Source: Aquificaceae bacterium (GTDB lineage Bacteria; Aquificota; Aquificia; Aquificales; Aquificaceae). Taken from it: a stretch of 64,000 nt of DNA. The notes beneath the pieces are model-generated. The model saw only the letters and a list, made by a program, of their open reading frames with translations. It searched no databases and was not told the DNA's origin. Of the stretch, positions 1 to 64,000 are shown one piece after another (positions within the stretch are counted from its first letter, which is position 1; each line of letters opens with the position of its first letter). Both the position numbers and the translations under genes were made by a program. The stretch lies in NCBI GenBank assembly GCA_025057455.1, contig JANWWY010000003.1, forward strand, positions 15,821 through 79,820. The letters run 5' to 3'.

Positions 1-121
1 TTTTTGAATGTTTTTGTTCCACTTGTTTGTGGTTGTACTGTCCAATGTCCTTCATACAAAAGGATTATATCAAACTGCGGTTAGGGACCTTTTACCTCAT
101 CTCTTGAACTGCTTCTATGCT

Positions 122-1042
122 TTACCTACTAAACTGCTCTTTGGCTCTTATTAGCTTTGCTATAAGGTCGTTTAAGGGTAAGTATATGCCCTTTTCCTTA
201 GCAAGCGCTACGAGGGCACCGTTAAGAGCATCTATCTCTGTCTTGCCCTTTTTCACATCTTCAAGCATGGAAGGATAATGGTCCTTTGTAGGTGGAAGAA
301 GCCTCTCGTAGAAATGTTTTCTGTATTCCTCAGAAGAAGACCAAAAGGTAGGTATGCTATAAGCCTTTATAACCTCAAAGGCTTCCTCTATTATGCCGTC
401 CATTATGTTCCTTGTGTGGGGGTTGCTGGCGATTTCTCCGTAGGTCTTTTCAAAGAGTGCACCCAACGGGTTCAAGGCACAGTTATACAAAATTTTGTCC
501 CACAGATACTTGTAGACCTCAGGCGAGTACCTTGTGGGTATGCCTGAAATGCTGAAAACCTCAGAAAGCTCTTTCAGGTATGCCTCCTGGATGTTTTTTG
601 ACGGGTCTCCTATTACTACATCATCACCGCAGACAGTTATTCTCACAAGCCCCCACTCCAAAAGCTTAGCACCGAATATTACGCGAGCCAGTATAACTCT
701 GCCCTCACCGAAAACCTTGACCGCCTTTTCGTAGTTTCCGTAGCCGTTCTGAGCCACCATAAGAAGGCTTTTACCCTCCTTCAGACTCTTTATGTCCTCT
801 AAAGCCCCGTCCGTGTCGTAGCTCTTTACCGTCAGTATGACAATATCAGGTTCAAAATCCAAGCCCTCAATAGAGTCTATAGTGTTAACCTTCTGCTCAA
901 ACTCACCCCATATGCCCTCCACTTTTATGCGGTCTAAACTCCTGCCCTTTTTAACAAGTCCTACAGCCCTATGGCCAGCCCTACTCAAAAAGGCAAGATA
1001 TACACTGCCCACCGCACCTACACCAACCACCAGAAAGTTCAT
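122..1042 (-). CDS. panE: 2-dehydropantoate 2-reductase (ketopantoate reductase)
   Basis: N-terminal Rossmann GxGxxG (VGVGAVG), TVKSYD, QNG, CALNPL, SMLED and EIDALNG motifs of the ApbA/PanE family. Confidence 0.9.
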   Translation of the reverse strand: MNFLVVGVGAVGSVYLAFLSRAGHRAVGLVKKGRSLDRIKVEGIWGEFEQKVNTIDSIEGLDFEPDIVILTVKSYDTDGALEDIKSLKEGKSLLMVAQNGYGNYEKAVKVFGEGRVILARVIFGAKLLEWGLVRITVCGDDVVIGDPSKNIQEAYLKELSEVFSISGIPTRYSPEVYKYLWDKILYNCALNPLGALFEKTYGEIASNPHTRNIMDGIIEEAFEVIKAYSIPTFWSSSEEYRKHFYERLLPPTKDHYPSMLEDVKKGKTEIDALNGALVALAKEKGIYLPLNDLIAKLIRAKEQFSR

Positions 1043-1551
1043 TCTCTTTCCTCCAGTTTTACGTAAGGTAAGATTTCTCTCAGGTCTATGTATCTATCGC
1101 AGGCGTTGACCAGCTCCACCGCAGTAGCCTCTTTAGTAGAAAGGCATATGACCTCTTTCCCAAAATTTCTGAGAGTCCACACAAGCTTTTCAAAATCCCC
1201 ATCGCCGGTGCAAAGTATGGCGGTATGGTAGTTATCCTTTGTGAGCAGGGCATCTATGGCAAGGTTTACATCAAGGTCTCCCTTGTAAGTGCCGTCCTTA
1301 AGCTGTTTTATAGGTCTTTTTATGACCGTTATACCGCTAAAGGCAAGAAGCTTTATGAAATTCTCCTGTTTTTCGTCCCCTTCTCTGTAGGCTAAGTAAA
1401 AAAAGGTGTTGTATATGTCAAACTCGGACCTAAAGTAGTTTACTAACTTAAAAAGGTCAATCCTCTGGTGTAAAATGTCCTTCTGCACAAAGTAGAAATT
1501 AGAACCATCAATAAAGATGCAGGCTCTTCTTTTCACTCCTGTAGGTACCAT
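1039..1551 (-). CDS. NYN domain (LabA/DUF88, PIN-like) protein
   Basis: IFIDGSN, KGDLDVNLAID and TGDGDF motifs; 4-nt overlap with the panE start. Confidence 0.85.
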   Translation of the reverse strand: MVPTGVKRRACIFIDGSNFYFVQKDILHQRIDLFKLVNYFRSEFDIYNTFFYLAYREGDEKQENFIKLLAFSGITVIKRPIKQLKDGTYKGDLDVNLAIDALLTKDNYHTAILCTGDGDFEKLVWTLRNFGKEVICLSTKEATAVELVNACDRYIDLREILPYVKLEERE

Positions 1552-1724
1552 ACCCTTATGCCCACAGATACGTGAGAGTTTCTCTCCCAGAGAGTTTCTA
1601 CACCCACTATCTTAGGCTTGTTTAGCCTTATCCACTGGTTTACCTGCTCCTGCAGAAGCTGTTCCATGCTTTCATCCCTGAAAGGTGTCATTTTGCGATG
1701 AAAGTCTTTGAATCGAAGCTCCAT
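1533..1724 (-). CDS. small hypothetical protein (63 aa)
   Basis: Fills the gap between grpE and the NYN gene, TAATG stop/start coupling to grpE, protein-like composition. Confidence 0.65.
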   Translation of the reverse strand: MELRFKDFHRKMTPFRDESMEQLLQEQVNQWIRLNKPKIVGVETLWERNSHVSVGIRVWYLQE

Positions 1725-2269
1725 TAAGTTATTTCCTCCTGATAGTAGGAGACTACAACCTTGGCGGGTCTAAGCACTCTATCGTGCAGGGTATAACCTT
1801 TCCTCTCTACCCTTATTACTGTGTTGGGTGGAACGTCCTCGCTGTACTCTCTGTCCACAGCCTCCGCAAGGTATGGGTCAAACTCTTTGCCCAACAGCTC
1901 AATCTCTTTTATTCCATATTTTTCCAATATTCTCAAAAGCTCTCTGTATATAAGCTCAAACCCCTTTTTAAAGCCTTCCAAATCAGAACCCTCGTATTCA
2001 AAAGCTCTTTCAAAGTTGTCAACTACTTCAAGAAGCTCAAAGGCAAACTTTTCGTAGCCGTATTTTTTAGCCTCTTCTAAGTCTCTCCTGTACCTTTCCT
2101 TTAAGTACTCTGTTTCCCTTTGAAGGTCTACGTAACGCTGGTTTATTATCCTTGCGGTGTTTTCAAGTTTTTGTAATTTCTCCTCAAGCTCTCTGATTTT
2201 TGCATCCTTGGCATCTATTGGTTCTTGAACCTCTTGGGTTGTTTCTGATTGCCTCTTTTCTTCCATCAT
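1724..2269 (-). CDS. grpE: nucleotide exchange factor GrpE
   Basis: N-terminal coiled coil, LLEVVDNFERA, FDPYLAEAV, KGYTLHDRVLRPAKVVV. Confidence 0.95.
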   Translation of the reverse strand: MMEEKRQSETTQEVQEPIDAKDAKIRELEEKLQKLENTARIINQRYVDLQRETEYLKERYRRDLEEAKKYGYEKFAFELLEVVDNFERAFEYEGSDLEGFKKGFELIYRELLRILEKYGIKEIELLGKEFDPYLAEAVDREYSEDVPPNTVIRVERKGYTLHDRVLRPAKVVVSYYQEEIT

Positions 2270-2375
2270 ATGATAAATTATAGCATACCTATTATTACCT
2301 TAATTTTGCAAGGCTACGGGCGGTAAACCTCCATCCCAAAAGGGTTTAAGCATCAAGTTTAAAATCCTGATTTTT

Positions 2376-3551
2376 TCAAGGTATGCTAAGAAGAGCTTCC
2401 TTTAGTCTTTTTATCCCTTCTTTTATCACTTCTTCCGATACGCAATAGGAGAGCCTTAAGTAGCCCTCCGCACCGAAAGCTGACCCTGGCACTCCCGCAA
2501 CTCTTCCCTTTTCTATCAGGTAATCGGCCAAGGCAAGGTCAGAGCCAAACTTTTTAGAGTAATGGCTTAGGTTTGGAAATATGTAAAAAGCACCCTTCGG
2601 CTTTACAACACTAACGTGAGGTATGTCCCTTAAAAGTTCGTAAGCAAGGTCCCTACGCCTTTCAAAGGTTTTTTTCATGTTTTGGACGAATTCCTTTGCC
2701 TGCGGATTTTTAAGGGCTTCTAAGGCACCGTATTGAGCAAAGGTGGTGGCGTTAGATATACTTTGGCTGTTAAGGTCCGCTATAACCTTTGCGTACTTCT
2801 CGGGGCATGCAACATAGCCAACCCTCCAGCCTGTCATAGAATAGGTCTTAGAGAAGGCGTTGACGGTAAAGGTTATCTCTCTTATTTCCTTTGAGAGGCT
2901 TGCCGGACTTACAAACCTATCACCATCGTAAAGGAAGGCTTCATAACACTCATCAGAAACCAGAAGAATGTTTTTCTCTAAGCATAGCTGGGCGATTTTC
3001 TTTATTTCTTCCTCTGGCACCACCGCACCCGTAGGGTTTGATGGAGAGTTGAGTATGAGCATCTTGGTCCTTGGGGTTATGTATTCTTTTAGCATATCAG
3101 CTCTCAGAATAAAGTTTTCCTCTTCCGTGGGAACTTCAACCACCTTCGCACCGCAAAGAAGTATCTGCTCTGGGTAGGTAACCCAGTAGGGTGAGGGTAG
3201 TAGAACTTCGTCACCCTCTTCAAGCACCGCAAGCATTACAAGAAAGAGCGCCATTTTAGCACCAGCGGTAACCACTATCTCAGAAGGACTGTACTCTACG
3301 CAGTTCTCTACGAGTAGCTTTTCCGCAAGAGCTTCTCTGAGTTGTGGCAGACCAGCGGATGGTGCATACTTGGTTTTTCCCTCCCGCAGAGCTTTTATGC
3401 AAGCCTCTTTTATAAAATCGGGTGTGTCAAAGTCTGGTTCTCCAGCACCAAAACCCACTATATCCAAACCTGTGGCTTTCAGCTGGTTCACCTTAGCGGT
3501 AAGTGCGAGGGTGGGTGCTGGCTTTATGTGGGAGACTCTCCTTGCAAGCAT
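2376..3551 (-). CDS. aspC: PLP-dependent aspartate aminotransferase (class I/II)
   Basis: GEPDFDTP, NSPSNPTG, SDECY, SKTYSMTGWRVG (PLP lysine). Confidence 0.9.
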   Translation of the reverse strand: MLARRVSHIKPAPTLALTAKVNQLKATGLDIVGFGAGEPDFDTPDFIKEACIKALREGKTKYAPSAGLPQLREALAEKLLVENCVEYSPSEIVVTAGAKMALFLVMLAVLEEGDEVLLPSPYWVTYPEQILLCGAKVVEVPTEEENFILRADMLKEYITPRTKMLILNSPSNPTGAVVPEEEIKKIAQLCLEKNILLVSDECYEAFLYDGDRFVSPASLSKEIREITFTVNAFSKTYSMTGWRVGYVACPEKYAKVIADLNSQSISNATTFAQYGALEALKNPQAKEFVQNMKKTFERRRDLAYELLRDIPHVSVVKPKGAFYIFPNLSHYSKKFGSDLALADYLIEKGRVAGVPGSAFGAEGYLRLSYCVSEEVIKEGIKRLKEALLSIP

Positions 3552-3558
3552 AAAGCTA

Positions 3559-4311
3559 TTATACTTTAAAAACTTCCTTCAGGAACTCAAGGCTTTTGTG
3601 ATTGGTAAGGTCAAGCTGTAGGGGTGTAATGGAAACATAGCCGTGGTAAACAGCCCAGTAGTCCGTTCCTTCTTCCAAATGCCAGCCAAACTCTTCGGCG
3701 GTTATCCAGTAAAGGGGTTTTCCGCCTGGGTCCAATAGCTTTAGCACCTTTTCCCTGTAAGCCCTTCTGCCTTGACGGGTAACCATAAAGCCCTTAATCT
3801 CAGGCTCTGGAAGGTTTGGTATGTTTACGTTCAAATAGGTATCCTCTGGCATGTTAAGTTCAATGACCCTTTCAACCACCCTCCTTGCTACCTTTGCTAT
3901 TTCTCCAAAGTCCACTTCTTCCCTACCGAATGCGGAGAAGGCCACAGAAGGTATGCCCAAAATTCTCCCTTCCATGGCGCCAGATACGGTGCCAGAGTAA
4001 GTTATATCCTCACCCAGGTTAGGTCCCTCGTTTATGCCAGAGCAAACCAAGTCTGGTTTTTTACCTTCAAGAAACAGATAATAACCAAAGTGAACGCAGT
4101 CCGCTGGAGTGCCACCTATAACTGTCCAAAAGTCCTCCTCCACACGCCTTATTCTCAAGGGCTGTGTAAAGGTAAGGGAATGACCTACACCGCTCAAGTT
4201 TCTGTCTGGTGCTACTGTTATCACCCTTCCTAATTTCCTAAGCTCTTCCCTGAGGGCTTTTATGCCTTCTGAAAAGTAGCCGTCATCGTTGGTTAGCAGG
4301 AAAACAGGCAT
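3559..4311 (-). CDS. surE: 5'/3'-nucleotidase SurE
   Basis: LLTNDDG, VAPDRNLSGVGHS, GTPADCV, SGINEGPNLG, YSGTVSGAMEG, SITPL. Confidence 0.95.
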   Translation of the reverse strand: MPVFLLTNDDGYFSEGIKALREELRKLGRVITVAPDRNLSGVGHSLTFTQPLRIRRVEEDFWTVIGGTPADCVHFGYYLFLEGKKPDLVCSGINEGPNLGEDITYSGTVSGAMEGRILGIPSVAFSAFGREEVDFGEIAKVARRVVERVIELNMPEDTYLNVNIPNLPEPEIKGFMVTRQGRRAYREKVLKLLDPGGKPLYWITAEEFGWHLEEGTDYWAVYHGYVSITPLQLDLTNHKSLEFLKEVFKV

Positions 4312-4329
4312 CGCCTATATTTTATCCTG

Positions 4330-4995
4330 ATGGGTTGTCCCAAGTGTGGAGGAACTGGATTTATAGATAGGGGCGGAGTTTTGGAGCTTTGCGCTTGCAG
4401 GTACGAGGGTGTAAACTTGCAGAAGTATCTAAATATTCCAGTTCGTTTTATAAACTCTGAGTTTGAAAACTATATACCTGTCTCCCCATCCCAGAGGAGG
4501 GCTCTTGAGGTTTGCCTGCATTATGCACAGGAGTTTGACCCAAAATCGGGCAAGGGGCTTAGCCTAATAGGTCCGCCCCAGATGGGCAAGACTCATCTTG
4601 CGGTAGCAGTACTAAAGTACGTATATAGACAAAAGAGAATAAGAGGCTTTTTCTTTGATACAAAAGACCTCTTTTATAGACTGCGCCAGTATTCGGACAT
4701 AAGCCAAGAGAAGTATCACAAGCTTATGAGACTAGTTCTTAATACACCCCTGCTAGTGCTTGATGACCTTGGAAGCGAGAGGCTTTCCGATTGGAGGATA
4801 GAAGTCTTATCTCACATAATAAGCCATAGGTACAATTTTTTAAAGAGTACAATAATCACCACCAACTACAGCCTGCTAAGGCAAGGCGAAGAGGTGGCAA
4901 AGGCTTTAGAAGAAAGGTTATCCCCAGCCATCGTAGGAAAGATATATCAAATGAACGAACTCATAGACATGAGTTACGAAGAGTTAAAAAAATAG
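4330..4995 (+). CDS. DnaC/DnaI/IstB-like AAA+ ATPase, probable replicative helicase loader
   Basis: N-terminal CPKC...CAC, Walker A GPPQMGKT, Walker B LLVLDDLG, IITTN; no IstA transposase nearby. Confidence 0.75.
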   Translation: MGCPKCGGTGFIDRGGVLELCACRYEGVNLQKYLNIPVRFINSEFENYIPVSPSQRRALEVCLHYAQEFDPKSGKGLSLIGPPQMGKTHLAVAVLKYVYRQKRIRGFFFDTKDLFYRLRQYSDISQEKYHKLMRLVLNTPLLVLDDLGSERLSDWRIEVLSHIISHRYNFLKSTIITTNYSLLRQGEEVAKALEERLSPAIVGKIYQMNELIDMSYEELKK

Positions 4996-5637
4996 AGAGA
5001 GAAATAGGGCTGGCATAAGGTTTAGAACTCTCAGATTTTCTAGAAGACCTAAAAGCTTAATCCCTATCAAGAACATCAGTCCACCGCCTATAAAAAGGGT
5101 GTTAGACATGGCTTGCTGGCTCAAAAAATCACCAAAGAAGTAAGCCAGAAGGGTTATAGAGCCCTGAAATAGAAGCACGTATAGGGAAGACAGGGCAACG
5201 CCCAAACCCAAAGAGGAGGAAAGAATCATAGAAGAAAGACCATCCATGAATGCCTTGGAAAGTAGAAGAGAACTGTCCCCTTTAGTTCCTTCAAGGATGC
5301 ACCCCATAAGGGTCATAGGTCCCACCGTGAAAAGAAGAGAGGCTGAAACAAAACCTTTAGAAAGGTTTGATGTTCTTTGAGTTAGTCTCTCTAACCTCTC
5401 CTCTAAGCTAAGAAGGTTTCCAAGCACCGTACCCACGAAGAGAAAGAAAAAGACCTTAGGGAGCTCAGGTTTATACTCTGACATAAGCTTCACGGATATC
5501 ATTATGGTAAACATGCCTATGGTTTGCAAAATAACCACCCTGTAGCGGTCAGGTATGAGGTTTGAGAACCTAAAACCTATTAGACCACCAAAAAGGACAA
5601 GGGACGCATTCACCAAAGTTCCAAAGGTGGGAAACAT
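4984..5637 (-). CDS. DUF554 family membrane protein
   Basis: GTLVN start, LFTVGPMTLMG, KAFMDG motifs, multiple hydrophobic segments. Confidence 0.8.
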   Translation of the reverse strand: MFPTFGTLVNASLVLFGGLIGFRFSNLIPDRYRVVILQTIGMFTIMISVKLMSEYKPELPKVFFFLFVGTVLGNLLSLEERLERLTQRTSNLSKGFVSASLLFTVGPMTLMGCILEGTKGDSSLLLSKAFMDGLSSMILSSSLGLGVALSSLYVLLFQGSITLLAYFFGDFLSQQAMSNTLFIGGGLMFLIGIKLLGLLENLRVLNLMPALFLSLFF

Positions 5638-6836
5638 TAGCTTTGCGAAGACTGGGCTTGGGAAAGTATATCCTGGAACATGCTGAGCAAAAACTCAGCC
5701 CTATCTGAAGGTCCGTAGTTTTGCAGTACCCTTTCCCTTGCCCTCTTGGCTATCTCTAAAGCTTCCTGCCTGTTTTCAAGGTAATAAACCACCTTTTCCT
5801 CTATGTCCGCTCTGTCCAAGGGCAAGTAGCTTATTACCTCTTGACCTGCAGTAAAGAAACCCGGAAGCGTAGCTCTGTAGTCTATGACTGGTGCACTTTC
5901 CATGAGGGCAACCTCAAGGGGGACAAAACCTATGCCCGTTGGCACTGCGTGGGGAAAGCTCATCACCGTCATGAAAGACCTGCCTATTACATCAAGAGCT
6001 TCATCCCAGCTTTGTATACTCACATGCTCGTGACCTTCCAAAAGTTGACCTTCAAAGGCACCCACTATCTTTAGGTTTATGCCCTCAAGAAAACTAAGTA
6101 TGTACCACCTTTTTCTGGCTGTGGCGTAAAAGCTTATATCGTTAAGAAACCTTATATAGTCTTGAGGGTTCTCTTGCCTCCATTTGATAAATTCCTCTTG
6201 AAAGCTCTGATTAAACATAGAAAGCACATACTCGCTCACATAGAGAAGGTGGGCTTCGGGATTTCTAAACAAAAATTCACCTACTTCAAAGAAGTACGGG
6301 ACGAAGGACTCTTTGAGATTTTGTAACACTTGCTGTGCAATTATGTTTGGGTCCACCGCAGGACCTAAGAAAACCACCTCAATATCCTTTTCTTTGTGGG
6401 GCTTTGGCATCTGCTCAGGGTCCGCAAAAGGTGTTATGTAAAAAGTGCCTCGCTCATGCCCCAAGAATTTGAGGCTGTCCGCATACTTTAGGTCAGTAAC
6501 TACTGGAAGGAAGTTGTTTGCTCCCCTCAAGTCAAGTAGGACGGGGAAATGAAAAAGGGGCTCATCTGTAAAAAGGCTTACGTGCACAAAACCAAAGGCA
6601 TCAAAGATGGGCGTTTTCTGACCATCCCTTTCACCAAAGACTACACAGCTACCGTTGAGGTCAAGGGTAAAAAGGGGAGAGAATTCAAGAAGCCTTTGAG
6701 CCGCATCGTTAATATCTTCTTCTGCGAGGTCAAACTCTTGAACCTCCACACCCCTTTCTCTGAAATGCCTAAGCAGGGCTAGCACATGCCTGTTAATACC
6801 TAAATCCTTCCCCTGTTTAAGAAAGGCTATTCTCAT
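5637..6836 (-). CDS. CgeB/DUF3880-like glycosyltransferase (GT-B fold)
   Basis: C-terminal GT1-like segment (FVPLEVALMESAP, FTAGQEVISY, DIEEKVVYYLENRQEALEIAKRARERVL). Confidence 0.65.
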   Translation of the reverse strand: MRIAFLKQGKDLGINRHVLALLRHFRERGVEVQEFDLAEEDINDAAQRLLEFSPLFTLDLNGSCVVFGERDGQKTPIFDAFGFVHVSLFTDEPLFHFPVLLDLRGANNFLPVVTDLKYADSLKFLGHERGTFYITPFADPEQMPKPHKEKDIEVVFLGPAVDPNIIAQQVLQNLKESFVPYFFEVGEFLFRNPEAHLLYVSEYVLSMFNQSFQEEFIKWRQENPQDYIRFLNDISFYATARKRWYILSFLEGINLKIVGAFEGQLLEGHEHVSIQSWDEALDVIGRSFMTVMSFPHAVPTGIGFVPLEVALMESAPVIDYRATLPGFFTAGQEVISYLPLDRADIEEKVVYYLENRQEALEIAKRARERVLQNYGPSDRAEFLLSMFQDILSQAQSSQS

Positions 6837-6846
6837 GATTTAAAAA

Positions 6847-9800
6847 TCATACCATAGAAAATATCCTCACTGCTTCCTCTTCTGGCATGGGCTTTCCTAA
6901 AAGGTAGCCTTGAATATAAGTACAGCCCATCTCCCTAAGCATAATGAGTTGTTTCTGGCTTTCCACACCTTCTGCAAATGTTTCTATACCAATGTCCCTG
7001 CTAAGACCTATTATATGCTTTATTACCGCTCTCTTTCTACTATCAAAGACCATATCCCTCACAAAGGATATGTCAATCTTTACTCCATCCACAGGAAATG
7101 TGGATATGTAGGCAAGGGATGAATAGCCAGTTCCAAAGTCATCAATTAAAAGCCTTATGCCAGCTTCTCTTAGCATTATTGCATGCTCAAGGGTTTTCTC
7201 TGGGTCGCTTAAAAGCACCCTTTCCGTTATCTCAACAGATATAAGAGAATCCTTTGTCTGTTCTGTAAGCGTGCTTATAAAACTTTTGTCCATAAAACTG
7301 CGTGCGGATACGTTTATAGATAGGGGTAGGCGAACCTTGTGGTAAAATTCTAAAACCTTTCTGAGGGCTATACCCTCAAAACTTTTAAGATGCTTACTGT
7401 TTTCCAGATAATCTATGAAGTAATTAGGTCCGTATATACTCCCATCCCTTTCTCTTATTCTTACCAGTGTTTCAAAACCAGCAAGCTTCAAATCCTCACT
7501 TCTGTAATAGGGCTGATAGTAGAAAACGAAAGAGTCCTCTTCTATTGCCCTTCCCACCAGCTCTATGGCAAAGGTTATTTGTTTTACCCTTTCTTCAAAA
7601 TCTGGTTCAAAAAATCTCCTTTCACCCTCTCCCGCTTTTTTTGCGGAGGCTAAGGCTACGCTCGCTTTTTCATGAACTTGATTAAAGGCTTCTCCGTACG
7701 TCACTGCTATGCCCATGTTTATAGATATGGTTAGCCTATCACCACTCTCCAAGGTTATGGGTTCGTCAAGCACCTCTTCTATTTTGTCTGCGGTAAAAAT
7801 AACCTCTTCTTCCTTTTCTATAGGTACAAAAAGAGCAAACTCGTCGCCGGCAACCCTCCCTATAACTCCATAGTTGCCAAACTCTGATTTAAGTCTCTGT
7901 GCTAACTTAGCAAGCACCTCATCTCCCACCTTGATGCCGTATTTTTTGTTTATGAGTGACATACCGCAAACATCAATCAGAAATAAGGCGTTCCTTTTAC
8001 TTCCGCTCATTGATTCTATAGCCTTTAACCTAAGACCATCAAGATTAAGAAGACCAGTAACTGGGTCATAGAAGGTAAGCCTTTCAATCTCAGAAGAGAG
8101 ATAAACCTCTCTTGTGATATCCTTACCTACGCTTATAAACTTTAATGCACCGTTGGGCAAATTCACAGGGTATATGTTTTGCTCAGTATAAAAAAGTTCA
8201 CCGTCCTTTTTTCTATTGACGAAGACAGCATGAAATTCCTTTCCAGAAAGGATGGTATTCCAAAGATTTTCATAAAACTCCTTACTGTGATAACCAGACT
8301 TAAAAATACTGGGTTTTTTGCCCAAAACCTCTTCCTTTGAATAACCAGAAATCTGAGACACCGCATCGTTTGCATATGTAATTGTTCCATCACTATCGCA
8401 AATTAGAACCCACGATGTAGAGTTCTCAAGAGCTGAAGCTACAAGCGTATTCCTCCATAATTCTTCCAATCTTTTTAAGGCAAACTCTACGTCGTATTTG
8501 AGCTCATAAAGTATATCCTTTGCGTCTTCCTGAAAATAATATGGTTCCTCCGCGTAGAGGACGAAAACATATGTTTTCCCATTTCCCTTACTTACTGGTA
8601 TGGCACAGGAAGATAGAAGGTTCATTTCTATCATTTCGTGTTTAATCGTGTTAGGAAGGTCAGAATTTCTAACATCAGGATTTACAACGATTCTATCCTC
8701 CCTGTATGCTTTAAATAAAATGCTGTCCTCTGAGGAACTTTCCAAATCTACTATAGGTTTATCCTTCAGAGAATAGACAGATTCTATGTTGCCTTCCTGA
8801 TTGAATGCACAAACCCACACAAATTTTATGCCCATTTTATCTACCAGACCCTTACATATTCTTTCAAGAAGCTCTTCTTCTAATACAACCTGAGTAACTG
8901 TTCTGTTTACCTCCTTAAGGAGTCTGTAAAATCTCTCAAGTCTTTTTCTTTTTGTTATGTCCACGAGGAAAAGAGCGCCTGCATAATTTCCTTCATAGAG
9001 TATGTTCACTGAGGCGATTAAGGTCCATAATGTAGAACCATCCTTCTTAAAAAGCTGGAGTTCACCGTAGTCTATGGTCGGATGTTCCCCTGAAAGTTGC
9101 CTTTTGACTAAACTTTTTAATAAGCTTCTATAATCAGGGTGGGTCATTTTATCTATTAAGGTAAACACATCCGTATTTCTGATTTCATCAAGCGTATATC
9201 CAGAAAATCTTAAAAAACCTTTGTTGGCAAAAAGCACATTTTCACCATACACAAGAACCCCTATATGGGATATCTCTTTTAGGCTTTGGGCTAAACTTGC
9301 TCCAGACCATAGCCTTAAAAACTTATCAAACTCTCTATGAAGCTTGATTATACTTTGAATATCTTCTTCACCGGCTGTCTCCAATTCTTCAAAGGATAGG
9401 AGCGCGTTTTTTATTCTGTAGTAAAGCTCTCGTTTTACCATAAATATGTGAGATGTATCAAAAACGTAGTCTTCAAGCACTCTAAGTCCCTCTTTCTCAC
9501 TTTCCTCTATCTCATCCCAGGTTTCGCTGTACATTATGCCTGCGTGCACCTCTTTTTCTCTAAGAAGTGAGAAGACCTCATAAAAGTTGTTGGTAAATAC
9601 GAGCCTTATACGCTCCGTATCCAAGCTAATGAGAGGATAACCTATGGGCTTTAAGAAGGGGACAGCTACAAGTATGGAACCTTCCTCTGGAATTCCATCC
9701 CTTACAAGTAGAAAAAACCTATCCCTCTGACCTCTGAATTTGGCCACTGGTTTATACCCCTTTTCGTACAGGAAGGGTGTAACGAAGGGTCCAGCATAAT

Positions 9801-9969
9801 AAAGGTCAAAAAAATTTCCTTCCTCTATCCTTTTGTACTCCTCGACGCTCCCCTTCAATACTTCAAAGTTTACCCTTTCCCCCAAAGATTCCTCTAATCT
9901 TTTTACGAAAGTTTTCCACCTCTCTAAACCTTTTTGCGTATCATGTGGACAGACAGAAAAGTTTAACAT
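6847..9969 (-). CDS. multi-sensor diguanylate cyclase/phosphodiesterase (phosphonate-binding-like fold, PAS, GAF, PAS, GGDEF, EAL)
   Basis: PAS/PAC motifs (KKDGS..W..DIT; KKDGE..KDIT), YDPVTGLLN, RVAGDEF, YQP..FETLVR, DDFGTGYSSL, KID, AEGVE, QGY. Confidence 0.9.
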   Translation of the reverse strand: MLNFSVCPHDTQKGLERWKTFVKRLEESLGERVNFEVLKGSVEEYKRIEEGNFFDLYYAGPFVTPFLYEKGYKPVAKFRGQRDRFFLLVRDGIPEEGSILVAVPFLKPIGYPLISLDTERIRLVFTNNFYEVFSLLREKEVHAGIMYSETWDEIEESEKEGLRVLEDYVFDTSHIFMVKRELYYRIKNALLSFEELETAGEEDIQSIIKLHREFDKFLRLWSGASLAQSLKEISHIGVLVYGENVLFANKGFLRFSGYTLDEIRNTDVFTLIDKMTHPDYRSLLKSLVKRQLSGEHPTIDYGELQLFKKDGSTLWTLIASVNILYEGNYAGALFLVDITKRKRLERFYRLLKEVNRTVTQVVLEEELLERICKGLVDKMGIKFVWVCAFNQEGNIESVYSLKDKPIVDLESSSEDSILFKAYREDRIVVNPDVRNSDLPNTIKHEMIEMNLLSSCAIPVSKGNGKTYVFVLYAEEPYYFQEDAKDILYELKYDVEFALKRLEELWRNTLVASALENSTSWVLICDSDGTITYANDAVSQISGYSKEEVLGKKPSIFKSGYHSKEFYENLWNTILSGKEFHAVFVNRKKDGELFYTEQNIYPVNLPNGALKFISVGKDITREVYLSSEIERLTFYDPVTGLLNLDGLRLKAIESMSGSKRNALFLIDVCGMSLINKKYGIKVGDEVLAKLAQRLKSEFGNYGVIGRVAGDEFALFVPIEKEEEVIFTADKIEEVLDEPITLESGDRLTISINMGIAVTYGEAFNQVHEKASVALASAKKAGEGERRFFEPDFEERVKQITFAIELVGRAIEEDSFVFYYQPYYRSEDLKLAGFETLVRIRERDGSIYGPNYFIDYLENSKHLKSFEGIALRKVLEFYHKVRLPLSINVSARSFMDKSFISTLTEQTKDSLISVEITERVLLSDPEKTLEHAIMLREAGIRLLIDDFGTGYSSLAYISTFPVDGVKIDISFVRDMVFDSRKRAVIKHIIGLSRDIGIETFAEGVESQKQLIMLREMGCTYIQGYLLGKPMPEEEAVRIFSMV

Positions 9970-9974
9970 TTTAA

Positions 9975-11060
<1,086 letters not shown>

Positions 11061-11078
11061 GCTATAATTATATAGCTA

Positions 11079-11151
11079 CGGGGTGTAGCTCAGGTGGAAG
11101 AGCGTTGGCTTTGGGAGCCAAAGGTCGCAGGTTCAAGTCCTGCCACCCCGA
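11079..11151 (+). tRNA. tRNA-Pro (TGG), CCA not encoded
   Basis: Acceptor stem CGGGGTG/CACCCCG, anticodon arm TTGGC-TT TGG GA-GCCAA, T-loop GGTTCAAGTCC, discriminator A. Confidence 0.95.
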
Positions 11152-11225
11152 GGGCCCGTAGCTCAGCTGGACAGAGCAAGGGATTTCTAATCCCTAGGTC
11201 GGGGGTTCGAGTCCCTCCGGGCCCG
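11152..11225 (+). tRNA. tRNA-Arg (TCT), CCA not encoded
   Basis: Acceptor stem GGGCCCG/CGGGCCC, anticodon arm AGGGA-TT TCT AA-TCCCT, T-loop GGTTCGAGTCC; begins immediately after tRNA-Pro. Confidence 0.95.
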
Positions 11226-11837
11226 TATTTCTTCCTGCATGGTTGGGGTTTTAGCTCAAAGGTGCTAAAATCTTTAAACTCTGTGGAGCTCCCCTTTCAT
11301 GGTAGAAGTTCCCTTACCTACACAAACCTCTGGGATTTAGCTAAGGTATTAGCCATTGGAATGCCCAAAGGGTCTTATCTGGTAGGTTGGTCTTTGGGTG
11401 CCAGCATTGCCCTTATGATGGCTTATCTGTTTCCAGATAGGTTTAGAGGTTTACTCCTTATAGGGGCCTGTGCATGCTTTGGATGTTTGTGGCCGGAGAA
11501 AAACCTTAGAGGCTTTATGCTAAAACTGGAGAGAGAGGGAGAAGAGTTTCTTAGAGAATTTAGGCATATGGCTTATCCTAAACCCTTTCAAGATACACTA
11601 AACCTTGAAGGGGCTAAGAGGCTCCTTAAAGACTACATGAAATTGGACATCAGGCCCATTCTTCCTTACATAAAGCAGAAGGTCACAATCCTACACGGCA
11701 CAGGAGACCCAATAACGCCCTTTTCTTCCGCCATAACCCTTTACAACATGCTAAGGAGTGCTAAATTAATAACCTTCGCAGGAGGACATTTTCCCAAGCA
11801 TGAAAGTCTTATCTTTGAGATTCTCAAGGGCTTATAG
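11226..11837 (+). CDS. BioH-like alpha/beta hydrolase (pimeloyl-ACP methyl ester esterase); start codon uncertain
   Basis: FLHGWG oxyanion motif, VELPFHGRS, GWSLG nucleophile elbow, GGHFP; directly upstream of a BioC-like gene. The recognisable region starts at the tRNA-Arg 3' end; the only canonical in-frame start upstream of HGWG is GTG 11094. Confidence 0.7.
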   Translation, partial: YFFLHGWGFSSKVLKSLNSVELPFHGRSSLTYTNLWDLAKVLAIGMPKGSYLVGWSLGASIALMMAYLFPDRFRGLLLIGACACFGCLWPEKNLRGFMLKLEREGEEFLREFRHMAYPKPFQDTLNLEGAKRLLKDYMKLDIRPILPYIKQKVTILHGTGDPITPFSSAITLYNMLRSAKLITFAGGHFPKHESLIFEILKGL

Positions 11838-12456
11838 AAGTTATGAAGAGTGGGCAGTTCCCCAGAGATACACCGCAGAGAAACTTAGAAGTCTTGAGAA
11901 GGTGCAAGGTCTTGTTCTTGACCTTGGCTGTGGCACTGGTCTTTTAAGCCATGGTTTGGAAAAGGTTGTAGGTCTTGATATTGCCATGGGCATGGCAAAG
12001 TATTACAAGAAAAAGTTTGGCAAGGTGGTTCTGGGCGATGCTCACAGTATTCCCTTCAAGGACAAGAGCTTTGACTTTGTTTTAAGCAGTTTTGCCTTGC
12101 ACTGGACAGACATAGAGGTAAGTTTACCAGAGGCTATTAGAGTCTGTAGAGGAAAATTTCTGTGTGCAATGCCGGTAGAAGGTAGTCTTTCTCAACTCGG
12201 TTTCCCCTTTCCTAAGGTGGAACAAATTAGGTCAATCCTTCAAAGGATGGCATACGTAAGGAAGTTCTTCCTGGAGGATGTTCCCATACCCTTCCTCGGC
12301 TGGGACCTTTTAAGGTTTTTTCATTATACGGGGTCTTCTTATAATCCCCTTTTTAAAGGTGGTATAATCTCAAAGGAGAGGGTCAAAAGTATGATTAACA
12401 CAATTGACAAGCCCTTCTTCAGGATTCTATTCTTCTCTTGTGAGGTAAGGGAATGA
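11800..12456 (+). CDS. BioC-like SAM-dependent methyltransferase
   Basis: FSRAYRSYEEWAVPQR start, VLDLGCGTG, FDFVLSSFALHW; adjacent to the BioH-like gene. Confidence 0.75.
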   Translation: MKVLSLRFSRAYRSYEEWAVPQRYTAEKLRSLEKVQGLVLDLGCGTGLLSHGLEKVVGLDIAMGMAKYYKKKFGKVVLGDAHSIPFKDKSFDFVLSSFALHWTDIEVSLPEAIRVCRGKFLCAMPVEGSLSQLGFPFPKVEQIRSILQRMAYVRKFFLEDVPIPFLGWDLLRFFHYTGSSYNPLFKGGIISKERVKSMINTIDKPFFRILFFSCEVRE

Positions 12457-13868
12457 AAAGGAGGTTAAGGATGGTGGGTATTCTGTCCATCTTTTTGGTT
12501 CTGCTTTTCTTTCTGGGTTGTAAGGCTCAACAGGTTCAAAGTTCGATATCTGGGGCAACAAGCCAGGAAAAGCCCATTCTATCCTCTGGTGTGCTTTCCC
12601 AATTGGAGCAAGAGCTTACAAGCATAGTGGAAGCGGTATCTCCCTCTGTAGTTACCATATTTGCAACACAAGAGGTGGGTGGTGTAGAAGTACCCTTTCC
12701 TTTCCCCTTTCAAATACCACCACAGGAAAGGAGGTCTTTGGGTTCTGGGGTGATAATAGACTACAAGAAAGGTAAGCTGTACATACTCACCAACAGTCAC
12801 GTGGTTCAAAATGCAAGAAATATAAGGGTAAGATTTGACAGGCACATGGAAAAAAGAGCAAGGATTGTAGGCGTAGACCCAAAGACAGACGTAGCTGTCA
12901 TAGAGGTGGATGACAAGGACATATCCAACCCACAAGGGAGAATAGCAAGGCTGGGCGATTCGGACAAGTTGAAGGTGGGTCAGGTGGTTATAGCCATAGG
13001 TAATCCCTACGGACTGGAGAGGACTGTTACCGTGGGTGTTATCTCCGCCCTAAGAAGAGCCATAGGCATAACCCAGTATGAGAGTTTTATACAAACTGAT
13101 GCTGCTATAAATCCGGGGAACTCTGGCGGTCCCCTCGTAAACATAAAGGGTGAGGTTATAGGCATAAACACTGCCATACTTGCGGAAGGTCAGGGTCTTG
13201 GTTTTGCTATACCCATAAACCTTGCCAAGTGGGTATCTGACCAGCTTATAGAGAAAGGTAAAGTGGTAAGGGGATGGCTTGGTGTTGTTATTCAGGACAT
13301 AACGCCCGATATGGCTGAAAATCTTGGCGTAAAAGAGGGTGTAATAATAGCTCAGATAATGCCAGGAAGCCCTGCGGATAAGGCTGGTATTAGGGTGGGT
13401 GACATAGTGGTGGAGATAGATAATCAAAAGGTTGGCGAGGTTAGGGACCTTCAGTTTAGAATCATGAGAACGGAACCGGGCAAGGATATAAGCCTCAAGA
13501 TATTAAGGGAGGGCAAAGAAATGACCTTAAAGGTTAAGGTGGGTGAAATGCCTGAGGAAAGGGCATTGGGTGAGAGCGAAGAAAGTCAGGCGGACCTGGG
13601 GCTTGTGCTGAGAGACCTTACCCCCGAGGAGGAAAGAAGGCTCGGAGTAAAGGGAGTTCTCGTTATTAGAGTTATGCAAGGAAGTCTGGCCATGCAAAGC
13701 GGAATAGTGCCTGGGGATGTCATACTTCAAGTAGGCAACAGACCAGTTTCCAGGGTAAGCGAGTTCTTGCAGAGCATAGATGCCCTAAGGGGAGCTGGGA
13801 AAGAAAGTGCCCTCCTGCTGGTCAGAAGGCGAGGGAATAACCTCTTTATAGTTTTAAGGTTGAGGTGA
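12453..13868 (+). CDS. htrA: HtrA/DegP (Do) serine protease with two PDZ domains, probable lipoprotein
   Basis: Lipobox-like LGC, TNSHVV, DVAV, TDAAINPGNSGGPL, GLGFAIP, two PDZ repeats. Confidence 0.92.
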   Translation: MKRRLRMVGILSIFLVLLFFLGCKAQQVQSSISGATSQEKPILSSGVLSQLEQELTSIVEAVSPSVVTIFATQEVGGVEVPFPFPFQIPPQERRSLGSGVIIDYKKGKLYILTNSHVVQNARNIRVRFDRHMEKRARIVGVDPKTDVAVIEVDDKDISNPQGRIARLGDSDKLKVGQVVIAIGNPYGLERTVTVGVISALRRAIGITQYESFIQTDAAINPGNSGGPLVNIKGEVIGINTAILAEGQGLGFAIPINLAKWVSDQLIEKGKVVRGWLGVVIQDITPDMAENLGVKEGVIIAQIMPGSPADKAGIRVGDIVVEIDNQKVGEVRDLQFRIMRTEPGKDISLKILREGKEMTLKVKVGEMPEERALGESEESQADLGLVLRDLTPEEERRLGVKGVLVIRVMQGSLAMQSGIVPGDVILQVGNRPVSRVSEFLQSIDALRGAGKESALLLVRRRGNNLFIVLRLR

Positions 13869-13872
13869 TAAC

Positions 13873-14805
13873 ATGATACCCGATACGGAGCAAGAGATAA
13901 TAAATCAGTATCTTAAGAAGGTTTCCAAGATACCCCTCCTCACACCCGAGGAGGAAAAGGAGATTGCAAAAAGAGCCAAAGAAGGCGACCAGGAAGCCTT
14001 TAGAAAGCTGGTAGAGTCTAACCTGAGGTTTGTCATAAGCATAGCCAAACAATACTTAGGTTATGGGCTTCCCCTCTCAGAGCTGATAGCGGCTGGAAAT
14101 CACGGTCTTATAGAAGCGGCAAAAAGGTTTGACCCAGACAGGGGCGTAAAGTTTATATCCTACGCGGTTTGGTGGATTCGTCAGGCTATAATGCAGGCAC
14201 TTTCTCAGCAAACTGGTGCGGTGCGCATACCCATAAAGCAATCGCATCTTATAAACCGTATAAGCAGTCTTTACAGCAGGCTATATAAGGAGTTAGAGAG
14301 GGAGCCAACACCTGAAGAGATTGCCTACGAATACACCAAGGAAGTGCTTCAGAAGGAGATGGAAAGGGAATTAGGTAGAGAGCCAACGGAGGAGGAAATA
14401 AAGAAAAGGATAAAGAAAGAAGGATACAGGATAAGCCCGGAGGATGTGGAAAAGGCTCTTCAGCTTTGTAGGGTTCCTCTGTCTTTGGATGCACCCGTAG
14501 GAGAGAACGAGGATACTTTTTTTGTGGACTTTTTAAGCCAACATGGCACTGCGGACGTAGAGGAAAGGATTATAAGCGAGGTTTTGGAAAGGGAGATAGA
14601 CGAGCTTCTTGATAAGCTTCCAGAGAAGGAAAGAAGGGTTATAGAGCTAAGGTTTGGACTGAGAGGAGAAGAACCCAGAACACTTAGGGAGATAGGAGAC
14701 ATACTTCAGATATCAAGGGAAAGGGTGCGTCAGCTCGAGACAAGAGCCCTAAGAAAATTAAGAAATATGGCTATGAAAAGGCATCTAAAGGACTTCCTAA
14801 GCTGA
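13873..14805 (+). CDS. sigma-70 family RNA polymerase sigma factor (RpoS/RpoD-like, no region 1.1)
   Basis: Region 1.2 YLKKVSKIPLLT, region 2 NLRFVISIAK and KFISYAVWWIRQAI, region 4 TLREIGDILQISRERVRQLE. Confidence 0.9.
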   Translation: MIPDTEQEIINQYLKKVSKIPLLTPEEEKEIAKRAKEGDQEAFRKLVESNLRFVISIAKQYLGYGLPLSELIAAGNHGLIEAAKRFDPDRGVKFISYAVWWIRQAIMQALSQQTGAVRIPIKQSHLINRISSLYSRLYKELEREPTPEEIAYEYTKEVLQKEMERELGREPTEEEIKKRIKKEGYRISPEDVEKALQLCRVPLSLDAPVGENEDTFFVDFLSQHGTADVEERIISEVLEREIDELLDKLPEKERRVIELRFGLRGEEPRTLREIGDILQISRERVRQLETRALRKLRNMAMKRHLKDFLS

Positions 14806-15668
14806 TGGTATCTGGACTTTTGCTCGTAGACAAGCCCAAGGGTCTTACCTCCATGGAGGTGGTTGAGGGTATAAAAAGGAGATTTCGCCTAAAGGCTGGG
14901 CATGCTGGCACCCTTGACCCTATAGCCACAGGTCTTTTACTCATTCTTGTAGGTGAAGCCACGAAGTTTTCCCATTTTTTCATAGGCATGGACAAAGCTT
15001 ACAGTACAAAGGTAAAGCTGGGTGAGATAACGCAAACTTACGATGCGGAAGGTGTTCTGGTGGAAAAAAGGTCTGTGGACGTGTCCTGTGATGATGTAAT
15101 GAGAGTGTTAGGAAAGTTCATAGGCAAGCTGTCACAGATGCCTCCACCTTTTTCCGCAAAACGCATAGGAGGTGAAAGAGCTTACAACTTAGCAAGGAGG
15201 GGTCTAAAGGTAGACTTAAAGCCAGTGCAGGTGCAAGTCTACAGGGCGGAGCTTCTGAGCTGTCAGCTCCCCTATGTGGAACTTTACCTTGAAGTCTCTT
15301 CTGGCACTTACATAAGAAGTCTTGTCCACGATATAGGTTTTGAGCTTTCTTGTGGTGCTCATGTGGTGGAACTTAGGAGATTAAAAGTTGGAAGGTTTAC
15401 CGTAGAGAAGGCAATAAGCTACGAAAAAATCTTAGGTGCTGAAAGCATAGAGGGCTTTATCATACCCATAGAAGAAGCTTTGGACTTTATGCCAGAGATA
15501 AGCCTTAGGGGTGAGCTTTCAAGAAGGGTAAGGAGCGGTGCAAAAATAAGGTTGAGAGAAGCTTTGAATAAAACCTTCGTAAGGCTCTATGCAGACGGAA
15601 ACTTTATAGGAGTTGGACTTATAGAGGGAAACGTTCTTAAGCCCTACAGGCTTATGCAAGGGCTTTAA
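14805..15668 (+). CDS. truB: tRNA pseudouridine(55) synthase
   Basis: [44 protein letters not shown]. Confidence 0.95.
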
Positions 15669-16724
15669 GCTTTTCCTCTATGTAATGCTCTGTAAGGGCA
15701 TCTATCACCTCATCCAACTTACCTTGGAGCACGTCCTGAAGCTTGTAAAGGGTAAGGTTTATACGGTGGTCTGTAACTCTGTTTTGAGGAAAGTTGTAGG
15801 TTCTTATCTTCTCACTGCGTTCCCCTGTCCCTACCTGCTGTTTTCTTTCTCTGGCTAACTCCTCTTCCCTCTGCCTTTCAAAGTAATCCTTCAGCCTTGC
15901 GTAGAGTATTTTCAGAGCCTTCTGTCGGTTTTGAAACTGAGACCTTTCATCCTGACAAGATACGGTTATGCCGGTGGGTATATGGGTTATCCTCACCGCC
16001 GTTTCTGTGGTGTTTACATACTGACCGCCTGCACCGCTTGCTCTAAAGGTTTCAATTTTGAGGTCTTTTGGGTCTATCTGAATTTCTGTCTCGTCGGTTT
16101 CTGGAAGGACTGCTACCGTCGCTGTGGACGTATGTATCCTCCCACCAGCTTCCGTGACTGGAACTCTCTGCACTCTGTGAACTCCGCTCTCAAACTTGAG
16201 CCTAGAATAGGCTCCTTCACCTTCTATGAGTGCTATTGCTTCTTTGTAGCCACCTAATCCCGTTCTGTTGGAGGAAAGAATGCTAAACTTCCAACCCTTC
16301 TCCTCCGCATACTTCTGGTACATGTTAAGAAGGTCTGCCACAAAAAGTGCTGCCTCTTCACCACCCACACCCGCTCTTATTTCAAGTATTACGTTTCTGT
16401 TGTCCCTGGGGTCTTTTGGAAGAAGAAGTATCCTTAGCTTTTTTTCTACATTCTCCAGCTCTGAGCTTAACCTTTCTATTTCCTCCTTGGCAAGCTCTTT
16501 TAGCTCCTCGTTTTTGAGAAGCTCCCTTGCCCCTTCAAGGTCAGAGAGGAGCTTTTTGTAGCTTTTGTAGGTACTGTATACCTCTTCTAATTCCTTTAGC
16601 TCCTTTCCCAGCCTTGTTAGTTTGTCCCTGTCGGAGACAATCTCAGGACTGCTTATCTGATACTGAAACTCCAAATACTTCTGTTCTAAAGCTTTAAGCT
16701 TTTCTTCAAGCTCCGCACTGAGCA

Positions 16725-16725
<1 letters not shown>
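15652..16725 (-). CDS. prfA: peptide chain release factor 1
   Basis: [22 protein letters not shown] (PxT), [25 protein letters not shown]. Confidence 0.97.
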
Positions 16726-19516
<2,791 letters not shown>

Positions 19517-19751
19517 TTATATACCTTTGTTTGCTTGGTGGTAGATTACAGAAGACTTCGCATAGCTCTAACTATTTGGGCAGGTTCTGGGTTTTCAAAG
19601 CATAGACCGTGCTAAGATAAGAGAAAGAAAAATAAATCTAAGGAAAGCCTTCCAATGGTCTTGAGCTTACATAAGGAAAGGCATCCTCCACGCCGTGCCT
19701 ATATCCAGATGCTGTAGGACTCTTATCTTACAAAGAAAAAGCCAAAGGGGC

Positions 19752-20570
19752 TTATACCCTCTCAATTTTCATGCTTAGGTCTAACCATCTTGCGGAGTGT
19801 GTTATGGCACCGCTTGATATAAAGTCTACACCCTGAACCGCATAATCCCTTACGTTTTCTAAGGTTATGTTTCCAGAAACTTCTATCATGACCTTATTTT
19901 TAGCAATCTTCACCGCTTCTTTTACCGCTTCTGGTGAGAAATTGTCCAACATGACCATGTCAACTTTGCATTCAATGGCCTCTTTCAGCTCTTCTAAGCT
20001 TTCAACCTCCACTTCAATTCTATAGACTGGGCTTATCTTCTCCCTTACCCTTCTTACCGCCTCCCTTATGCTTCCTGCTATAGCTTTATGGTTATCCTTT
20101 ATTAGAACCATATCAAAAAGGGCATACCTGTGGTTTATTCCACCTCCAACTCTGACCGCATACTTTTCAAAGAACCTAAGACCTGGCGTGGTTTTCCTGG
20201 TGTCTAAAATTCTCACCCCAGTGCCCTCCAAGGCTTTAACAAAGCTTCTCGTAAGGGTTGCAATACCGCTAAGCCTTTGGAGAAGATTAAGAGCTACCCT
20301 TTCTCCCTTCAAAAGCACATCCGCAGGACCTTCTACTACCAAAAGCTCCTCACCCTTGGAAAATTCTGCGCCATCCCCAAAGAGTTTGACCACGTTTACT
20401 TTTCCAAGAAGTTCAAACACCCTTATGCCAAAACTTCCACCAGCAAAAATACCACCCTCCTTCGCTCTTATAACCCCTCTTGCTCTCTCGCCACTGTATA
20501 TACCCTCAGTGGTAATATCGCCATGCCCTATGTCTTCTTCAAGAAACCTTAACAAAAGCTCTTCAATCAT
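19752..20570 (-). CDS. nadC: nicotinate-nucleotide diphosphorylase (quinolinate phosphoribosyltransferase)
   Basis: EDIGHGDIT, ERVALN, DTRKTTPG, NHR, LIKDNH, MLDN, SGNIT. Confidence 0.96.
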   Translation of the reverse strand: MIEELLLRFLEEDIGHGDITTEGIYSGERARGVIRAKEGGIFAGGSFGIRVFELLGKVNVVKLFGDGAEFSKGEELLVVEGPADVLLKGERVALNLLQRLSGIATLTRSFVKALEGTGVRILDTRKTTPGLRFFEKYAVRVGGGINHRYALFDMVLIKDNHKAIAGSIREAVRRVREKISPVYRIEVEVESLEELKEAIECKVDMVMLDNFSPEAVKEAVKIAKNKVMIEVSGNITLENVRDYAVQGVDFISSGAITHSARWLDLSMKIERV

Positions 20571-20594
20571 AGGCTATAATTTTAAGGGGGAAAA

Positions 20595-22046
20595 ATGAAA
20601 ATAGTTATGGTTGCCTCCGAGAGTGCCGCCTACGTAAAGGCCGGAGGGCTTGGGGATGTGGTTCACTCTCTAGCCAAGGCTCTTATAAAGTTGGGGCATA
20701 CAGTATTCGTTATAATGCCTAAATACTCCAAAATAAAAGCTGGTTTACAAAGGGTAAAGCAAAGCAGGATTTTTTTTAACGGTGGTTGGCAGGAGTTTGG
20801 CATCTATGAAGACACTAAGGACCACGTAAGGTACTATTTTGTGGATTACCCAGCTTATTACAATAGGGAATATATATATGCAACCCCAAAAGGAGAATAT
20901 GAAGACAATCCCTTGCGATTTGGTTTTCTCTCTCTTGCAAGCCTTCAGCTTATAAGGGATACATCCATTGAACCAGACTTGATGCATATCCATGATTGGC
21001 ATACGGGGCTTGTTCCCCTTTACAAGAGGTTATATTACGAGGATTTGAAGGAATTGCCCGTAATATTTACCATACACAACGCCATGCACCAAGGTCTTTA
21101 TGACCCCCACTACATACCCATGCTAAACCTGCCATGGGAAGTATACAGTCCATACAACGGCATAGAGTTTTACGGAAAAATAAACTTTCTCAAGTCCGGT
21201 ATATACTTTTGCGATGTGCTTACGACGGTAAGCCCTTCCTATGCGGAGGAGCTTAGGCAATACGCCTATGGTCTTGAAGGGCTTATAAGGGAGAAAAAGT
21301 ACTTTTTTGGAATTCTTAACGGCATAGACTACGATGTGTGGAACTCAGAAAAGGACAAGTACATAAAGCACCACTACAGCGTAAAAAATCCCTGGAAGGG
21401 AAAGCTGGGCAACAAAAAACATTTAAAAGAAACCTTTGGTCTTAGGACACCAGACGAAAGGCCTCTGGTGGGTATGGTCTCAAGACTTACCGCTCAGAAG
21501 GGTCTTGATATCGTCAATGGTATAATCTGCGAAGCGGTAAGGGAGGGTTTTGACTTTGTATTTCTTGGGTCGGGTGAGGAAAAATATCAAGACATGCTCA
21601 TAGATTTCGTGAGAAAGTATCCAGAGAATGTTAGAGTAAGGATAGAATACAACGAGGAGCTTGCCCACAAGATATTTGCCGGTTCAGACATGTTTCTTAT
21701 GCCTTCTCTGTTTGAACCTTGCGGTATATCTCAGATGATAGCCATGAAATACGGCACAGTTCCCGTGGTTAGGTCCACTGGCGGGCTAAAGGATACAGTA
21801 ATAGACTATGTGGAAAAACCCCTTGAAGGTAATGGGTTTACCTTCCAGGATTATAGTAGCAAAGAGCTTATGCATGCACTTCTTAAGGCGAGGGTTTATT
21901 ACGACATGCACGTATGCGACCACTCAAAGGATTGGAGCGAGATAGTCAAAAGGTGTATGAAAAAAGACTTTTCCTGGGAAAAGAGTGCAAGGGAGTACGA
22001 AAGAGTATATTCCACCGCCACCATGTTAAAAAGATATGGTTCTTGA
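20595..22046 (+). CDS. glgA: glycogen synthase (ADP-glucose)
   Basis: KAGGLGDV, HIHDWHTG, TIHN, NGID, SRLTAQKG, PSLFEPCGISQ. Confidence 0.95.
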   Translation: MKIVMVASESAAYVKAGGLGDVVHSLAKALIKLGHTVFVIMPKYSKIKAGLQRVKQSRIFFNGGWQEFGIYEDTKDHVRYYFVDYPAYYNREYIYATPKGEYEDNPLRFGFLSLASLQLIRDTSIEPDLMHIHDWHTGLVPLYKRLYYEDLKELPVIFTIHNAMHQGLYDPHYIPMLNLPWEVYSPYNGIEFYGKINFLKSGIYFCDVLTTVSPSYAEELRQYAYGLEGLIREKKYFFGILNGIDYDVWNSEKDKYIKHHYSVKNPWKGKLGNKKHLKETFGLRTPDERPLVGMVSRLTAQKGLDIVNGIICEAVREGFDFVFLGSGEEKYQDMLIDFVRKYPENVRVRIEYNEELAHKIFAGSDMFLMPSLFEPCGISQMIAMKYGTVPVVRSTGGLKDTVIDYVEKPLEGNGFTFQDYSSKELMHALLKARVYYDMHVCDHSKDWSEIVKRCMKKDFSWEKSAREYERVYSTATMLKRYGS

Positions 22047-22515
22047 CCTTAAAGACCTTCTTAGCGTGCTTGAGCCTATAAGAGAGGAAAAGACTATAGT
22101 TTTTACAAACGGATGCTTTGACCTTATGCACGCAGGACACGCACACTATTTAAAAAAGGCAAAAGAGCTTGGAGACATTCTCGTCGTAGGTCTTAACTCA
22201 GACAACTCTGTTAGGAGGATAAAAGGACCAAAAAGACCTATAGTTCCGCAGGAAATGAGAGCCTATCTTTTGGACAGCCTTAAACCGGTGGATTACGTTG
22301 TAATCTTCGAGGAGGACACACCTGAAAGGCTTATCAGAGCTATAAGACCCCATGTGCTGGTGAAGGGTGCTGACTGGGATATTAAGGATATAGTTGGTGC
22401 GGACTTTGTGCTTTCCTACGGGGGTCGCGTGGAAAGAGTAGCCTTCCAGTTTGAACTTTCCACCTCTGCCATCATTCGGCGCGTGCTAGAACTCTACAAG
22501 GATGCTGACAGATGA
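22036..22515 (+). CDS. D-glycero-beta-D-manno-heptose 1-phosphate adenylyltransferase (RfaE domain II)
   Basis: FTNGCFDLMHAGH, VVGLNSDNSV, LVKGADW, STS. Confidence 0.88.
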   Translation: MVLDLKDLLSVLEPIREEKTIVFTNGCFDLMHAGHAHYLKKAKELGDILVVGLNSDNSVRRIKGPKRPIVPQEMRAYLLDSLKPVDYVVIFEEDTPERLIRAIRPHVLVKGADWDIKDIVGADFVLSYGGRVERVAFQFELSTSAIIRRVLELYKDADR

Positions 22516-23072
22516 GATTCTATGGCATTATCAAGCTTCAGAAGCAGTCCACGAGAAACCCTAAGTCTCTCCAACCCTTTATAGCTATCCTCTCCCAGAA
22601 TGCGTCTGACTATGGGCCTTAACCTTTCCGCAAACACCTCTTCCTTGTATAGACCCATGCTCCTCAGAAATTCCAGCTTAAACCTCAAGAGTAACACATT
22701 TTGATTGTTGGGCACCAGACTGAGGTATCTTAAAACCGTATCAAAAAGCTCTGGGTCATACTGGAAAAACCACCTCTCTACAAAACCCATGACTGAAGCC
22801 ATCCATAGGTATGCGGAATAGCTTTTTATGGACAAATAGGAAAAAAACTCCACCTTTAGAATATCTCTTAAGATTACCGTGTCACCAGATTGTCTGTATA
22901 CCGCATGTAAAAGGTTGAAGGGTTCTGTAAAACCCAAAAAACCCTCCTCTGGAAGGAGACCATCTGGCACGAATAGTTTCATAAGTCCGTTGGGACCGTA
23001 GACCTTTAGCATTAAATCCTTATCACCCGCTCTGAACCTCCTGATTATCAAAAACTTGCCCTTTGTTGGCAC
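22494..23072 (-). CDS. RecO-like DNA repair protein (short form)
   Basis: N-terminus GKFLIIRRFRAGDKDLMLKVYG...G and TEPF pattern resemble the RecO OB fold; no Zn-finger cysteines. Confidence 0.55.
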   Translation of the reverse strand: MPTKGKFLIIRRFRAGDKDLMLKVYGPNGLMKLFVPDGLLPEEGFLGFTEPFNLLHAVYRQSGDTVILRDILKVEFFSYLSIKSYSAYLWMASVMGFVERWFFQYDPELFDTVLRYLSLVPNNQNVLLLRFKLEFLRSMGLYKEEVFAERLRPIVRRILGEDSYKGLERLRVSRGLLLKLDNAIESHLSASL

Positions 23073-23096
23073 TGTGGTATAATTATAAAACCCGCC

Positions 23097-23957
23097 ATGC
23101 CTACACTTTTCAGAAAGTCAAAGGAAATAAGGAACTACGTAAGGTTACAAAAGTGTGAGAACGGGCGTAGCATAGGACTTGTGCCCACCATGGGCTATCT
23201 TCACGATGGCCACAGAGAGCTTATAAGACAGTCCAAAATACAGAATGACCTAACCATAGTTAGCATATACGTAAACCCTCTTCAGTTTGGTAAGGATGAG
23301 GATTTTGGGAGATATCCGAGAGATTTAGAAAGAGACATACTCGTATGTGAAGAGGAAGGTGTAGATGCTGTCTTTGCCCCCAGCGACGAAGAAATGTATC
23401 CTGAAAGTCCCGTTGTAAACATACACATGGAAGGCTTGAGTGATATTTTAGAAGGCAAATTTAGACCTGGACATTTTAACGGTGTTTGTGTTGTGGTGCT
23501 TAAGCTCCTGAACATCGTTCAACCAGATAGGGCATACTTTGGAGAAAAGGATTATCAACAGCTTAAAGTGGTTCAAAGGCTTGTAAAAGATCTCAGCTTG
23601 CCCGTGGAGATAGTACCCGTGCGGACGGTAAGGGACACGGACGGATTGGCTTTTAGTTCCAGAAATACGTACTTGAGTCCCGAAGAGAGGGAGTCCGCAC
23701 TTTCTTTGTATAAGTCCTTTCTTCTTGCGGAAAAGTTTATCAAAAGCGGAAACACGCAGGCAGACCTTATAAAGGAAGTCATAAGGGATTTTATCCTTAG
23801 GCACCCACACGTGCGCAAAATTGACTATGTAGAGATAACTGACGAGGACCTCCGCCCCGTGCAGGAAGTTAGGGAAGGTGATAGAATACTTCTTGCTGTA
23901 TGGGTGGGTAACACAAGGCTGATTGATAATTGGAGGATAGGCAATGCAAACCTTTGA
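23097..23957 (+). CDS. panC: pantoate--beta-alanine ligase
   Basis: [49 protein letters not shown]. Confidence 0.97.
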
Positions 23958-24405
23958 GGGTATTCTAAAGGCGGAAGGCTTTAGCTTTGGTATTGTGGCA
24001 AGTAGGTTTAACCACCTTCTTGTGGACAGGCTCGTAGAAGGAGCAATAGACTGTATACTAAGGCATGGAGGTTCAAGGGATAGCATATATCTTCTCAGAG
24101 TTCCAGGCTCTTGGGAAATTCCCTTGGCGGTAAAGGAGCTTATAAGCAGGAAAAAGGTAGATGGCGTGGTGGCACTGGGCGTTCTTATAAGAGGGCAAAC
24201 ACCCCACTTTGACTACATAGCCAACGAAGTTTCAAAGGGTTTGGCTACCATTAGCTTGGAAACGGGAAAACCAGTAGCCTTTGGCATAATAACCGCTGAG
24301 AACCTTGAGCAGGCTATAGAGAGAGCGGGAACAAAGCAAGGTAATAAAGGATGGGAAGCAGCTCTCTCAGTCATAGAAACGGTAAATCTTCTGAGAAGTC
24401 TTTAA
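23944..24405 (+). CDS. ribH: 6,7-dimethyl-8-ribityllumazine synthase
   Basis: [33 protein letters not shown]. Confidence 0.97.
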
Positions 24406-24824
24406 TGTACTACAAACCGCAGGCAAGGAAGCACGCTTTTCTTATTCTTTACCAATGGGACATGAAGGGAGAGAACATAGAAAACCTCACAGAGGAATAC
24501 ATATCCGCAAACCGCATAACTTCTCAGGACCAGAGAAGGTATATGAGAAAAATAGTCAAGACGTTTACGGAACATGCGGTAGAGATAGATAAGCTCATAG
24601 CGGAGCTATCCGAAAAATGGGATATAGACAGGGTGGGTTTTATAGAAAGAAACGTTCTAAGGGCTGCCTTGGCAGAGCTTCTGTATGTAGCGCCTAAGAC
24701 ACCAAAACTGGTGGTATCAGATTATGTAAAAATAGCCCAGAAGTACGCAGGTAAAAAATGTGCTACCTTTGTGAACGGTATACTTGGACATGTCTTGAGG
24801 GAAAAGCTGGGCATTGAGGATTAG
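24405..24824 (+). CDS. nusB: transcription antitermination factor NusB
   Basis: ARKHAFLILYQ, IERNVLR, FVNGIL; TAATG coupling to ribH places the start at 24405 rather than 24351. Confidence 0.9.
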   Translation: MYYKPQARKHAFLILYQWDMKGENIENLTEEYISANRITSQDQRRYMRKIVKTFTEHAVEIDKLIAELSEKWDIDRVGFIERNVLRAALAELLYVAPKTPKLVVSDYVKIAQKYAGKKCATFVNGILGHVLREKLGIED

Positions 24825-25018
24825 GACTTTTCGCCTTCCTTTACTTCCTGACCCTTGACCTCCTTTACCTTTTCCTCTTCACCAGAAATAGCCTTTTTGA
24901 AGTTTCTTATGCCTTCACCCAAAGCTCTACCTACTTCTGGTAGCTTGCTAGCTCCAAAAAGCAAAAGAACCACAAGGAGTATAAGGAGTATCTCCGTAAA
25001 AGAGAGGTTTGGAATCAT
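24821..25018 (-). CDS. tatA: twin-arginine translocase TatA/E subunit (copy 2)
   Basis: TM helix, FG hinge, [18 protein letters not shown] amphipathic helix. Confidence 0.93.
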
Positions 25019-25191
25019 GCTTGCTCCTTTTTCTCAGGCTTTTGCCCTTCTTCCTCGCCAGAAAGAGCCTTTTTGAAATTCCTTATACCTTCACCCAGAC
25101 CCTTTCCAAATTCTGGTAGCTTTGAAGCTCCAAACACAACAAGAACCACCAAAAGTATAAGCACTAACTGCCAAGGCAATGGAAAATGCAT
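25015..25191 (-). CDS. tatA: twin-arginine translocase TatA/E subunit (copy 1, 58 aa, absent from ORF track)
   Basis: Manual translation [58 protein letters not shown]; SD AAGGAGGTG upstream; ATGA overlap with copy 2. Confidence 0.92.
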
Positions 25192-25228
25192 TTTTCACCT
25201 CCTTAGGCTCTAATTATATGCTTTGCCC

Positions 25229-25257
25229 TTGACAAAGGCAAGGGGGTAGTATAAGAT
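25229..25257 (+). promoter_or_regulatory. sigma-70 promoter of the cold-shock gene
   Basis: TTGACA-17 nt-TAAGAT, about 85 nt upstream of the start codon. Confidence 0.7.
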
Positions 25258-25342
25258 TATAACAAGAGCGGGTAAAAGAAAGAAAAGGCGCCTAATCTTT
25301 CTAAGCTTGCTCAAGAAGAAATTTTAAGGAGGTTTTAGTTCC

Positions 25343-25552
25343 ATGTCACTTACAGGCACTGTCAAATGGTTCAGCAAGGAAAAGGGTTATGGTTTTATAA
25401 CCCGCGATGATAATCAGGGGGATGTGTTTGTGCACTTCTCTGCCATACAGCAAAGAGGTTTTAAAACCCTTGAGCAAGGTCAAAGGGTTGAGTTTGATGT
25501 AGAGCAGGATACAAAAGGTCTGAGGGCGAAAAACGTCAGGGTCCTTTCCTAA
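25343..25552 (+). CDS. cspA: cold-shock protein (CSD)
   Basis: GTVKWF, KGYGFI (RNP1), DVFVHFS (RNP2), SD AAGGAGG. Confidence 0.95.
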
Positions 25553-25557
25553 AGCAA

Positions 25558-25574
25558 AGCCCCCTCTGGGGGCT
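25558..25574 (+). terminator. GC-rich hairpin after the cold-shock gene (possible terminator or stabiliser)
   Basis: AGCCCCC-TCT-GGGGGCT, 5 nt after the stop; no clear U-tract on the + strand. Confidence 0.45.
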
Positions 25575-25587
25575 ATAATTATCATTT

Positions 25588-26823
25588 ATGCGTCTTTATG
25601 ACCTCTACAAGGGGAAAGATTATCACATAATCCCAACTTTAGAGAGGATTGAAAAGGCTGTAAGCTATCTATCCTTAAAGCCTTCATACGTATCCATCCA
25701 GGTGGGTGGCACAAACGGGAAGGGTTCTACATGTGCCTTTTTACAGAACATACTCCAACATCACCGTTACAAGGTGGGTTGGTTTGTCTCTCCCCATCTT
25801 TTTGATGAAAGGGAGCGGTGGAGAATAAACGGTGAAAAAATCCCCGAAGATAGGCTTTCTCAGATGATTGAGGATTTGAAGGATATCTTTCAGAAGTTTG
25901 ACCTTACCTACTTTGAAGCCTGCACTCTAATAGCCTTGAAGTATTTCCAAGAGGAGAGTGTGGATTTTGCAGTCTTTGAGGTGGGCATGGGTGGAAGGTG
26001 GGATGCCACAAGGTTATGCCAGCCGGAGGTTTGCGTAATCACCAACATACAGAGAGACCATACTAAGTGGCTTGGAAAAGACTGTGAAAGCAGAGCGGTG
26101 GAAAAGTTGGGCATATACAGAAGGGGCAAGCCCCTAATTCTTGGCAGTATGAGATATCCTCTCTATCCAAAGGCTTTGGAGCTTTGCCAGGAGGAGGACC
26201 TTTATGTAGCTGGCATAGACTTTTTTGCTTCTGGCAGGGTTGATGGTCTGAAAACCTTTGTGGACTTCTACAAGGACGAACTTTTTGAAATTGAAGGGTT
26301 GGAGCTAGGGCTGTGGGGGAGGTATCAAGTAGAAAATGCAAGCCTTGCCATAAGAGCATCAGGACTTTTAATAGACCTGAAAGAAGAACAGCTAAGGATG
26401 GCACTTAAAAACACCAGATGGGAAGGAAGAATGGAGGTATTGAGAGAAAGTCCCTTGCTTATTCTAGATGGTGCCCACAACCCAGACGGTGTTGCAAGGG
26501 TTGTAAAGGAGATAAAAAAGCACATAGGATGTCTCACCCCAGTTTTTACCGCATTGAAGGAAAAAGAGTGGGAGCTTTCTCTGTTGTACCTCAAAGAGCT
26601 CTCCGAAAGGATATACTTGGTTCCTGTCAAACACCACAGGGGTGAGGACATTCAAAGGGTATATCAGAGGGCAAAGGAAATAGGATTTAAGGAGGTTCAC
26701 ATTTTGGAAGATTCAAGCCAAGTGCTGTGCATAGAAGAAGACCTTATCGTGCTTGGTTCTCTCTACCTTATAGGCGAGATAAAGGAGTATCTTCATAAAC
26801 ATGAAGGTAAAGTTTGTAGGTAG
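25588..26823 (+). CDS. folC: dihydrofolate synthase/folylpolyglutamate synthase
   Basis: VGGTNGKGS, SPHL, EVGMGGRWDAT, DHTKWLG, WEGRME, LDGAHNPDG, GSLYLIG. Confidence 0.95.
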   Translation: MRLYDLYKGKDYHIIPTLERIEKAVSYLSLKPSYVSIQVGGTNGKGSTCAFLQNILQHHRYKVGWFVSPHLFDERERWRINGEKIPEDRLSQMIEDLKDIFQKFDLTYFEACTLIALKYFQEESVDFAVFEVGMGGRWDATRLCQPEVCVITNIQRDHTKWLGKDCESRAVEKLGIYRRGKPLILGSMRYPLYPKALELCQEEDLYVAGIDFFASGRVDGLKTFVDFYKDELFEIEGLELGLWGRYQVENASLAIRASGLLIDLKEEQLRMALKNTRWEGRMEVLRESPLLILDGAHNPDGVARVVKEIKKHIGCLTPVFTALKEKEWELSLLYLKELSERIYLVPVKHHRGEDIQRVYQRAKEIGFKEVHILEDSSQVLCIEEDLIVLGSLYLIGEIKEYLHKHEGKVCR

Positions 26824-27352
26824 TTTCTTTGGGAATTTCCCCAGGAATGGAAAAAAACATGTGGTCTTTGTGGGAAGGTCAAACGTGGGAAAGTCTTCTT
26901 TAATAAACATGCTCCTCGGTAGGCAAGTGGCAAGGGTAAGCAAGGAGCCGGGTAGAACAAGGGCTGTAAACTTTATCCATTTAGAAGACTACGATGTCTA
27001 CTTTGTGGACCTTCCAGGTTACGGCTTTGCAAAAACATCAAAGATTCAAAGGGAAAAGTGGAAAGAGCTCATAGAAGAATACTTTAGGAGCTGTTGGGAG
27101 GATATTAAGATAGTATTTTTGCTCATAGACTGTGTGGCAGGACCAACGGAGCTTGACCTTAAAGCCCTTGAATGGCTTGAATCTTATAAGCTTCCACATC
27201 TTATTGTCCTTACCAAGTGTGACAGAGCCACCCAGAAGGACATAAGTAAGACCATAAAGACTATGAAGGGTGTTTCCTCCTATGAGGTTATTATAACATC
27301 TGCGAAAGAGGGAAAGGGCAAGAAAGAGGTTCTAAGGTATGCTATCAGTTAA
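26801..27352 (+). CDS. engB: ribosome biogenesis GTPase YihA/YsxC
   Basis: GRSNVGKSSLIN, SKEPGRT, DLPGYG, TKCD. Confidence 0.93.
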   Translation: MKVKFVGSFFGNFPRNGKKHVVFVGRSNVGKSSLINMLLGRQVARVSKEPGRTRAVNFIHLEDYDVYFVDLPGYGFAKTSKIQREKWKELIEEYFRSCWEDIKIVFLLIDCVAGPTELDLKALEWLESYKLPHLIVLTKCDRATQKDISKTIKTMKGVSSYEVIITSAKEGKGKKEVLRYAIS

Positions 27353-28160
27353 GGCACCCCAGAGGGAGCTTATAGAAAAGACTCGTGCAATACTGAGGAA
27401 GTACTCCTTAAACACTGTCTGCGAGGAGTCTCTGTGTCCCAATATGGGTGAATGCTTTTTTAAGAAAACCGCTACTTTTCTAATACTGGGTAAGGTATGC
27501 ACGAGAGCCTGTAAATATTGCCACGTGGCCACGGGAAAGCCTCAGCCACCAGACCCATCTGAGCCCGTAAGGCTTTACCATGCGATAAGGGAGTTGGGTC
27601 TAAGGCACGTGGTTATAACCTCAGTGGACAGGGATGACCTACCCGACTACGGAGCTGGACACTTTAGACGATGTGTGGAGTTTTTAAAATCAAAGGATGA
27701 GAGCTTAAAAGTGGAAGTTCTTACGCCCGACTTTAGAGGTTCTGAAAAATCCTTAGAGCAGGTAGTCCTCTCGCATCCTGATGTGCTATCCCACAACATT
27801 GAGACTGTTGAGAGAGTCTTTTCAAAGGTTAGACCACAGGGAGATTACAGAAGAAGCCTGAGTGTCCTAAGTTACTATTCAGAAAGCGGTGTTGCACCGG
27901 TAAAGTCTGGGCTCATGCTGGGTCTTGGTGAAGACTGGGAGGAAATAATAAAAACTATGGAAGACTTAAGAAAGGCTGGTGTATCTATGCTTGTAATAGG
28001 TCAGTACCTGCAACCCAGCAGGACTCACTATCCTGTTAGAAGGTTTTATGGAGAGGAGGAATTCTCTAAACTGAAGGCAATAGCTATTACTATGGGTTTT
28101 GAGAGGGTGCTTTCTGAGCCTCTGGCCAGGTCCTCCTACCATGCGGAGGATATGTTATAA
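27339..28160 (+). CDS. lipA: lipoyl synthase
   Basis: CEESLCPNMGEC, CTRACKYC radical-SAM motif, TSVDRDDL, HNIETV, RSSYHA. Confidence 0.96.
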   Translation: MLSVKAPQRELIEKTRAILRKYSLNTVCEESLCPNMGECFFKKTATFLILGKVCTRACKYCHVATGKPQPPDPSEPVRLYHAIRELGLRHVVITSVDRDDLPDYGAGHFRRCVEFLKSKDESLKVEVLTPDFRGSEKSLEQVVLSHPDVLSHNIETVERVFSKVRPQGDYRRSLSVLSYYSESGVAPVKSGLMLGLGEDWEEIIKTMEDLRKAGVSMLVIGQYLQPSRTHYPVRRFYGEEEFSKLKAIAITMGFERVLSEPLARSSYHAEDML

Positions 28161-28189
28161 TGAATACTCTTGTTTAAAGGAGGTATGTT

Positions 28190-28549
28190 ATGCGTGTAAA
28201 GGGTCCCTCTTCAAGGAAGTTTAAAAAGAAAATATTGAAGCTGGCTAAAGGGTTTAGGGGTCAGCGCAAAAATGTCTACAGAAGGGCAAAGGAATACGTT
28301 TTTAGGGCTCTACAGTATCAGTACAGGGACAGAAGGCAGAGGAAGAGGCAGTTTAGGAGGCTATGGATTACACGTATAAACGCAGCTGTTAGACTTCATG
28401 GGCTTTCTTACAGTAAGTTTATGAATGGACTTTCTAAGGCAGGCATAAATGTAAACAGAAAGGTGTTGGCGGAGATGGCGGTCAGAGACCCAGAGGGCTT
28501 TGCTCAAATAGTAAATAAAGCCAAAGAGGCCCTGTCACAGCCCGTGTGA
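28190..28549 (+). CDS. rplT: 50S ribosomal protein L20
   Basis: [32 protein letters not shown]. Confidence 0.97.
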
Positions 28550-29559
28550 TGCATCTAAAGGGCATTGAAGAGGAACTGCATAGGGATTTATCGGAGGTAA
28601 AGAGCCTTTCCGACCTTCAGCAAGTAAAAGCTAAGTATCTGGGGAAAAAGGGTCTTATAACTCAGGCGGTAGCCGGCATAAAGGACTTACCACCGGAAGA
28701 GAGAAGGGAATATGGGTCAAGGGTAAACAGGCTAAAGGAGTATGCGGAACAGCTTATAAATCAAAAAGAGGAGGAACTAAACAGGGAAGATATTCAAAGA
28801 CAGCTTTCCCAGGAGTGGTTGGACCTTTCCATACCTTTGGAGCCTCTCCAAGGCACACATCATCCCATAACTCAGACTCTAAGGAGGATAAAAAACATTT
28901 TTGTAAGCATGGGGTTTTCCATTATGGAAGGTCCAGAGGTGGAGTTGGAAGAGTACAACTTTGACATGCTAAACATACCAAAGGACCACCCAGCCAGGGA
29001 CATGCAAGATACCTTCTACGTAAACAAGAAAGGATATCTTTTGAGGACGCATACCTCGCCTGTTCAGATAAGGACTATGCTCTCCTACAAGCCACCCATA
29101 TACATGGTGGCACCTGGCAGGGTGTACAGGAGGGATGACGACCCTACTCATTCACCCATGTTCCATCAAGTAGAAGGTCTTGTGGTGGATACAGAAGTGG
29201 GTTTTGGGCATATGAAATACACCATAGAGACTTTTCTTAAGGAGTTTTTCGAGGTGGATGTGCCAGTCCGTTTTAGAGCCTCCTACTTTCCTTTTACAGA
29301 ACCCTCTGCGGAGGTAGACATAGGCTGTGTTATATGTAGAGGTGAAGGCTGTAGGGTATGTAAGCAAACGGGTTGGCTTGAGGTGATGGGTTGTGGTATG
29401 GTTCATCCAGTAGTCTTAGAAAACTGTGGTATAGACCCGGAGTTTTATCGGGGCTTTGCCTTTGGTATGGGTGTGGAAAGGCTTGCCATGCTCTACTTTG
29501 GCATAGACAACATAAAGCTGTTTTTTGAAAATCACATGAGATTTTTAAGGCAGTTTTAA
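28546..29559 (+). CDS. pheS: phenylalanine--tRNA ligase alpha subunit
   Basis: [44 protein letters not shown]. Confidence 0.97.
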
Positions 29560-29561
29560 TA

Positions 29562-30746
29562 ATGTTCAAGGATTTTACGCCTCAGGAAAGAAGTGTAATC
29601 TTAAGCGTAATCTTTGCAGTTGCGGTTCGCATGCTGGGACTTTTCCTGCTCTTGCCCGTCCTCTCGCCCTATCTCAAAACCTTGGAAGGTGCCACACCAC
29701 AGCTCATAGGCTTTGCCATAGGCATATACGGTCTTGCACAGGCTATGCTTCAAATACCCTTTGGTTACCTTTCTGACAAGTATGGGAGAAAGCCCATCAT
29801 CTTCGTAGGCATGCTGAGCTACGCAGTTGGTAGCCTTATGGGTGGTATTGCGGGGAGTATATGGAGTATGATTTTCGCACGCTTCGTGCAAGGCTTTGGT
29901 GCGGTTTCCTCTGCCATGATAGCCCTTTCTGCGGACCTGACGAGGGAGGAGGTAAGAACAAGGGCTTTCGCAAAAATAGGTGCCTCCATAGGACTTACCT
30001 TTGCCCTTAGTCTTACGGTAGCTCCTGTGCTGGCTGGAAGTTTGGGTGTTCCTTTCCTGTTTTTTCTTACCGCCTTCTTGAGCCTTCTTGCTACAGCCAT
30101 ACTCATGCTTCAAGTCCCAGAGCCAAAAGACAGGTCAAGGGATAGAGAGATAAACCCGTCCCTTAGTAAGGTGTTTACACTTTTGGGGGATAAAAACCAG
30201 CTATTTCTCAACTTTTCCATAGGACTGCTACACGCTTACATGGTGGTTATCTTTACCCTCGTGCCTTATGAGCTGGTTTATAGCTACAACCTGCCAAAGC
30301 TTCAGCACTGGAAAATATACATGCCGGCGGTGGTTTTATCCCTTATATTCATGATGCCCGCTATACTTTTGGCGGAAAAGAAAAATAAGTTTAGAGAAGC
30401 CTTCCTGTTAGGCGTTTCTCTCGTGGGTCTTTCCTTTTTTGTGCTCCACGCGTTTAAAAACTTCTGGGGCATAGCCCTTATGGTCTTTCTGTTTTTCTTA
30501 GGGTTTAACTTCCTTGAGGCTCTAATACCTTCCCTTCTTACCAAGCTAACGCATAGAGACTTAAGAGGTCTCTCCCTAGGAATCTTTAACACAACCCAAT
30601 TTTTGGGTGCTTTTTTGGGGGGTATTTGGGGAGGCTATGCTCTAAAGCACGGTCATGAGCTTATGACCCTTTTAGCTATAGGCTTGGCTGTTTTTTGGTT
30701 TCTTGCCAGCTTCTCGTGGTTTGCACGCCTTAAATCTATTCCTTAA
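29562..30746 (+). CDS. MFS transporter (YajR-like)
   Basis: GYLSDKYGRKP motif A, RFVQGFGA, about 12 TM helices. Confidence 0.88.
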   Translation: MFKDFTPQERSVILSVIFAVAVRMLGLFLLLPVLSPYLKTLEGATPQLIGFAIGIYGLAQAMLQIPFGYLSDKYGRKPIIFVGMLSYAVGSLMGGIAGSIWSMIFARFVQGFGAVSSAMIALSADLTREEVRTRAFAKIGASIGLTFALSLTVAPVLAGSLGVPFLFFLTAFLSLLATAILMLQVPEPKDRSRDREINPSLSKVFTLLGDKNQLFLNFSIGLLHAYMVVIFTLVPYELVYSYNLPKLQHWKIYMPAVVLSLIFMMPAILLAEKKNKFREAFLLGVSLVGLSFFVLHAFKNFWGIALMVFLFFLGFNFLEALIPSLLTKLTHRDLRGLSLGIFNTTQFLGAFLGGIWGGYALKHGHELMTLLAIGLAVFWFLASFSWFARLKSIP

Positions 30747-30766
30747 ATTGTGATAACTTAAATCTT

Positions 30767-32080
30767 ATGGATACAAGCCTTCTTGCCAACATAGTGGGGG
30801 GTAAACACGTAGGTAGAGCCGTGTCCTTTGAAGGATTTTCCATAGAATTTTCCATAGACAGCAGGGCAGTAAGGAGGGGTCAGGTTTTCGTTGCCATAAA
30901 GGGGACCGTTCACGACGGTCATGATTTTGCCGTGGATGCCCTTCAGAGCGGAGCGGTCGCCGTCGTGTGCGAAAGACCTCTGGATATCTCAGAGAACATC
31001 CCTCAGATAGTTGTGGACAGCACTGTAGAGGCTCTCAGAAGGTTTGCCTCTTGGAGGAGGAGCAATTTCCGCGGTAAGGTAATAGCAGTGGCCGGCTCTG
31101 CGGGTAAGACAACAACAAAGGAGATGATAGCTTTTATGCTTTCAAAGGTGGGCAAAGTATGCAAAACACCAAAAAACTACAACTCCCAGATAGGCGTTCC
31201 CTTGTCCGTGGCTAACTTTGATGAAGACTGCGATTTTTGGGTGGTTGAGATGGGTGCCAGTCAGAAGGGAGATGTAAAAAGACTCGTGGAAATTGTGAGA
31301 CCTCACATAAGGGCTATAACAGCCATAGGGGAGGAGCACTTAGAGACCTTTGGATGTCTTGATGATGTGGTTCAGGGAAATGGAGAAGTTTTCTACAACA
31401 TGAGCCCGGAGGATTGGGGTGTCTGTCCAGCTATTGTTTCTCAATGCTACTCCATAAACAGGAAGCTCACCTTTGGAGGTTCAGATTTTGTCGCTGAGGA
31501 TATAAAGCTATCACCTGAGGGTATCAGCTTTAGGCTGGAGGGCACATCAGTCTTTATACCAATTCCAAGTCTTGCGGTGGTAGAAAATGTTCTGTGCACC
31601 TTTTGCGTACTGCAAGCCCTGGGCGTAGATTGGAAAGGCCTTCACAAACACCTTGCGAATTTTCACCCTGTAGAAGGAAGGTTTAGGGTGCTTAGAAAAG
31701 GTGAGCTTTTGCTTATAGACGACACTTACAACGCAAATCCTCCTTCTGTGAGACTTGCCCTGAGGAGCCTAAGCCTTTTTGACCGCTATAGGGTTGCAGT
31801 GCTGGGGGACATGTTAGAGTTGGGTGGGAGTTCAGAACTGTACCATAGAGAAATGGGCAGATTCTGTGTAGAACTTGGCATAGACCTTTGTCTTTTTTAC
31901 GGAGAGCATACGAGGCATGCCTACCAAGAGTGTAAGGAATTGGGAGGAAATTGTCACCATTTTGAAGACCTCCAATCCCTCTTAGACTTCCTTTTACCCT
32001 TAGAAAAAGCTGTTATACTTTTTAAAGGGTCAAGGGGCATGAAGATGGAAAAGTTAGTGGAGGGACTTTTGAATGTCTGA
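30767..32080 (+). CDS. murF: UDP-N-acetylmuramoyl-tripeptide--D-Ala-D-Ala ligase
   Basis: IDSR, HDGHDF, GSAGKTTTKE, NSQIGVP, EMG, DDTYNANP, LGDMLELG, KGSRG. Confidence 0.95.
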   Translation: MDTSLLANIVGGKHVGRAVSFEGFSIEFSIDSRAVRRGQVFVAIKGTVHDGHDFAVDALQSGAVAVVCERPLDISENIPQIVVDSTVEALRRFASWRRSNFRGKVIAVAGSAGKTTTKEMIAFMLSKVGKVCKTPKNYNSQIGVPLSVANFDEDCDFWVVEMGASQKGDVKRLVEIVRPHIRAITAIGEEHLETFGCLDDVVQGNGEVFYNMSPEDWGVCPAIVSQCYSINRKLTFGGSDFVAEDIKLSPEGISFRLEGTSVFIPIPSLAVVENVLCTFCVLQALGVDWKGLHKHLANFHPVEGRFRVLRKGELLLIDDTYNANPPSVRLALRSLSLFDRYRVAVLGDMLELGGSSELYHREMGRFCVELGIDLCLFYGEHTRHAYQECKELGGNCHHFEDLQSLLDFLLPLEKAVILFKGSRGMKMEKLVEGLLNV

Positions 32081-32666
32081 TTTGGTTGACATTTACAAAA
32101 ATTTGGAAGGCGGAACTCTATTTCATACAAAACTAAGAAAGCTGAAGTATGAAGAGGGTAGGCTTTTTATCTCCTCCGCTCCATTGGCTAAGAGGTTTTT
32201 GCTCGTAGGGGATGTGGTCAACATTGGTTATGCAAATTTCCTTCTGCCAGCTAGAGTTGTTGGAAAGAACGAAAACCTCGTGGCTAATATCTTCTATGCG
32301 GGTGAGGGAAAGTTAGGAGATAGGAGTAAGCCGAGGGTTCCTGTCCAGAGGGAATACAGTTTCAAGTTGCTTCTAAAGTTTGAAGGTGTGTTTAGAGCCT
32401 TTGACCCTGTAGACATATCAGAGGGCGGTTTTTCTCTGATAATTTACGATAGCACCCTTGTTCCCTTGATGGTTGGAAAACAGATGGAGTTTAAGATTAC
32501 TGGCAGAGAGGAATTATACGGTGCCTGTGGCATGGCAAGGCTCGTCGGCATACTTGAGGATGGACAAATGGTCAAACTTGCTTTTGAAGCGGATGTGGAT
32601 GATGTTAGTGCCACTAAGATAAGGCTCTATGTGATAAACACCATAAAGAGGTTGCTGGGTGCTTGA
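32073..32666 (+). CDS. PilZ domain-containing protein
   Basis: RxxxR (RSKPR) and DxSxxG (DISEGG) c-di-GMP motifs in the C-terminal half; overlaps the murF stop. Confidence 0.65.
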   Translation: MSDLVDIYKNLEGGTLFHTKLRKLKYEEGRLFISSAPLAKRFLLVGDVVNIGYANFLLPARVVGKNENLVANIFYAGEGKLGDRSKPRVPVQREYSFKLLLKFEGVFRAFDPVDISEGGFSLIIYDSTLVPLMVGKQMEFKITGREELYGACGMARLVGILEDGQMVKLAFEADVDDVSATKIRLYVINTIKRLLGA

Positions 32667-32705
32667 ATATGTTTAGTAATTCAGCATATAATGATATAAT
32701 TAATA

Positions 32706-34028
32706 GTGAATATGACCATGAGATTGCTGGTAGTCCTGCTTATAGTCTATAGCTTTGTACTTGCCAGGGAAATAACCCTGGTGGAGGCTATTGATTTAGC
32801 GGTAAAAAACAGCCTAATTGTAAAGTCTGCCCAAAGGGATGTGAGAGCTCAAGAGTTTGAGTTGTTGGCTGCAAAGGGTGCTCTCTTTCCAAAGATAAGG
32901 GTGGAAGAAACCTTTACAAGAACCGATTTACCAGTCTATGCCTTTATGAGTAAACTAAATCAGGAAAGGATTACATCTCAGGACTTTGACCCATCAAGGC
33001 TTAATAAGCCGTCCGCCATAAACAACTTTGAAACTAAGTTTACCCTTGAGGTTCCCATATGGCTTGGTGGTAAAGTCCAGTCTGCAAAGAGGATGGCTGA
33101 GTACGAATACAAGGCTGTGAGTCTTGAATTCAAGAGAAAGGAAGAGGAGGTTATAAGACAGGTTTATCATGCTTACATGGATGCGGTCCTGGCAAAGGAA
33201 GCTATAAGAGTATCTCAGCAGGCTGTGGAGGATGCAAGGGAGCATCTTAGGCTTGCGGAGCAATTGCAGAAGGTAGGCATGGCCCTTCTGTCTGATGTTC
33301 TAAGGGCTCAGGTTCACCTCTTAAAGGCTCAAGAGAGCTTAGAAAATTCCATCAGGAACTACCAGCTTGCAAAGAAGAGGATGGAAGTGGTTATAGGAGA
33401 ACAGCTGGGGGACTTTGAAGTTCAGAGCATTCAAACATGCCCCGCCATAAAAGAGGAAGGGATGGCGGAAAAGGTCCTGCAAAGGGCTGACATAAGGGCT
33501 ATGGAAGAGCGCATAAAAACAATACAGGAAGCCTATAGGTTTACGCTTTCAGACAACCTTCCTCAAGTATCCGCCTTTGCTCAGTACTTTCTAAACTCAA
33601 AAAACTATCCTTTTGGTGCGGATGGTAGTGGCTACCTTGCTGGCATTTCCGTTTCGTGGAGCTTTGACACAGGTCTAACGGTGCTCAGGAAGGCTCAGGC
33701 GAACTTAGAGAGAAAGGCTGGGCTTGAAGAAAGGGTAAAACTGATGAAGGATATGGCACTTTTAGAGCTTGAGCGTGCCAAGACAGAATACAGAAATGCC
33801 CTTGATTCCTTAAAGTCCGCCGAGGAAAGAATAGGAGCAAGCAAGGAGGTTCTTAGGATAACGGAGTTAAGGTTCAAAAACGGTCTCGCTCGCATGGTGG
33901 ATGTGTTGGATGCTCAGACGGAGCTTGACAAGGCAAGGCTTGAGAGGGTTCAGGCTATAAATGCCTGTCAAAAGGCTTATGTAGACATTCTTTTCTCCGC
34001 AGGGCTTACAGAGGAGGTAAGAAGATGA
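32706..34028 (+). CDS. TolC family outer membrane efflux protein
   Basis: Signal peptide, two OEP repeats, LEVPIWLGG, RFKNGLARMVDVLDAQ. Confidence 0.9.
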   Translation: MNMTMRLLVVLLIVYSFVLAREITLVEAIDLAVKNSLIVKSAQRDVRAQEFELLAAKGALFPKIRVEETFTRTDLPVYAFMSKLNQERITSQDFDPSRLNKPSAINNFETKFTLEVPIWLGGKVQSAKRMAEYEYKAVSLEFKRKEEEVIRQVYHAYMDAVLAKEAIRVSQQAVEDAREHLRLAEQLQKVGMALLSDVLRAQVHLLKAQESLENSIRNYQLAKKRMEVVIGEQLGDFEVQSIQTCPAIKEEGMAEKVLQRADIRAMEERIKTIQEAYRFTLSDNLPQVSAFAQYFLNSKNYPFGADGSGYLAGISVSWSFDTGLTVLRKAQANLERKAGLEERVKLMKDMALLELERAKTEYRNALDSLKSAEERIGASKEVLRITELRFKNGLARMVDVLDAQTELDKARLERVQAINACQKAYVDILFSAGLTEEVRR

Positions 34029-35143
34029 GAAGTTGGGTTAAATATGGTGTTTTTCTACTGATAATCTTTGCCATGGTTCTTTGGCTGGGCGGGTTTTTAG
34101 CCAAGAAGGAAAAGGCGGGTGAAATTAAGAGGGAATCTCCTCATGTCCAGGGGCTCACCGTAGGCCAGGTGGAGAAGGCTATCGAAGTAGTCTCTTACTA
34201 TGCTGGTCAGGTGGTTGCAGATAAAAGAGTAGAAGTCTCCACAAGGCTCATGGGTAAAATAAAGGGTGTTTTTGTAGAGGAAGGGCAGAGCGTTAAGCTC
34301 GGACAGACCCTTGTCAGCATTGATGCGGAAGACATAAAGGCGCAAGCTTCTGCCTTAGACCATCAGGTAGCGCAGGCTGAGCAAGCTCTTAGGTCTGCTA
34401 TGGCTCAGCATGATGCGGTCAAAAAGACCTTTGAAAGGTACTCTGCTCTTCTCAAAGAAGGTGCAATAACCCAGCAGGAGTTTGACCAAGTCAAGGCACA
34501 GTTTGAGTCTGCAAAGGCTCAGGTAGAACAGGCAAGAGCGGGTATAAAAGCGGTTCAAAGTCAAAAGCAGGCGGTTGTTAGCAATCTAAAATACTCAAGC
34601 ATTACCTCTCCCATTTCTGGCTATGTGGTGCAGAAAAATGTAGATGCCGGAGACCTTGCTGTTCCTGGTCATACCCTTCTTGTAATAGAGAGCCCACCCT
34701 ATCTTTTTGAAGTGTTTTTGCCCGAGAGGTTTGCAGGCAAGGTTAAAGTAGGTCAAGAGTATAGCGTACAAATACCTTCCTTGGGTGAAAACTTAACGGG
34801 TAGGGTGGTGGAGGTCTCACCCTCCCTTGATGTTGCCACAAGAACCTTCAGGGTAAAGCTTCAGCTCCAGCAAAAAGAGAGTTTAAGAAGCGGTATGTAC
34901 GGAAGCCTTTTACTGCCAGAGAAAGTGGAGGTTCTGCTGGTTCCAGAGTCTGCCATAGTCAGACGTTTCGACTTTACGGGCGTCTGGGTAGTAAAACCCG
35001 ATAATACCTTGGAGCTAAGGTTTGTAAAGCTTGGCGAGAAGAGAGGGGACAAAGTGGAAGTTCTTTCGGGGCTTAAAGAAGGCGAGAGGATAGTCATCCA
35101 GGGTGTGGAGAAAGCCTGCGAAGGCTGTAGGGTAGGAGGCTAA
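34025..35143 (+). CDS. RND efflux periplasmic adaptor (MFP)
   Basis: N-terminal anchor, lipoyl halves (VEEGQSVKLGQ; SPISGYVV), helical hairpin, TRTFRVK, GLKEGERIV. Confidence 0.9.
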   Translation: MRSWVKYGVFLLIIFAMVLWLGGFLAKKEKAGEIKRESPHVQGLTVGQVEKAIEVVSYYAGQVVADKRVEVSTRLMGKIKGVFVEEGQSVKLGQTLVSIDAEDIKAQASALDHQVAQAEQALRSAMAQHDAVKKTFERYSALLKEGAITQQEFDQVKAQFESAKAQVEQARAGIKAVQSQKQAVVSNLKYSSITSPISGYVVQKNVDAGDLAVPGHTLLVIESPPYLFEVFLPERFAGKVKVGQEYSVQIPSLGENLTGRVVEVSPSLDVATRTFRVKLQLQQKESLRSGMYGSLLLPEKVEVLLVPESAIVRRFDFTGVWVVKPDNTLELRFVKLGEKRGDKVEVLSGLKEGERIVIQGVEKACEGCRVGG

Positions 35144-35146
35144 GGT

Positions 35147-38100
35147 ATGTACGGTTTTGCTGGAAGACTCGCCCATTACTTTATTGACTCCAAGCTTACG
35201 CCCGTTCTCATACTGGTATCCCTAGCCCTTGGTTTGTTTGCAGTCATAACCACGCCCAAGGAGGAGGAGCCACAGATAGTGGTTCCCATGATAGACATAA
35301 TGATATCCTACCCGGGTGCCACGCCAGAGGAAGTGGAAAGAAGGGTAGTAGCACCCTTAGAGAAAAAGCTCTGGGAGCTAAAGGACATTGAATACATATA
35401 CTCCGCCAGCATGGAAGGCATGGCCATCGTTACCGCCAGGTTCTACGTAGGCACAGACCCCGTAAAGGCTCTGGTGGACCTAAACACCAAGATGCTATCC
35501 GCAATGGACCTGGCACCACCCGGAGTAATGCTCCCACCTCTCATAAAGCCCAAATCCATAGACGATGTGCCCATACTGACCCTTACCCTTTGGAGCAAAC
35601 ACTACGACTCTTATGACCTTAGGCGTATGGCGGAAGCCTTAGAGAACGAAATAAAGAAGGTTCAAAATGTAGCGGATGTCTTCTTGGTGGGAGGAAGACC
35701 GAGGCAGGTGCGCATAATCCTTGACCCCCAAAGGATGTCCGCATACAGAGTCTCCCCGTTACACATAGCTCAGCTAATTCAGTCTGCCAATTCCCAGGCT
35801 CTTAGCGGTAAGATTGTCCAGAGCGATAAAGAATACACCATAAGGACGGGTGAGTTTCTACGCTCTAAAGAGGATGTGGAGAACATAGTAGTGGGCGTGT
35901 TTGGTGGAAAGCCCGTGTATCTGAAGGATGTAGCCACCGTCGTAGACGGACCTTCTGAAGTTAAAGACTACGTGCTTATGGGTTTTGGACCTAAATACCA
36001 AGAGAAGGGTATAAGTGGTGTGAATTCTGGAGAACTTTACCCAGCGGTTACCATAGCGGTATCAAAAAGGGTTGGCACTAATGCGGTTGTGGTTGCAGAG
36101 GAAGTCCTCCAGCTTGTGGAACACCTAAAGGGCAAGATAATACCAAAGGACGTCAACATAACCGTCACAAGAAACTACGGAGAGACTGCAAAGGAGAAAG
36201 CTGATACCCTTATAAAGAAGCTCATTATAGCAACCTTTTCCGTCATACTTCTAATTGCAGTTGCTCTTGGCTTTAAGGAAGCTATAGTGGTTGGCATAGC
36301 GGTGCCTGTTACTTTGGCTATAGCTCTATTTCTCAGTCAAGTTTTTGGCTTCACCCTTAACAGGGTTACCCTCTTTGCCCTTATCTTTGCCATAGGCATA
36401 TTGGTGGACGATGCCATAGTGGTCGTGGAAAATGTCCACCGCTGGTTTGAGCTAAAGCTCGCCAAAACACCAAGGGAAGCCATCGTAAGAGCCACAGACG
36501 AAGTAGGAAACCCAACCATACTAGCCACCTTTACAGTTATCGCAGCACTTATGCCCATGGCCTTTGTGACGGGTCTTATGGGTCCTTACATGAGACCCAT
36601 ACCCATAAACGCCTCCGTAGCAATGTTTTTCTCCCTACTGGTAGCCTTTATCATTACACCGTGGGCAAGCTACCTGCTCCTGAGAAAACACTTTGATAGA
36701 GAACATGAAAAGAAGGAAGTAGACGTAAAGGAGACAACCTTCTGGAAAATATACTCCCGCATAATGGTCCCCCTTCTTGTAAGCAAGCCAAAAAGGTACG
36801 CTTTTTATGGCTTTACTCTTGCACTCATGGGTCTATCCGTAGGTCTTCTTATAACAAAGGTTGTCGTTGTAAAGATGCTACCCTACGACAACAAGAGCGA
36901 GCTTCAGATTGTGATAGACATGCCAGAAGGCACATCCTTGGAGAAAACCTTAGAAGTCACAAAAGCCATAGGCGATTACCTTTCCAAGCAGTCCATAGTA
37001 ACTGACTATCAGATATACGTGGGCACTTCTTCACCCTTTAACTTTAACGGTCTTGTAAGACATTACTATCTGAGGCAAGGGTCCAACCTTGCGGACATTC
37101 AGGTAAACCTCATACACAAGGACAAGAGAAAGGAACAGTCCCACGATTTTGCCAAAAGAATAAGACTTGCGGTGCATGAAATAGCCAAAAAACACGGTGC
37201 CAAATATGTGGCTGTAGTGGAAGTCCCACCTGGTCCACCAGTCCTCTCACCAATAGTTGCAGAGGTTTATGGTCCCGACCTGAAGCTCCAGCAAGATTTT
37301 GCAAGACAGGTGTTAAAAGCCTTCAAAGATAGTCCAAGCATAACTGACGAGGGGATTTATCTGGAAGACCCAGCACCACTTCTGAAGTTTGTGGTAAAGG
37401 AAGACAAAGCAAAGATGGCTGGGCTTTCAAAACAGGAACTGGTCCATACACTTCATGCACTTATAGGCGGATATCAGGCGGGAATTATGCAAAACACGGA
37501 CACACAGCACACGCCCATAATAATTAGGTTTGATGAGAAATACAGGACAATAGATGTCTTGCGCATGCTTCAAGTGCCCACAAGGGATGGAAAGTCCGTT
37601 CCCCTCTCTGAGCTTGTGGAGGTAAAAGAGGATACTGTGCCAGCCACCATATACCACAAAAACCTTAGACGCGTTGCGTATGTGATAGGTGATGTGGCAG
37701 GAAGGGAAGAAGCACCCTTCTATGGCATTTTGGATGTCAGGAATAAGGTCTTGAGCTTACCCAACCCTTACGGGGAAGTAGGTGAACTCTGGATGTCCCT
37801 GCCCCTCTTAGAAGACCGTGTATACGTTAAGTGGGATGGTGAAATGCACATAACCCTTGAGGTCTTCAGAGACCTGGGTCTTGCCTTCGGTGTGGCTCTA
37901 TTTGTTATGTATGTGCTTATTTTAGGTTGGTTTAAAGACTTTAGAATACCGGGCATCATCATGGCACCCATACCCCTTACTCTTGTGGGCATAATCCCAG
38001 GACATCTTATAATGAACGCCTTTTTCACCGCTACCTCCATGATAGGCTTTATAGCCCTCGCAGGCATAATAGTGAGAAACTCCATACTTCTTGTGGATTT

Positions 38101-38389
38101 TGCGGAGGAGAGAATAAAACAAGGCGTGCCACCTCACCTTGCTGTGGTTGAAGCGGGTGTCATAAGAACGAGACCCATACTCCTTACCGCTGTAGCAGTA
38201 ATAGTGGGTGCTTTCGTTATCATCTTTGACCCCATCTTTAACGGGCTTGCCATATCCCTTATCTTTGGAACCATAGGTTCCACTACGCTAACCCTTGTTT
38301 TAATACCTGTCATGTACTACGCCAGCAAGGTAAAGAGAATAGGCACACTTCCAACCGCAGAGGATGTTCAGAAGGATATACTCAGATGA
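35147..38389 (+). CDS. RND efflux permease (AcrB/CusA family)
   Basis: 1080 aa, EEPQIVVP, GILVDDAIVVVEN, GIIVRNSILLVDF, RTRPILLT. Confidence 0.93.
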   Translation: MYGFAGRLAHYFIDSKLTPVLILVSLALGLFAVITTPKEEEPQIVVPMIDIMISYPGATPEEVERRVVAPLEKKLWELKDIEYIYSASMEGMAIVTARFYVGTDPVKALVDLNTKMLSAMDLAPPGVMLPPLIKPKSIDDVPILTLTLWSKHYDSYDLRRMAEALENEIKKVQNVADVFLVGGRPRQVRIILDPQRMSAYRVSPLHIAQLIQSANSQALSGKIVQSDKEYTIRTGEFLRSKEDVENIVVGVFGGKPVYLKDVATVVDGPSEVKDYVLMGFGPKYQEKGISGVNSGELYPAVTIAVSKRVGTNAVVVAEEVLQLVEHLKGKIIPKDVNITVTRNYGETAKEKADTLIKKLIIATFSVILLIAVALGFKEAIVVGIAVPVTLAIALFLSQVFGFTLNRVTLFALIFAIGILVDDAIVVVENVHRWFELKLAKTPREAIVRATDEVGNPTILATFTVIAALMPMAFVTGLMGPYMRPIPINASVAMFFSLLVAFIITPWASYLLLRKHFDREHEKKEVDVKETTFWKIYSRIMVPLLVSKPKRYAFYGFTLALMGLSVGLLITKVVVVKMLPYDNKSELQIVIDMPEGTSLEKTLEVTKAIGDYLSKQSIVTDYQIYVGTSSPFNFNGLVRHYYLRQGSNLADIQVNLIHKDKRKEQSHDFAKRIRLAVHEIAKKHGAKYVAVVEVPPGPPVLSPIVAEVYGPDLKLQQDFARQVLKAFKDSPSITDEGIYLEDPAPLLKFVVKEDKAKMAGLSKQELVHTLHALIGGYQAGIMQNTDTQHTPIIIRFDEKYRTIDVLRMLQVPTRDGKSVPLSELVEVKEDTVPATIYHKNLRRVAYVIGDVAGREEAPFYGILDVRNKVLSLPNPYGEVGELWMSLPLLEDRVYVKWDGEMHITLEVFRDLGLAFGVALFVMYVLILGWFKDFRIPGIIMAPIPLTLVGIIPGHLIMNAFFTATSMIGFIALAGIIVRNSILLVDFAEERIKQGVPPHLAVVEAGVIRTRPILLTAVAVIVGAFVIIFDPIFNGLAISLIFGTIGSTTLTLVLIPVMYYASKVKRIGTLPTAEDVQKDILR

Positions 38390-38658
38390 TGAATATCTAT
38401 AGCCTATAGACTGGATGATTGGAAGGAAGCGTAGAAAGTTGAGCCTTTCATCAGCTAAACCGCACAAATCAAGTAGAGAACTAAAATTCTCAATTGCCTA
38501 CGTCAATAGAGTGAGGACACATAGAATAAAGAGGTTTGGAAGTATAAAAATATGAGGAAGGTGGTGGAGAGTAGATGTTAAGGTATCATGCTGAGGAAAA
38601 GTGCTATGAGTATCCTTCGCTATGGACATTTAGCCAAACCAGTGAGTCCTGAGCTTTT

Positions 38659-38946
38659 CTAAACCCTTATCAAGCTGTCCGTGGTTCCAAAGGGGTTCGG
38701 CACCATCTCATCCGCCTCTGGGTCATTTTCCCAGATGTGTCCGTCTATGAGGTATTTAAACCTGTAGCTGTTTCCCTTCTTCAGTCTCTTGCTTATCCAG
38801 AAGGTGCCATCCTTTTTCCTTTTGAGTTCCTCGGGCTTCCAGCCGTTCCAGTCTCCCAAAATTTCTACCTTTTGAGCGTCATCCCTTTTCACGTAAAAGC
38901 TTACAACGCATACATCCTTTCCCTCTTGGTATGTCTTGTTTATCAT
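38659..38946 (-). CDS. stand-alone CBM48/isoamylase early set (AMPK-beta-like) glycogen-binding protein
   Basis: VEILGDWNGW, YRFKYLIDG.WEND, NPFG; SD GAGGAGG. Confidence 0.85.
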   Translation of the reverse strand: MINKTYQEGKDVCVVSFYVKRDDAQKVEILGDWNGWKPEELKRKKDGTFWISKRLKKGNSYRFKYLIDGHIWENDPEADEMVPNPFGTTDSLIRV

Positions 38947-38984
38947 GTTTTACCTCCTCTTTTATCTATGCTACCATATATTGA

Positions 38985-40481
38985 ATGCAATTGAGCTTAA
39001 AGCTTGAAGAGGTAAAAAATCTTCTTAAAGAATACAAGCCAGTGCCCCTTTTCGGAGAGTTCATGGCAGACACAGAAACACCACTTTCCATATACATGAA
39101 GTTAAGGCACGGTTGGACACATAGCATGCTCTTAGAGAGTGCAGAGGGTGGTATGAAGTGGGGCAGGTATTCCTTCGTGGTGCTCTCCTCTGGCTCTTAC
39201 TACGCATGGAAAAATGGGATAGGCTACATCTACAAAAAGGGAAAAGTGGACATCTTTCCTGAAAAAGACCCCTTAAAGCCCGTAGAAAAGATTTTAAAAC
39301 ACTTCAAGCCCTATACAGACCCAAGACTTCCAAGGTTCTGGGGTGGGCTTGTAGGTTATGTAGGATACGATGTAATAAAATGCTACGAGCCGATAGATGA
39401 TAAAAATCCGGACCCCCTTGGTCTTTTTGACCTTTTTATGGTTAACAGCCATGCGGTGGTGATTCATGACAATCTAAGCGGTAGCCTGAAGGTTGTGGTA
39501 CCTCTGTTTGGTTATGGGGATGTTGAAGAAGAATACGAAAAAGCTAAGAAGACCATAGAGAGCATAAGGGAAAGTATATTTAACACCTGCGTCTATCCCA
39601 TGCACTTTCATAAGAGGGAAGCACAGCATGAGGACTGGGAGGCTAACTTTACGAAGGAAGAGTTTATGCGGGCGGTTTCAAGGGCAAAGGAATATATAGC
39701 GCAAGGTGATGTGGTACAAGTGGTCCTATCTCAGAGGTTTAAGAAAAAATTCCATAGTACCCCAGAGAGTATATATAGGTCCTTGAGATACCTCAATCCA
39801 TCCCCTTACATGTATTACATGGACTTGGGAGACCTTAAGGTAATAGGCTCTTCCCCCGAGGTGTTGGTAAGGCTCGAGGGCAAAAGAGTTGAGACAAGAC
39901 CTATAGCGGGCACTCGTAGGAGGGGTTTAACTCAAGAGGAAGACCTTCAGTTGGAGCGGGAGCTTTTGGAAGACCAAAAAGAGAGGGCAGAACACCTAAT
40001 GCTCGTGGACCTTGCAAGGAACGACGTAGGAAGGGTTAGCAAGCCTGGGAGCGTCAGGGTAGAGGGCTTTATGAGGGTGGAGAGGTATTCTCATGTGATG
40101 CACATAGTAAGCGACGTGCTTGGTGAACTAAAGGATGGGCTCTCCGCCTGCGATGTGCTTAAGGCTCTCTTTCCTGCTGGCACGGTCTCTGGTGCACCCA
40201 AAGTTAGAGCCATGCAAATCATAGAGGAGCTTGAAAATGAAAGAAGAGGTATATACGCAGGCGCGGTGGGCTACATATCCTTTGAGGGCAACATGGACAT
40301 GGCTATAGCCATAAGGACAGCTCTTGTTTTAGGTGACGAGGTTTTTGTGCAGGCTGGGGCTGGCATAGTTGCGGACTCAGACCCAGAGAGAGAGTGGTGG
40401 GAAACCGTAAACAAGGCAAAGGCTCTCATGAAAGCGGTAAGCATGGCGGAGTCAGTCCAGGAAGATGGAAAGGCTTTTTAA
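38985..40481 (+). CDS. trpE: anthranilate synthase component I
   Basis: [65 protein letters not shown]. Confidence 0.93.
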
Positions 40482-40994
40482 CCCAGCCCTTTTGAAAAGC
40501 TCCCTCTTAACCATAGCCTTGAAAAGGTCTTCCCTTTCTTTGAAAACCTTGAACTTACTCACAATTTGTGCTTTTTCCTCCTTGCTTAAGCTTTCCCAGA
40601 GCCTTTTTGCTATGAGGCTCTCCAAAGATTGGAGAAACTCCTCCGCCTCCTCCACATTTCTTGGATTTGGCTTTTCCAACTCCTGACCTAATACAGTTTC
40701 TGCCATATTTACTTTTTCCTTGAACCTTTCCCGCCAATCCTTCCTGCTGGTAACTCTCTCTGTGTGGTGCCTTTTTAGCTTTTCAATCTCCCCAAAACTC
40801 ATAAAAAGGGGAAGCTTTGCCCTCCTTTCTGGCGGATAGAAAAGAAAAAACTTCCTTATGCCCTCCTTTACTATAGAGACGGGGTAGCCTTCCTCTTCCA
40901 AAAACTTTAGAAACCACCTGTCTCTCGGTGAAAGAAAAAAACCACTACCCCTAAGCTCTAATATAAAGTCCTTAAGCTCTCTGTAGTAGCTCAT
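40452..40994 (-). CDS. conserved hypothetical protein (possible DnaD-like helical domain)
   Basis: 180-aa ORF coupled to trm1; pattern LSPRD..FL..LEEEGYP.SIV.EGI. Confidence 0.7.
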   Translation of the reverse strand: MSYYRELKDFILELRGSGFFLSPRDRWFLKFLEEEGYPVSIVKEGIRKFFLFYPPERRAKLPLFMSFGEIEKLKRHHTERVTSRKDWRERFKEKVNMAETVLGQELEKPNPRNVEEAEEFLQSLESLIAKRLWESLSKEEKAQIVSKFKVFKEREDLFKAMVKRELFKRAGLKSLSIFLD

Positions 40995-42093
40995 GGCTTC
41001 TTCTTATAAGCTCTTCATGGCTGAGGGATGTTCTAAAGCCCTCGCCTGTGAAGTGAGTTCTTACCCCTTCAAAGACCTGTAAAAACCTCTCTAAAGGGGG
41101 TGGCTGACCTATTTTAAAAGCTTCGCTCATGGAGGATATGGTGTAAAAGCCCACGGTCTGAAGTTTTGACTCCTCCCTTATCCTTTTCAATAGCTTGTTG
41201 GTGCTCTCCGATATGTTTACAATACCCCTCATCTGCCACATGTTCTCTACCAGTTCCCTGTCCCATAGGTCTCCCAGCCAAAGAGGTCCAGCCACCAAAA
41301 GCCTATTACCGCAGTGGGGGCATACATGAACCAAAGCCTCCAATACTACACTTCCCCTAAAGAGGCATCTGTCGCAGTATAGCAAGTAGCCCAATTTTTG
41401 AAGAAGTGCGTCAGTCCTCTTCGGTCCTAAATCCTTCTGAAAGAATACTCTAAAGTAGTGCCTGTAAGAGTAAGAAAATATTGGTCTTAGAGCGTAGTCC
41501 ATTTTTGCCCCTTCTTCAACTACCTTCTTTATGAGTATCCTTATACCCACTTCGTGGTAAAACTCCGCAGAAAGAAGAGGCATGGAACCATACCTTCTTA
41601 TGCAGGTTTTGGGATAAGTGCCGGAGAGTACCGACGTGTCCGTGGCGGTTACCGCAAGAATTCCGTATCTTGAAAGTGGTATTACACTACTTTCCAAGTA
41701 GGGCACGGGTGAGCCGAAAGGGTCCACATCCACGTAGTGTAAGCTCCTGAGCTTTCGCATAAGAAGGCAGGCATCCTCTTGGTATATCTCCACCTTTTCC
41801 TTTCCTATGTTGTTGCTCTCCAAGAGCCTCCGAAAAAACTCCACAGCTCTCTGGTTTAGGTCGTTGTATATGGCTCTTTCCACCTTGTTAGTTTCAAGGA
41901 GCATCCTCAAAAGCCTTACACCGCTTGCACCCATCGGGTCGCAAACTCTCAAACCTTCAAAGGGAATAGTCAACAGCAGGAGTAGGCTTATGTCCCTGTT
42001 TTCCCTCATATGGGGGTTGTAAAAGACTTCCATCCGCGAGGATATTACTTGGGGAAGTTCAAGGTCTAAAACCACCTTTCCCTCTTTTATCAT
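40972..42093 (-). CDS. trm1: tRNA (guanine-26,N2,N2)-dimethyltransferase
   Basis: VFYNPHMRENRD, GASGVR, VDVDPFGSP, TATD, CDRC/CPHC Zn finger, GPLWLG. Confidence 0.93.
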   Translation of the reverse strand: MIKEGKVVLDLELPQVISSRMEVFYNPHMRENRDISLLLLLTIPFEGLRVCDPMGASGVRLLRMLLETNKVERAIYNDLNQRAVEFFRRLLESNNIGKEKVEIYQEDACLLMRKLRSLHYVDVDPFGSPVPYLESSVIPLSRYGILAVTATDTSVLSGTYPKTCIRRYGSMPLLSAEFYHEVGIRILIKKVVEEGAKMDYALRPIFSYSYRHYFRVFFQKDLGPKRTDALLQKLGYLLYCDRCLFRGSVVLEALVHVCPHCGNRLLVAGPLWLGDLWDRELVENMWQMRGIVNISESTNKLLKRIREESKLQTVGFYTISSMSEAFKIGQPPPLERFLQVFEGVRTHFTGEGFRTSLSHEELIRRSHELLQRA

Positions 42094-43094
42094 GAAAGCC
42101 TGAATTCTTTCACAGTCCGCACTAAGAGCCTCACCTTCTCTAAGTCCATATCGGGCATGAGACCGTGACCAAGGTTAAAGACATACTTCGTTTTTCTTGG
42201 GATGCACCTGAGGAGCTCGTGAGTTTTTTTCACTATGGTATCTTCATGGCAATAAAGAACCGCCGGGTCAAGGTTGCCTTGAAAAGCCTTTGAACTTTCC
42301 CTCATAGCACCCACCATGTCTACCGTCCAGTCCACAGATAGAGCGTCCACAGGGAGACCTTCAAGGGCTTTCAGGAAAGACCCAGAACCTCTGAAAAAGT
42401 ATATAAGGGGAACACCAGAAAAACTCTTTAGCTCCTGAAAAAGAGCCTTTAGGTACGTTTGGGCATATTCCTCAAAGTCTTCGTAGGGCATGTGCATAGC
42501 CCAGCTGTCAAATATCTGCACAACATCCGCACCCGCCCTTATCTGACCCTTTAGGTATTCCAGAAGGTTATCCACAAGAAGGGACACAAACCTTCTGCAC
42601 TCTTCCCTTCTTTGCCACATGAAAAGCTTTGTTTTCTTAAAATCCTTGCTGGAGCCACCCTCTATAGCGTAAGCCATCAAGGTAAAAGGAGCACCGCAGA
42701 AGCCTATAACTGGAATGTCTTTTACCTGAGTCTTCACACCCCTTATTATCTCACCCACAAACTCTACCTGAGAGAAGTTAATCCTCTTGAGGCTTTCTAC
42801 TTTCCCGTCCCACTGGAGCCTTGGTCCTTCGCCCTCAGAAAATTCTACCCCAATGCCAGCTGGCTCAAGGGGCACAAGTATATCGGAGAATATTATGACC
42901 GCATCCACACCAAGAAGTTCTACGGGCAACAGACTTGCTCTGACTGCAAGCTCCACATTCTTGCAAAAGGCTAAGAAATCCCTCTCTTGCTCTCTAAGGG
43001 CTCTATATTGAGGCATGTATCTTCCAGCCTGACGCATCAACCAAAGGGGAAAACGTTCTATCCTTTCACCCTGAAGACTCTTTATAAGAAGCAT
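42090..43094 (-). CDS. hemE: uroporphyrinogen decarboxylase
   Basis: WLMRQAGRY, IIFSDIL, GAPFTLMAY, QIFDSWA, QGNLDP, FNLGHG. Confidence 0.96.
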   Translation of the reverse strand: MLLIKSLQGERIERFPLWLMRQAGRYMPQYRALREQERDFLAFCKNVELAVRASLLPVELLGVDAVIIFSDILVPLEPAGIGVEFSEGEGPRLQWDGKVESLKRINFSQVEFVGEIIRGVKTQVKDIPVIGFCGAPFTLMAYAIEGGSSKDFKKTKLFMWQRREECRRFVSLLVDNLLEYLKGQIRAGADVVQIFDSWAMHMPYEDFEEYAQTYLKALFQELKSFSGVPLIYFFRGSGSFLKALEGLPVDALSVDWTVDMVGAMRESSKAFQGNLDPAVLYCHEDTIVKKTHELLRCIPRKTKYVFNLGHGLMPDMDLEKVRLLVRTVKEFRLS

Positions 43095-43192
43095 GACTTA
43101 ATATCTTAACACAGTTGTTTTCACCCCCCGAGGGGGGTGAGGGAGGAGGTGAGCCATGGGGGTTGCTGGGGATTAGGATATAATAATATAGC

Positions 43193-44038
43193 ATGGAGTT
43201 TACGAAATTGCAAGGGTCTGGAAACGATTTCATAGTTATAGATAACAGGGAAGGCATAGTAAACCAGCTCATAAAAAAGCTCCATCTTACGATGAAGGAC
43301 TTTGTCCTTCGCCTTTGCAGACCTCACACAGGCATAGGTGCGGACGGTCTTATTCTCATAGAGCCACCCAAAGACCCAGAGAACCACTTTAGCTGGCAGT
43401 TTTTCAACGCAGACGGTTCAGTGGCCGAGATGTGCGGGAACGGCTCACGATGTGCGGTCAGGTTTGCCTATGAAAAGGGTATAGTGGACGGAGAAGTAAG
43501 GTTTGAAACCTTAGCGGGCGTTATAAGGGCATGGATAACAGAAGGCGGTAAAAGAGTAAAGGTCCAGCTTACAAAACCATACGGCTACAGAGATGTGGTG
43601 CTTGAGGTGGAAGGGAGAAAGATAGAGGGAAGCTTTATAAACACAGGCGTGCCCCATTTTGTATCGCTTGCGGAAGACATAGAAAACATAGACGTAAAAA
43701 AATTGGGTAGAGCCATAAGGTTCCACAGGGAATTTGAGCCTAAGGGTACGAATGTGAACTTTATCAAACCCGTATCCCCTAAAGGCATAATCATAAGAAC
43801 CTACGAGCGTGGTGTGGAGGGTGAAACTTTAGCCTGCGGGACGGGTGCAACTGCATCAGCTATAGTGGCTCACATAAAAGGTTTAGTGAGGGAAAAACCC
43901 GTGGAGGTCTATACCAAGGGTGGTGAGCTTCTCAGGATAGACTTTGATGAGGCTTACCAAGAAGTCTTTTTGGAGGGTGGTGTGTGCAAGGTTTTTGAGG
44001 GCTTTATCACAGAAGAAGCTCTCCTTTGCATGAGCTAA
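43193..44038 (+). CDS. dapF: diaminopimelate epimerase
   Basis: GSGNDF, GADGL, EMCGNGSRC, NTGVPH, TYERG, LACGTGA. Confidence 0.96.
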   Translation: MEFTKLQGSGNDFIVIDNREGIVNQLIKKLHLTMKDFVLRLCRPHTGIGADGLILIEPPKDPENHFSWQFFNADGSVAEMCGNGSRCAVRFAYEKGIVDGEVRFETLAGVIRAWITEGGKRVKVQLTKPYGYRDVVLEVEGRKIEGSFINTGVPHFVSLAEDIENIDVKKLGRAIRFHREFEPKGTNVNFIKPVSPKGIIIRTYERGVEGETLACGTGATASAIVAHIKGLVREKPVEVYTKGGELLRIDFDEAYQEVFLEGGVCKVFEGFITEEALLCMS

Positions 44039-44077
44039 CTCAGTGACACAGAAAAGGTTAAGGCTATCATTTTTGCC

Positions 44078-44938
44078 ATGATGGAGATACTGGTGGCTGA
44101 GCATGCGGGCTTTTGCTTTGGCGTAAGAAGAGCAATAAACATTGCGGAAGATGCTTTAAAAAATCTGGAAAAAGCTGGAAGCATTTACAGTATAGGTCCT
44201 CTCATACACAACCCACAGGAAGTCAAAAGACTCCAAGAAAAGGGTCTGGCTCTTCTTGAGAGGGAGGAAGACCTGAAGGAAAATACCACCGTAGTGGTGC
44301 GCTCTCACGGCATACCCCCACAGAGGGAAAGAGAGCTCCTTTCCAAGGGTGTGCGGATACTGGATGCCACATGCCCCTTTGTCAAGGCTGTCCACGATGC
44401 AGTGGTTAAGCTTTCAAAAGAGGGCTACTTTGTTGTGCTTGTTGGTGAGAAAAACCATCCAGAGGTAATAGGAACTCTGGGTTATCTCCAAGAGTGTGGC
44501 GGTAAGGGCGTAGTGGTAGAAAGTAAAGAAGACATAAAGGGCGTGCTTGGTAAGGAAAGGGTCGGTATAGTAGCTCAAACTACTCAGAATGAGCAGTTTT
44601 TTAAGGAAGTTGTAGGTGAGATAGCCCTATGGTCCAAGGAGGTTAAGGTAATAAACACCATATGCAACGCTACCTCAGAAAGGCAAGAAGATGTCTACAA
44701 GTTAGCACCCGTAGTGGATGTTATGATAATCATAGGTGGGAAAAACAGCGGAAACACTCGCAGGCTGTATGAAATATCCAAGAGCATAAACCCAAGAAGC
44801 TACCACATAGAGACGCCCGACGAGCTAAAGAGAGAGTGGTTTGAAGGTGCGAAAAAAGTTGGAGTCACCGCAGGAGCTTCTACGCCCGACTGGATAATAG
44901 AGGAAGTGGTGGATAGCATAAGAAGAATAAACTCATAG
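44078..44938 (+). CDS. ispH: 4-hydroxy-3-methylbut-2-enyl diphosphate reductase
   Basis: GFCFGV, IHN, RSHG, DATCPFV, HPEV, QTT, TICNAT, SGNT, AGASTP. Confidence 0.97.
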   Translation: MMEILVAEHAGFCFGVRRAINIAEDALKNLEKAGSIYSIGPLIHNPQEVKRLQEKGLALLEREEDLKENTTVVVRSHGIPPQRERELLSKGVRILDATCPFVKAVHDAVVKLSKEGYFVVLVGEKNHPEVIGTLGYLQECGGKGVVVESKEDIKGVLGKERVGIVAQTTQNEQFFKEVVGEIALWSKEVKVINTICNATSERQEDVYKLAPVVDVMIIIGGKNSGNTRRLYEISKSINPRSYHIETPDELKREWFEGAKKVGVTAGASTPDWIIEEVVDSIRRINS

Positions 44939-45838
44939 AGATTTTAAAAGTTCATCCACAAGGACACCCTCCTTTAAACCCCAATCGCTTACCCTTATCC
45001 TATCCTTTCCAAAAAGTAGCATACTCCTGTAAAAGATGAGTATTCCTGGGATTATAACCTTTGCCCTCTTTGGCTCTATGTGAGGAAAGCTGGCAATCCT
45101 CTGACTCTCTTTCATAGAGCTAAGAGTTTCGAGCCAAAACATGAGCCTGTCAATGGACAGCTCCTTTCCGTGCACATCTTCGCCCTTGTAGGGAAAAACT
45201 CCGTACTCTATGGCTGCCACAGTGGTAATGGTGCCACCAAGACCTACAAGCTCGTCGCAAGGTTGGATAACCTCCTTTATGTGCTCGTCAAGGAAGTTTT
45301 TTAGAGACTCAAGCTCGTAGTTTTTTGGTGGGTCACTTTTTATGAATTCTTCCGTAAGGTTTACTATGCCAAAGGGGAAGGAGGTCAAACTTTCTACCAC
45401 AAAATCCTTTCCGCAGACAAATTCAGTGGAACCTCCTCCCTGGTCTATTACGCAGAAACGCCCCTTTGGTTTTAGAGAGTAGGCAACGGAGAGAAAGGCA
45501 TATCTTCCCTCTTCCTCTGGGGTTATAACCTTGAGGTCGTATCCTGTTATGTCCTTTAATCTCTGTAAAAAATCCTTAGAGTTTTTAGCCCTCCTTAGAG
45601 CTTCTGTCCCAACCAGCTTTAGACTGTCCACGCCAAACTCATGAGCCTTCTGGAGGAATTCCTTTATGACGCTTAAGGTCTCCTCTATTCTATCTTCTTT
45701 TAAAAGTCCATCGCTTCTTAGGTCTGTGGCAAGGGCTGTTATTCTACCCTCTTCATGAATTATTTTCAGTTCGCCATCCAACTGTGCAATGCTCAATCTT
45801 ACCGAGTAGGAGCCCACATCTATGCTGGCAACTTTCAT
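44933..45838 (-). CDS. ppx: Ppx/GppA exopolyphosphatase (short form)
   Basis: IDVGSYS, TEALRRAKN, EEEG, DQGGGSTE, GLGGT, GLKEG. Confidence 0.92.
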   Translation of the reverse strand: MKVASIDVGSYSVRLSIAQLDGELKIIHEEGRITALATDLRSDGLLKEDRIEETLSVIKEFLQKAHEFGVDSLKLVGTEALRRAKNSKDFLQRLKDITGYDLKVITPEEEGRYAFLSVAYSLKPKGRFCVIDQGGGSTEFVCGKDFVVESLTSFPFGIVNLTEEFIKSDPPKNYELESLKNFLDEHIKEVIQPCDELVGLGGTITTVAAIEYGVFPYKGEDVHGKELSIDRLMFWLETLSSMKESQRIASFPHIEPKRAKVIIPGILIFYRSMLLFGKDRIRVSDWGLKEGVLVDELLKSL

Positions 45839-45869
45839 GCTTAAGAAGATATTATAATATTTACTCCTA

Positions 45870-45959
45870 GGAGAGGTGACCGAGTGGCCGAAGGTGCAGC
45901 ACTGGAAATGCTGTGTGCGGGCAAACCCCGCACCGCGGGTTCGAATCCCGCCCTCTCCG
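45870..45959 (+). tRNA. tRNA-Ser (GGA), long variable arm, CCA not encoded
   Basis: Acceptor stem GGAGAGG/CCTCTCC, anticodon arm CAGCA-CT GGA AA-TGCTG, variable arm GTGCGGG-CAAA-CCCCGCAC, T-loop GGTTCGAATCC. Confidence 0.96.
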
Positions 45960-45960
45960 T

Positions 45961-47226
45961 TTAAGCTCTTCTCACCTTAAGTATCATACCTTTTACCTCT
46001 TTCACTACAATCTGTTCGCCCCTTCTTATAGGCTCGTCGCTTACTGCGTTCCATATTTCACCGTGAATAAAGACCTTACCCTTCCCCTCCACAAAATCCG
46101 TGTAAGCCTCTCCCTGCATACCCACAAGCTCCTCTGTTCCCAACATCTTTTTTAGCTTTTGAGCTTTGAGTCCCAGCCTTCCAGCAAAGAGGAAAAAGGC
46201 AACGGTTATGGCCACCATGGTAGCTATCACGCTTATGGGTATATCACCGTAGGGTGAATCTGGGCTTATGAGTATAAGAGACCCAAGGGCAATGGCAATG
46301 GCACCAGCAATGGCAAGACCGCCAAAAGCTGGAGTAAGGAGCTCAAGAACCACGAGAAGTATTCCAGCTAATATGAGAAGAAGTCCAAGCCAGTTTATAC
46401 CTATAACCCCAAGTCCGTAGAGCCCAAGTAGCAGGCATATAACCCCTACAGTGCCGGGTATGATGGAGCCTGGGTTGTAAAGTTCAAAGAATATACCATA
46501 AAAGCCTATGAGCAAGAGCATGTAGGCAACGGTTGGGTTTGTTATCACGCTCAAGAGCTCTTCTCTTAGACTTTTGCCAACTTCTACAAGCTGGACTCCT
46601 TCCGTCTTCAGAACAATTTCTTTACCATGCTTTTTAACGGTTTTTCCTTCTAACTTTTTGAGGAGGTCAGCTCTATCCGTGGCTATAAAGTCTATAACCT
46701 TTTCTTTAAGTGCCTCTTCTGGTGTAAGGGATATGGCTTCCTTTACCATTCTTTCTACCACCTCGGGGTTTCTTCCCTTTTCCTTTGCTATACTCCTCAC
46801 AAAGGCAAGCATATCCTGCATAACCTTTTCCTTCATGGCTTCGTCCATCCTTTCTCCTGTCATCTGCACAGGTGTTGCAGCGCCTATGTTGGTGCCAGGT
46901 GCCATTACAGCCACATCCGCAGATATGGTTATTATTGCTCCCGCAGAGGCTGCACGCCCACCCGGTGGATACACATAGACAACTACAGGGATGGGTGTTC
47001 TTTGAAACTCTTGGATTACCTCTCTCATGGAGCTTTCGAGACCTCCCGGCGTGTTAAGCTCAAGAATGAAAATAGTGCCCCCTTCCCTTTCAGCCCTATC
47101 TACGCTTCTCTTTACATAGTCCACCATAAGAGGTGTTACCGCTTCCTTCCATTGGGCTACGAAAACTTTTGCTTGGGAAATGCCTAACAGCAAGAGAAGG
47201 AAAAGAAAAAGTTTCATAGGAAACAT
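45961..47226 (-). CDS. NfeD long form (ClpP-like membrane protease domain, TM region, OB fold)
   Basis: LNTPGG, AASAGA, TNIGAATP, ELYNPG, GKVFIHGEIWNA. Confidence 0.9.
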   Translation of the reverse strand: MFPMKLFLFLLLLLGISQAKVFVAQWKEAVTPLMVDYVKRSVDRAEREGGTIFILELNTPGGLESSMREVIQEFQRTPIPVVVYVYPPGGRAASAGAIITISADVAVMAPGTNIGAATPVQMTGERMDEAMKEKVMQDMLAFVRSIAKEKGRNPEVVERMVKEAISLTPEEALKEKVIDFIATDRADLLKKLEGKTVKKHGKEIVLKTEGVQLVEVGKSLREELLSVITNPTVAYMLLLIGFYGIFFELYNPGSIIPGTVGVICLLLGLYGLGVIGINWLGLLLILAGILLVVLELLTPAFGGLAIAGAIAIALGSLILISPDSPYGDIPISVIATMVAITVAFFLFAGRLGLKAQKLKKMLGTEELVGMQGEAYTDFVEGKGKVFIHGEIWNAVSDEPIRRGEQIVVKEVKGMILKVRRA

Positions 47227-47233
47227 CTTAAAC

Positions 47234-47851
47234 CTACTTTATCCTGCTGGCAAGCTCCTGCAAAACCTCTTCAATGCCTACATTTCTCACTGTAAGCATT
47301 AAAAGGAGATGGTAGAACATATCACAAGCCTCCGCCTTTATTTCCTCTGGAACTCCTCTCTTCAAGGCTATGAGTGTTTCTATGGCTTCTTCGCCAAACT
47401 TTTTAAGTATTCTATCTTCGCCCTCCTTGTATAGCCTTACGGTGTAAGAACCCTCGGGCATTTCCATTAGCCTTTTCTGGATAACTTCTTGAAGCCTCTG
47501 AAGGGCTTCAAAGGGCATAATGCTTTTTATCTCTTGACCTCTTATATCCACAAAAAAACAATTTCTCCTGCCTGTGTGGCATGCGGTGTTTTTCTCTTGC
47601 TCTACCATATATAGGATAACATCCTCATCGCAATCCACCCTTATTTCTAAGACTTTCTGGAGCTCACCGGAGGTTTCTCCCTTTTTCCAGAGAGCCTTCC
47701 TTGACCTTGAGTAGTAGTGTGCGTAGCCAGTTTCTAAGGTTTTCTTTATGGCTTCTTCGTTAGCCCACGCAAACATCCTTATTTCACCAGTCCTATAGTC
47801 TTGAGCTATCACTGGCACAAGACCTTCTTCGTTAAACTTTAGCTTAAGCAT
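47234..47851 (-). CDS. hisIE: bifunctional phosphoribosyl-AMP cyclohydrolase/phosphoribosyl-ATP pyrophosphatase
   Basis: YYSRSR, WKKGETSG, DCDED, ACHTGRRNCF, KKFGEEA, DMFYH. Confidence 0.96.
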   Translation of the reverse strand: MLKLKFNEEGLVPVIAQDYRTGEIRMFAWANEEAIKKTLETGYAHYYSRSRKALWKKGETSGELQKVLEIRVDCDEDVILYMVEQEKNTACHTGRRNCFFVDIRGQEIKSIMPFEALQRLQEVIQKRLMEMPEGSYTVRLYKEGEDRILKKFGEEAIETLIALKRGVPEEIKAEACDMFYHLLLMLTVRNVGIEEVLQELASRIK

Positions 47852-48455
47852 GCTGACCTCCTAAACACACTATCTTAAGGTCCGAGTAGGGTTTTTCCTG
47901 CTGTATATCCACAACACCGTCTTGGTACAATACCATGAGCGCCATCAAATACGGAACCAAACTTTTTCCAAATATAAGCTGGTTAAAGGAGAGATTACTC
48001 TTACAGTCCTTTAGGATTTCTCTCAGTTCTTCAAGAGCATCCTCAAACTTTGATACATGCACGGGAAACCTTCTTTCTTTTTTTCTTTCTATCTTCCTAC
48101 CCGAGCCTTCTCTCCTTATTACCTTCCTTACCCTTTCTATTCTTTGGTTTATTTCCTCCTGGAGCTGTTCCTGTTGGCTTTCAAACTGCTGGACTATTTC
48201 CTGAAGAGTTAGCTTTCTACTTCCTCTTTTCTGTTTCGGTTCTGGGAAGAGGACTTCTGCTTGCTTTTTAAGTAGAAAAGATGCCGCAAGCACCGCCCTT
48301 GCTGGAACTCTCAAGTCTAAAAGCTCAAGCCTGCTTATCTCCTCCATGTACGCCCTTACCAGTGCGGATATGTCCACATCCCATGGGTCAAGCTTTCCTT
48401 CTTCCACAAGCCTGTGAGCAAGGGCAAAGGGATGGTCTTCTTCAAATTTCCACAT
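47844..48455 (-). CDS. scpA: segregation/condensation protein A
   Basis: GKLDPWDVDISAL, AASFLLKK, C-terminal winged helix (MALMVLYQDG.V...Q). Confidence 0.8.
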   Translation of the reverse strand: MWKFEEDHPFALAHRLVEEGKLDPWDVDISALVRAYMEEISRLELLDLRVPARAVLAASFLLKKQAEVLFPEPKQKRGSRKLTLQEIVQQFESQQEQLQEEINQRIERVRKVIRREGSGRKIERKKERRFPVHVSKFEDALEELREILKDCKSNLSFNQLIFGKSLVPYLMALMVLYQDGVVDIQQEKPYSDLKIVCLGGQHA

Positions 48456-49275
48456 GTCTTTTCCAGTATGTGGTCAGCTTTATAAGAGTGTGAAGGGTTT
48501 CCTTTAGGTCTTTGCGATGCACAACCATATCCACCATGCCCTTTTCAAGAAGAAATTCAGACCTTTGAAAACCTTCTGGTAGTTGCTGTTTTATGGTTTG
48601 CTCTATCACCCTTGGTCCTGCAAAACCTATGAGAGCCTTTGGCTCTGCGATTACAATATCTCCCAGAAAAGCAAAGCTGGCGGAAACACCACCCGTCGTC
48701 GGGTCTGTCAATACGGTTATGTAGGGTATTCCCTTTTTCTTAAGGTATCCCACACCCATGGAAGTTTTTGCCATCTGCATCAGAGACAGTATCCCCTCCT
48801 GCATACGAGCACCGCCAGAAGTTATTACCGCAATAAGGGGATACTCCTTTTCTCCTGCATGCTTACATGCCCTGTAGAACCTCTCACCTACCACAGAACC
48901 CATACTGCCACCTATGAAGTTAAATTCCATGACTGTCAGCACAACCTTTTCGTCTATCAGTAATCCTTCTGCTACAAGCATGGCTTCAGATAGTCCCGTT
49001 TGCTCCTGTGCTTGTTTTAGCCTTTCCTTGTAGCTTTTGGTATCCCTAAAGTTGAGGGGGTCTGTGGGCTTTATGTTTTCAAAGAGCAGTGTGTAGTCTT
49101 CAAGCAAATGCTGGAGTCTTTCCTTTGCGGGCATGTTAAAGTGGTGTTGGCACTTAGGACATACATTTAGGTTAGCACGCAGCTCGGGTACGTAGAGAAG
49201 GGATTTGCAGTTATCGCACTTTGTCCAGAGTACTTCCTTTTCTTCCCTTTTCCTGAACCTGTCTAAAAAACCCAT
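48442..49275 (-). CDS. accD: acetyl-CoA carboxylase carboxyltransferase beta subunit
   Basis: WTKCDNC..CPKC Zn ribbon, GGSMGSVVGE, SGGARMQEG, PTTGGVSASFA, GFAGPRVI. Confidence 0.97.
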   Translation of the reverse strand: MGFLDRFRKREEKEVLWTKCDNCKSLLYVPELRANLNVCPKCQHHFNMPAKERLQHLLEDYTLLFENIKPTDPLNFRDTKSYKERLKQAQEQTGLSEAMLVAEGLLIDEKVVLTVMEFNFIGGSMGSVVGERFYRACKHAGEKEYPLIAVITSGGARMQEGILSLMQMAKTSMGVGYLKKKGIPYITVLTDPTTGGVSASFAFLGDIVIAEPKALIGFAGPRVIEQTIKQQLPEGFQRSEFLLEKGMVDMVVHRKDLKETLHTLIKLTTYWKRHVEI

Positions 49276-49318
49276 GTAGATGCTATTTTAACACTTTGCT
49301 TAGGTTAAAATACTATCC

Positions 49319-50791
49319 ATGAGCCTCCGTATATACAACACTTTGACGGGTAAGCTGGAAGAGCTAGTCCCCCTAAATCCACCTCACCTCCTGATATATA
49401 CCTGTGGTGTAACCGTTTACGATGATTCACACGTAGGTCATGGAAGAAGCCTCATAGTGTTTGATGTCCTTAGAAGATTCTTGGAGCACTTGGGATACAG
49501 GGTTAGGTTTGTGAGGAACTTTACCGATGTTGACGACAAAATCATAAACAGGTCAAAGCAAGAGTGTACTGACTTTATGACCATAGCAAACAGGTATATA
49601 GCCAGCTACTACATAGATATGGAAAACATCCGCGTAAAACCTGCGGATGTGGAACCAAGGGTAACAGAGCACATCCAAGAAATCATTGAGGTTATAAAGG
49701 GTCTTATTGAAAAGGGCTATGCCTACGAGTCGGAAGGCGATGTTTACTTTTCTGTGTCTTCGTTTCCAGAGTATGGAAAGCTCTCAAAAAGAAACGTAGA
49801 AGAGTTGGAGGCTGGTGCAAGGGTGGAGCCTTCCGAGAAGAAGAAAAACCCCCTCGACTTTGCCCTCTGGAAGTCTGCAAAAGCTGGGGAGCCCGCATGG
49901 GACTCCCCGTGGGGTCCTGGAAGGCCTGGATGGCACACCGAGTGCGTAGCCATGATTTTTAAACATTTGGGACAGACTATAGACATACACGCCGGTGGTC
50001 TTGACCTTGTTTTTCCACACCACGAAAACGAAATAGCTCAGGCGGAAGCCCTTACTGGCAAACCCTTTGCAAGGTATTGGGTTCACAACGGACTTGTCAC
50101 CGTAGGCGGTCAAAAAATGTCCAAATCTCTTGGCAATTACATAACTCTAAAGGAAGTCTATTCCAAGTATCATCCAGACATACTCAGACTCTTGGTTCTC
50201 TTTACCCACTACAGAAGCCCCCTCGACTTTTCTTGGGAGAAGATGGAAGAAACAAAAAGAGCCTACGAGAGGCTTATAAACGCCCTTGAAGACCTTGAGC
50301 TTTTGAAAAAGCTACCAAGCTACGAAGAGAAGGGAACTCACCCACTCTTTGAAAGTGTAAAGCAGATGGAGGAAGGCTTTTTCAAGGCTCTTAGCGACGA
50401 CTTTAACACACCCCAAGCCCTTGCCACGATTTATGGACTAATTGGTGAGCTTGGCAAGATAAAAAACAAAGCCTTTTCCGATGGTAGGATATCAAGACAA
50501 GAGTTAGAAGCCTACGAGTTTGCGGTCAACTCTATTATCAGGAGCCTTAGGGGTGTGTTTGGTCTGCTTGAAGACTACAAGCCAGAGTGCGATGTAAAGA
50601 GAGTAGTCCAGAAGGAACTTGAGGCTGGAACCATCTTTGACAGCAGGCTTGTGGACCTGCTTGTGGAGGTCAGGGATATGACAAGGAAGGAAAAGCTGTT
50701 TTCCGTAGCAGACCATATAAGGGATAGGCTAAAGGAATTGGGCATTATACTTGAAGATACGCCGGCAGGCACAAAATGGAAAAAACAGTGA
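49319..50791 (+). CDS. cysS: cysteine--tRNA ligase
   Basis: [45 protein letters not shown]. Confidence 0.98.
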
Positions 50792-51645
50792 GTATAATAC
50801 TTGATGGAAGGGCATTGTCTGAAAGGCTAAGGAGCCAGATATCCGACGAAATAAGGCATTACCTTTCAAAGGGTTTAAGACCTCCAACCCTTGCGGTTGT
50901 ATTGGTGGGAGATGACCCAGCCAGTCAGGTGTACGTAGGCAACAAGGAAAGGGCTTGTCAGAAGGTGGGCATAAGGTCTTTAGTATATCGCCTACCTTAC
51001 AACACCACGCACGAAGAGCTTTTGGAGCTTATAGCACAGCTAAACGCAGACGAAGAAACGGACGGCATCCTTGTACAGCTACCCTTGCCCCCACACATAA
51101 AACAGCAGGAGGTCATAATCGCCATAAGCCCTAAAAAGGACGTGGATGGCTTTCATCCAGAGAACATGGGAAGACTTGTGGCACGCATGGAGGACGGGTT
51201 TATACCTTGCACGCCCTTGGGTATAGACCTGCTCCTAAAACACTACGGAATAGAAGTAAAGGGTAAGGATGTGGTGATAGTGGGTGCTGGGTTTATAGTG
51301 GGAAGACCTTTAAGTCTTCTTATGCTCTGGAGAGATGCCACAGTAAGCGTGTGCCACATACACACAAAAGACATAAGCCAATACACCAAAAGAGCGGACA
51401 TACTCATCTCCGCTACAGGTGTCCCTGGTCTTATAAAGCCCAGTATGGTAAAGGAAGGCTCGGTGGTGGTAGACGTTGGCATATCAAGAGTTGGGGATAG
51501 AATAGTAGGAGACGTGGACTTTGAAGGCGTGAAGGAGAAAACCTATGCCATAACGCCAGTGCCAGGGGGTGTAGGACCAATGACGGTTACCGCACTTTTG
51601 ATGAACGCACTAAAGGCATACAAAATAAGGATGGGACTAACTTAA
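50776..51645 (+). CDS. folD: methylenetetrahydrofolate dehydrogenase/cyclohydrolase
   Basis: [35 protein letters not shown]. Confidence 0.97.
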
Positions 51646-52767
51646 AATCTCTTTCAAAATATCTATACCCTCATCCACGTGCTTTTCTTCCACTATGAGA
51701 GGTGGCACAAACCTGAGAACGCTCTGGGACGTGCAGTTTATTAAAAGACCCCTTTCCAAAGCCCTTAGAACAAGCTGGGAGCAATCTCTTTTTATGTCAA
51801 GACCTAACATAAGACCCCTTCCACGAACTTCGCCAGCCCTCAGCTCTTCCAACCTACGCCTAAAGTAAGCACCAACCCTCTCTATGTGTGGCAGTAAACT
51901 TTTTACTCTTCTTACAACTACGCTGGCACAAACGCATGCCAATGGATTCCCCCCGAAAGTAGAGCCGTGAGAGCCGGGCTTGAAAGCCTCTGCAACCTCA
52001 TCCCTTGCCAGCACCGCACCTATGGGAAAGCCTCCCCCCAGACCCTTGGCAAGGGTTATGATATCTGGTTTTATTCCGTAATGTTCATAAGCGTAAAATT
52101 TTCCAGTCCTTCCTATGCCCGTTTGCACTTCGTCAACGATAAGGAGTAGACCTTCTCTCTTACAAATTTCTTGAACCTTTTGCAGAAATTCCAGCGTGGC
52201 TTCTCTTATGCCACCTTCACCTTGTATCACTTCTAACATTATGCCTGCGGTTTCTTTTCTTAAGGCTTTCATGACTGAGTCTATGTTGTTGAGCTGTGCG
52301 TAGTCAAAACCATCCAAGAGTGGCTCAAAACCCTTTTGTATTTTTTCTTGGGCGGTAGCGGACATGGCACCAAAGGTCCTACCGTGGAAGGAGTTGTAGA
52401 AGGTAACTATTCTGTATCTTCTTTCGCCTTTTTCGTAAAAATACTTTCTTGCCAGCTTTATAGCCCCTTCGTTGGCTTCCGCACCGCTGTTGCAGAAAAA
52501 GACCTTGCCACAGGTCCAGAAGGCTTTTGTTAGCTCTCCCGCAAGCTCTTCTTGCCAAGGGTTTTCAAAGAGGTTGGAAACATGAAATAACTTCCTCGCT
52601 TGGTTGCATAGGGCTTCTGTCAGCTCTTTGTCCGCATACCCCAAGGCGTTTACCGCTATGCCCGCAATAAAGTCAAGGTATCTTTTACCTTTATCGTCGT
52701 ACAGGTATACGCCTTCACCCCTTGAAAAACTTACGGGAAGCCTCTTGTAAGTTTCCATAAGATGCAT
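51637..52767 (-). CDS. argD: acetylornithine aminotransferase (class III)
   Basis: NSGAEANE, FHGRT, EVIQGEGG, DEVQTG.GRTG, AKGLGGG, HGSTFGGNP. Confidence 0.93.
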   Translation of the reverse strand: MHLMETYKRLPVSFSRGEGVYLYDDKGKRYLDFIAGIAVNALGYADKELTEALCNQARKLFHVSNLFENPWQEELAGELTKAFWTCGKVFFCNSGAEANEGAIKLARKYFYEKGERRYRIVTFYNSFHGRTFGAMSATAQEKIQKGFEPLLDGFDYAQLNNIDSVMKALRKETAGIMLEVIQGEGGIREATLEFLQKVQEICKREGLLLIVDEVQTGIGRTGKFYAYEHYGIKPDIITLAKGLGGGFPIGAVLARDEVAEAFKPGSHGSTFGGNPLACVCASVVVRRVKSLLPHIERVGAYFRRRLEELRAGEVRGRGLMLGLDIKRDCSQLVLRALERGLLINCTSQSVLRFVPPLIVEEKHVDEGIDILKEILS

Positions 52768-52812
52768 GAGTTTATAGTTTAGCAGATGCTATAATGTTTT
52801 GGAGAGGGTAAA

Positions 52813-53532
52813 ATGAAAAAGCTCTTGCTACTGGTTATTCTTTTCAAGCTAAGTTTTGCCTTCTTTCCCTTTGAGGCGGAAGATGCCGGCACTTTGGGAG
52901 GGCTGGGAAACTTCCAATTTGAAGCCAACTATGCCAACTTTAGACACTACGGTGGTTTAAGAAGGCAGAGCTTTGACTTTCAATTTCAAGCAGGCATACT
53001 GAGAAACTTAGACTTTGCGGTGGTGCAACCCTACGTGAAAATCAGGGACGGACAGGAGAGAATAAGCGGTGTTGACGACCTAAGAGTTTTTATAAAGCAC
53101 GTGCCTTTTAGTGGTGAGCGATGGAGGGTTGGATACAGACTACAGCTGAATTTGGATACAGGTAAAAAGGGCATAGGCTACGGGAGTACTACCGCAAACT
53201 TAAACCTTATACTGGAGAGGGACATAGGAAAACTTACCCTAAACCTCAACGGTGTTTATATAAGGTCTTCACATGTAGAAGGATTGAGGGACGCTTACGG
53301 GGTTATACTGCACGCCTACGGTGAGGTTCTTCCTTGGCTGACCCTTGGGAGTGAAATAAAGTATTTAAAACCAGAGGAAAGAAACATAAGGCGAGATACG
53401 CATCTTCTCCTTGGTATGGTTCTCCATCCTACAAAAAGCACGGACATAAGCTTCGGCGTACACAAAAGCCTTTACAAGCGAGAGGGCGAGGCCAATTACG
53501 GTTTTCTCGTGGGTTTTTTACAGAGGTTCTAA
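52813..53532 (+). CDS. putative outer-membrane beta-barrel/transporter protein
   Basis: Signal peptide ending SFA, alternating hydrophobic/polar strands, C-terminal Phe (GFLQRF), SD-like GGAGAGG. Confidence 0.65.
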   Translation: MKKLLLLVILFKLSFAFFPFEAEDAGTLGGLGNFQFEANYANFRHYGGLRRQSFDFQFQAGILRNLDFAVVQPYVKIRDGQERISGVDDLRVFIKHVPFSGERWRVGYRLQLNLDTGKKGIGYGSTTANLNLILERDIGKLTLNLNGVYIRSSHVEGLRDAYGVILHAYGEVLPWLTLGSEIKYLKPEERNIRRDTHLLLGMVLHPTKSTDISFGVHKSLYKREGEANYGFLVGFLQRF

Positions 53533-55218
53533 AAACCCGTTGCTTACGGGCATTCTCCAATCCTTTCCAAAGGACCTTTTTGTAAGCTTTGGACCGATGG
53601 GTGCCTGTTTTCTCTTGTATTCCGCACCCTTTACCAACTTTAGCACTTTTCTTAGCGTGTTCTCTTCAAAGCCCAAGCTCTTTAAATCTTGAAAACCCAG
53701 ACCTTCCTCTATGTAGAGCACGAGTATGCGGTCAAGAAGCTCGTAGGGTGGTAGCGTGTCTTGGTCTGTTTGACCTGGTCTTAGCTCTGCTGTTGGGGGT
53801 CTCAAAAGGACCCTGTGGGGAATGTCTGGCTTTATGCTGTTTCTGTATCTGGCAAGGCTGTAAACCTTTGTTTTGTAAAGGTCCTTTATGGGGGCAAAGC
53901 CCCCAGCCATGTCCCCGTATATGGTACCATAGCCCACCGCAGACTCGCTCTTGTTGGAAGTAGAAAGCACCAGCCATCCGTGCTTATTGGAAAGGTAGAA
54001 AAGTATGTTTGCTCTGATGCGTGCTTGGAGGTTTTCCTCCGCCACGGTAAGCTCCTCAGAGCCAAACACTTCCAGATATACTCTGTAGATGTCCTTTATG
54101 GGATACTCGTAGAGCTCTATGCGGAGGTTTTTTGCAAGCTGGTAAACATCCTCCCTGCTTTCTTCTGAGGTAAACTCCGAGGGCATAAAGACACCTACGA
54201 CCCTATCCTGACCGAGAGCATCCACCGCAAGACAGGCAACCAACGAAGAGTCTATGCCACCAGAGAGACCCACCAAAACCTTGCTGAAGGAATTCTTCTC
54301 CGCATAGTCCCTTATTGCCAAGGTAATAGCCTTGTAGAGCTCCTCCTCTCCCTCTGGACTACTCTCTATACGTCCCTCTAAGATTTTTCTCTTTAGTCCA
54401 CACTCATGGCTGACTGTGTTTATTTTCACGACCCCTTTTTCCCTTAGCCTGATGTCTGTTAGCCTTCTCCTTCTGACCCTATCTATGTCAAGGCTCACCG
54501 TCAAAAGGTCCTCTTCAAAGGCTTTTGCCCTTGAGAGGATTTTACCCTCTGGGTCTACAACCAGACTGCGACCGTCAAACACAAGCTCATCCTGACCACC
54601 CACCAAGTTTACATAAACTAAGTAGGCTATGTTGTCTTGTGCCCTTGCCTTTAAAAAGTTTTCCTTATACTGATACTTTCCCTCGTAATAGGGGGATGCA
54701 TTTATGTTTATAAGTAGCTCACAACCTGCAAGAGCATAGAACCTCTCCCAGCCGTCTGGGTGCCATACGTCCTCACACACAGAAAAGCCAACCTTTACGC
54801 CATCCAATTCCAAAAGGAGAGGCTCTTTACCGGGTCTAAAGTATCTTTTTTCGTCAAAGACCGAGTAGTTGGGTAAAAAGGTCTTTTTGTATACGCCCAA
54901 CAGTCTCCCACCACCTACAATTAGGAGGGCATTGTAAAGGTCTCCATCGTAGTAAGGTGTGCCAAAGACAGCCAAGGATTGCATGTTCCTTGAAAATACA
55001 AGGATTTCCTCAAGAGCTCTATGGCACTCCCTTATAAACTCAAGCCCAAGCAGGAGGTCTTCTGGAGGATAACCGGAGAGGAAGAGCTCTGGAAAGACCA
55101 CCATATGTGAATCTTTGTCCGCCAAACTCCATCCCTCCTTTATTTTGTTAAGGTTATACTTTACATCTCCAACCTTTGGTGCAAGCTGGGCAAGGGTAAT
55201 GTTCACAGGCTCGTGCAT
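53518..55218 (-). CDS. nadE: glutamine-dependent NAD+ synthetase
   Basis: Nitrilase domain (FPEL, K, VCEDVW) plus synthetase domain (GLSGGIDS, ENLQARIR, SNKSE, TIYGD, PPTAELRP.Q.D). Confidence 0.96.
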   Translation of the reverse strand: MHEPVNITLAQLAPKVGDVKYNLNKIKEGWSLADKDSHMVVFPELFLSGYPPEDLLLGLEFIRECHRALEEILVFSRNMQSLAVFGTPYYDGDLYNALLIVGGGRLLGVYKKTFLPNYSVFDEKRYFRPGKEPLLLELDGVKVGFSVCEDVWHPDGWERFYALAGCELLININASPYYEGKYQYKENFLKARAQDNIAYLVYVNLVGGQDELVFDGRSLVVDPEGKILSRAKAFEEDLLTVSLDIDRVRRRRLTDIRLREKGVVKINTVSHECGLKRKILEGRIESSPEGEEELYKAITLAIRDYAEKNSFSKVLVGLSGGIDSSLVACLAVDALGQDRVVGVFMPSEFTSEESREDVYQLAKNLRIELYEYPIKDIYRVYLEVFGSEELTVAEENLQARIRANILFYLSNKHGWLVLSTSNKSESAVGYGTIYGDMAGGFAPIKDLYKTKVYSLARYRNSIKPDIPHRVLLRPPTAELRPGQTDQDTLPPYELLDRILVLYIEEGLGFQDLKSLGFEENTLRKVLKLVKGAEYKRKQAPIGPKLTKRSFGKDWRMPVSNGFLEPL

Positions 55219-55287
55219 TTACATTATTTTAACTGTGCCAGCTTGACTTAAGTTAAAAAGTTTTATAATTTAATTGGAGGTAAGGAG

Positions 55288-55497
55288 ATGTTTATGGAGA
55301 AAAATACAAACGTGCAGGATGAATACATAGAAGAGCTTAAAAGGAAAGGGGCTACTGTAACTGTCTTTTTAACGAGGGGCAACAGAATATCGGGCAAAGT
55401 GCTTGACCACGATAAATACACTCTACTACTTGAAGTAGAAGGTGAACCAAACCTCATATACAAACACGCCATAAGCACCATAGTGCAAGGGGGTTAA
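55288..55497 (+). CDS. hfq: RNA chaperone Hfq
   Basis: NVQDEY, VTVFL..G, LIYKHAIST. Confidence 0.95.
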   Translation: MFMEKNTNVQDEYIEELKRKGATVTVFLTRGNRISGKVLDHDKYTLLLEVEGEPNLIYKHAISTIVQGG

Positions 55498-56603
55498 TGA
55501 AGAGCATAATTGTCGGTATTTTAGAATCTGGCAAGAGAGAAAGTAGAGAGTCCCTTGAGGAGCTAAAGGAACTCCTCAAAGCCTTAGGAGGTCACTGTCT
55601 TGGATACATAATCCAGAAAAAAAGTCATCCAGACCCTCGTTACTATGTAGGTGCTGGAAAGGTGGAGGAGATAAAGCAAGTAGCTGAAGGGACTGGTGCG
55701 GACAGTATAGTTTTTGATGCCTTTTTAAGTCCATCTCAGGTGGCCAACTTGGAAAGGTCTATAGGAAAGAAGATAATGGACCGTGCGGACTTGGTATTGG
55801 AGATATTCTCCAAAAGAGTTCGTTCAAAAACCGCAAAACTTCAGGTGGAGCTTGCAAGACTTACCTACGAGCTTCCGAGACTCTACGGAAGAGGTAAGGA
55901 GCTATCACGTCTTGGTGGTGGTGTAGGGACAAGAGGTCCTGGTGAGCAGGAGGCGGAAATAAGAAGAAGGTGGATAAAGAAGAGAATACAGCAGATAAAG
56001 GAAGAGCTTGAAGAGATAAAAAAGCAAAGGAGAGAGCAGAGAAAAAGAAGAGAAAGTGCGGGAGACCTAAAGGTGGTAAAGGTTGCTCTTGTGGGATACA
56101 CAAACGTTGGCAAGTCGAGCCTTATGAAGGTGCTGACTGGTAGGGAGACCTTAGTGGCTGACATGCCCTTTGCTACCCTTGATACAACCACATCAGCAAG
56201 GTTTTTGTTCCCAGATATAAAGGTCTTGGTGACCGATACGGTAGGTTTTATAAGAAGACTGCCTCCAGAATTGGTGGAATCTTTTAAAGCTACACTTGAA
56301 GAGGTTCAGGAAGCGGACATAATTTTGCACGTTATAGATATATCGGACAAAAACTGGATGGAGAAAGTAAAGGTGGTAAGGGACATACTCAAAGACCTCT
56401 CTGCGGAAGAAAAGCCAGTTATATATGTTTTTAACAAGGCGGACAAGGTCGTAGAAAGAGAGGAGGAAGTAAAGTATCTAACAGAACCTGCCTTCATGGA
56501 AAGCAAGTCTGTGGTAGTATCCGCAGTAAAGGGTTGGGGAATAAAGGAGCTTTTTGAAGCCATAAGGGAAAAGGTAGAAGAACTTCAGGGAGCAGTAGGA
56601 TGA
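55497..56603 (+). CDS. hflX: GTPase HflX
   Basis: LQVELA, GTRGPGE, GYTNVGKSS, FATLD, DTVGFI, NKAD, SA. Confidence 0.97.
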   Translation: MKSIIVGILESGKRESRESLEELKELLKALGGHCLGYIIQKKSHPDPRYYVGAGKVEEIKQVAEGTGADSIVFDAFLSPSQVANLERSIGKKIMDRADLVLEIFSKRVRSKTAKLQVELARLTYELPRLYGRGKELSRLGGGVGTRGPGEQEAEIRRRWIKKRIQQIKEELEEIKKQRREQRKRRESAGDLKVVKVALVGYTNVGKSSLMKVLTGRETLVADMPFATLDTTTSARFLFPDIKVLVTDTVGFIRRLPPELVESFKATLEEVQEADIILHVIDISDKNWMEKVKVVRDILKDLSAEEKPVIYVFNKADKVVEREEEVKYLTEPAFMESKSVVVSAVKGWGIKELFEAIREKVEELQGAVG

Positions 56604-57892
56604 AAAAAGACCTTGTTATTCTTGGTGCTCAGTGGGGCGACGAAGGAAAAGGTAAGGTGGTAGACCTGCTGTCCGCAGAGTTTGATGCGGTGGTCAGATA
56701 CCAAGGCGGGAGCAACGCAGGGCATACGGTTATAGTGGGTGGAGAAAAGTTTGTGTTACACCTTTTGCCCACAGGCATACTTCACCAACACACCATAGGT
56801 ATAGTGGCACAGGGTATGGTAGTTGACTTAGAGCTCTTGGTGGATGAAATAGAGGGCTTAGAGAAAAGAGGACTAAGTGTCTGGGAGAGGATTTTTGTGA
56901 GCGATAGGGTACACCTCGTTATGCCATACCACAAGGTTCTTGACTCATTGTTTGAAAGAAAAGGAAAAATAGGCACCACTCTTAGGGGAATAGGTCCATC
57001 ATACATGTTCAAGTACGGCAGGAAAGGCATAAGAGTCTGCGACCTTGAAGACAAAGACAGAACCTACAAGCTCATGAAGGAAAACTTGGAGTTTGTCCAA
57101 GACCTTTGCGAGAAGGTCTACTGTGAAAATCACTCTTTGGACTTGGACGATATGTTTGAAAGGACGATGGAAAGCTACAAAAGTATAAAGGAGAGGGTAG
57201 TAGATACAACACGCTGGCTTTTGAAGTTTGAGGGAAGGGTTCTCTTTGAGGGTGCGCAGGGCACAATGTTAGACATAGACATGGGCACATATCCATATGT
57301 GACCTCTTCCAACGCTTCCGCTCTTGGGCTTTCTAACGGCACCGGACTTCCACCCAAGTATTTTTCACAATCAGATTTTTGGGCGGTCTCAAAGGCTTAT
57401 ACCACGCGCGTGGGCGAAGGTCCCTTTCCTACAGAGCTTACGGACGAGACAGGTCTTATGCTAAGGGAAAGAGGTGGCGAGTACGGTGCTACCACCGGAA
57501 GACCAAGAAGGTGCGGATGGCTTGACCTTGTGGCACTAAAGCACGCGGTAGAGGTAAACGGTTTGGATGGTATTATTCTTACCAAGTTGGATGTGCTGGA
57601 CCAGTTTAAAGAAATAAAGGTTTGTGTGGCTTACGAAGAGGACGGAAAGGTTTTTGAAAGCTTTCCAGCGGGCTTGACTACTCTTTCTAAGGTAAAACCC
57701 GTATACAAGAGCTTTAGGGGTTGGTTGAAGGATACAAGGGGGGCAAAGAGCCCCTCGGAGCTTCCAGAGAATGCCTTGAGCTACGTTCAGTTTATACAGG
57801 ACTATTTGGGTGTGCCCGTGGTTATGCTCTCTACGGGACCAGAAAGGGAGGAGTACTTCTGGCTTTGCCAGCCGGCGTGGAAGGAAGTGTAG
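56600..57892 (+). CDS. purA: adenylosuccinate synthetase
   Basis: GAQWGDEGKGK, GGSNAGHT, EGAQG, YPYVTSS, TTGRPRRCGW, TKLDVL. Confidence 0.97.
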   Translation: MKKDLVILGAQWGDEGKGKVVDLLSAEFDAVVRYQGGSNAGHTVIVGGEKFVLHLLPTGILHQHTIGIVAQGMVVDLELLVDEIEGLEKRGLSVWERIFVSDRVHLVMPYHKVLDSLFERKGKIGTTLRGIGPSYMFKYGRKGIRVCDLEDKDRTYKLMKENLEFVQDLCEKVYCENHSLDLDDMFERTMESYKSIKERVVDTTRWLLKFEGRVLFEGAQGTMLDIDMGTYPYVTSSNASALGLSNGTGLPPKYFSQSDFWAVSKAYTTRVGEGPFPTELTDETGLMLRERGGEYGATTGRPRRCGWLDLVALKHAVEVNGLDGIILTKLDVLDQFKEIKVCVAYEEDGKVFESFPAGLTTLSKVKPVYKSFRGWLKDTRGAKSPSELPENALSYVQFIQDYLGVPVVMLSTGPEREEYFWLCQPAWKEV

Positions 57893-58458
57893 AGGGTAGA
57901 AGTATAAGGGGGAAAATTAGGCTTTTCCTCAACCTTTTAAGCCTTTCCCGAATTCCAACGGGTTTTCTGTTTTTGGTTTTATTGGTAGAAGGAAGGCTGT
58001 TTCTGAGTTTTCTGGTTTTTTTGATAGGTGCATTCAGCGATAAGCTGGACGGCTTCTTTGCCAAGAAATACCGCATAGAAAAGGATGAGGTAGGAAGGGT
58101 AATAGACCCAGTTTCAGATAGAGTTTTCGTGGTGCTTTCCTTCTTAGCCCTTTACCTTGCTCCTTTAAGGGTTGACGTAAGCTGGTGGGCTGTTCTTTTT
58201 ACCGTTGGACAGGACTTTCTCCTTGCACCCATAGGTGCCTATGCCACCTTAAAAAAGCGTAGGATAGTAGTTTCCGTATTTGGAAAGCTTTCTACCCTTT
58301 ATCAATATCTCTTTGTGCCTTTTGTCCTTCTTGTAAACCTTTACAGCCTTCATATAAGCTTGCTGTATGCTGAGCTTCTTCTCATACTATTCAATCTTTT
58401 GTCCGCAGGACATCATGTATACCTTTGGCTACTAAAAGAGAAGAATGAGGCTTTTTGA
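57877..58458 (+). CDS. CDP-alcohol phosphatidyltransferase (PgsA-like); start approximate
   Basis: NLLSLSRI, SDKLDGFFAK, GRVIDPVSDR (DG..AR...G..LD..D motif), GKLST; in-frame GTG at 57877 preferred over 57721, which overlaps purA. Confidence 0.8.
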   Translation: MEGSVEGRSIRGKIRLFLNLLSLSRIPTGFLFLVLLVEGRLFLSFLVFLIGAFSDKLDGFFAKKYRIEKDEVGRVIDPVSDRVFVVLSFLALYLAPLRVDVSWWAVLFTVGQDFLLAPIGAYATLKKRRIVVSVFGKLSTLYQYLFVPFVLLVNLYSLHISLLYAELLLILFNLLSAGHHVYLWLLKEKNEAF

Positions 58459-59479
58459 TTCTCCTTATGTTCTCTTTTAGCCTTTGCCTCAGTTCCTCAC
58501 TTTTTAAAAAGTAACCAAGAACCCTTGCAAGCTCCCCTCTGTGGTAGGCTACCATACCTGCTTCGTTTTTAAGAAGATATAGGGCGTTGTAATACTCTTG
58601 CCCTGGTAAAGGTTTGTAAATTAGCATGGGGGTTTCCGAGGCAAGAGCCTCGGAGGTGGTTATACCTCCAGCCTTTGATATGAGCAGAAAAGACCTTCCC
58701 ATAAGCTTAGCCATCTCCTCGTGGCTTAGTATGCCTCTTACAGCCTGAATCTTCTTAAACCTTTGGCTTACTCTCCCGTAAAGTCTATCGTCACTACCGC
58801 ATAGAACCATAGCCTCAAGGTTCTTGGGTAAGAGGTCTTCAACCACTTGACATATTTCTTCCACAGATGGAGTCATCCCAAACATGCCAGCACTTATGAG
58901 AAGAAGGTCTCTTTCTTCCTGTTTGTATCTATCAAACTCTGGGTTTATGGGTATTCCAGTTACCTCAATTCTGTTGCAGGATACGCCTTTCCTGTATAGG
59001 TGAAACTTCACTTCGTGAGAAGGGACAAAGTAAGCATCCATGCGGTCGTGAAGCCACTGAACATGGGCTACAAAGTCAGTTATTACCACAAAGCTTTTGG
59101 GCACTACAAAGCCCTTTTCCTTGAGAATTCTAAGCATGCCAGCATAAGTGGGGTAAACAGCTACAACACCCTCTGGCTTTTCCTCTTCCAAGAGTTCTCT
59201 TAGCTCCTTAAGTCCTGGCAGGGAAAGGAGACGCACCAACAGGCTATCCTTTTCAAGGTCGTAGGTAGAGTTGTAAAAAAGCCCGTAGAGCTTGGGAAAA
59301 TACTTCATCATGTAAACGTAAAACCTTGCGTTAAGGGCGTTGAGCCTTGGGTTTAGAAGGTGGTAGGGGTCTTCCAGCCTGACCTTTGCGGAGAAGTTTT
59401 CCTCAAGGCTCCTCTTTAGAGCTCTTGCCACACTGTTATGCCCGCCACCGAAGGAAGAGGTAAGTATGAGTATTTTCAT
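58391..59479 (-). CDS. MGDG synthase/UgtP-like diacylglycerol glycosyltransferase
   Basis: SFGGGHNSVA, VITDF..H..W, GIPI, ISKAGGITTSEA, PLPGQE..NA. Confidence 0.85.
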   Translation of the reverse strand: MKILILTSSFGGGHNSVARALKRSLEENFSAKVRLEDPYHLLNPRLNALNARFYVYMMKYFPKLYGLFYNSTYDLEKDSLLVRLLSLPGLKELRELLEEEKPEGVVAVYPTYAGMLRILKEKGFVVPKSFVVITDFVAHVQWLHDRMDAYFVPSHEVKFHLYRKGVSCNRIEVTGIPINPEFDRYKQEERDLLLISAGMFGMTPSVEEICQVVEDLLPKNLEAMVLCGSDDRLYGRVSQRFKKIQAVRGILSHEEMAKLMGRSFLLISKAGGITTSEALASETPMLIYKPLPGQEYYNALYLLKNEAGMVAYHRGELARVLGYFLKSEELRQRLKENIRRIKKPHSSLLVAKGIHDVLRTKD

Positions 59480-60207
59480 CTGAGAGCTTTTATTATAAAG
59501 GCAAACATTCCCGCAAGTGCCTGCAAAAATACTATGCTGTATCCTGTTGGTAGGTCAATGTTGAAGGATACAGCTACTGCAACAAGATTTATCAGCGTCC
59601 CATAAACCCACGCAAAGACGATTCCCTTTTGAAAAAGCAAAGAGACTATGGCCGGTCCCAAAAGCAGTGCAAAGACCACCAAGACGCCCACAAGGCTTAC
59701 AGAGCTTGCCAAAGTTAAAGAAAAGAGCACGAAAAAAGAGAGCTCCTTCAAAATACCCTCCAGCCTAGCGCGAAGGTATAGCAAAAGACCTATTACTGCG
59801 TAAAGGAGTGCACTCTTTAGCACGCCAGAAAAGGGAACAAGCAGGACATCACCGGCGGTAAGCTTCCTTATCTCCTCCATGCCGTGTGGGGAGTGTGTAA
59901 GGAGGAGAACCACTCCAGAAACGCCTAAGGCATACAAAAGACCCACAAAGGCTTCCGCATACTCTTTCAGTCTCTGCGAAAAGGCTATAAGAAGGCTGGC
60001 AAAGAGGCTAAAAAGGAGGGTAAGAACAAAGGCACCTTCCCCGTGCATTAGCACCAAAGAAAGGGCGTATCCAAGTGCGGAAAACTGCGCCACCGCAATG
60101 TCAGCAAAGATGATGCCACGCTTTATTATCTCCCTTCCAAAGTGTGCGTGTATGCCCACAAGAACCACAGAAAGCAATAGGCTTGAAAGAAACAAGTCCC
60201 ATATCAC
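59476..60207 (-). CDS. metal ABC transporter permease (ZnuB/MntB-like)
   Basis: R.IIFADIAVAQ..ALG, GLLYAL, VGVLVVFALL; hydrophobic; follows the binding-protein gene. Confidence 0.8.
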   Translation of the reverse strand: MIWDLFLSSLLLSVVLVGIHAHFGREIIKRGIIFADIAVAQFSALGYALSLVLMHGEGAFVLTLLFSLFASLLIAFSQRLKEYAEAFVGLLYALGVSGVVLLLTHSPHGMEEIRKLTAGDVLLVPFSGVLKSALLYAVIGLLLYLRARLEGILKELSFFVLFSLTLASSVSLVGVLVVFALLLGPAIVSLLFQKGIVFAWVYGTLINLVAVAVSFNIDLPTGYSIVFLQALAGMFAFIIKALR

Positions 60208-61085
60208 ACAGACAACCTCCTAAGTATCTCATCAAAAAGCGAGAAAATATCCCTTGCGTTTTCAATGCCAACGTCCTGAGGCAAAACTACCACTTTAATG
60301 CCCAGCTGATTGGCAAAGTTTTGAGAATTCCTATCCCCTTTTCTAAAGGCTTCCAGCACTATGAATTTTACACCCTTATTTTCCGCCTCCTTTTTGAGCC
60401 TTTCTAAATGTTTGGGTGTGGGTGGTATGCCGGGCAAAGGTTCAAGTGTTCCAACTGTTTCTATTCCGTAGCGTCTAAAAAGATAGTCGTAGGTTTTGTG
60501 ATACTGCACAACTTTTAGACCTTTGAGCTGTAAAAATCCAGCATCCCACTCTTTCAGCCTTGCCTTCCACCTTCTTTGGAAGTCCTCAAAGTTTGACCTA
60601 TAGTAGGTGCAGTTTGGAGAATCTAATAGGCACATTCTCTCCACTATGGCACTTGCCAAAGATGGTATGTTATGCGGGTCCAAAAAGTAGTGGGGGTTTC
60701 CCTCTGGATGCACATCTCCCATCTCCCTTGAGACCCTTTCGGGTTTTTCTATGAGCTCCACAAACTGAGAAAGGTCAAGAAAACCCTGTCTCCCTGGCTG
60801 CACTTTTGGATTGTTGGACTGCTGAAGAAGTGGGGGCAGAAAGCCTATTTCGAGGCTTGCACCGTTTATCACCAACAGGTCTGCACTTCTTAGCTTTGCT
60901 ATGTGCGTGGGTCTTGGCACGACAAAGTGAAAGTCCTCCGTGGGCTTTGCTATAACATGGAGGGTTATCCTGTCCCTGCCAACTTCTCTGAATATATCAC
61001 CTATCCACGGATATGTGGTAACAACTCTAAGCTGGGCAAGGGAAAAGCTAAGAGAGAGCAGTAAAAGGGCAAAAACTCTAAGCAT
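60204..61085 (-). CDS. metal ABC transporter substrate-binding protein (ZnuA/cluster A-I)
   Basis: Signal peptide, EDFHF, GASLE.GFL, DVHPEGNPHYFLDP, YHK, EPLPGIPPTPKHL; SD GGAGGTG favours ATG 61085. Confidence 0.9.
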   Translation of the reverse strand: MLRVFALLLLSLSFSLAQLRVVTTYPWIGDIFREVGRDRITLHVIAKPTEDFHFVVPRPTHIAKLRSADLLVINGASLEIGFLPPLLQQSNNPKVQPGRQGFLDLSQFVELIEKPERVSREMGDVHPEGNPHYFLDPHNIPSLASAIVERMCLLDSPNCTYYRSNFEDFQRRWKARLKEWDAGFLQLKGLKVVQYHKTYDYLFRRYGIETVGTLEPLPGIPPTPKHLERLKKEAENKGVKFIVLEAFRKGDRNSQNFANQLGIKVVVLPQDVGIENARDIFSLFDEILRRLSV

Positions 61086-61290
61086 GTCCTTCACCTCCTT
61101 TAGCCTTTTTTTCTCCCCTTTCCCTGCCCCTGAGGAGTTTCTTCGTCCCTATGTACAGAGCAAGCCCCACTATACTGGCAGAGGTTCCCAAGCACGCAGG
61201 ACAGCTCCCGCATCCGCAGGCGGAGAATACTCCAAGAGTCCCTGCGTAGGGAAGTAGGGGAAGAACCTTTACAAAAACAACTTTTCTCAT
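61078..61290 (-). CDS. small Cys-rich membrane protein (70 aa, CGCGSCPAC)
   Basis: ATG at 61290; two hydrophobic segments flanking a Cys cluster, basic tail, stop overlaps the SBP start; exactly fills the operon gap. Confidence 0.65.
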   Translation of the reverse strand: MRKVVFVKVLPLLPYAGTLGVFSACGCGSCPACLGTSASIVGLALYIGTKKLLRGRERGEKKAKGGEGHA

Positions 61291-61327
61291 AGCCCTTAAA
61301 GATGGGCCCCCTGAGGCCCCAATGGAG

Positions 61328-62743
61328 TTAGAAAGGATGCGCACCGTGAGCTCCTATGGCAAAGTTAAACTGGAGAATCACCTCCTTTACGGGTTTTCTC
61401 TTTCCGTTTTCGTAAAAGGCTCTGTTTTCTCCCACCTGAAGCCTTATGCGCGAAAACTCCGTGGGAGAGTATTCTATCATGGCATAGTATGCAGGCAGGT
61501 TGTCGGGCGTTGATACCTTATTTCCTCCTACCTTTACATCGTTTTTATTTATAAGCTCGTACCTTAAGCCTGCCCTCCACTGTTTGTGAAACCTTCCCAC
61601 CAGCTGTGCGTAAAATCCCGATTGCTTCTTATTCACACCCTTTTGCTCAAGCCCGCCATTTTCAAACTCGTATTCTGTTCCGTCTTGGTCTCTGAACATG
61701 TATTCTCCCTGAAGAGCTATGTATCTTACGCTGTCTATCTGGTAGCGTGCGGTAAGGTCAAGACCATAGAGCTTAGTCTTTGCGTCCAGTCCGTGGTCAT
61801 CGTGAGCGTGCCTGTGTTTACCCTGAGCGTAGGAAAGTCCTGCAAGTAGCGACAGATTGCCAAGGTCAAAGGAAGTCTTCACGTAGCCAAGGTAAAGGTT
61901 AGGAACTGGTTTATCTTCCACCTTGAAGGTGTTGTGGGTGTTGGGGTCTTCAATCTCAAAGCCCTTGTATCCAAAGCTCTGCTCGTTTTCTCCCTGAAGG
62001 ACTTCCGCACCCAACAGAAGATAAAAGGGCGTGGGAGCAAGCCAGTTTATACCAATACCTTTTTCCACAAGTCCATCGTCACCCAAAAAGACCTTGTTGG
62101 GAAGGGGTTGATGGGCAAAGTCCCAAGCATGAGGATGCTGAGCGTTTAACCTTCCAAAGGAGCTTCTAAATTTACCCACCTTTAGCTGAAAACCGCCTGG
62201 GAGACCTCTGGTTACCGCATAGGCTTCTTCCACTTTTGCACCGTCCTCAGAGAAGGGTATGGTAGCGTAAAGGTCAAAGTAAGGGTCAACGGGTGCATAC
62301 AGGTAAAGCTCTCCGTAGTTTAGGTTAAAGCCTCTCCTTTCGTTCAGTAGCCCGTGTCCGTGCTCATCGTCGTGCCTGTGCCAGAGTCTTGGAATTTTCA
62401 GCTCCTTATACTCCTCGTCTTTTCTGTTTCTGCCCACTGCGGAAAAGTCTAATATGAAGGATATGTCAGGAAGGAATGCGGTCTGTTTAAAAGGTGAGAC
62501 CTGATAGGCTTTTAGCCTGTCTTCAAACTTGCTTCTGAGCTGTAGGCTTCTGTCCGCTGGTGAAGGTCTTGTGGTTTCCTTTACTTCTGGCTTTGCTTGC
62601 TGAGACTTTTCAAGAGTTTCAATCTTTTTCTCAAGCTCTCTTATAAGCCTTCTCTGCTCTTCCAGCTGACGCCTAAGCTCCTGAAGGTTTTCCTGAGCAA
62701 AGGAAAGGCTAAAGATACCAAGTATTAAAAGGGTGTTCCTCAT
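61328..62743 (-). CDS. His-rich outer-membrane beta-barrel metal channel/receptor with N-terminal coiled coil
   Basis: Signal peptide, coiled coil, His clusters (HRHDDEHGHG, HRHAHDDH), QHPHAWDF, C-terminal GAHGAHPF; SD AAGGAGGT 7 nt before ATG 62743. Confidence 0.8.
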   Translation of the reverse strand: MRNTLLILGIFSLSFAQENLQELRRQLEEQRRLIRELEKKIETLEKSQQAKPEVKETTRPSPADRSLQLRSKFEDRLKAYQVSPFKQTAFLPDISFILDFSAVGRNRKDEEYKELKIPRLWHRHDDEHGHGLLNERRGFNLNYGELYLYAPVDPYFDLYATIPFSEDGAKVEEAYAVTRGLPGGFQLKVGKFRSSFGRLNAQHPHAWDFAHQPLPNKVFLGDDGLVEKGIGINWLAPTPFYLLLGAEVLQGENEQSFGYKGFEIEDPNTHNTFKVEDKPVPNLYLGYVKTSFDLGNLSLLAGLSYAQGKHRHAHDDHGLDAKTKLYGLDLTARYQIDSVRYIALQGEYMFRDQDGTEYEFENGGLEQKGVNKKQSGFYAQLVGRFHKQWRAGLRYELINKNDVKVGGNKVSTPDNLPAYYAMIEYSPTEFSRIRLQVGENRAFYENGKRKPVKEVILQFNFAIGAHGAHPF

Positions 62744-62746
62744 GTT

Positions 62747-62815
62747 GGGCACCTCCTTTTTAGTTTTTTTGGATTTAGGTGAGGTTATGCTTACGCTATA
62801 GGTAAGGAGGTGCCC
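62747..62815 (-). promoter_or_regulatory. anti-SD/SD hairpin: leader RAPP codons pair with the SD of the channel gene
   Basis: Perfect 12-bp inverted repeat. On the mRNA, GGGCACCUCCUU (62815-62804) pairs with AAGGAGGUGCCC (62758-62747); 45-nt loop. Confidence 0.8.
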
Positions 62816-63062
62816 TGCTATGAGTGTGTTTTATGGTTTTACCTATGTTAGGTTGCTCAAGTTTTTCTTCCCTTTTGAATTGGTAGAATATAAGGTTTAT
62901 TTTTAGGCTCGGTTTGTAGGAGCTATAGTCCACATGCCCCTGCTGGAGTATACATACGGAGCAATCTATGTGTAGTTGATGGTCTTCGTGATGGTGTTCT
63001 GCAGTGGCAAAATCCGCAAAGAGAAGCAGTAGCGTAGTAAGTAGGGAGAGTAGGCTACTCAT
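62796..63062 (-). CDS. DUF2946/CruR-like leader protein with His cluster, CxxC and C-terminal RAPP
   Basis: Hydrophobic N-terminus, EHHHEDHQLH, DCSVC, ends SRAPPYL; immediately upstream of the OM metal channel. Confidence 0.75.
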   Translation of the reverse strand: MSSLLSLLTTLLLLFADFATAEHHHEDHQLHIDCSVCILQQGHVDYSSYKPSLKINLIFYQFKREEKLEQPNIGKTIKHTHSRAPPYL

Positions 63063-63071
63063 TTGAAAGTG

Positions 63072-63100
63072 ATTTTAACACTCAAAATATCAACTGTCAA
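63072..63100 (-). promoter_or_regulatory. sigma-70 promoter of the metal-uptake operon
   Basis: On the minus strand TTGACA-17 nt-TAAAAT, 9 nt before ATG 63062, no SD. Confidence 0.8.
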
Positions 63101-63133
63101 CCATCCACGCAGAACGTTCTATAATATAAGCTC

Positions 63134-63664
63134 ATGGAGAAGGCAAAATTTGGAGTCCTGACCGTATCCGATAGAGCCAGTAAGGGAGAATACGAAGACA
63201 TAAGCGGAAAATACATAATAGAGTATCTCAACGATGTTGTAACATCACCCTTTGAAATAGTTTACAACGTGGTGCCGGACGAAAGAGACATAATAGAAGG
63301 AGCTCTTTTGCACATGGCTGATACGGAAGGCTGTTGTCTTATACTTACTACAGGAGGTACTGGCCCAGCTCCGAGGGATGTGACCCCAGAGGCTACGGAG
63401 GCAGTCTGTCAGAAGATACTTCCAGGTTTTGGGGAGCTGATGCGTGCGGTTTCCCTAAGGCAAGTTCCAACAGCGATACTATCTCGCCAGACTGCAGGCA
63501 TAAGGAACAAGACCCTCATAATAAACCTGCCTGGCAAACCCCAGTCTATAAAGGTTTGCCTTGATGCGGTTTTTCCCGCAGTTCCCTACTGCATAGACCT
63601 GATAGGAGGACCTTACATTACCACTGACGAAAGTAAGATAAAAGCCTTTAGGCCATCAAAGTAG
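63134..63664 (+). CDS. mog: molybdopterin adenylyltransferase
   Basis: TVSDRAS.G.YED.SG, TTGGTGPAPRDVTPEA, PGFGE.MR, SRQTAG, NLPGKP. Confidence 0.95.
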   Translation: MEKAKFGVLTVSDRASKGEYEDISGKYIIEYLNDVVTSPFEIVYNVVPDERDIIEGALLHMADTEGCCLILTTGGTGPAPRDVTPEATEAVCQKILPGFGELMRAVSLRQVPTAILSRQTAGIRNKTLIINLPGKPQSIKVCLDAVFPAVPYCIDLIGGPYITTDESKIKAFRPSK

Positions 63665-64000
63665 TTAAGGCTTTAAAAACCTCCCCACCAACTCCGCAAA
63701 CACGGGGCTGTAAAGAGCTATAGCCACAAGCAACAGAACTATCATTATCTTCATGTAAGCTTCAATCCTCCTTATGTCCGCCTCCACCCTCCTTATTTCG
63801 GCTCTCAAAGTGTCTTCTACCCTTCTTATCTCCGCCTCCAGAACCTTTATATCCTGCTTTGTGGCAAGGTCGGAGGGGAGCTCCCTTTTGAGCTCTTCCT
63901 TTTTTCTGTTTGCCATTTCCTCAAGAACCTCTTCCAAAGCCACTGCAAGCTCCTTTGCCTCCTCCTTTCCAAACCTCTTTTCCAGAATCTCATATAGCCT
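63665..64000 (-). CDS. coiled-coil heptad-repeat protein with C-terminal TM (DUF1640/CCDC90-like), 5' end outside the window
   Basis: Frame open to base 64000 (RLYEILEKRFGKEEAKELAV...), LATKQDI motif, AEIRRVE repeats, hydrophobic tail. Confidence 0.7.
   Translation of the reverse strand, partial: RLYEILEKRFGKEEAKELAVALEEVLEEMANRKKEELKRELPSDLATKQDIKVLEAEIRRVEDTLRAEIRRVEADIRRIEAYMKIMIVLLLVAIALYSPVFAELVGRFLKP

Follow-up and report, generated by a model that had tools for sequence, protein, structure and literature searches.

A BioH-like esterase frame that follows two tRNA genes without a start codon of its own in Aquificaceae, and its possible initiation within tRNA-Pro

How can an esterase be translated when its first conserved codons directly follow a tRNA gene and no start codon separates the two? 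This question is raised by a window of 64,000 nucleotides (the whole stretch of DNA that was analysed) from contig JANWWY010000003.1 of an Aquificaceae bacterium (GCA_025057455.1). The features of the locus are collected in Table 1. The original prediction described tandem tRNAs and a BioH-like frame (11094-11837) whose conserved strand begins at the tRNA-Arg 3' end, and this description was confirmed by ARAGORN, Rfam and the reading of the ORF. It also held that a GTG within tRNA-Pro, preceded by GGGGTG, is the only ATG, GTG or TTG in this frame between an upstream stop and HGWG, that 44 stop-free codons cross the tRNAs and that the next GTG lies past HGWG; all of this is found in the sequence.

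Table 1. Features of the tRNA-Pro/tRNA-Arg/esterase locus (positions of the window)
Feature	Position	Strand	Remarks
-10-like TATAAT	11064..11069	+	Read directly; 9 nt upstream of tRNA-Pro +1
tRNA-Pro(UGG)	11079..11151	+	ARAGORN; Rfam RF00005, 70.8 bits
SD-like GGGGTG	11080..11085	+	In the tRNA-Pro 5' acceptor strand, 8 nt before GTG; from sequence
GTG in tRNA-Pro D-loop	11094..11096	+	Only in-frame canonical start for the esterase; proposed initiation codon
tRNA-Arg(UCU)	11152..11225	+	ARAGORN; Rfam RF00005, 70.5 bits
In-frame CAG	11172..11174	+	First base is the tRNA-Arg D-loop position adjoining A20; a T there gives in-frame TAG
In-frame ATC	11190..11192	+	tRNA-Arg anticodon loop/stem, AAGGGA upstream; rival non-canonical start
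Terminator-like alternative hairpin, then T-rich tail	11203..11234	+	T-arm 5' strand with acceptor 3' strand
BioH-like alpha/beta-hydrolase core	11226..11837	+	203 codons and TAG stop; Pfam Abhydrolase_1/6
YFFL, four codons, first core beta-strand	11226..11237	+	Directly after the tRNA-Arg discriminator; AF2
HGWG oxyanion-hole motif	11238..11249	+	His and both Gly invariant in 39 junction genomes
GTG, first canonical start past the tRNAs	11262..11264	+	Would delete the first strand and HGWG
BioC-like SAM methyltransferase	11800..12456	+	Own ATG; overlaps the esterase ORF by 38 nt

According to the genome-wide tRNA census, tRNA-Pro(UGG) and tRNA-Arg(UCU) are each present in a single copy without an encoded CCA and are the sole genes for their anticodons, so that both have a non-coding function to fulfil. 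They are separated by 0 nt in the window and in all junction genomes (those in which the esterase frame follows tRNA-Arg in the same way); in the non-junction genus g9, three genomes have stop-containing spacers of 10, 15 and 20 nt. The TATAAT box upstream of tRNA-Pro is the probable promoter of a tRNA-Pro/tRNA-Arg/bioH/bioC transcript; it occupies the same position in nearly every Pampinifervens locus, where Thermocrinis has a TTGCAA/TAAAAT pair. A generic promoter scan did not call this box, because its -35 element is weak, and neither the sequence nor the promoter scan revealed a promoter-like box between the tRNAs and the esterase ORF. The GGGGTG string would presumably form six consecutive pairs, one of them G-U, with the canonical anti-SD; the 16S 3' end, sought for verification of the anti-SD, was not found in the assembly. 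The T-rich tail that follows the alternative hairpin doubles as Phe-Phe codons, relatives carrying T7-T9 runs there, and this element may act as a terminator.

The esterase has an alpha/beta-hydrolase fold, a Ser-Asp-His triad (S100, D205 and H232, all invariant) and an HG oxyanion motif. BioH came out on top of both sequence and fold searches of the PDB, the best four Foldseek matches being BioH. The score against TIGR01738 (BioH) was 50.3 bits, below the cut-off of 206.95, and that against PRK10349 was 28.4 versus 449; by its sequence the protein is thus classed as BioH-like, without being a certified equivalog. In the AF2 model, pLDDT exceeds 90 over the core, residues 1-33 are disordered, and a strand at residues 45-48, where pLDDT rises to 86-94, corresponds exactly to the four post-tRNA codons. 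The neighbouring BioC-like protein matches Methyltransf_11 (5.8e-17) and reaches 67 bits, under the cut-off, with TIGR02072 (BioC). The link to the biotin pathway extends to bioB and bioF, both of which are found elsewhere in the genome above their cut-offs, and a protein search of the genome returned no second homolog of the esterase. We regard the protein as a BioH-type esterase of the biotin pathway, which is predicted to hydrolyse pimeloyl-ACP methyl ester.

With dN/dS values of 0.07-0.20, the esterase gives evidence of purifying selection, which extends to its first codons. Across the 39 junction genomes, the residues His, Gly, Gly, Phe, Ser and Ser never vary although each is encoded by 2-6 synonymous codons (2-4 for the His, Gly and Gly of HGWG), and the YFFL residues stay hydrophobic while their codons change synonymously. 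Such synonymous change right after the tRNA argues that the esterase is translated from the first post-tRNA codon on.

No ordinary start is available for this translation. The ORF that begins at the D-loop GTG encodes 247 aa, and the nearest in-frame stop upstream of it is TAG 11073-11075. Between the tRNA-Arg end and HGWG, 37 of the 39 junction genomes have no ATG, GTG or TTG, and the codon corresponding to GTG 11262 is GTG in one of the 39, namely this genome. The SD and start codon that follow the last tRNA in a tufB-type operon are missing here. That a frame is open across the tRNAs is unremarkable by itself, this being the case for one of the three. Of the 43 tRNA genes of this genome, 15 have a long open frame on the same strand that continues downstream, and in 14 of these 15 an ATG lies 7-60 nt past the tRNA. 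What goes beyond chance is that bioH, which has no start of its own, is the sole exception among these genes and that its junction recurs in 39 genomes.

Several other ways of entering the frame were discarded. The ORFs that begin at out-of-frame ATGs within the His-Gly-Trp codons are all short, and these ATGs are missing where His is CAC. Read-through from gap, upstream in the same frame, would meet TGA 11058 and TAG 11073 with the -10 box between them, and the upstream sequence differs among relatives. A leaderless bioH transcript from an internal promoter finds no A/T-rich -10 box in the tRNA-Arg 3' half, and if TCTAAT in the anticodon loop served as a -10 element the RNA would still have no start codon.

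Thirty-nine species-level genomes from five genera of hot-spring Aquificaceae (Pampinifervens, Thermocrinis and three others, with genus names taken from the protein database) have the same tRNA-Arg/esterase junction, as do 17 metagenome contigs. In 36 of the 39 genomes the coding sequence starts at the base after the discriminator, with CTT, TAT or TTT as first codon, and its length changes in threes. Except in one clade of three species, 12 or 9 nt separate the discriminator from His, so that the tRNA frame stays in register. The D-loop GTG is in frame 47-48 codons before His in 33 of the 36 in-register genomes (contigs reaching tRNA-Pro) and in frame in 14 of the 17 metagenome contigs, the other three ending too early. 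Any model that has the first post-tRNA codon translated would equally predict this conservation of the register. In relatives without upstream tRNAs an ordinary start is present, 5-9 codons before His in general and 15 codons before it in two Hydrogenobacter genomes. In the lineages that lost the tRNA neighbour, T. albus and g10 (probably Hydrogenobacter), an SD and a GTG, TTG or ATG start are found. The GTG and the SD-like bases of tRNA-Pro also occur in non-junction relatives and give therefore no sign of selection for a role in initiation.

In the three out-of-register genomes (L004, L006 and L013), the esterase is still under purifying selection, with dN/dS values of 0.10-0.20. An uninterrupted T9 (C-T9-G/A) follows the tRNA in these genomes and reads as the slippery run U_UUU_UUU in the tRNA frame, on which a -1 shift restores the peptide of the other genomes. 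A TTG directly precedes His in two of the three and could serve as a start alone.

A further signal comes from position 11172 in the tRNA-Arg D-loop, where C (CAG) versus T (TAG) is the only tRNA-neutral polymorphism in the family able to close the frame. In all 39 junction genomes the site is C and the frame open; among 45 non-junction genomes of the order, 33 carry T, which closes the frame, and 12 carry C. Within the 47-sequence clade of the BioH tree, four C/T changes are placed, all on non-junction branches, whose total length is 1.94 versus 7.89 for junction branches; the probability of this distribution is ~0.0015, or 0.04 if only two changes are real, for a signal that comes from one site, a gene tree with unresolved nodes and related genomes. 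The tRNA-Pro genes of non-junction relatives, checked for in-frame stops, are all open and thus uninformative.

The register, the 0-nt spacer and the avoidance of TAG in the D-loop suggest that the tRNA sequences themselves are translated. We propose that translation begins at the tRNA-Pro GTG on nascent, unprocessed transcripts and reads through both tRNAs in competition with their maturation, a reading that we hold to be about equally likely to prove right or wrong. A bioH-type gene would have lost its promoter, ribosome-binding site and start codon when it was fused base to base to the 3' end of the tRNA-Pro/tRNA-Arg pair. The ribosome would most likely bind the nascent primary transcript at the SD-like GGGGUG, among the first bases of tRNA-Pro, initiate at the GUG of the D-loop, and read 44 codons through both tRNAs into the esterase and on to the own start of BioC, the esterase gaining a disordered N-terminal extension of 44 residues. 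Two fates would then be open to each transcript: either folding and cutting into two tRNAs destroys the 5' end of the esterase message, or the ribosome loads first and the transcript becomes an mRNA. In the three out-of-register species, 1 nt is lost in a U9 run while the gene stays under purifying selection, which obliges the model to include a second recoding event; either the ribosome or the polymerase probably makes up for the loss by slipping by -1 on U_UUU_UUU. The comparison shows the anatomy of the locus, its conservation, the selection acting on the esterase from its first codons on and the open-frame signal of the tRNA-Arg D-loop, whereas we infer the start site, the kinetic competition and the slippage.

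Folding estimates speak partly for and partly against this reading. In its favour, the energy for folding of the first 36 nt is between -0.9 and 0 kcal/mol at 70-80 °C, which should leave the SD and GUG free until the 3' acceptor strand has been transcribed. Against it, the whole tRNA-Pro alone reaches -12 kcal/mol at 70 °C, and tRNAs fold fast. Since folding is strong and fast and both tRNAs are single-copy, the majority of transcripts must end as tRNA. This genome encodes HARP, and a canonical RNase Z was not found in it. HARP cuts the 3' trailer at least 13 nt after nt 72 (PMC12217051); the cut would here fall at or after the His codon, so that a processed fragment cannot encode the conserved strand. 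A more specific version, possible although we rather doubt it, is that the two tRNA genes are truly dual-coding and form a kinetic switch, in which a ribosome loaded on the nascent 5' end of tRNA-Pro keeps both tRNAs unfolded and suppresses the terminator-like tRNA-Arg end with its U-run. Only such transcripts would reach into bioH-bioC and express it, and unloaded ones would yield the two tRNAs. The biotin enzyme would then be made in a small and fixed proportion to the activity of the tRNA promoter, depending on how ribosome binding competes with tRNA folding or HARP cleavage.

Three explanations had been offered for the missing start: dual tRNA/mRNA coding, a non-canonical ATC or CTG start, and a truncated gene. 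Dual coding is the best supported from the sequence, on account of the register, the absent spacer, the TAG avoidance and the status of GTG 11094 as the only canonical start. A non-canonical start nearer the enzyme, either AUC in tRNA-Arg or the Leu/Ile codon before His (CUG, UUG, AUA, AUC or AUU), with weak expression that would be enough for a biotin enzyme, now appears unlikely. The AUC has an SD-like AAGGGA 6 nt upstream, the ATC stands 16 codons before His in every in-register genome, and it is used in NCBI annotation (P0014, P0023 and P0027 begin with MPRSGV). However, both the AUC and its SD take part in base pairs of the anticodon stem, and a start there leaves unexplained the open frame upstream, that is, why no junction genome has the D-loop TAG, as well as the invariant spacer of 0 nt. 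As for the codon before His, it is a near-cognate of AUG in 26 of the 39 genomes, annotation uses CTG or TTG there (P0021, P0024), and the out-of-register TTG codons mentioned above fit the same scheme. In the other 13 genomes, however, it is CTT, TTA or CTA, two mismatches from AUG, so that CTG is not conserved and the position behaves as an ordinary Leu/Ile codon. The three codons preceding it are hydrophobic, change synonymously and belong to the first beta-strand, so that translation begins upstream of them, and L013 offers no non-canonical candidate at all in its frame. It also seems quite improbable that initiation depends on the tRNA and not on a start codon, the ribosome being set on the first post-tRNA codon by the 5' end that 3' processing of tRNA-Arg creates or by the folded tRNA, which would mimic an entry site or a P-site tRNA. 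The exact beginning of the coding sequence after the discriminator, with length changes in threes, would be expected in that case, and many members of the gene family appear to be leaderless, their -10 box lying 6-7 nt ahead of the start. Yet 5'-terminal initiation on CUU, UAU or UUU has no known bacterial precedent, the genome yielded no canonical RNase Z, a HARP cut would take away the first codons that are conserved, and neither the D-loop signal nor the 0-nt spacer is explained.

A protein that starts downstream, at GTG 11262 here or as the 184-191 aa forms of the relatives' NCBI annotation, and lacks the first strand and HGWG, is very improbable. Annotation pipelines do pick downstream starts to avoid overlap with tRNAs (P0004, P0026, P0028), but this GTG is peculiar to one genome, the invariant residues upstream of it vary synonymously, and the strand and the HG motif are part of the core fold and the oxyanion hole. 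It is hardly credible that the frame is a 5'-truncated pseudogene or the junction an artefact of assembly or an indel, in spite of the missing start codon and of the draft state of the assembly behind the window, with its 66 contigs. The 39 species genomes that share the junction, complete ones among them, were assembled independently, and the metagenome contigs show it as well; bioB and bioF accompany an esterase for which no second homolog was found in the genome. Five genera, the low dN/dS and the intact triad refute a dead gene, an assembly error and a recent deletion alike. Orthologs with a start just before FLHGWG, which the original prediction regarded as evidence of such an error or deletion, do exist, but only in lineages without the upstream tRNAs, which strengthens the puzzle.

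Public annotation gives the esterase in five incompatible forms, of 247-252, 215-218 (ATC), 200-201 (CTG/TTG) and 184-191 aa, the last without the oxyanion motif, and as partial; the database gene call for the window (P0004, 191 aa) starts at GTG 11262. Because of this incompatibility, many database entries are probably wrong at the N-terminus. In full-text literature searches on tRNA/ORF overlap and on these organisms no description of such an arrangement was found, nor did searches for Pampinifervens or Thermocrinis omics data bring up anything relevant, and we know of no arrangement in bacteria in which translation starts inside a tRNA and reads through tRNAs. Should translation begin at the tRNA-Pro GUG, complete essential tRNA genes would be read as codons of a conserved enzyme, to our knowledge for the first time in a bacterium. 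It would mean that a gene can outlive the loss of its entire initiation region by making use of an SD-like string and a GUG whose presence in a tRNA has other causes, and it would provide a natural system in which co-transcriptional ribosome loading is set against RNA folding and processing at high temperature.

The protein resembles E. coli BioH (PDB 1m33, 4etw) in its alpha/beta-hydrolase fold, HGWG, GWSxG nucleophile elbow and invariant Ser-Asp-His, and in the pairing of its gene with a BioC-like methyltransferase in a genome with bioB and bioF, but it is ~50 residues shorter, without the N-terminal hairpin and without an own start codon. The T9/U_UUU_UUU of three genomes recalls known slippage systems, such as the A9 transcriptional slippage of Thermus dnaX and -1 frameshifting on X_XXY_YYZ, its putative role here being read from sequence. 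As in mitochondrial tRNA punctuation and in overlaps of mitochondrial tRNA and protein genes, coding sequence abuts a tRNA without spacer and tRNA processing sets RNA ends; the mitochondrial mRNAs so released begin with a start codon, whereas the first post-tRNA codon here is CTT, TAT or TTT. Like the dual-function RNAs SgrS/SgrT, RNAIII/hld and SR1, the RNA would unite a structured non-coding function with an ORF in a single transcript, but the coding and base-pairing parts of those RNAs are mostly separate, whereas here two complete essential tRNAs would be codons and the two fates mutually exclusive. Close parallels are also tRNA-mRNA units such as E. coli thrU-tyrU-glyT-thrT-tufB, the tRNA-Gly/tRNA-Thr pair of the A. 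aeolicus tufA2 operon and metY-nusA-infB, where a protein gene follows tRNA genes on the same strand and is transcribed from their promoter, its message being severed by tRNA processing. Here, too, the tRNA genes come first on the same strand, and a common transcript from the probable tRNA promoter would be severed likewise. In those units the ORF has a spacer, an SD and a start codon and no tRNA base is translated, whereas this junction has a spacer of zero and its only canonical start within the first tRNA.

The esterase frame is closed upstream by a TAG at 11073, and the GTG in the tRNA-Pro D-arm was put forward in the original prediction as the only canonical start ahead of the oxyanion-hole motif HGWG (11238-11249). 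Indeed, no other ATG, GTG or TTG was found in frame before this motif. The predicted absence of stops from the 44 codons that span both tRNAs was borne out by the reading frame, as were the Shine-Dalgarno-like (SD) string before the GTG and the location of the next GTG past HGWG; furthermore, the two tRNAs are contiguous (boundary 11151/11152, spacer of 0 nt). An open frame through the tRNAs is unremarkable by itself, given that one frame of the three is open, and the missing start codon is what stands out. The window's genome holds 43 tRNA genes, and a long same-strand open frame continues downstream of 15 of them. An ATG is present 7-60 nt past the tRNA in 14 of these 15 frames, frequently accompanied by an SD or a -10 box; the sole exception is bioH. 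These 14 other tRNAs are located outside the window, on contigs C4, C5, C13, C17, C22, C55, C63, C64 and C65 of the same genome (G000); several have a TATAAT 6-7 nt ahead of the ATG, which gives them a leaderless look, and some show no visible SD. The packing of tRNA genes is extreme in this genome.

Features of the tRNA-esterase locus
Feature	Position	Strand	Remarks
tRNA-Pro(UGG)	11079-11151	+	about 70 bits, Rfam tRNA model; CCA not encoded
SD-like GGGGTG	11080-11085	+	8 nt ahead of GTG 11094; six pairs possible
Esterase ORF	11094..11837	+	first codon is the GTG of the tRNA-Pro D-loop
tRNA-Arg(UCU)	11152-11225	+	about 70 bits, Rfam tRNA model; CCA not encoded
Base 11172	11172	+	tRNA-Arg D-loop, after A20; C gives CAG, T gives TAG
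Terminator-like alternative hairpin	11203-11234	+	T-arm 5' strand with acceptor 3' strand, plus T-rich tail; pattern match to intrinsic terminator
Next canonical start GTG	11262	+	downstream of HGWG
BioC-like methyltransferase	11800..12456	+	own ATG; 38-nt overlap with esterase ORF

The 203 codons from 11226 were recognized as an alpha/beta hydrolase by domain search. The top NCBIfam match is BioH, far under its cut-off (50.3 vs 206.95 bits), and the closest PDB chains are BioH by both sequence and fold searches. Since the best matches are to BioH, the following gene is BioC-like, bioB and bioF are found in the same genome (both above cut-offs) and a protein search returned a single homolog of the esterase in the window's genome, the product is, by resemblance and context, assigned as a BioH-like esterase of the BioC/BioH pimelate route. 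In place of HGWG, seven Thermocrinis genomes and both genomes of genus g12 (loci L033-L039, L072, L073) carry HGFG as the oxyanion motif, and genus g17 carries HGYA. Elsewhere in the window, upstream of the gene gap and on the opposite strand, a 1040-aa ORF (6847-9969, -) unrelated to the bioH finding resembles by eye a GGDEF-EAL signalling protein in its C-terminal half.

The junction, in which tRNA-Pro and tRNA-Arg run into the esterase strand without a start codon between, was surveyed in 148 species genomes of the order. It was present in all 24 gene-bearing genomes of Pampinifervens, the window's genus, in 10 of 11 Thermocrinis genomes (g15) and, for three more genera, in 2/2, 2/2 and 1/1 genomes, giving a total of 39, and a DNA pattern scan of metagenome contigs yielded 17 more copies of identical build. 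In the remaining Aquificaceae genera, which we take to include Aquifex, Hydrogenobacter and Hydrogenobaculum, no tRNA lies upstream of bioH and an ATG, GTG or TTG is found 5-9 codons ahead of the His of the oxyanion motif (15 codons in two genomes of genus g10); a -10 box frequently precedes the start by 6-7 nt, which gives these genes a leaderless look. The BioH tree places the junction genera together with the non-junction g10 and T. albus in one clade (SH-aLRT 94), and three changes of junction state suffice on this tree. In T. albus, the tRNA pair (spacer of 0 nt, D-loop T giving TAG) is located 18 kb from bioH; after the pair comes CTTG, the four bases with which the Thermocrinis junction opens (L089:1500-1647, also L041), and bioH has gained an SD plus a GTG. 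This distribution and the T. albus remnant indicate that the junction is old and that a normal start arose where it broke; they also rule out an assembly error. The new 5' end of the T. albus bioH (SD, NTG, AGT) is like that of g10, which hints at a common origin or a transfer.

In every junction lineage, pairwise dN/dS was 0.07-0.20 and the Ser, Asp and His of the triad were invariant. Just after the tRNA, His, Gly, Gly, Phe, Ser and Ser were invariant in 39/39 junction genes with 2-6 synonymous codons each, the Ser after the tRNA alternating between AGY and TCN codons, and the three codons ahead of His were always hydrophobic with synonymous variation. In the AlphaFold model (pLDDT 85.5 overall), residues 45-48 form the first core strand and correspond exactly to the four post-tRNA codons, and the tRNA-encoded residues 1-33 are disordered. 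A GTG at the 11262 codon was found in only one of the 39 junction genomes. Since the post-tRNA codons are conserved, the first core strand is predicted there and this GTG is unconserved, the sequence and model data imply that bioH is a live gene and that translation must begin at or upstream of 11226. Neither a pseudogene nor a downstream start is compatible with the selection data.

Pampinifervens, Thermocrinis and g12 have 12 nt between the discriminator and His, and g13 and g16 have 9 nt, so that the esterase frame is in register with the tRNA frame in 36 of the 39 junction genomes. The D-loop GTG lies 47-48 codons ahead of His in 33 in-register genomes, those whose contig reaches tRNA-Pro. 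All junction genomes have an inter-tRNA spacer of 0 nt; the non-junction genus g9 includes three genomes in which the two tRNAs stand 10, 15 or 20 nt apart, with stops in the spacer. A codon-by-codon check showed that 11172 is the only site where a change tolerated by the family's tRNAs would give a stop. All 39 junction genomes had C at this base. Of the non-junction genomes, 33 had T, among them T. albus and 4 of the 6 scored g10 genomes, and 12 had C. On the BioH tree, at least 8 C/T changes were counted over 17.0 substitutions per site for non-junction tips and 0 over 8.3 for junction tips. Within the 47-sequence clade, 4/4 changes fell on non-junction branches (1.94 vs 7.89 units for junction), a pattern with P ~0.0015 if changes are proportional to branch length and 0.04 if only two are real. 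The test draws on one site and on a gene tree and is therefore suggestive; it fits ribosomes reading through the tRNA-Arg D-loop, not a start downstream of it. Upstream of 11172, the sole canonical start is the tRNA-Pro GTG, with its six-pair SD-like string 8 nt before.

The three out-of-register loci (L004, L006 and L013) come from independent assemblies and form one clade nested within the genus. They have 11 nt past the discriminator, from an uninterrupted T9, and their own frame is closed by a TAG in tRNA-Arg 13 codons ahead of His, with a TTG ahead of His in two genomes and no start whatever in one. Purifying selection persists in this trio (dN/dS 0.10-0.20, dS up to 0.5). In the tRNA frame the T9 reads U_UUU_UUU, a classical -1 slippery heptamer, and such a run is at the known threshold of polymerase slippage; a shift by -1, or the addition of one U, gives the same peptide as in other genomes. 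The trio would thus fit the read-through model at the price of one extra assumption.

A conserved -10 box is located 9-14 nt upstream of tRNA-Pro, and because of its position the transcript would start near this tRNA, with a 5' end a few bases ahead of it. The initial 36 nt have almost no structure at 70-80 C (-0.9 to 0 kcal/mol) but the complete tRNA-Pro folds (-12 to -7), so access of the 30S subunit to the SD and GUG could be limited to the time before the 3' acceptor strand emerges, folded transcripts then being cleaved. The tRNA-processing nuclease HARP is present in the window's genome (231.6 bits), in which a profile search detected no RNase Z above cut-off. HARP cuts trailers at least 13 nt beyond nt 72 (PMC12217051). 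Since the spacer is 0 nt, a single cut by this 5'-leader cutter could generate both the 3' end of tRNA-Pro and the 5' end of tRNA-Arg, and because its trailer cut would fall here at or past the His codon, tRNA maturation would destroy the bioH message. Each tRNA is the only gene for its anticodon in the genome, hence the tRNA route would have to dominate; most transcripts would follow it, and the small remainder could be enough for a biotin enzyme. The tail at the terminator-like hairpin is T7-T9 in relatives, doubling as Phe-Phe codons, and we speculate that a translating ribosome blocks this hairpin, coupling read-through to translation.

Public annotations of the esterase gene use five different starts (proteins P0004, P0014, P0021, P0024, P0026, P0028): the tRNA-Pro GTG, the tRNA-Arg ATC, a CTG or TTG ahead of His, and a post-HGWG codon with loss of the oxyanion motif. 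A non-canonical start, either the ATC of the tRNA-Arg anticodon arm or the codon ahead of His, is assumed by NCBI for some relatives. However, the pre-His codon is no near-cognate of AUG in 13/39 genomes and the strand ahead of it is translated; an ATC start would leave the D-loop signal and the 0-nt spacer unexplained. Initiation at a processed 5' end, independent of any start codon, has to our knowledge no bacterial precedent and is at odds with the position of the HARP cut.

Literature searches on tRNA/ORF overlap and on these organisms turned up no account of such an arrangement. We give roughly even chances to the reading under which the locus would be new in its own right. The tRNA-mRNA co-transcripts (tufB, the A. 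aeolicus tufA2 operon and metY-nusA-infB) are of the same kind, but in them the ORF opens at a start of its own and no tRNA is read. Dual-function RNAs are likewise a known kind, in which the ORF has its own start.

Follow-up and report, generated by a model that had tools for sequence, protein, structure and literature searches.

The locus lies on the minus strand of a 64,000-nucleotide window (the whole stretch of DNA that was analysed) from an Aquificaceae genome of the Hydrogenobacter / 'Pampinifervens' group. A sigma-70-type promoter is predicted at 63072..63100, with 11 of 12 consensus positions matched. It consists of a -35 element TTGACA (63100-63095), a spacer of 17 nt and a TG-extended -10 element TAAAAT (63077-63072). 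The promoter is followed by a leader ORF of 88 aa (62796..63062 including the stop), identified from its translation and from homologs in Aquificota. The leader ATG (63062) is located 9 nt past the -10 element and lacks a Shine-Dalgarno (SD) sequence. Given this very short distance and the missing SD, we infer from the promoter sequence that transcription starts at or close to the ATG, leaving the leader mRNA leaderless or with a very short 5' untranslated region. A comparable -10-to-ATG spacing of 9-12 nt is also found in most loci of the same genus.

On the same strand, a gap of 52 nt separates the leader stop from the ATG of a 471-aa channel gene (61328..62743), which is the putative gated gene. 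The channel protein has sub-threshold matches to the Pfam families BBP2 and OMP_b-brl, and contains a signal peptide, a coiled coil and His-rich stretches, in line with an outer-membrane β-barrel channel-like protein; a PDB sequence search with this protein returned no matches. Three overlapping genes lie 3' of the channel gene. A small Cys-rich membrane ORF carrying CGCGSCPAC (61078..61344) overlaps both of its neighbours and has an uncertain start; it is kept in loci L003 and L007, is missing in L004, and had no family match in either Pfam or NCBIfam. The metal-import genes then follow. The first encodes a periplasmic metal-binding protein of the ZnuA/AztC type (60204..61094; PF01297, E 1.5e-42), for which the best NCBIfam resemblance is to AztC (5.8e-28, under the AztC cut-off). 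The second encodes an ABC-3 family metal permease (59476..60207; PF00950) with a weak AztB-like NCBIfam match, and its start overlaps the stop of the binding-protein gene. No ATPase gene occurs in the locus. No Rfam family was detected within 62500-63300, and a search of the coding strand between the leader and the channel gene did not find an intrinsic terminator.

The leader starts with a signal-peptide-like N-terminus, MSSLLSLLTTLLLLFADFATA, as judged by inspection. Behind its hydrophobic stretch, LLSLLTTLLLLFADF, which is conserved among homologs, again by inspection only, comes A-T-A|E. Codons 22-37 (62952..62999, minus strand) encode EHHHEDHQLHIDCSVC, a putative periplasmic metal-binding cluster in which H23-H25, D27, H31, D33, C34 and C37 are invariant across the alignment of leader homologs (A1). 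Residues C34 and C37 form a CxxC motif in the predicted mature part of the leader. The C-terminus reads ...HTHSRAPPYL*, with RAPP at residues 83-86 of 88 and the second Cys of the CxxC 46 residues ahead of Arg83. A profile search with the leader identified one copy each in 66 of 178 Aquificota genomes, with 14 of the 34 genera represented, and 61 distinct loci from these leader-bearing genomes were retained for motif and folding counts. The spacing between the CxxC and the C-terminal motif is 45-48 residues in all 61 distinct leaders, and exactly 46 in 40 of these. The motif itself is RAPP in 42 loci, RSPP in 15 and RGPP in 3. Six different codons are used for its Arg across the 61 loci, which points to selection on this residue at the protein level. 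No second leader ending in RxPP was found in the source genome.

It has been reported that RAPP, RGPP and RSPP arrest both E. coli and B. subtilis ribosomes, and that CruR arrests at its RAPP (PMC12992588, PMC10951233). In RAPP-type stalls, as seen for ApdA/ApdP and CruR, the first Pro codon occupies the P site and the second the A site (PMC10951233, PMC12992588). The corresponding codons of the leader, AGG GCA CCU CCU (62805..62816, minus strand), are assigned as arrest-motif codons from the conservation of the motif. These comprise R83 AGG (62816-62814), A84 GCA (62813-62811), P85 CCU (62810-62808) and P86 CCU (62807-62805), and are followed by Y87 UAC, L88 CUA and the stop UAG (62798-62796). 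By analogy with the ApdA/ApdP/CruR toeprints (PMC12992588), the predicted stall would place Pro85 in the P site and Pro86 in the A site.

Formal family assignment of the leader is less clear. With the leader of the window as query, Pfam returned no match at E <= 10, so that the gathering threshold of PF11162 (DUF2946) is not reached, and NCBIfam likewise returned no match. However, DUF2946 is matched by 4 of 8 close leader homologs, in each case sub-threshold (best E 4.3e-4). The size of the leader (88 aa, <150) and the Pro-Pro within its last 15 residues fit the operational definition of CruR/CutF-like leaders (PMC9973294). Given that the leader itself has no Pfam match and its homologs are sub-threshold, we describe it as working like CutF/CruR and as probably a remote branch of the CruR/CutF family (DUF2946), outside its formal membership.

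The arrest-motif codons are also one strand of an RNA helix. The 5' or anti-SD arm, GGGCACCUCCUU (62804..62815), is an exact complement of the arm around the downstream SD: over 12 bp, GGGCACCTCCTT (62815-62804) matches the reverse complement of AAGGAGGTGCCC (62758-62747) base for base. This 5' arm is composed of the GG of Arg83, GCA, CCU, CCU and the U of Tyr87. The 3' arm, AAGGAGGUGCCC (62747..62758), holds the channel-gene SD, GGAGG (62756-62752), with 8 nt between the GGAGG core and the channel ATG. The two arms enclose a G-poor, A-rich loop of 45 nt (62759..62803) that contains the last two leader codons and the stop UAG, with 22 A, 12 C, 8 U and 3 G. RNAfold analysis of 62825-62735 yields the 12-bp helix together with an outer helix at -27.7 kcal/mol (z = -4.42), and none of 200 shuffled controls folded as well. 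The outer helix is formed by C62824-U62820 and G62818 pairing with C62744-G62739. Its 5' arm (62818..62824), consisting of CUCAU and G62818, derives from codons Thr80-His81-Ser82, belongs to the minimum free energy structure and is kept at 75 C. On the opposite side (62739..62744), the channel AUG (62743-62741) and its neighbours are paired within this outer helix, the AUG with the codon for His81. When folded in silico at 75-85 C, the mean base-pair probability of the helix is 0.90-0.94, and masking the 5' arm at 75 C costs 8.6 kcal/mol. A first-pass annotation of this DNA had claimed a perfect 12-bp complementarity between the leader's R-A-P-P-Y codons and the SD region, such that the same bases encode the arrest motif and block the SD, and an A-rich 45-nt loop that includes the leader stop. 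These features are confirmed to the base, and for the proposed folding at growth temperature the helix is predicted to persist at 75-85 C.

The extent of this complementarity is unusual for the source genome. We compared 532 long ORFs with a strong SD, scoring for each the longest perfect complement to the SD region within ~100 nt upstream. The channel gene reaches 12 bp while all other genes have 9 bp or fewer, making it the only one of the 532 SD-bearing genes with at least 10 perfect SD-region pairs. The 16S 3' end is absent from the source assembly, and was therefore taken from same-genus genomes, where it reads GGAUCACCUCCUU. The stretch CACCUCCUU is common to this 16S tail and to the 5' arm. 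The 5' arm thus reproduces the anti-SD CACCUCCUU in cis and adds three G:C pairs that the rRNA is unable to form. On these counts the cis anti-SD arm out-competes the 16S tail, with 12 pairs versus 9.

We analysed the pairing across the 61 Aquificota loci by folding a segment from 15 nt ahead of the motif to 12 nt inside the next gene. Free folding pairs at least four of the five SD core bases with the motif codons in 54/61 loci at 37 C and in 55/61 at 70 C. The helix tracks the leader and not the cargo, with the SD of whichever gene is next being paired. In ~25 loci, a 112-aa SaoD/DsrE-related gene is located between leader and channel gene, and it is the SD of this gene that is paired; the source genome has no SaoD/DsrE-like gene and the channel SD is paired instead. 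The distance from the first Pro codon (Pro1) to the SD has a median of 54 nt (10th-90th percentile 47-63). Five pairs of the helix come free, as any CCU-CCN Pro-Pro pair matches any GGAGG, and an unrestricted RNAduplex search of the arm against all downstream sequence proved too noisy in GC-rich loci, so that SD-anchored tests were used. When the flanks are anchored on CCNCC:GGAGG, the contiguous helix has 10.4 bp compared with 8.3 bp for permuted partners (z = 10.9).

Pair counts were obtained from an ungapped alignment of 57 sequences, covering 23 nt around the Pro-Pro codons and 23 nt around the SD. Paired cells make up 72.3% of the total versus 65.5 +/- 0.8 in shuffles (0/500), and 94 both-side changes were counted versus 51.6 in shuffles (0/500), where the shuffles in both cases ignore relatedness. 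The covariation score, with relatedness again ignored, is 0.192 versus 0.103, and slid registers yield merely 40-50% paired cells. Fully complementary 4-nt flanks after the Pro-Pro codons occur as 9 distinct versions in 14 loci, versus 3.2 expected. Examples of flank pairs are CCU-GUG with CAC-AGG, CCU-GUA-G with CUAC-AGG, CCU-CUC-U with AGAG-AGG, CCU-UAC with GUA-AGG and CCU-GCA with UGC-AGG. Covariation extends to synonymous sites, where GCA occurs with UGC and GCU with AGC.

Codon choice within the motif is similarly biased. Pro1 is encoded by CCU in 53/61 leaders (87%) and never by CCC or CCG, and the second Pro codon is CCU in 47/61. For comparison, CCU accounts for 26% of Pro codons in the source genome and for ~22% of first codons in Pro-Pro pairs, with CCU-CCU at 5.9%. 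Loci that use CCA for Pro1 have the SD paired elsewhere, with a CCUCC-like stretch immediately past the stop or immediately ahead of the motif. Both the covarying flanks, including synonymous sites, and the CCU bias at Pro1 argue that the pairing between arrest codons and SD is under selection within Aquificota. The evidence relied upon here consists of the shuffles, the slid registers and the counts of distinct complementary haplotypes, into which kinship was not factored. RNAalifold on the natural alignment recovers the helix core only (5 pairs) with almost no covariation term, and a test of independent pairs on a tree of the leader coding DNA gives 1-3 supported contrasts per column, too few for significance.

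Several known systems share elements of this organisation. One is CutF-cutO of Rhodobacter capsulatus, in which an exported metal sensor is coupled to a stall that melts an SD-shielding stem-loop (PMC9973294; bioRxiv 10.1101/2025.02.05.636593). Like CutF, the Aquificota leader is small and putatively Sec-exported, and its Cys metal motif precedes the Pro-rich stall motif at the C-terminus by ~45 residues (45 residues in CutF, PMC9973294, versus 45-48 in the Aquificota leaders). CutF similarly acts in cis, and the following gene has its SD covered by a helix that melts during the stall, as is predicted here. In contrast, the anti-SD of CutF is located in an intergenic stem-loop past the stop that is unwound by the ribosome, whereas in Aquificota the anti-SD is formed by the arrest codons themselves. 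As cargo, CutF has a Cu-induced detoxifying multicopper oxidase, as opposed to an outer-membrane channel and ABC importer, and its metal motif is CxxxC, while that of the Aquificota, which are thermophiles, is His-rich with a CxxC.

CruR (Bp2923), located upstream of bfrG in Bordetella pertussis (DUF2946), is an exported leader, as is proposed for the Aquificota one, and shares with it a CxxC and a RAPP a few residues from the C-terminus. It also heads a metal-uptake operon that starts with an outer-membrane transporter (PMC9426467). The RAPP of CruR is needed for downstream expression, and metal relieves the arrest (PMC9426467; arrest PMC12992588). However, CruR acts through Rho, which terminates transcription within a GC-rich intergenic stretch of 162 nt, and an SD-sequestering helix has not been described for it. 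CruR is 145 aa with a TonB-dependent transporter as cargo, compared with the 52-nt gap, 12-bp SD helix and non-TonB-dependent channel found here. In the case of SecM-secA, MifM-yidC2, VemP-secDF2 and uDF_RQH-secDF2, an exported nascent chain arrests near its C-terminus and the stalled ribosome disrupts a stem-loop hiding the downstream SD (PMC7897499, PMC10987492). These unrelated peptides sense secretion or insertion capacity rather than metal, and their arrest-motif codons have not been described as an anti-SD. ApdA/ApdP share the RAPP core, with Pro in both P and A sites and an EF-P-resistant stall (PMC7897499, PMC10951233), but occur upstream of secDF and have N-terminal parts unrelated to the Aquificota leader. 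For ApdA, ApdP and ApcA, the authors found no SD-sequestering hairpin (PMC7897499).

We consider it probable that the locus encodes a stall-operated translational switch within a CruR/CutF-type leader, as judged from the sequence, with the arrest, the effect of metal and the direction of the switch drawn largely from related systems. A near-leaderless mRNA would be translated into an 88-aa exported peptide bearing the His/Cys metal-binding cluster and the C-terminal RAPP. Across the 45-nt loop, the motif codons GG-GCA-CCU-CCU-U would pair with the SD region of the gene that follows, while the outer helix would take up the AUG. In the free mRNA, the ribosome-binding site of the channel gene would thus be closed (OFF). 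The overlap between the binding-protein and permease genes makes translational coupling probable, in which case both would be closed along with the channel gene. With Pro85 in its P site, an arrested ribosome would span ~62825-62795 and hence both 5' arms, assuming the P-site position of CruR/ApdP (PMC12992588) and a footprint of ~30 nt. As the 5' arm is the arrest motif itself, the stall site would occlude the arm, and this geometry fits a stall-opened switch. The stalled ribosome would be ~52 nt from the SD, which lies 54 nt from the P site, and its leading edge would stop ~30 nt short of where the next 30S lands, so that an initiating 30S subunit would have space. The SD would stay single-stranded throughout the arrest (ON); upon release of the arrest, termination three codons further on would allow the helix to re-form (OFF).

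The duration of the arrest would presumably be set by the nascent chain. When the ribosome is positioned at RAPP, the CxxC 46 residues back would be located at the tunnel exit or in the Sec channel. Arrest of Aquificota ribosomes by RAPP, and its modulation by export or metal, are suggested by analogy with the systems described above. Metal binding would shorten the arrest and so switch the genes OFF under replete conditions. Both the CruR analogy and the importer cargo make this direction, in which metal relieves the arrest and low metal corresponds to ON, the likelier one. The AztC/ZnuA-type cargo suggests that the sensed metal is perhaps Zn.

It could be argued that the main output is Rho-dependent attenuation, as in Bordetella CruR, with the helix being secondary or serving to keep the channel mRNA untranslated. 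An arrested ribosome would then shield an unstructured stretch with more C than G, and release would lead to termination before or within the channel gene. Indeed, rho is present in the source genome (676 bits, over the curated cut-off), and CruR, the best-studied relative ahead of an uptake gene, uses Rho (PMC9426467). The loops of 60 loci have on average 7% G, with C exceeding G in 56/60. However, this G-poor stretch is ~40-45 nt with 41% A, which is short for a rut site. Furthermore, Rho leaves unexplained the covariation of flanks in the SD register, the CCU bias at Pro1 and the relocated anti-SD in CCA lineages, and we therefore view Rho as the main output as unlikely. A Rho output and the SD helix are compatible with each other, and SD sequestration would itself favour polarity. 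Plain translational coupling, with RAPP acting as a constitutive pause in the absence of any regulated arrest or metal sensing, would draw on the fact that any ribosome reading the last codons of the leader would open the helix. A comparable stem-loop was still opened for a short time by a mutant defective in arrest (PMC10987492), and metal dependence is drawn here from analogy. Coupling of this kind does not account for the invariant His/Cys cluster, the signal-peptide-like N-terminus and the fixed 45-48-residue spacing, nor for the metal-import cargo and the relation to metal-responsive CruR/CutF (PMC9426467, PMC9973294), and seems quite unlikely to us.

Alternatively, the helix might function as an mRNA stability or processing element, for instance as a cleavage site for RNase III or as a hairpin protecting the 5' end of the channel mRNA, as opposed to a translational gate. 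A perfect duplex of 12 bp is long enough to be a nuclease substrate, and loss of the cutFOG stem-loop region affected mRNA stability (PMC9973294). However, conservation falls specifically on the base-pairing between SD core and stall-site codons, which lie a constant distance apart, and in the window the AUG is paired as well. A stability element needs neither SD nor arrest codons; such a role is in our view very unlikely. It might also be a coincidence of Pro-Pro codons (CCN CCN) close to a strong SD in an SD-rich genome, given that CCUCC is built into CCU-CCN and that this lineage uses long GGAGGUG SDs. The pairing is nevertheless unique among the 532 genes compared and its flanks covary. 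Pro1 is CCU in 87% of leaders versus ~22% expected, and the pairing is kept in 54-55 of 61 loci whatever gene follows. Coincidence is thus highly improbable, and a stall-operated switch remains the preferred reading.

The first-pass annotation had presented an SD-sequestering, metal-sensing stall leader as undescribed in Aquificota. That claim goes too far: as a class, stall-opened, metal-sensing, SD-shielding leaders are already known, having been published for CutF-cutO, with SecM and MifM working alike. What is new is the arrangement, whereby the arrest codons are a cis copy of the anti-SD, along with the phylum Aquificota and the channel-plus-ABC-importer cargo; in the literature searched, we found no account of any of these three. 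RAPP/RGPP leaders before metal-homeostasis genes are widespread, and uORFs of this type have been catalogued (PMC12992588), with the output worked out for two, namely Rho for CruR and a stem-loop for CutF. If correct, the stall-operated switch would represent a very compact solution in which one 12-nt stretch serves both as arrest motif and as cis anti-SD, and would extend nascent-chain metal sensing to deep-branching thermophiles. The model is directly testable, as a synonymous CCU-to-CCA change separates peptide from RNA function, and the ~60 natural variants provide a ready-made mutational series.

One check that had been put forward was to look in homologous loci for RAPP codons that covary with the downstream SD. 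Within Aquificota the shuffles and flanks bear this out. A lack of complementarity in homologs had been named as a refuting result; within the phylum the complementarity is strongly present, whereas beyond it the feature is not a general one. For 40 homologous loci outside Aquificota, cognate arm:SD duplexes were no better than permuted ones (p = 0.27). The SD pairs with the arrest arm in only 14 of these 40 loci, mostly those that happen to use CCU; among the rest are loci in which the SD pairs just after the stop, as in CutF, or in which a terminator-like hairpin is present. The helix was consequently rejected as a general property of the leader family. Given the lack of cognate pairing outside Aquificota, we take the arrangement to be an output module particular to this lineage, while the sensor family itself is widespread and, as read from these loci, works elsewhere without it. 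A broader proposal, which we put forward tentatively and would give somewhat less than even weight, is that the CCU-CCN of R-x-P-P provides an intrinsic anti-SD copy that has been repeatedly recruited by strong-SD bacteria, such that the stall site masks the SD. In Aquificota, such dual coding would serve as a conserved output module through which a periplasmic His/Cys metal sensor gates a family of uncharacterised His-rich outer-membrane metal channels. It would then also explain, across a whole clade, how RAPP arrest reaches the downstream genes, a question raised in PMC12992588.

The locus also draws attention to a family of outer-membrane channels that lacks annotation and accompanies AztC/ZnuA-type importers in several phyla. 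Relatives of the channel were identified as 343 tblastn-confirmed stretches in genome contigs, of which the best 80 loci were kept, and occur in Nitrospirota, Desulfobacterota, Pseudomonadota and other phyla. A leader of the HHH..DCxxC..RAPP type is located upstream of the channel relative in ~58 of the 70 loci examined, again spanning several phyla.

In the genome containing the window, CCU-first Pro-Pro pairs (spelling CCUCC) make up only about 22% of those in SD-bearing long ORFs, CCA-first pairs being dominant. The 3' end of the 16S rRNA was not found in the 66-contig assembly of this genome, from which the whole rRNA operon is probably also missing. Four homologous Aquificota loci (L098, L104, L136 and L145) use CCA for the first proline of the arrest motif, making pairing of the PP codons with GGAGG impossible. 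The partner of the SD was found to be UCCUCCU or CACCAUCCU directly 3' of the stop codon, or CACCUCU located 16 nt 5' of the motif. The anti-SD is shifted in these loci, yet still adjoins the predicted stall site.

Five loci from Thermodesulfovibrionia (L013, L014, L016, L017 and L060) share a conserved GC hairpin (GCGGGAC...GUCCCGC) with a U-rich tract behind it; the hairpin is positioned about 30 nt past the leader stop and upstream of the SD of the channel gene. This arrangement resembles that of an intrinsic terminator or attenuator, in which case the same leader family would have a different output module in this group.

At the 5' end of the leader (63062-63100, reverse strand), a promoter matching the consensus at 11 of 12 positions, with a TG-extended -10 element, ends 9 nt upstream of the ATG. 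The leader ORF has no SD and appears to be translated from a leaderless mRNA. A spacing of 9-12 nt between the -10 element and the ATG is also seen in most same-genus loci. Unlike this layout, the start codon of some Hydrogenothermaceae leaders overlaps the stop codon of the upstream gene (TAAATG).

The channel protein (61328-62743, reverse strand) has a coiled coil in its N-terminal part and stretches rich in His (e.g. WHRHDDEHGHG and HRHAHDDHG). A Pfam search gave nothing above threshold, and a sequence search of the PDB identified no relative. It is a member of an unannotated family of outer-membrane channels, flanked in several phyla by a RAPP leader and by a ZnuA/AztC-type binding protein and permease, and may be a metal channel. 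The ABC importer genes for binding protein and permease (59476-61094, reverse strand) overlap stop to start, and their locus contains no ATPase gene, nor do the relatives' loci L003, L004, L007 and L038. A small Cys-rich membrane ORF (61078-61344, reverse strand; motif CGCGSCPAC) overlaps both of its neighbours and has no family match; it is kept in L003 (4599-4823) and L007 (4639-4884), and missing from L004.

A tblastn search found no copy in the window's genome of a 112-residue SaoD/DsrE-related Cys protein (NF040732/NF040913). The SaoD/DsrE-related branch has been described as a neighbour of AztC-type metal importers (Haft preprint, 10.1101/2022.07.06.499078). In many relatives the corresponding gene separates the leader from the channel gene, as in L001 (about 2650-2990), L003 (2650-2988), L007 (2650-2988) and approximately 20 further loci.
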